The notes beneath the pieces were generated by a model. That model saw only the letters and a program-made list of their open reading frames with translations. It ran no database searches and was not told the DNA's origin. From a virus (taxonomy: Duplodnaviria; Heunggongvirae; Uroviricota; Caudoviricetes), in IMG/VR virus record IMGVR_UViG_2703719368_000005: a stretch of 7,920 bases of DNA. The stretch is one strand, 5' to 3'. This document shows positions 1 through 7,920 of the stretch, piece after piece; position 1 is the stretch's first letter; the number at the start of each line of letters is the position of its first letter. Both the position numbers and the translations under genes were made by a program.

Positions 1-171
1 GTATTCCTGCATTAACAGAGACTGCAGCCCGACCGGGAGACTCCTCTGCGAGAGTGGGCGGGGATAATCAAAAACGATACACACCGGGGTTTACCGCGTT
101 AACGGAGCGCGGTGTTGTCCCCTCATAGTCGCCAGTCCGGTGCGATGGTGGAAGAAACTGGATTTTGTTGC

Positions 172-192
172 AAATGATAACCATTATCATTT
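172..192. repeat. Inverted repeat AAATGATAA-CCA-TTATCATTT; its core TGATAAC-C-ATTATCA resembles a Fur-box 7-1-7 palindrome
   Basis: Read directly: 9-bp perfectly complementary arms (172-180 and 184-192) around a 3-bp spacer, in non-coding DNA upstream of the terminase genes. The 15-mer at 174-188 matches the Fur 7-1-7 consensus TGATAAT-n-ATTATCA at 14 of 15 positions. The structure is certain; the function is not. Confidence 0.45.
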
Positions 193-228
193 TTTGCGGG
201 TCCTCCTGGTGGGGTGGGCCTGAACACG

Positions 229-240
229 GGGCGGGCGGGC
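229..240 (+). other. Putative cosN cohesive-end site (GGGCGGGCGGGC) of a lambda-like cos region
   Basis: ACGGGGCGGGCGGGCGCGG at 226-244 resembles the lambda cosN context ACGGGGCGGCGACCTCGCGGG as I recall it. It lies about 200 bp upstream of the small terminase start (about 190 bp in lambda). Downstream, TCGTCAT...AACTTGTTGTTTTTAATG (272-311) parallels lambda cosB TCGTCATAACTTAATGTTTTTATTT. Exact nick positions cannot be derived from sequence alone. Confidence 0.35.
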
Positions 241-279
241 GCGGAAAAAGGCGCATTTTTGTGATTTTATCGTCATCAT

Positions 280-289
280 CATCATGATG
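280..289. repeat. Perfect 10-bp palindrome CATCATGATG inside a (CAT)n/ATGATG-rich tract; possible cosB-like terminase binding element
   Basis: Read directly: CATCATGATG equals its own reverse complement. A related GATGATGATTGTGG element lies at 326-339. Both fall between the putative cosN and the small terminase start, where lambda carries its R sites and IHF site. Confidence 0.3.
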
Positions 290-429
290 GTAACTTGTTG
301 TTTTTAATGCTGTTAGTATTAAAAAGATGATGATTGTGGTTGTTTTTTGTTCGACATCTTTATATGGCGGCATTTCTTTACAAAAAAACAGAGTCACTTC
401 TGTTCTGCGGTTTATGTGGAGGGATGTAA

Positions 430-906
430 ATGGACGGCGAGCTGAAAAATATGAAGTTAAATATTAATCAACTGGCAGCCCTTTCAGGTCTGCACCGGCA
501 GACTGTTGCCGCCAGAATGGCGGATGTTCCTCTTGCACCAGGCAGTAATGAAAAGAAAAAACTGTATCTCCTGACGGATTTGATAACTTCGTTGCTGGAA
601 AAACCACCATCTTCCGAAGATGAGGATATGGATCCTCACGCTCGTAAGGCATGGTATCAGTCCGAGCGCGAGCGTCTTAAATTTCAGCATGAAACTGTTC
701 AGCTTGTGCCAGTCAGTGATGTCAGGCGGTCCTTTTCTGTCGTGGTGAAAGCGATAGTTCAGGTACTGGAAACCTGGCCTGACCGGCTGGAGAGGGACAG
801 GGGGTGGACCGCATCACAACTGAATGAAGTACAGATTGTGGTTGATGAGATCCGCGACACACTGGAAAAGGCAGTCATTGACTGTTGTGATGAGGCCGAT
901 ATGTGA
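430..906 (+). CDS. nu1: Terminase small subunit, lambda Nu1-like (N-terminal winged-HTH DNA-binding domain)
   Basis: ORF 430..906, 158 aa. GGAGG at 418-422 sits 7 nt upstream of the ATG. The N-terminus (K)LNINQLAALSGLHRQTVAARMADVP parallels lambda Nu1 MEVNKKQLADIFGASIRTIQNWQEQGMP (N-x-x-QLA...G...T......MP pattern). It directly precedes and overlaps the large terminase gene (ATGTGA at 901-906). An internal ATG at 451 is an alternative start. Confidence 0.85.
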   Translation: MDGELKNMKLNINQLAALSGLHRQTVAARMADVPLAPGSNEKKKLYLLTDLITSLLEKPPSSEDEDMDPHARKAWYQSERERLKFQHETVQLVPVSDVRRSFSVVVKAIVQVLETWPDRLERDRGWTASQLNEVQIVVDEIRDTLEKAVIDCCDEADM

Positions 907-3026
907 ATCAGGTGAACGAGAGCCATAGCCGCGCATCCGATATCTGGCGCGAAGTGGCCTCGCTGTTTCGCCCACCCAGCCGGTTACCAGTAGCGGAAGC
1001 CATCAGGCGTTATATGCGGGTTCCACGGGGAGCCAATACTTCCGGTCCGTGGGAGTCATCGCTGACGCCCTATATGATTGACCCCATTAATACATTATCA
1101 GCCCGTGAATATGACGCGGTGGTGTTTGTGGGACCTGCGCGAACCGGGAAAACCGAAGGGCTGATTGATGGCTGGATTGTGTACGGCATCATCTGTGATC
1201 CGGCGGATATGCTGGTGGTGCAGATGACTGAGACGAAGGCGCGTGAGCATTCCAGAACGCGTCTTTCCAGGACGTTTCGCCACAGTCCGGAGGTCAGCAA
1301 GCGCCTCAGTCCTTCCCGTAATGACAACAACGTCCACGATAAAATGTTTCTTGACGGCTCCTTCCTGAAGATTGGCTGGCCGTCGATCACCGTCTTTTCC
1401 TCTTCGGATTACCGTCGTGTGGCGCTGACGGATTATGACCGTTTCCCTGAAAATGTGGACGGGGAAGGGGATGCCTTCACGCTGGCCTCAAAGCGTACCA
1501 CCACCTTTATGTCCTCGGGGATGACCCTGGTCGAGAGTTCACCGGGGCGGGATATCACCGATACCAAATGGCGTTGTGGTGGCGCACATGAGGCACCGCC
1601 AACAACGGGGATCCTGTCACTGTATAACCGGGGAGACCGCCGCCGGTGGTACTGGCCGTGTCCGCACTGCGGGGAATATTTTCAGCCGGTGATGGATAAC
1701 ATGACCGGATACCGGAATAACCCGGATTTTGTGGCTGCCGGTCAGGCTGCCCGTCTGATGTGTCCGCATTGTCGCGGGCTGATTGCCCCTGAGCAGAAAC
1801 GCGAACTGAATAACCAGGGGATCTGGCTTCGTGAAGGTGAACGGGCGGCGGCGGACGGCAGTATCACCGGAACGCCACGAAACTCCCGGATTGCGTCATT
1901 TTGGATGGAGGGGCCAGCTGCGGCGTTTCAGACCTGGGAACAACTGATTTTTAAACTGCTGGCGGCAGAAGAAGAGTATGAGCGAACCGGCAGTGAAGAG
2001 ACCCTGAAAGCGGTGGTGAACACCGATATCGGACGACCCTATCTGCCCCGTTCAGCCACGGAACAGCGTAAAAGTGAACTGCTTGAACAGCGTGCCGAGC
2101 CGTTTCCCCGGCGATCTGTGCCGGATGGTGTGCGTTTTATTGAGGCAACGGTTGACGTACAGGGCGGTAAAAATCGCCGTTTTGTTGTGCAGATCACCGG
2201 ATACGGAGAGCAGGGGGAACGCTGGATTGTTGATCGCTACAACATCCGGCATTCACTGCGCTGCAGTCCCAACGGTGAAAGTCTGCCGGTTGATCCGGCG
2301 GCATATCCGGAGGACTGGGATTTGTTGCTGACGGATGTGTTCCATAAAACATGGCCGCTGGCTTCTGATCCGGATGTGCGCATGCGTCTGATGGCCATGG
2401 CGGTGGATACGGGAGGGGAAGCCGGGGTGACAGATAACGCCTATCGTTTCTGGCGTCGTTGCCGGAGTGACGGACTGGGCAACAGGGTGTTTCTGTTCAA
2501 GGGGGATGGACTTCGCCGTGACAGGCTGATTAACCGAACCTTCCCGGATAATACCGGCAGAAGTGCCCGCCGTGCCAGAGCCAGTGGCGATGTCGCGCTG
2601 TGGCTGGTTCAGACGGATGCGTTTAAGGATCGTGTAAATAATGCCCTGTGGCGTGACACACCAGGGCCGAACTATATCCACTTTCCCGACTGGCTGGGGC
2701 GGTGGTTTTACGATGAGCTGACCTATGAAGAGCGCGGCAGTGACGGAAAATGGCGAAAACCGGGCAGGGGCGCTAACGAAGCGTTTGACCTGCTGGTTTA
2801 TGCGGATGCGCTTGCCGTTCTGCATGGTTACGAAAAGATCCGCTGGCCCTCCGCACCGGACTGGGCACAGCGGGAAACGTGGCTCGTCTTCCCGCAGGAG
2901 CGTTCTGGTGAAACGGTATCCCCGGAACTGACGGCCGGGGCAGAAAAACGCCGTCGCCGGAAGAAAAAACTGTGGACGGAGCGTGCGGAAGATAATCCAT
3001 GGATAACATCAGGAGGCTGGTTGTGA
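903..3026 (+). CDS. A: Terminase large subunit, lambda gpA family (ATPase plus endonuclease)
   Basis: ORF 903..3026, 707 aa, GTG start overlapping the upstream stop. The N-terminal ...EVASLFRPPS... matches lambda gpA ...GLRSLFRPEP... at the same distance from the start. Walker A GPARTGKT at 1131-1154. Paired CPHC motifs at 1659-1670 and 1761-1772 (WPCPHCGEYF ... MCPHCRGL) parallel gpA ACPHCGEE. Size and position fit the family. Confidence 0.95.
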   Translation: MNQVNESHSRASDIWREVASLFRPPSRLPVAEAIRRYMRVPRGANTSGPWESSLTPYMIDPINTLSAREYDAVVFVGPARTGKTEGLIDGWIVYGIICDPADMLVVQMTETKAREHSRTRLSRTFRHSPEVSKRLSPSRNDNNVHDKMFLDGSFLKIGWPSITVFSSSDYRRVALTDYDRFPENVDGEGDAFTLASKRTTTFMSSGMTLVESSPGRDITDTKWRCGGAHEAPPTTGILSLYNRGDRRRWYWPCPHCGEYFQPVMDNMTGYRNNPDFVAAGQAARLMCPHCRGLIAPEQKRELNNQGIWLREGERAAADGSITGTPRNSRIASFWMEGPAAAFQTWEQLIFKLLAAEEEYERTGSEETLKAVVNTDIGRPYLPRSATEQRKSELLEQRAEPFPRRSVPDGVRFIEATVDVQGGKNRRFVVQITGYGEQGERWIVDRYNIRHSLRCSPNGESLPVDPAAYPEDWDLLLTDVFHKTWPLASDPDVRMRLMAMAVDTGGEAGVTDNAYRFWRRCRSDGLGNRVFLFKGDGLRRDRLINRTFPDNTGRSARRARASGDVALWLVQTDAFKDRVNNALWRDTPGPNYIHFPDWLGRWFYDELTYEERGSDGKWRKPGRGANEAFDLLVYADALAVLHGYEKIRWPSAPDWAQRETWLVFPQERSGETVSPELTAGAEKRRRRKKKLWTERAEDNPWITSGGWL

Positions 3027-3235
3027 GCACAGAAGAAGCCAGAGAAATGATACAGCGGTACCGTGAAGCGGAAATGGCCGTACTGGAGGGAAAGTCTGTC
3101 ACCTTCAACGGGCAGCAACTGACGCTGGAAAGCCTTTCTCAGATCCGCGCCGGACGTCAGGAGTGGGAACGCAGGCTTGCCGCGATGGTGAGCCGCAGGC
3201 GGGGAAAACCGGGATTTAAACTGGCGAGGTTTTAA
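3023..3235 (+). CDS. W: Head-tail joining / head completion protein, lambda gpW-like
   Basis: ORF 2999..3235 in the track; I favour the GTG at 3023 (AGGAGG at 3011-3016, 6 nt upstream, GTGA overlap with the terminase stop), giving about 70 aa against 68 aa for lambda W. The C-terminal ...RRRGKPGF... matches lambda W ...QRRRGPAGFYV, and the internal pattern (G-K-x-V, F-x-G, L-x-x-I) is shared. The ATG at 2999 is an alternative start. Confidence 0.8.
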   Translation: MSTEEAREMIQRYREAEMAVLEGKSVTFNGQQLTLESLSQIRAGRQEWERRLAAMVSRRRGKPGFKLARF

Positions 3236-4636
3236 TGGCAATTATTGATGATGTGATCGGCGTGTTTTCCCCCGGGTGGAAAGCAGCCAGACTGCGTTCA
3301 AGGGCGTTAATCATGGCCTATGAGGCGGTGAAACCGACCCGGACACATAAAGCCCGGCGGGAAAATCGCTCTGCTGATCAGCTCAGTAAATACGGTGCGG
3401 TTTCCCTGCGGGAGCAGGCCCGTTTTCTGGATATCAATCATGACCTGGTGATTGGTGTGTTTGACAAGCTGGAAGAGCGGGTGATTGGTGCCAGGGGAAT
3501 TATTGTGGAGCCTCAGCCATTACGAAAAAACGGGGAAATGGCGGCTGAGCTGGCTGCGGGATGGTGAAGTGTTTGCGCAGATGGTCAGTGGTGCGGGAAA
3601 CGGTCTGGAACGGACGGCGGGAGTGCCATTCTGGCTTGAGGCGATGGAGCCGGATTTTGTTCCCATGCGCACTGATGAATCCGCCGGACTGAATCAGGGG
3701 GTTTTTCTTGATGAGTGGGGAAGACCGAAAAAATATCTGGTTTATAAAAATTATCCGGTCAGCGGCCGGCAGAGTGATACGAAAGAAATCGCTGCCGGAA
3801 AAATGATCCACCTGAAGTTCACTCGTCGTCTGCATCAGACGCGAGGCTCATCCATGTTATCGGGGGTGCTGATGCGGATCAGTGCCCTTAAGGAGTATGA
3901 GGATGCGGAACTGACAGCGGCGCGTATTGCTGCGGCGCTGGGACTGTATATCCGTAAAGGTGACGGACAGGACTATGAAGATCCGGGGATCAAAGAGACC
4001 GAGCGGGAAGTCCATATCACCCCGGGTATTATTTATGACGATTTGCGCAAGGGCGAGGATATCGGCATGGTCAAATCTGACCGTCCCAATCCCAACCTTG
4101 AAACTTTCCGCAACGGCCAGTTGCGTGCAGTGGCAGCAGGCAGTCGTCTGAGTTTTTCCAGTGCGGCGCGTAACTATAACGGCACCTACAGCGCCCAGCG
4201 GCAGGAGCTGGTCGAGTCCACGGATGGTTACCTGATCCTGCAGGACTGTTTTATTGGCGCGGTAACCCGCCCGGTGTACCGGACATGGCTGAATATGGTG
4301 GTTGCGGCAGGTCTGCTGAAAATTCCGGCGGATGTGGAGATGAAAACGCTATATAACGCGACGTATTCCGGTCCGGTGATGCCGTGGATCGACCCGGTTA
4401 AGGAAGCTGAAGCCTGGAGAATTCAGATCCGGGGTGGTGCAGCGACAGAATCTGACTGGGTGCGTGCCGGTGGGCGCAATCCGGATGAGGTCAAACGTCG
4501 CCGCAAGGCTGAAATTGATGAAAACAGCAGACTGGGGCTGGTCTTTGATACTGACCCCGTCAACGACAAAGGAGGCAACAGTGCCGGAACTGAACGACAG
4601 TATCAGCGCGACACCGAAAGCCAGCATGAAGAATAA
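3235..4636 (+). CDS. B: Portal protein, lambda gpB family; reading frame interrupted once between 3485 and 3567 (N-terminal part 3235..3567, C-terminal part open from 3485 to 4636)
   Basis: The ATG at 3235 overlaps the gpW stop (TAATG). The two track ORFs (110 aa and 383 aa) overlap by 83 nt in different frames; the merged span is 1402 nt (3n+1), consistent with one extra base. Position between W and the head protease and a combined length of about 466 aa fit a lambda-type portal. The C-terminal segment NYNGTYSAQRQELVESTDGYLILQDCFIGAVTRPVYRTWLNMVVAAGLLKIP resembles my recollection of lambda gpB. Confidence 0.8.
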
Positions 4637-6605
4637 ATCCTGGTTCAGGATGCAAGCTGGGGGGCCGGGTGACGCGGATATTTATATTTATGACGAGATT
4701 GGTTTCTGGGGAGTTACCGCGAAGCAGTTTGTCAGCGAACTGAATGCACTGGGTGATATCACCCACATTAATCTCCATATCAATTCACCGGGTGGCGATG
4801 TCTTTGAAGGCATCGCCATTTTTAATGCCCTGAAAAATCAGGGGGCGACCATTACCGTGTATGTGGATGGCGTTGCCGCCTCGATGGCATCTGTGATTGC
4901 GATGGCCGGTGATACGGTCATTATGCCGGAAAATGCCTTCATGATGATCCATAAGCCATGGGGATTCAGTGGCGGGGATGCTGAGGATATGCGCAGTTAT
5001 GCCGATTTGCTGGATAAAGTCGAATCGGTACTGTTGCCAGCCTATGCGCAGAAAACCGGAAAAACCACCGATGAAATTGCCGCCATGCTGGCGGATGAAA
5101 CCTGGATGTCCGGTGCCGAATGTCTGGCACACGGATTTGCTGACCAGGTGACACCCGCTGTTGAGGCAATGGCATGTATTCAGTCAAAACGTACAGAGGA
5201 ATTTAAAAAGATGCCGGAATCCATCCGAAACATGATTACTCCGCCACGCAACAGTGCCCCGCGTGATACCACAGTGACAATCCCTGCACCGGCGGTAACA
5301 GAACCATCACCGGTACCGGCAGTGTCTGATGAGGCGACCATTCGCGCCCGCGTTATGGCTGAGCAGAAAGCCCGCATGTCAGGCATTAACGATCTGTTTG
5401 CCATGTTCGGCGGTCGCTATCAGACGCTTCAGGCACAGTGCGTGGCTGATCCTGACTGTTCGCTGGAAATGGCCCGTGAACGTCTGCTGAATGAAATGGG
5501 CAAGGAGTCCTCGCCGACCAACAAAAATACACCGGCTCATATTTATGCCGGAAACGGCAATTTTGTGGGGGACGGGATCCGCCAGGCGATGCTGGCCCGT
5601 GCCGGATTTGAAAATGTCGAGAAGGATAACGCCTATAACGGGATGACCCTGCGTGAATGGGCTCGCATGTCACTGACGGAGCGCGGTATTGGGGTGGCCA
5701 GTTATAACCCCATGCAGATGGTCGGGCTGGCGCTGACGCACAGCACCTCTGATTTTGGCAATATTCTGCTGGATGTGTCGAACAAGGGGCTGATCCAGGG
5801 CTGGGAGGAATCAGAAGAAACCTTCCAGAAGTGGACCCGTAAGGGACGCCTGTCAGACTTCAAAACAGCGTATCGCGTGGGGATGGGCGGTTTTGGTTCT
5901 CTGCGCCAGGTTCGTGAGGGGGCGGAGTATAAATACATCACCACCTCAGATCGCAAGGAGACCATTGCACTGGCCACTTACGGGGAGATTTTCTCCATCA
6001 CCCGCCAGGCCATTATCAATGATGATCTGAATATGCTGGTGGACGTGCCGATGAAGATGGGGCGTGCGGCGAAGGCAACGATTGGTGACCTGGTTTACAA
6101 GGTGCTGACGGATAACCCGAAACTGTCCGACGGTAAGGCGCTGTTCCATGCCGATCACAAAAATATTGCCACCGGGGGGATCTCCGTTTCCGGACTGGAT
6201 GCGGCCCGTCAGATGATGCGCCTGCAGAAAGAAGGCGATCGTGCCCTGAATATCCGTCCGGCCTTTATGCTGGTACCGGTGGCACTGGAGACGGTGGCGA
6301 ACCAGACCATCAAATCGGCCAGTGTGAAAGGGGCGGATGCAAACGCCGGTGTCATTAACCCTATCCAGAACTTTGCTGAGGTGATTGCAGAAGCGCGTCT
6401 TGATGCGGCAGACCCGAAAACCTGGTATCTGGCGGCGGCACAGGGCACTGACACCATTGAAGTGGCCTGGCTGGATGGTGTGGACACGCCATACATTGAT
6501 CAGCAGGAAGGTTTCACCACTGACGGCATTGCCACAAAAATCCGTATTGATGCCGGAGTGGCACCACTTGACTGGCGCGGGCTGGTGCGTTCGTCGGTGG
6601 CCTGA
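4581..6605 (+). CDS. Prohead protease (ClpP / S14-like) fused to linker (scaffold-like) and major capsid protein domain, as one polyprotein
   Basis: ORF 4434..6605 is open, but the likely start is the GTG at 4581 (GGAGG at 4571-4575, 5-nt spacer) or the ATG at 4626, since the portal ends at 4636. ClpP signature motifs: HINSPGGDV (E. coli ClpP INSPGGVI), GVAASMAS with the serine codon at 4881-4883 (ClpP QAASMGA), MMIHKPWG with the histidine codon at 4950-4952 (ClpP VMIHQPLGG). A Pro/Ala/Thr-rich linker at about 5236-5333 is followed by a roughly 360-aa C-terminal domain (about 5520-6605) in the position and size of a major capsid protein. Confidence 0.85.
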   Translation: MPELNDSISATPKASMKNKSWFRMQAGGPGDADIYIYDEIGFWGVTAKQFVSELNALGDITHINLHINSPGGDVFEGIAIFNALKNQGATITVYVDGVAASMASVIAMAGDTVIMPENAFMMIHKPWGFSGGDAEDMRSYADLLDKVESVLLPAYAQKTGKTTDEIAAMLADETWMSGAECLAHGFADQVTPAVEAMACIQSKRTEEFKKMPESIRNMITPPRNSAPRDTTVTIPAPAVTEPSPVPAVSDEATIRARVMAEQKARMSGINDLFAMFGGRYQTLQAQCVADPDCSLEMARERLLNEMGKESSPTNKNTPAHIYAGNGNFVGDGIRQAMLARAGFENVEKDNAYNGMTLREWARMSLTERGIGVASYNPMQMVGLALTHSTSDFGNILLDVSNKGLIQGWEESEETFQKWTRKGRLSDFKTAYRVGMGGFGSLRQVREGAEYKYITTSDRKETIALATYGEIFSITRQAIINDDLNMLVDVPMKMGRAAKATIGDLVYKVLTDNPKLSDGKALFHADHKNIATGGISVSGLDAARQMMRLQKEGDRALNIRPAFMLVPVALETVANQTIKSASVKGADANAGVINPIQNFAEVIAEARLDAADPKTWYLAAAQGTDTIEVAWLDGVDTPYIDQQEGFTTDGIATKIRIDAGVAPLDWRGLVRSSVA

Positions 6606-6627
6606 TAACCGCGTTATCACAATCACT

Positions 6628-6646
6628 GCCCGAAAGGGCTTTTTTT
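6628..6646 (+). terminator. Candidate weak intrinsic terminator / attenuator after the capsid gene (GCCC-GAAA-GGGC stem-loop plus T7)
   Basis: Read directly: 4-bp G/C stem (6628-6631 with 6636-6639), GAAA tetraloop (6632-6635), seven T residues (6640-6646), 23 nt after the capsid stop. The stem is short, so termination is probably partial at most. Confidence 0.35.
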
Positions 6647-6692
6647 ATGCCTGAAAAACAGCCCCACAGGGGCTGTCCGGAGAAACAGCATT

Positions 6693-7019
6693 ATGGCGAA
6701 AAATTTTGTACAGGACGGTACCACCATTGAACTGGTGAATGCCGGAGATCAGACCATCCTGAGCGGTGCTGCGGTGGTGGTCGGCAGTATGGTGGCCGTG
6801 GCCATTACCGATATTCCTGCCGGTGAGGCCGGTGACGGTTTTGCCGAAGGCGTGTTCCTGCTGCCCAAACAGTCTGCTGACGACATTCAGTCCGGCGCGG
6901 TGGTTTATCTGAAGGACGGGGTTGTGCAGCTGGCTGCAGACGGTGCGGTGGCAGCGGGGGTAGCCTGGGAAAATGCCCCTGCAAACAGCGCCACTGTGGC
7001 GGTAAAAATCAATGTCTGA
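6693..7019 (+). CDS. Small capsid-associated protein, DUF2190-like (possible head decoration protein)
   Basis: ORF 6693..7019, 108 aa, Gly/Ala/Val-rich (MAKNFVQDGTTIEL...AVKINV). GGAG at 6679-6682. It sits immediately downstream of the major capsid domain, where decoration proteins are usually encoded. The family assignment is from memory of DUF2190 proteins and is unverified. Confidence 0.55.
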   Translation: MAKNFVQDGTTIELVNAGDQTILSGAAVVVGSMVAVAITDIPAGEAGDGFAEGVFLLPKQSADDIQSGAVVYLKDGVVQLAADGAVAAGVAWENAPANSATVAVKINV

Positions 7020-7293
7020 TCTGTTTACGCGAATGTGTTGCCGGATGGACGTGGCGACCGTTCGGGTGATGGGCAAACAGGCGGAGATTAACGGCGTCGT
7101 GTACGACGTGATGCCGGAGGAAGAGTCCGCGGAGATGGGGGCGCTTTCGGGCAGCCAGTTGTCACTGGTGGTGTTTTCAGCCCGGTACCGTCCGGCCCGT
7201 CATGATGTTGTTGTGTTTGCGGGGCGCACACTGACGGTGACCCGTTATGACACGTACAACGGTAAACCCCGGATTTTTGTCGAACAGGAATGA
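7012..7293 (+). CDS. Head-tail attachment protein, lambda gpFII-like
   Basis: ORF 7012..7293, 93 aa, start overlapping the upstream stop (ATGTCTGA at 7012-7019). The N-terminal MSDLFTRM resembles lambda FII MADFDNLFD; the internal ...INGVVYDVMPEE... and ...RTLTVTRYD... parallel FII ...IRGVFDDPEN... and ...GDTLTIGEEN.... It lies directly upstream of the gpZ homolog, as FII does in lambda. Confidence 0.5.
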   Translation: MSDLFTRMCCRMDVATVRVMGKQAEINGVVYDVMPEEESAEMGALSGSQLSLVVFSARYRPARHDVVVFAGRTLTVTRYDTYNGKPRIFVEQE

Positions 7294-7295
7294 GT

Positions 7296-7919
7296 ATGGC
7301 AATAAAAGGTCTGGCGCAGGCCATGAAAAATCTGGATGCAATTGATCGCCGTGCCGTTCCCCGGGCCTCTGCCACGACACTGAACCGAGTGGCGGGGGCC
7401 ATTATTGCGAAAACGGCCTCTTCAGTTGCCAGGGAGCTGGCCGTTCCCCGTCGTCTTATCCGTGCCCGCATCCGGTTAAGTCCGGCACGACCGGATAAGG
7501 TTTACGCAAAGGTTTACATCAATACCGGCAACCTGCCCGCCATCAAACTGGGGGAGGCCCGCGTTCGACTTTCCCGCAGAAAACGGAGAAAGAAAGGACA
7601 GCGTGCGGCCCTGAAAGGGGGCGGCAGTGTGCTGATTGTGGGGAAAAGACGGATCCCGGACGCCTTTATCACCCGGCTGGCTAACGGACGCTGGCATGTG
7701 ATGCAGCGTATGCCGTGGGCATCATCATCCACCGGCGCGGACAGCAAAGGGAGGCCGAAACGCCACCGTCTGCCGATCGAAGTGGTGAAGATTACGACTG
7801 CCGGACCGCTGGCAGAAACCTTTGAACGTGAACGGGACCGGATGTACCGGGAAAAATTACCGGCGCAGATGATGAAAGCCATGACGCATCAGTTACGCCT
7901 GGTGCTGAAAAGAAAATGA
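7296..7919 (+). CDS. Z: Tail completion / minor tail protein, lambda gpZ-like
   Basis: ORF 7290..7919 in the track; the ATG at 7296 has AGGA 6 nt upstream and gives an N-terminus MAIKGLAQAMKNL matching lambda Z MAIKGLEQAVENL. Strong collinear similarity to lambda Z as I recall it: LSRRKRRKKGQRAALKGGGSVLIVGKRRIPDAFITRLANGRWHVMQR against LSRRRRRKKGQRSSLKGGGSVLVVGNRRIPGAFIQQLKNGRWHVMQR. Stop TGA at 7917-7919. Confidence 0.9.
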   Translation: MAIKGLAQAMKNLDAIDRRAVPRASATTLNRVAGAIIAKTASSVARELAVPRRLIRARIRLSPARPDKVYAKVYINTGNLPAIKLGEARVRLSRRKRRKKGQRAALKGGGSVLIVGKRRIPDAFITRLANGRWHVMQRMPWASSSTGADSKGRPKRHRLPIEVVKITTAGPLAETFERERDRMYREKLPAQMMKAMTHQLRLVLKRK

Positions 7920-7920
7920 C

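Follow-up and report, generated by a model that had tools for sequence, protein, structure and literature searches.

The window analysed in this work, a stretch of 7,920 nucleotides, carries on its plus strand the terminase and head genes of a phage, preceded by a region in which a series of putative DNA packaging elements can be recognized. The whole window shares 99.9% identity with prophage Sp15 of strain Sakai and with many other E. coli O157 genomes, bases 1–1000 of the window are 99.3% identical to phage VT1-Sakai, and the stretch from 200 to 440 is identical in the VT1-Sakai/Sp15 cos. These identities assign the window to a Stx1 prophage of the Sp15/VT1-Sakai type in E. coli O157. Its gene content is that of a lambdoid left arm with heads of the Gifsy-2-like kind: the large terminase gene is followed by a W-like small ORF, a lambda-family portal, a ClpP-protease/major-capsid fusion, a cement protein, a Gifsy-2-family protein and gpZ. 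The small terminase (TerS) ORF starts with the ATG at 430, with GGAGG at 418–422, and its product has the MDxEL N-terminus that is common to all homologues. The large terminase (TerL), encoded just 3' of the cos region, matches both PF05876 and PF20454 and is a full-length homologue of lambda gpA (24% identity over 675 aligned columns, E = 1e-18). Terminases of the gpA family generate 5' cohesive ends. The equivalent of positions 1–429 carries no annotated feature in the VT1-Sakai record. The portal gene shows, at about 3541–3559, a 101-bp deletion relative to VT1-Sakai with a 19-bp repeat at its bounds, which splits and frameshifts the gene (resulting ORFs 3235–3567 and 3485–4636); all twelve RefSeq genome matches listed span 99–101 bp more in this region or carry an IS1203 insertion.

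The putative packaging elements and the two terminase genes are as follows (a slash within a sequence marks a nick or a record end):

173–191, no strand assigned: Fur-box-like palindrome AATGATAACCATTATCATT, 6 nt 5' of cosQ; candidate accessory element.
198–204, plus strand: predicted cosQ, GGGTCCT, the sole GGGTCCT in the window and identical to lambda 48473–48479.
225–244, plus strand: predicted cosN, CACG/GGGCGGGCGGG/CGCGG, assigned by alignment to lambda ACG/GGGCGGCGACCT/CGCGG and from the record ends of relatives.
240–261, plus strand: conserved block CGCGGAAAAAGGCGCATTTTTG to the right of cosN, which in relatives reads CGCGG-(A/T)4-5-GGC-N3-TTTT.
270–285, plus strand: predicted R3-type TerS site TCGTCATCATCATCAT, at cos bp 42–57, a position that matches R3 of lambda and N15.
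291–303, minus strand: predicted IHF-type bending site (I1 equivalent) AAACAACAAGTTA, with one mismatch to WATCAANNNNTTR.
326–334, minus strand: predicted R2-type site GATGATGAT, an inverted copy of ATCATCATC (275–283).
350–360, plus strand: predicted R1-type site TTCGACATCTT, a third copy in direct orientation that agrees at 8 of 11 positions with ATCGTCATCAT of the R3-type site.
430–906, plus strand: terminase small subunit (TerS), DUF1441 family (Pfam PF07278, E = 3.8e-48).
903–3026, plus strand: terminase large subunit (TerL), lambda gpA family (GpA_ATPase, E = 1e-81; GpA_nuclease, E = 1e-84).

The left end of this array is occupied by the palindrome and the cosQ sequence, which together align with lambda 48451–48479 with a score that was reached by none of 500 shuffles. 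Lambda cosQ is the signal for the termination of packaging. The composite pattern of GGGTCCT followed after 18–28 nt by CGGGGCGG has a single occurrence in the window and was absent from all 200 shuffles, and the distance from cosQ to the predicted top-strand nick is 24 nt, compared with 23 nt in lambda. Across the family, cosQ is either kept or swapped for the variant AGGTACTCC. The palindrome matches the Fur consensus GATAATGATAATCATTATC at 16 of 19 positions, a Fur-box-like palindrome is found at the equivalent place in lambda (48451–48466), and elements with at least 14 of 19 matches are present in 36 of 87 non-redundant relatives as against 0.5% of shuffles. Among Fur sites equivalent to this palindrome, the one upstream of nohA shifts with Fur in a K-12 gel shift, and that of nohB has been predicted (PMC2189734). 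It is conceivable that the Fur box abutting cosQ makes the termination of packaging, or transcription reading through into the terminase genes, responsive to iron. The T-run at 190–191, between the palindrome and cosQ, is longer by two T than in the VT1-Sakai record, and it comprises 4 to 6 T among relatives.

The predicted cosN contains ACGGGGCGGGCGGGCGCGG at 226–244, within which three GGGC units extend from 229 to 240. Its left half, GGGCGG, and its left CG flank are identical to those of lambda, and they place the predicted top-strand nick at 228/229; the bottom-strand nick is predicted at 239/240, which would yield an 11-nt 5' overhang, with 240/241 as the alternative that would yield a 12-mer. 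The block at 240–261 has a recognizable lambda counterpart in CGCGGGTTTTCGCTATTT (bp 13–30). In lambda this interval is critical in length, and no other function has been assigned to it. The corresponding pattern, CGCGG-(A/T)4-5-GGC-N3-TTTT, is kept in E. coli prophages, in Pasteurellaceae and Vibrionaceae, and in the cyanophage Cr-LKS3.

The variation within cosN was assessed by counting the bases between CACG and CGCGG in relatives, of which close ones came from 80 viral contigs and distant ones from 80 genome loci with a single locus per species. The CACG...CGCGG frame was found in more than 140 loci. The full arrangement has a range that extends from Escherichia to Proteus, the Pasteurellaceae and the Vibrionaceae; in it, cosQ (GGGTCCT or AGGTACTCC) is followed after about 22 nt by CACG, by the cohesive end and then by CGCGG-A/T run-GGC-N3-TTTT. 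The interval between the two flanks is 12 bp in about 60 distinct loci as well as in lambda, and 10 bp in 53 loci of the E. coli Stx/VT-like group, where it reads GGGCGGGCGG or GGGCGGACGG. An interval of 11 bp is present in 22 further loci of this group, among them the window and VT1-Sakai, both with GGGCGGGCGGG, and a distinct lineage in which it reads GGGCGGGTCGG; one more locus of the group has an interval of 7 bp. Ten genomes encode exactly the TerS of the window; the interval is 11 bp in seven of these and 10 bp in the other three, and the rest of the cos is identical. The intact Stx phage Stx2_12E129_yecE likewise carries this very TerS and cos. A literature search for GGGCGGGCGG together with the word cohesive found nothing.

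These intervals bear directly on the length of the cohesive end. The CG pairs that flank both nicks are highly conserved (PMC4669245), and work by Feiss and co-workers has indicated that cosQ and cohesive-end bases 1–6 are conserved while bases 7–12 drift, and that TerS anchored at R3 places the bottom-strand nick. The natural length of cohesive ends in the cos class is also stated to vary (Vahanian 2017, as cited in PMC9303873), with a length as short as 7 nt cited from Vahanian et al. (2017). Since 11 bp separate the conserved CG flanks in the window, the overhang is probably 11 nt long; the conservation of the flanks, the R3-dependent placement of the bottom nick, the reported variation in length and the agreement of interval and cohesive end in Cr-LKS3 (described below) all lead to this prediction. 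Hence, on balance, we favour the 11-mer GGGCGGGCGGG (229–239) as the likely overhang. The original prediction had proposed a 12-mer, which runs one base into CGCGG and takes its C. This 12-mer, GGGCGGGCGGGC, would be produced if TerL acts as a rigid dimer with a fixed 12-bp stagger, as in lambda, so that the bottom nick falls one base inside CGCGG. The presence of exactly 12 bp between the flanks in the approximately 60 relatives and lambda is in keeping with such a stagger, as is the partial two-fold symmetry of lambda cosN, which suggests a symmetric dimer (PMC9026076). However, the 12-mer would turn the right flank into GC, contrary to the highly conserved CG at both nicks (PMC4669245), and it fits poorly with the 9-nt end reported for Cr-LKS3 with its 9-bp interval, with the identical TerS in sister prophages that have intervals of 10 or 11 bp, and with the natural variation in length reported for the class (Vahanian 2017, as cited in PMC9303873). 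We therefore regard the 12-mer as a possible but less likely outcome than the 11-mer.

We also put forward, tentatively, a further possibility, namely that the enzyme does not dictate the length of the cohesive end, which may depend instead on two half-sites that are each read independently. One TerL would read CACG/GGGCGG, and the other would be positioned next to CGCGG by the R3-bound TerS. If this is so, a single terminase in the O157 prophage pool would produce 10-nt, 11-nt and in one instance 7-nt ends depending upon the prophage, and hybrid or trans-packaged concatemers would give chromosomes with unequal end lengths. The polymorphism of 10, 11 and 12 bp beside an identical TerS offers a natural experiment on how a lambda-type terminase measures the distance between its nicks.

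A second source of information on the nick positions is provided by the ends of sequence records from related phages. The DUF1441 protein, used as a tblastn query, retrieved 56 phage records, of which several are opened at cos. The records of cdtI and Tritos, whose TerS proteins belong to DUF1441, start with GGGCGGGAGCGT/CGCGGAAAAAGG and finish in ...CCACG, and their first base aligns with window position 229. The LLS record contains, at 1–12, a feature described as "5' extended single-strand cohesive site GGGCGGCGCGCT"; its authors derived this end from TerL similarity and from a putative mEp213 site, although their reads did stop close to it, and we have counted this indirect derivation against cos as the best explanation. 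The record of the Hafnia phage yong2 ends with ...GGGGGCAGCGACA and starts with CGCGGGAAACGG, and hence it was opened at the right nick. In Cr-LKS3 the record reads ...GACGCG/GGGCTCGCG/CGCGGAAGTCGGCAGTTTTT (viz. ...CGCG/GGGCTCGCG/CGCGG); its authors measured a 9-nt 5' end, GGGCTCGCG, which is exactly the CG-to-CGCGG interval of this phage. The left ends of lambda, cdtI and Tritos, together with the end proposed for LLS, align base for base with the window from 229 onward, and the record ends of yong2 and Cr-LKS3 also fit the aligned nick positions. The record of mEp460_4F5, which begins 5 nt left of where the nick is expected and shows a 9-bp interval, counts against the cos reading; it appears to be mis-joined, and its close relatives phi458, PhiR40_1 and mEp460 have 12 nt where it has 9. 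The record of ASU11 (ON416862.2, from induced particles) also appears mis-joined and is without 44 bp (GAACACG...GATTT) across cosN, at around locus positions 295–300. The IMG/VR listings, compiled for a 21-mer of the right flank and for contigs with the exact TerS, consist mostly of prophage regions of isolate genomes and none of the contigs listed is flagged as breaking at cosN; they are hence uninformative on physical ends.

To the right of cosN, the predicted cosB follows the R3-I1-R2-R1 plan of lambda with different words, and binding of TerS to it is predicted from the positions, orientations and co-variation of its sites, for which about 50 representative relatives provide support. The R3 sites of lambda and N15 lie at bp 50–65 and 48–59, respectively (PMC9026076, PMC4669245). 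Within 262–365, a repeat finder identified ATCATCATC (275–283) and GATGATGAT (326–334) as a perfect 9-bp inverted repeat, and inverted repeats of at least 7 nt between cos bp ~43–54 and ~92–103 are present in 35% of representatives as compared with 8% of shuffles. Direct repeats of at least 7 nt between cos bp ~47–53 and ~121–128, corresponding to the third site, are found in 43% of representatives, again as compared with 8% of shuffles, and the 11-mer TTCGACATCTT is itself the R2-type site of LLS and yong2, where it is inverted. The words that make up the R sites differ by lineage (viz. CATCATCAT, CATCACC, GTGCAGC, GGACACC and TGTCA). The IHF consensus has three matches in the 7920 bp of the window, of which that at 291–303 is the only one within 262–365; it lies between the arms of the inverted repeat and aligns with lambda AAACATTAAGTTA at 74–86, inside I1. 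Of 49 representative relatives, 27 have a match at the same position and strand, the expected number being 4.8; nearly all of these matches start at cos bp 62–64 on the minus strand. Between the third R-type site and the start of TerS there are about 70 bp (362–429) that contain an A7 run and the short palindrome ACAGAGTCACTTCTGT and that are missing in LLS-type relatives.

All of the sequence strings upon which the original prediction was based are present at their places: ACGGGGCGGGCGGGCGCGG in cosN, TCGTCAT at 270–276, the 10-bp palindrome CATCATGATG at 280–289, AACTT at 292–296 and TGTTTTTA at 299–306. The comparison with lambda cos that it had set as a check holds, and cosQ, which it had not named, is present as well; the near-lambda spacing was likewise borne out, with 201 nt from G229 to the ATG at 430 and 190 nt in the lambda counterpart. 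The interpretation of the individual blocks requires some revision. The strings shared with lambda cosB are real, but the match to the IHF consensus and the alignment with lambda I1 identify AACTT and TGTTTTTA as parts of the predicted IHF site and not as TerS repeats. A direct comparison of TAACTTGTTGTTTTTA with TAACTTAATGTTTTTA of lambda cosB gives agreement at 14 of 16 positions, with a score reached by 21 of 500 shuffles, which is marginal alone and weaker than the result for the cosQ block. The (CAT)n tract had been taken for an insertion relative to lambda; the multiple alignment places it opposite lambda R3, and hence it is a conserved R3-type element, the apparent insertion being an artefact of alignment. 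Among the proposed TerS binding sites, the CAT/ATG elements do stand at the R3 and R2 positions and co-vary with the TerS helix, but the palindrome CATCATGATG is not conserved. Relatives that are 95% identical keep (CAT)4 and not the palindrome, with GTATG, TAGTG or AATGG in place of its ATGATGG half; it is private to a sub-lineage and was rejected as a functional unit.

The small terminase had further been described as Nu1-like. In sequence it is not: BLASTP gave no alignment to lambda Nu1 at E <= 100, and in Pfam the protein matched DUF1441 (PF07278) only and did not hit Phage_Nu1 (PF07471). Weak helix-turn-helix signals extend over residues 5–55, and the AlphaFold model (pLDDT 80) comprises a strand (9–11), helices 12–19 and 23–32, a 12-residue loop, a strand (45–47), a helix (48–57) and long helices. 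Foldseek searches with the full model found as best matches MerR-family regulators and 6hn7_B, which are weak, with E-values of only 0.06–0.1; the latter is a 72-residue chain from an entry concerned with the diversion of helper-phage packaging by pathogenicity islands of E. coli. A search with a separate model of residues 1–65 alone found nothing, its E-values being above 3. A MerR-like winged helix-turn-helix fold at the N-terminus, as proposed in the original prediction, was not confirmed by these searches.

The identity of the recognition helix and loop of TerS is closely associated with the words found in cosB. A HRQT helix with a (P)GSNxKLKLY loop occurs with CATCATCAT in 53 of 53 species loci, and HRQT with GG(H/N)xSNLKLY occurs with CAyCACCAC in 7 of 8. 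The remaining combinations are NRGT with GTCAGCAGCAGG (5/5 species loci), DRKT and a RGNPVYAL loop with GGACACCACC (4/4), and NRN(L/M) with GTGCAGCAGCA (2/2). Co-inheritance of adjacent DNA could account for a part of this co-variation, since linkage inflates the association; the concerted change of all three R copies argues for a TerS-DNA code. Sister prophages of E. coli (L057–L091 and L176, the last being 1720a-02) encode a TerS that is 77–78% identical, with the loop GGHESNLKLY and an R3-type CACCATCACCACC. These prophages share the cosQ, the cosN left half and the flanks of the window and differ in cosB, and on this sequence evidence they seem to represent a further specificity of packaging within one prophage pool.

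From homology, conservation, co-variation and the record ends of relatives, we infer the binding of TerS and IHF, the bending of the DNA and the exact positions of the nicks. During late growth, dimers of the DUF1441 TerS would read the R3-type site (270–285) and the inverted R2-type site (326–334); the IHF bend at 291–303 would lie between the two, and the third site (350–360) would assist. The bound TerS would anchor the gpA-type TerL on the block at 240–261, leading to a bottom-strand nick next to CGCGG, and a second TerL would read the left half-site CACG/GGGCGG and nick the top strand at 228/229. The two nicks would leave a 5' overhang, for which the 11-mer GGGCGGGCGGG is the most likely sequence, with packaging proceeding rightwards into the side of the head genes, and cosQ (198–204) would signal the terminal cut at the next cos of the concatemer. 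In strain Sakai, Sp15 has been reported to be induced and replicated, with its DNA recovered in DNase-resistant particles despite morphogenetic defects (Asadulghani et al., PMC2669165); the cos alignment in Figure S8 of that study comprises Sp4, Sp14 and lambda, all with small subunits of the Nu1 type, and it does not include Sp15.

Because of the 101-bp portal deletion, packaging in the genome from which the window derives would need heads from another prophage, and its cos may never be used unless heads are supplied in trans. This deletion, the description of Sp15 as morphogenetically defective and the variable length of the GGGC run (7, 10 and 11), which is consistent with slippage, could also indicate that the cos is a decayed relic that is no longer cut, with one G more than the common 10-bp form. 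We consider such decay unlikely, as Sp15 DNA with an identical cos enters particles in Sakai, all of the sub-sites are intact and fit the family consensus, a second lineage has an 11-bp interval of different sequence (GGGCGGGTCGG), and the 11-bp form is common in genomes encoding the exact TerS of the window.

Taken together, the region from about 173 to 360 of the window is very probably a lambda-type cos site, that is, the packaging site of an Sp15/VT1-Sakai-type Stx1 prophage. Most of the elements expected of a lambda-like cos are found here, viz. cosQ, the left half of cosN with its CG flanks (both of which are retained only in the 11-bp reading of the interval), a predicted complex cosB and a gpA-family TerL downstream; the 5' extension probably departs from the 12 bases that are expected. 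More than 100 loci, drawn from many genera, have the same layout of cosQ, cosN, cosB and terminase genes, and the central claim of the original prediction, that a cos site with cosN followed by TerS-binding repeats lies 5' of the terminase genes, is thus upheld by homology and comparative anatomy. That the site has no role in packaging, and belongs to a headful (pac) phage or consists of G-rich repeats with some unusual regulatory or structural nature (e.g. promoter element, G-quadruplex), is highly improbable, as the G-richness of the sequence is the sole point in its favour whereas TerL is of the gpA type, the complete cosQ-cosN-cosB syntax is kept across genera, and scans of the region for promoters and terminators (no signal above background) and against Rfam (no match) were blank. 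In kind, the element is ordinary; it belongs to a known class and is unannotated in the public records examined. We found no description of a DUF1441-type cosB in the literature that we could reach.

The location of this cos is of practical use in several respects. It gives the predicted start and end of the chromosome for this type of Stx1 phage, by which genome maps and read pile-ups from induced cultures can be oriented, and it helps in predicting which O157 prophages can be packaged by the terminases of other prophages. For the DUF1441-TerS family, whose GenBank records are mostly opened arbitrarily at the terminase gene, the comparative set provides a usable definition of cos that combines cosQ and the CACG...CGCGG frame with R sites that differ by lineage in step with the TerS helix.

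Among known systems, the predicted site most clearly invites comparison with lambda cos, with which it shares the order and approximate spacing of the sub-sites, an identical cosQ, the left half ACG/GGGCGG and the right flank CGCGG, an IHF site between sites at the R3 position and the inverted R2 position, a third direct site downstream, a TerL of the gpA type and a Fur-box-like palindrome just 5' of cosQ. Lambda reads ...GATGATAATCATTATCACTTTAC-GGGTCCT-(23 nt)-ACG/GGGCGGCGACCT/CGCGGGTTTTCGCTATTT and the window reads ...AATGATAACCATTATCATTTTTTGC-GGGTCCT-(24 nt)-ACG/GGGCGGGCGGG-CGCGGAAAAAGGCGCATTT. The window differs from lambda in its interval of 11 bp instead of 12, in an R3 that starts about 8 bp nearer to cosN, in R sites of the CAT-repeat type (TCGTCATCAT) where those of lambda are CGTTTCC, and in a DUF1441 TerS without detectable sequence similarity to lambda Nu1.

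Phages mEp213/LLS, cdtI/Tritos, mEp460 and Fels-1 have a TerS of the same family as that of the window (36–58% identity), and they share with it cosQ, CACG, the CGCGG-AAAnGGC-TTTT block, an R3-type site of (CAT)n or CAyCACC and the IHF site. Their interval is 12 bp (GGGCGGCGCGCT, GGGCGGGAGCGT, GGGCGGCAGCGG), in contrast to 11 in the window; in LLS, there is an overlap between the third site and the start codon of TerS, and the window has about 70 extra bp before the gene, a comparison in which the LLS/mEp213 cos is itself a deduced one. The cyanophage Cr-LKS3 resembles the window in a distantly related TerS (32% identity), a cosQ-like GGGTCCC, the frame CG/GGGC.../CGCGG with GGCAGTTTTT downstream, and an interval other than 12; it differs in its 9-nt end, its cyanobacterial host (Cylindrospermopsis), its genome of 66% GC and an unrelated cosB. 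Lastly, lambda and phage 21 have cosQ and cosN in common and differ in cosB and TerS, and this is paralleled by the window and the sister prophages with CACCATCACCACC, whose difference in specificity is predicted from sequence comparison.

Follow-up and report, generated by a model that had tools for sequence, protein, structure and literature searches.

The portal gene within the head module

The locus studied here raises the question of why the portal gene of a prophage lies in two overlapping reading frames, and whether this break is real. The window, i.e. the whole stretch of 7,920 nucleotides that was analysed, was identified by profile search, ORF listing and megablast as the head module of a lambdoid E. 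coli prophage of the Sp15/VT1-Sakai type. The original prediction, made from this sequence, had located a single break near homopolymer runs and had offered two readings, namely a sequencing artefact in an intact gene or an inactivating mutation marking a decaying, cryptic prophage. We conclude that the portal gene has very probably been broken by a genuine and recurrent 101-bp deletion with its endpoints in the direct repeat CTGGCTGCGG; the deletion would have arisen by slipped mispairing.

The gene order of the window is as follows. A DUF1441 gene (430-906, from profile and ORF calls) precedes the intact gene for the large terminase subunit (903-3026, plus strand; WP_001077626.1), whose profile match comprises the gpA ATPase and nuclease domains. 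A small gpW-like head-tail joining gene (3023-3235, plus strand) lies directly 5' of the broken portal gene (3235-4636, plus strand), the 3' end of which is overlapped by the intact gene for a fusion of a ClpP-like prohead protease and the major capsid protein (4626-6605, plus strand; WP_000792357.1). The genes for a cement protein (DUF2190, 6693-7019) and a Gifsy-2-type gene (7012-7293) follow. The broken portal gene is thus positioned between the large terminase and gpW-like genes on one side and the prohead protease-capsid gene on the other, as is the case for lambda-family portals. The terminase and the capsid fusion have the same accessions in strain ERL05-1306 and in NZRM4165, the intact twin of the window, and the remaining genes of the window are the same as in the intact twins described below.

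Two further observations concern the flanks of this gene array. The ORF of the protease/capsid fusion is open from a GTG at 4434, giving an overlap of about 200 nt with the 3' end of the portal gene (4434-4636), and its predicted starts differ: 659 aa are predicted by PGAP, with the start at 4626, and 674 aa by the gene calls for the Logan contigs, with the start near 4581. The DUF1441 gene is preceded by a non-coding, G-rich stretch (225-265; GGGGCGGGCGGGCGCGG...), which is possibly the cos region. At positions 237 and 261, this stretch differs from NZRM4165 by single-G length changes; no other indel of the homopolymer type was seen in the window.

Two portal fragments and the missing segment

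The reading frames proved to be as originally described. The upstream ORF (3235-3567) encodes 110 amino acids, the second frame is open from 3485 to 4636 (383 aa if counted from a TTG), the two share 83 nt, and the merged span 3235-4636 comprises 1402 nt, i.e. 3n+1. Both ORFs match the Pfam family PF05136 (Phage_portal_2) above its gathering cut-off of 32.9 bits: residues 35-106 of the upstream ORF correspond to profile positions 3-74 (36.5 bits), and residues 21-253 of the downstream ORF correspond to positions 108-354 (187.1 bits). The homology therefore changes frame after position 74, resumes at position 108 and is not confined to the downstream ORF, which confirms the view that a single portal gene has been broken once. 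Positions 75-107 are absent from both fragments, and a continuous ORF over the whole profile, about 500 aa long in close homologs, is not present in the window. Two frames together with this gap identify the gene as a pseudogene of the PF05136 family. Moreover, because 33 profile positions are missing, a single-base indel cannot account for the break; the expectation that one base fewer in a homopolymer would restore an intact portal had to be abandoned, as 33 profile positions, or 101 nt, are lacking between the frames.

At the level of codons, the 5' fragment (3235-3567, plus strand) consists of 108 native codons (M1-A108) followed by the out-of-frame codons GGA TGG TGA, which specify G, W and a stop. 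Across the junction the upstream frame reads CTG GCT GCG GGA TGG TGA (L A A G W stop), so that the fragment ends in ...EMAAELAAGW, where the intact protein continues with ...EMAAELAADIRRLW...; the premature TGA (3565-3567, plus strand) is a product of the frameshift and lies two codons past the junction. The 361 native codons from W140 to E500 run in the shifted frame from position 3551. The first six of these (W140, L, R, D, G, E; 3551-3568, plus strand) overlap with the end of the 5' fragment at nucleotides 3551-3567, and the others extend from 3569 to 4636 (plus strand), to the native E500 and the stop codon. Gene callers begin an ORF of 355 aa at a GTG at 3569, which starts 1 nt past the TGA stop (TGA-A-GTG, 3565-3571), and this 355-aa product is called in all deleted contigs. 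No Shine-Dalgarno sequence is visible at normal spacing before this GTG. Among solved portal structures, on which the lost residues could have been placed, the search gave one weak hit of limited coverage (8vhx_D, E-value 4.6e-07), which is mainly C-terminal and did not permit such a placement.

A clean 101-bp deletion bounded by direct repeats

A megablast comparison of window positions 3100-4700 with phage records gave twelve near-identical matches, each of which falls into two pieces spanning 101 extra bases; the identities were 100.0% for VT1-Sakai and 99.8% for ASU11. In these phage records the intact portal is a single, continuous gene of 1503 nt encoding 500 aa and not two separate genes. 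A three-way alignment contains one clean gap of 101 columns and otherwise no difference in 300 nt. The runs A6 (3525-3530), G4 (3532-3535) and G3 (3558-3560), which the original prediction had correctly located and had named as typical sites of indels or slippage, are unchanged in the intact homologs. The switch does lie inside the 83-nt overlap, at positions 3550-3559, and its cause is the missing segment.

In the intact genes, the gap is bordered on both sides by the exact 10-bp direct repeat CTGGCTGCGG, whose first copy begins at gene position 316 (codon phase 0) and whose second begins at position 417 (codon phase 2). The sole remaining copy in the window (3550-3559, plus strand) constitutes the deletion junction. 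The length of the deletion equals the repeat spacing of 101 nt, and the lost sequence consists of one repeat copy plus the 91 bp between the copies. The frame shifts because the two copies differ in codon phase, 101 being 3n+2. The repeat is part of a longer, imperfect one: in the intact VT1-Sakai gene, GCGGCTGAGCTGGCTGCGG and GCTGCGGACCTGGCTGCGG are identical at 16 of 19 positions and are 101 nt apart, start to start; the surviving copy of this 19-nt repeat occupies positions 3541-3559 (plus strand). The CTGGCTGCGG pair is the top-ranked direct repeat of the intact portal gene. A 10-mer direct repeat within 400 nt is also contained in 49% of codon-shuffled versions of the gene, so that a 10-bp repeat is not unusual in itself.

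Distribution of deleted and intact alleles

Of 5426 complete E. coli genomes, 537 carry the intact portal region, which was recognized by its two-piece matches; there are up to four copies of the region per STEC genome. For the deleted allele, we used a 44-nt junction query, which was built such that intact alleles cannot seed a match. Among the complete E. coli genomes it matches only ERL05-1306 (NZ_CP032803.1), which was isolated from diced lamb in New Zealand; this corresponds to one of 758 places. Neither the viral contigs of IMG/VR nor the phage collection of GenBank gave a match to it. In ERL05-1306, the gene carries the PGAP label "phage portal protein, frameshifted", i.e. RefSeq has already flagged the allele in the one finished genome having it. 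Searches of the literature for the strain name, a 101-bp portal deletion and portal frameshifts in O157 returned no description of the deletion allele or of its recurrence.

A second way of detecting the allele relies on its product: a 110-aa protein ending in AAGW is possible only with the 101-bp deletion. This product is encoded on 23 contigs from independent public samples of the ERR, SRR, DRR and ERZ series, among them ERR2933002, SRR32481857, DRR588999, SRR7842040, several runs of the form SRR360xxxxx, and ERZ18534387. The 101 bp are absent from all nine of nine loci among the matches listed. In the protein collection, the 110-aa fragment was found on 12 contigs, and the four intact variants that were queried were found on at least 1000, at least 1000, 508 and 17 contigs. 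The deletion is a genuine and rare allele.

The window is identical to ERL05-1306 over positions 1-6929. In the last 990 nt (6930-7920; 23398-24388 in ERL05-1306), there are 71 differences, which begin inside the cement-protein (DUF2190) gene; the window therefore stems from a record other than ERL05-1306. The breakpoint near position 6930 looks like a recombination between two prophages with the same deleted portal allele. Two observations were made on the ERL05-1306 prophage outside the window. Stx phages carry stx between the Q antiterminator/tRNA-Arg pair and the position of the DUF6645 gene. In the ERL05-1306 prophage (9136-13835), no stx is annotated in this interval, which holds only about 485 nt and a partial hypothetical gene; this prophage therefore appears to be stx-negative. 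Its gene labelled 'Tail assembly protein T, incomplete' is probably no defect but a case of the usual G/GT programmed frameshift.

Recurrence on separate prophage haplotypes

In an alignment of 1.7 kb, all deleted alleles lack exactly the same 101 columns, yet 15-30 sites differ between them. The deletion is present on four prophage haplotypes, each of which has an intact twin 0-11 substitutions away over about 8 kb. Apart from the gap, the DRR588999 contig has no difference from the prophage of strain 88-3493 in 8128 nt (100.000% identity), the SRR32481857 contig has three mismatches to PV0838 in 8211 nt, and the ERR2933002 contig has 11 mismatches to EAEC 55989 in 8214 nt. For the window, comparison with NZRM4165 gave five SNPs and the two 1-nt indels in the non-coding G-runs besides the gap in 7920 nt; NZRM4165, the closest full-length relative of the window, is also from New Zealand. 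Compared crosswise, SRR32481857 and DRR588999 each have about 150 mismatches to the intact twin of the other. Since the contigs match one known prophage over their full length, chimeric assembly is ruled out as the source of the haplotypes.

At window position 3546, at a distance of just 4 nt from the repeat of the junction, the haplotype of ERR2933002 and ERZ18534387 has an A that is common to its intact relatives. The deletion in this haplotype was therefore not imported from the window haplotype by homologous exchange or gene conversion. Judged from these alignments, at least two independent origins of the deletion are secure, and there were probably four. The recurrence on separate haplotypes suggests that the CTGGCTGCGG pair is a mutational hot spot.

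Proposed mechanism

It is well established that deletions arise by slipped-strand mispairing at short direct repeats (PMC6054270), and the footprint of this mechanism is present in full: each endpoint falls within a copy of a direct repeat, of which one copy is kept, the length equals the spacing, and the event recurs. We propose that replication slippage took place between the CTGGCTGCGG copies, which are 101 bp apart in the 1503-nt gene, and that it would have removed one copy plus the 91 bp between them and kept the other copy. The resulting shift by 101 bp (3n+2) leads to a stop two codons later and to the 110-aa N-terminal fragment; about 33 conserved codons are lost outright and the remaining 361 native codons are out of frame.

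A hairpin that would unite the repeats was not found when the intact 141-nt interval was folded as DNA: the z values against shuffled sequences were 0.43 and -0.36 for the two strands. Beyond the 16/19 repeat, nothing was found that explains the preference for the 101-bp site. The portal gene has two other comparable repeat pairs, one of 11 bp spaced 33 nt and one of 10 bp spaced 246 nt, and deletions between these copies would be in-frame. The predicted products of the 33-nt and 246-nt deletions, computed for three haplotypes, are absent from a collection of 15 billion proteins; this look-up needs exact full-length identity and is less sensitive than that of the 110-aa fragment. A purely mutational model predicts at least occasional deletions at these two pairs, and the contrast of four events at the 101-bp site with none at the comparable ones is only suggestive. 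In the window, the 11-bp exact repeat is GGTGATTGGTG (3447-3457 and 3480-3490, in the 5' part of the portal gene), and slippage between its copies would give an in-frame deletion of 11 codons.

Alternative explanations

The proximity of the break to homopolymers and the presence of the allele in only one complete genome would fit a one-base miscount in the A6, G4 or G3 run of a gene that is really intact. However, these runs are the same in the intact homologs, where the 101-bp gap is the sole difference, a one-base correction leaves 33 profile positions missing, and the junction is found on 23 contigs of independent runs as well as in a finished genome. We regard a sequencing or assembly artefact, the first of the two readings originally offered, as extremely improbable. 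Just as little speaks for a break that is functional, be it a programmed frameshift, which had been judged unlikely from the outset, or a split portal of 110 aa plus 355 aa, made by termination-reinitiation at the TGA-A-GTG of positions 3565-3571. It is true that a single nucleotide separates the stop from the GTG, that gene callers predict both ORFs, and that the allele persists in a number of isolates. Yet the homologs carry one continuous ORF of 500 aa, so that the two-frame layout is not conserved, about 33 conserved residues occur in neither product, and the GTG at 3569 is not preceded by a Shine-Dalgarno sequence at normal spacing. Furthermore, the allele is rare (12-23 contigs compared with at least 1000 for each of two intact variants; one of 758 places), and each deleted allele is near-identical to an intact twin, so that none is long-lived. 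There is hardly any chance that the break is functional.

The two other alternatives accept the deletion and concern its recurrence. One ancient deleted allele could have been spread among prophages by homologous recombination or gene conversion, given that STEC genomes have up to four copies of the portal region, that lambdoid prophages recombine freely, and that the window itself is mosaic relative to ERL05-1306 past position 6929. In SRR32481857 and DRR588999, the nearest distinguishing SNPs are more than 100 nt from the junction and a short conversion tract is conceivable; in ERR2933002 and ERZ18534387, however, the SNP at 3546 restricts the homology on the left-hand side to the repeat and 3 nt next to it. 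Over the full 8 kb, three of the deleted contigs match their intact twins exactly or almost exactly, and a spread would have needed very short conversion tracts every time, with no co-converted SNP; we therefore rate it as quite improbable. Alternatively, the recurrence might reflect selection for portal inactivation, i.e. prophage domestication, beyond a mutational hot spot: the same frameshifting deletion was found at least four times, whereas the two comparable in-frame repeat deletions were found zero times. This difference of four versus none is statistically weak, the look-up of the in-frame products was less sensitive, and the allele stays rare. In addition, a portal defect spares the lysis genes, so it should not shield the host cell from lysis on induction, which argues against selection. 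We consider selection unlikely. There is similarly little likelihood that a parallel knock-out of the portal at this exact site is favoured in STEC lysogens, for example because it grounds the prophage yet keeps its lysis and cargo genes, or that an unrecognised feature makes the site far more deletion-prone than the two equivalent pairs. The preferred reading is a repeat-mediated deletion whose recurrence would be mutational in nature.

Comparison with known systems

The deletion hot spots in lacI of E. coli are the textbook parallel for deletions between direct repeats. The portal deletion resembles them in that both endpoints fall within a direct repeat that leaves one copy behind, the length equals the spacing, the event recurs independently, and a 10-nt exact core is embedded in a longer imperfect repeat (16/19). 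Unlike the lacI-type hot spots, it was seen in natural prophage populations and not in a selected reporter gene. For deletions between short direct repeats by slipped-strand mispairing, PMC6054270 cites Levinson and Gutman (1987).

With the defective lambdoid prophages of O157 Sakai (Sp1-Sp18; PMC2669165), the window shares the family of the head module and the inactivation of an essential morphogenesis gene in an otherwise intact module. If the deletion and the IS insertion of Sp15 are disregarded, its identity to Sp15 (VT1-Sakai) amounts to 99.9%. The lesions are different: in Sp15, IS629 (IS1203) is inserted in the protease/capsid gene and the portal is intact, whereas the window has a damaged portal gene and an undamaged capsid gene. 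The IS629 (IS1203) insertion in the ClpP-protease/capsid fusion also occurs in EDL933 and related O157 strains; it occupies positions 6000-7309 of VT1-Sakai, which corresponds to window position ~5500, and is a separate lesion in the same module. As to lambda-family gpB (PF05136), the likeness comprises the match of both fragments to the family and the order of large terminase subunit, gpW-like gene, portal gene and prohead protease/capsid gene; unlike gpB, the copy in the window is split over two frames and lacks profile positions 75-107.

Consequences for the prophage

As judged from its coding capacity, this prophage would no longer be able to make its own portal or to package DNA, unless a co-resident prophage supplies the portal in trans. 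The expected products are a 110-aa N-terminal stub and, at best, an inefficiently initiated C-terminal piece of 355 aa starting from the GTG at 3569. Because the rest of the 7.9-kb head module nearly matches the intact twin NZRM4165, the lesion appears to be recent and isolated and not a sign of advanced decay. Of the second reading originally offered, the real, inactivating mutation has thus held up, and the notion of a decaying, cryptic prophage was overstated in view of only five SNPs and two 1-nt indels relative to NZRM4165. Defects in portal and head functions are frequent in the lambdoid prophages of O157 Sakai, and the prophages concerned are still packaged with the help of co-resident ones (PMC2669165); by analogy, the broken portal studied here may possibly be complemented in trans.

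For annotation, it matters that a portal labelled "frameshifted" is neither to be repaired by adjusting a homopolymer nor to be mistaken for an error of sequencing. Taken alone, the prophage is best classed as packaging-defective, with the provision that trans-complementation is documented in O157 (PMC2669165), and the junction sequence GAGCTGGCTGCGGGATGG provides a simple marker of the deleted allele. Within the field of prophage decay, the locus illustrates on a small scale how a repeat-mediated deletion recurs in nature; it represents an ordinary route of prophage gene death and no new biology.

Follow-up and report, generated by a model that had tools for sequence, protein, structure and literature searches.

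The window, i.e. the whole stretch of 7,920 nucleotides analysed from the IMG/VR virus record IMGVR_UViG_2703719368_000005 (Caudoviricetes), carries on its plus strand a row of phage head genes, among them a protease-scaffold-capsid fusion gene (4581-6605; 674 codons plus stop, 73.1 kDa). All features described below lie on the plus strand.

Gene order and start of the fusion gene

Assignment with Pfam, NCBIfam and PHROG gave the following gene order: a DUF1441 small terminase-like gene, a gpA-type large terminase gene, a W-position head-tail adaptor gene and a lambda-family portal gene, followed 3' of the portal by the fusion, a decoration gene, an FII-position gene and gpZ. The lambda-like order Nu1, A, W, B, FII and Z of the original prediction was thereby confirmed, but the decoration gene, located between the fusion and the FII-position gene (6693-7019; 108 aa), was missing from it. 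The product of this gene is a head decoration or cement protein (Pfam Phage_cement_2, E = 6.6e-19; PHROG 122 'head decoration', 4e-39) with 54% identity to the protein encoded at the same position in Gifsy-2, and a cement gene likewise adjoins the fusion in Ralstonia phage YO135_4. Among the ORFs from the portal to gpZ, the Pfam scan yielded matches to CLP_protease, Phage_capsid_4, Mu-like_gpT, Phage_cement_2, Gifsy-2 (PF13856) and, below the threshold, Phage_attach, and no family match to lambda C (S49), Nu3, D, E or FI. This agrees with the earlier statement that the head-core genes differ from the lambda set. A search of the window for a lambda-type cos sequence gave matches at chance level only. 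No terminator was detected by a simple scan of the interval between the fusion and the decoration gene; a 4-bp GCCC/GGGC hairpin and a T7 run were noticed there by eye.

The portal gene (3235-4636) overlaps the start of the fusion and is broken up in the window into the ORFs 3235-3567 and 3485-4636, both of which match TIGR01539 and PF05136. A 101-bp deletion between two CTGGCTGCGG repeats shifts the reading frame of this gene, whereas intact portal genes comprise 1503 bp. The undeleted form was present in all ten near-identical loci that were checked and also in the top complete-genome matches.

According to the ORF listing of the window, the reading frame of the fusion is uninterrupted from 4434 to the stop codon at 6603-6605. 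A Shine-Dalgarno sequence AAGGAGG (4569-4575), which lies within the 3' end of the portal ORF and 5 nt 5' of GTG 4581, is by far the best match among all in-frame starts in a Shine-Dalgarno scan of the ORF. The arrangement AGGAGG-N5-GTG is kept in phage mEp460, and GGAGG-N5-ATG is found at the corresponding start in Pseudomonas phage D14L. RefSeq uses ATG 4626 as an alternative start (659 aa), the position of which is occupied by Pro, Ala or a gap in the homologues, while the curated start of the Gifsy-2 gene aligns with GTG 4581. The proposal of GTG 4581 as the start is therefore backed by the ribosome-binding site, by the alignment of the homologues and by the Gifsy-2 start, and this codon with its strong ribosome-binding site (674 aa) is better supported by the sequence than the ATG 4626 of RefSeq (659 aa), which is a practical point for annotation.

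Protease module, central region and capsid domain

In the protease module (residues 1-219; 4581-5237), a core with the ClpP fold (about residues 46-191) is followed on its C-terminal side by a conserved helical extension (residues 193-219). The N-terminal third of the fusion protein matches Pfam CLP_protease (PF00574, E = 1.7e-36), and the module also matches NF045542 'head maturation protease, ClpP-related' (224 bits, cut-off 120) and aligns with the solved ClpP structure 6hwm (2.8e-18). Alignments with stand-alone phage proteases reach residues ~207-236 of the fusion protein. The catalytic residues are Ser101 (codon 4881-4883; GVAASMA), which aligns with the active-site serine motif of ClpP, and His124 (codon 4950-4952; MMIHKPWG), which aligns with the ClpP motif MIHQP. 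The S14/ClpP-like domain with its serine in AASM and its histidine in MIHKP was thus correctly recognised in the original prediction; these motifs correspond to residues 99-102 and 122-126, respectively. Two alignments were used for the homologues, and both residues are invariant in 18 of 18 close and in 55 of 55 more distant fusion proteins (34-77% identity), as are the surrounding motifs GxAAS and MxxHxP over this range of identity. A lack of conservation, which the original prediction had named as evidence against itself, was not observed. The position of the catalytic Asp of ClpP is occupied by Glu173 (codon 5097-5099), onto which the Asp of the 'RD' in 6hwm falls, and 50 of the 55 homologues have an acidic residue (E or D) at this position. 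With TIGR00493, the model for the cellular ATP-dependent ClpP, only 61.6 bits were obtained, far below the equivalog cut-off of 308.6. Judged by these comparisons, the protease domain has the ClpP fold and the serine-protease chemistry in common with ClpP, yet it is no ClpP orthologue.

The central region between the protease and capsid domains (residues 193-319) contains a proline-rich linker and predicted helices. The flexible, Pro/Thr/Ala-rich linker (residues 220-251; 5238-5333; TPPRNSAPRDTTVTIPAPAVTEPSPVPAVSDE) has proline at 8 of 32 positions, compared with 4.3% across the whole protein, and represents the most variable part of the family in both length and sequence in the alignment with 18 homologues. 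Delimited against the helical segment that follows, it covers residues 220-250 (5238-5330). Its nucleotide identity to mEp460 amounts to only 36%, in comparison to 78% for the whole gene, and it is without secondary structure in the full-length AF2 model. This model was built on the 18-sequence alignment and was used only for the secondary structure of the middle region. Its best-scored part (pLDDT 68-83) is the following segment of residues 251-308 (5331-5504), in which helices are predicted at 251-274, 281-289 and 295-308 and in which R265, I269, F273 and F276 are conserved. The position of this segment and its predicted helices, taken from a full-length model of low confidence (mean pLDDT 41.7), suggest that it is a candidate scaffolding part resembling a delta domain. 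The low-complexity linker that had been described earlier therefore holds for residues 220-251, but not for the entire region, since residues 251-308 are predicted to be helical. A short stretch rich in Ser, Thr, Pro and Asn follows (residues 309-319; 5505-5537), which is variable and gapped in the alignment and has pLDDT values of 55-65 where the C-terminal model begins. This stretch is the likeliest region for a putative maturation cleavage.

The major capsid protein domain (residues 320-674; 5538-6602; about 38.5 kDa) shows a match of its C-terminal 290 residues to Pfam Phage_capsid_4 (PF25209, E = 8.6e-56) and, in the same C-terminal region, a weak one to Mu-like_gpT (6e-10). An AF2 model of the C-terminal part calculated from 87 sequences reached a pLDDT of 87 and a pTM of 0.82. 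When this model was compared to the PDB with Foldseek, 332 matches were obtained at E ≤ 0.001, and the best 50 of these 332 were all HK97-fold shell proteins, among them those of HK97 Head II and of the procapsid of JBD30. By sequence, solved capsid structures were matched only weakly (9jod, 5e-5; 8rkx/8rkc, 5e-3; Mu-GpT-type), and in a profile search with the alignment of the whole protein, the best 60 matches listed comprised ClpP entries only and no capsid structure. The profile searches for CLP_protease and Phage_capsid_4 and the predicted HK97 fold hence bear out the assumption of a capsid-sized C-terminal domain.

A common family of fused capsid genes and its relatives

The fusion protein matched NF045540 'ClpP-like prohead protease/major capsid protein fusion protein' with 1004.1 bits (cut-off 475); in the numbering of the 659-aa form, this match spans residues 17-657, and it takes in all but the first and the last of the 652 profile positions (2-651). 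PHROG 133 was matched across its full length. RefSeq contains an identical protein (WP_000792357.1), already named as this fusion, and labels the fusion correctly in hundreds of genomes of E. coli, also in near-identical prophages. Phage ASU11, which has been isolated, carries an ORF of 100% identity. At least 82 phage records (≥ 80% coverage) contain this undivided ORF, and so do thousands of clusters formed at 90% identity, which stem from Escherichia, Salmonella, Klebsiella, Citrobacter and Pseudomonas. For most of the top 150 representatives at 50% identity, the alignment extends across the whole protein, with identities as low as 36%, and no aligned fusion has lost the reading frame in the linker despite its variation in length. 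Domains, family match and open reading frame thus agree with the claim that one ORF encodes protease, linker and capsid protein.

A tripartite capsid gene has been described in Salmonella phage Gifsy-2 (Effantin et al. 2010, Virology 402:355). The respective protein (STM1034.3n.Gifsy2, YP_001700678.1) shows 60% identity to the window protein over the full length (696 alignment columns), with the same order of ClpP-like protease, central region and capsid domain and with start codons at aligned positions. The neighbouring genes are also the same, both upstream (small and large terminase, W-position gene, lambda-family portal) and downstream (decoration-position gene, FII-position gene, gpZ). 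The two differ in that the window gene stems from an EHEC-type prophage of E. coli, and in that its product lacks 22 residues in comparison to the Gifsy-2 protein, most of them in the linkers and at the N-terminus. For Gifsy-2, a central domain of ~200 residues with a possible scaffolding role and a T=7 geometry have reportedly been proposed, and modelling is said to have been done with the HK97 capsid protein and lambda gpD. Gifsy-2 is listed with those capsids whose 3-fold axes carry trimers of a decoration protein (PMC8538268). In heads of this type, a trimeric decoration protein takes the role of lambda gpD. Since the arrangement was described in 2010 and belongs to a common curated phage gene family (NF045540, PHROG 133), the window protein is an ordinary member of a group that is already known. 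Neither this known and named arrangement nor the view of the middle part as scaffold-like was part of the original prediction.

A sister family is represented by NF045541 'prohead protease/major capsid protein fusion protein' (Ralstonia phage YO135_4), which the window protein matched below the cut-off (418.4 bits, cut-off 525) and with residues 198-656 only. Linker, helical region and capsid domain are common to both from about residue 213, and the order of portal, fusion and cement gene is also the same; in contrast to the window protein, the N-terminal ~200 residues of the YO135_4 type are without a ClpP match. The common C-terminal part and the differing N-terminus indicate that the protease module was exchanged between the NF045540 and NF045541 families.

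HK97 gp5 also forms a shell of the HK97 fold and possesses an N-terminal delta domain as internal scaffolding, which is removed by the phage protease after assembly. The protease gp4 of HK97 has a gene of its own and comes from a different family, and no more than some tens of its copies are packaged. Furthermore, the HK97 shell is cross-linked and lacks a decoration protein, for which the window contains a gene. Lambda has the same surrounding gene order, and the families of the terminase gpA and the portal gpB are common to both. In lambda, protease and scaffold are joined via nested starts in one frame, Nu3 being nested in C, and the capsid protein is separate. The logic of linking protease and scaffold is similar in the window, but here the capsid protein is part of the same chain. 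By sequence and fold (8rkx/8rkc, 9jod), the capsid domain is of the Mu gpT type known from JBD30 (PDB 8rkx). Capsid proteins of this type have about 300 aa and are encoded apart from the protease (Mu I/Z), unlike the fused form in the window. In small-genome actinobacteriophages (Microbacterium cluster EE and others), fusions of protease, scaffold and capsid protein in one gene have been described (PMC7302621). They follow the same three-in-one idea in unrelated hosts and phage lineages, and the likeness noted here is one of gene design.

Proposed assembly route and alternative explanations

Very probably, the ORF is orthologous to the tripartite capsid gene of Gifsy-2 and represents its counterpart in a lambdoid prophage of E. 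coli. The assembly route proposed here is the most likely one by analogy to the work on HK97 and Gifsy-2. Translation from GTG 4581 would yield a 73-kDa precursor, about 415 copies of which would co-assemble on the portal to a T=7 procapsid. With 320 residues at the N-terminus of each copy facing inward, scaffold and protease would be delivered automatically, one each per subunit. Crowding within the shell might then activate the ClpP-like domains, which would cut between the scaffold and the capsid domain, probably within residues 309-319; the internal parts would be degraded, and the fragments would exit. After removal of about 320 N-terminal residues, a shell protein of roughly 38 kDa would expand during DNA packaging, and trimers of the decoration protein (6693-7019) would stabilise the shell.

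Most phages (1500 or more records) have a separate gene for the ClpP-like protease, and for this reason it could be suspected that the single ORF is an artefact or pseudogene, in which a sequencing error or the loss of a stop codon has merged a protease gene and a capsid gene. No observation in its favour was made, and there is virtually no chance of this: the ORF is uninterrupted in the phage records and clusters of several genera mentioned above, the linker stays in frame everywhere although its length varies, and curated models exist for the fused form. The retention of the fusion from Escherichia to Pseudomonas excludes an artefact caused by a missing stop codon, which the original prediction had named as a possible refutation. 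It is also very unlikely that the ClpP-like domain is an inactive relic with no role other than that of a scaffold, with processing, if any, by a host protease or another phage protease. The low score with the true-ClpP model and the third triad residue, which is Glu instead of Asp and not invariant, would fit such a relic; however, a dead domain would not have retained Ser101, His124 and their flanking motifs across 34-77% identity. In addition, the score of the domain exceeds the cut-off of the curated model for ClpP-related head maturation proteases, and among the ORFs and Pfam matches of the head region in the window no other protease gene is present.

Somewhat less improbable, though still unlikely, is a nested expression, in which a second start at ATG 5211 (Met211) would give rise to a protease-less scaffold-capsid protein of 50.5 kDa as the main building block, and only a minority of the capsid subunits would then carry the protease. 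Met211-Pro212 is invariant in 18 enterobacterial and Pseudomonas homologues; Gifsy-2 and the YO135_4 protein of the sister family have it as well, and the homology of the window protein to NF045541 and to PHROG 4523 starts at about residue 211. Among the 55 more distant fusion proteins, however, only 8 have Met at this position, the others having Ile, Ala, Pro or Val, whereas Pro212 is retained in 50. A GAGG(A) or AGGAG motif is located 9-11 nt 5' of ATG 5211 in the window, mEp460 and D14L, but it is weak, far-spaced and forced by the conserved Glu-Glu/Gln-Glu-Phe codons. Similarly, the minimum of synonymous diversity directly 5' of this codon belongs to a near-identical mosaic block of 210 nt (5046-5255) common to clades and is not a local element. 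The scan for in-frame starts revealed no strong Shine-Dalgarno motif between 4584 and 6600, and on the basis of the sequence no internal start in the fusion ORF appears convincing. Two 'unfused' database proteins that seemed to start exactly at Met211 (P0331 and P0283) were artefacts: one derives from a contig that is cut 35 nt 5' of this codon, where the frame is still open, and the other from a frameshifted fused gene. If nested expression were true, the ratio of the two start sites would set the dose of protease per procapsid, and the nested design of lambda C and Nu3 would be extended to the capsid protein itself. A last alternative, for which the chances are about even, concerns the activity of the copy in the window today and not the identity of the gene. 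Due to the frameshift in the portal gene, the prophage may fail to build heads without a portal from another prophage; the fusion would then be the intact passenger of a defective prophage, which forms no DNA-packaging heads unless a co-resident lambdoid prophage provides the portal. The split ORF and the undeleted portal in the near-identical loci are in accordance with this, and up to 6 copies of the head region per E. coli genome make such a complementation possible. On the other hand, the deletion could be an assembly error, and the fusion ORF, being identical to that of ASU11, shows no sign of decay.

In lambda, the dose of the protease is set by separate genes or nested starts. In the arrangement proposed here, with translation of the entire fusion from GTG 4581, it would be fixed by the fusion itself at one protease per capsid subunit. 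As a discovery, the gene in the window is of small weight, but it represents a neat case in which protease, scaffold and shell would be delivered in a ratio of 1:1:1 by one chain.

Fused gene and its two enzymatic and structural domains

The original prediction that window 4581-6605 (+) encodes protease, linker and capsid domain in one ORF was confirmed, and its interpretation was supported. The fusion protein (674 aa) matched the NCBIfam family NF045540 over essentially its whole length (1004 bits; cut-off 475) and PHROG 133 in full length. By tblastn, the whole fused protein was detected in 82 phage records, and about 1500 other records hold the protease part alone. Escherichia phage ASU11 encodes a fusion protein with 100% identity to that of the window. 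A set of 5.8 billion proteins contained thousands of full-length fusion clusters, many of them named as protease/capsid fusion, in the genera Escherichia, Salmonella, Klebsiella, Citrobacter, Kosakonia, Pseudomonas and Halopseudomonas. An exhaustive search of 50%-identity representatives gave 8201 matches (E ≤ 1e-30), and most of the best 150 of these showed one alignment across both domains, down to 36% identity. Because the fused ORF is so widely conserved across records, genera and levels of identity, neither the loss of a stop codon nor a faulty assembly can be the source of the fusion. The arrangement is already known, named and common.

The reading frame stays open from 4434 up to the stop codon at 6603-6605, and annotators use two starts. 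RefSeq WP_000792357.1 begins at ATG 4626 (659 aa), and GTG 4581 (674 aa) was chosen by other gene callers, including that of cluster P0001 (3481 member sequences). No other in-frame start is preceded by a ribosome-binding motif nearly as good as AAGGAGG, which lies 5 nt upstream of GTG 4581. [quoted passage not shown] Since these lines agree, the predicted start at 4581 was retained and residues are numbered from it.

In the N-terminal part, Pfam CLP_protease (1.7e-36) and NF045542, "head maturation protease, ClpP-related" (224 bits; cut-off 120), were matched, but the protein fell far below the NCBIfam cut-offs for true ClpP equivalogs. Solved ClpP structures matched residues ~54-197 (2.8e-18). 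The catalytic serine and histidine first noticed in AASM and MIHKP are both real and correspond to Ser101 in GVAASMA and His124 in MMIHKPWG, which are invariant in 18 homologues with 55-95% identity and in 55 homologues with 34-77% identity. Glu173 occupies the aligned position of the ClpP catalytic Asp, which is acidic in 50 of the 55 sequences. Stand-alone phage ClpP-like proteases align as far as residues ~207-236, so that the protease module ends at the Pro-rich linker.

The C-terminal domain matched Phage_capsid_4 (8.6e-56) and, more weakly, Mu-like_gpT in Pfam. Its AF2 model (window 5508-6602; 87 homologues) was confident (pLDDT 87, pTM 0.82). Of the 332 matches that Foldseek gave in the PDB (E ≤ 0.001), the 50 ranked highest were all HK97-fold shell proteins, among them encapsulins, PhiTE, SaPI1, HK97 Head II, Bxb1, D3 and the JBD30 procapsid. 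With a confident model and only HK97-fold proteins among the top-ranked matches, the suspected HK97 fold of this domain is therefore borne out. By sequence, its solved relatives were Mu-GpT-type capsid proteins only, with weak matches.

Linker, middle region and internal start

The linker (residues 220-251) contains 8 Pro in 32 residues, compared to 4.3% Pro in the whole protein, and no other part of the family varies as much in length and sequence. Behind it, helices were predicted at residues 251-274, 281-289 and 295-308 in a full-length model that was poor overall (mean pLDDT 41.7) and in which the helices at 251-308 were the best-scored part (pLDDT 68-83). They are followed by a short variable Ser/Thr/Pro/Asn stretch (residues 309-319) and then by the strongly conserved motif HIYAGNGN. 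In comparison to mEp460, identity along the gene is strongly mosaic, with an average of ~78%: the blocks 4671-4835 and 5046-5255 are 93-100% identical, whereas 5256-5345 (Pro-rich linker) and 6111-6215 (capsid residues ~511-545) drop to 27-49%. Possibly, the variable segment of the capsid domain forms a loop exposed at the surface.

Expression from an internal start had been suggested as a way to produce part of the polyprotein separately, and a single candidate, ATG 5211 (Met211), was found. It is improbable that part of the fusion protein is made from this codon, even though the closer homologues, Gifsy-2 and Ralstonia phage YO135_4 all have Met-Pro here without exception, and a GAGG/AGGAG motif is located 9-11 nt upstream. 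Among 55 distant fusions, only eight have Met at this position. Synonymous diversity is at its lowest at ATG 5211, but this belongs to the 210-nt near-identical mosaic block 5046-5255. Two database proteins beginning exactly at the Met211 position (P0331 and P0283, on contigs L086 and L087) are artefacts and were rejected as stand-alone scaffold-capsid genes: the contig of one ends 35 nt upstream, in a frame that is still open there, while the other derives from a fused gene, in a draft genome, whose protease and scaffold parts are separated by a frameshift.

Prophage setting and neighbouring genes

The DNA comes from a lambdoid prophage of enterohaemorrhagic-type E. coli, of which the window forms the left (head) end. 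Between 3000 and 7000, it is 100% identical to an O111:H8 chromosome and 99.9% identical to the VT1-Sakai/Sp15 and EDL933 prophages. In the O157:H7 prophages VT1-Sakai (AP000400), Sakai Sp15 and EDL933, the orthologue of the fusion gene is broken by IS629/IS1203 and annotated in two pieces, one called 'head maturation protease, ClpP-related' and the other a fragment of the fusion protein. Window 282-621, which takes in the first ~190 nt of the small-terminase gene and the sequence ahead of it, remained unaligned to the O111:H8 prophage in megablast, although identity is 99-100% elsewhere. Judging by this alignment, both the cos-proximal region and the small terminase's N-terminal part seem to have been replaced in a mosaic fashion.

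The lambda-like gene order proposed originally (Nu1, A, W, B, FII, Z) had to be corrected at Nu1, W, B and FII, and a decoration gene was added. At the "Nu1" position, Pfam and PHROG identified a DUF1441 / PHROG 141 small terminase without a match to the lambda Nu1 family. The W-position ORF belongs to PHROG 118 (head-tail adaptor), and the gene at "B" codes for a lambda-family portal but is split by a frameshift here. The decoration gene (6693-7019) comes after the fusion gene and was assigned to Phage_cement_2 (Pfam) and "head decoration" (PHROG). The FII-position gene (7012-7293; 93 aa) matched PF13856, while its match to the FII family stayed below threshold, and its names conflict across databases: 'DNA breaking-rejoining protein' (RefSeq), 'ATP-binding sugar transporter from pro-phage' (PF13856) and 'minor tail protein' (PHROG 153). 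Its position points most strongly to a role in head-tail joining.

The portal gene (3235-4636) is missing 101 bp found in otherwise near-identical prophages (locus L001, 4561-4661), with the junction at ~3550-3560; two copies of CTGGCTGCGG flank the missing segment. This loss shifts the frame and thus splits the portal into the ORFs 3235-3567 and 3485-4636. The deleted form occurred in none of ten near-identical IMG/VR loci checked, nor in the top 10 complete E. coli genome matches, and represents either a defective prophage copy or an assembly error.

Two hairpins (6626-6646 and 6659-6677) lie between the fusion and decoration genes. One is a short hairpin, GCCC-GAAA-GGGC followed by T7, where the mEp460 annotation has a rho-independent terminator; the second, ACAGCCCC-ACA-GGGGCTGT, with a stem of 8 bp, immediately precedes the ribosome-binding site of the decoration gene. 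A simple terminator scan reported neither of them.

Related systems and capsid assembly

In lambda, the covalent joining of gpC and gpE gives the classical X1/X2 proteins. The parts of the fusion protein and their conservation are evident, as is its homology to the Gifsy-2 system, whose genome record (NC_010393) shows the genes in the same order as in the window. From first to last residue, the fusion protein shares 60% identity with the 696-aa Gifsy-2 "Clp protease involved in capsid processing", and the small gene that follows the latter is 54% identical to 6693-7019. The Gifsy-2 capsid gene is reportedly the subject of a study by Effantin et al. PMC8538268, which cites this study, counts Gifsy-2 among the phages whose capsids bear a trimeric decoration protein at the 3-fold axes. 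Among small-genome actinobacteriophages, too, protease-scaffold-capsid fusions are described as common (PMC7302621).

Taking HK97 and lambda as paradigms and Gifsy-2 as a precedent, we infer the following course of assembly and maturation. The 73-kDa precursor would assemble on a portal to form a T=7 procapsid with the N-terminal ~320 residues inside, so that protease and scaffold would be packaged at one copy per subunit. By our estimate, this internal mass (~415 x 35 kDa, roughly 14.5 MDa) would occupy about a third of the procapsid interior (radius 22-23 nm). The crowded ClpP-like domains would then become active and cut the chain, for which the variable residues 309-319 are the probable site; the domains would also digest the internal parts. 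The ~38-kDa shell protein would expand upon DNA packaging, and the product of 6693-7019 would stabilise the shell.

The 697-aa fusion of Ralstonia phage YO135_4 (L084, 1844-3937) belongs to the sister family NF045541. From residue ~213 onwards, it shares linker, helical region and capsid domain with the fusion protein, and its portal-fusion-cement neighbourhood is the same, whereas its N-terminal ~200 residues differ and gave no Pfam match, ClpP included. Because the shared region and the neighbours are the same and the N-terminal domain is different, the protease module appears, from these sequence comparisons, to have been exchanged on a constant scaffold-capsid module between NF045540 and NF045541.
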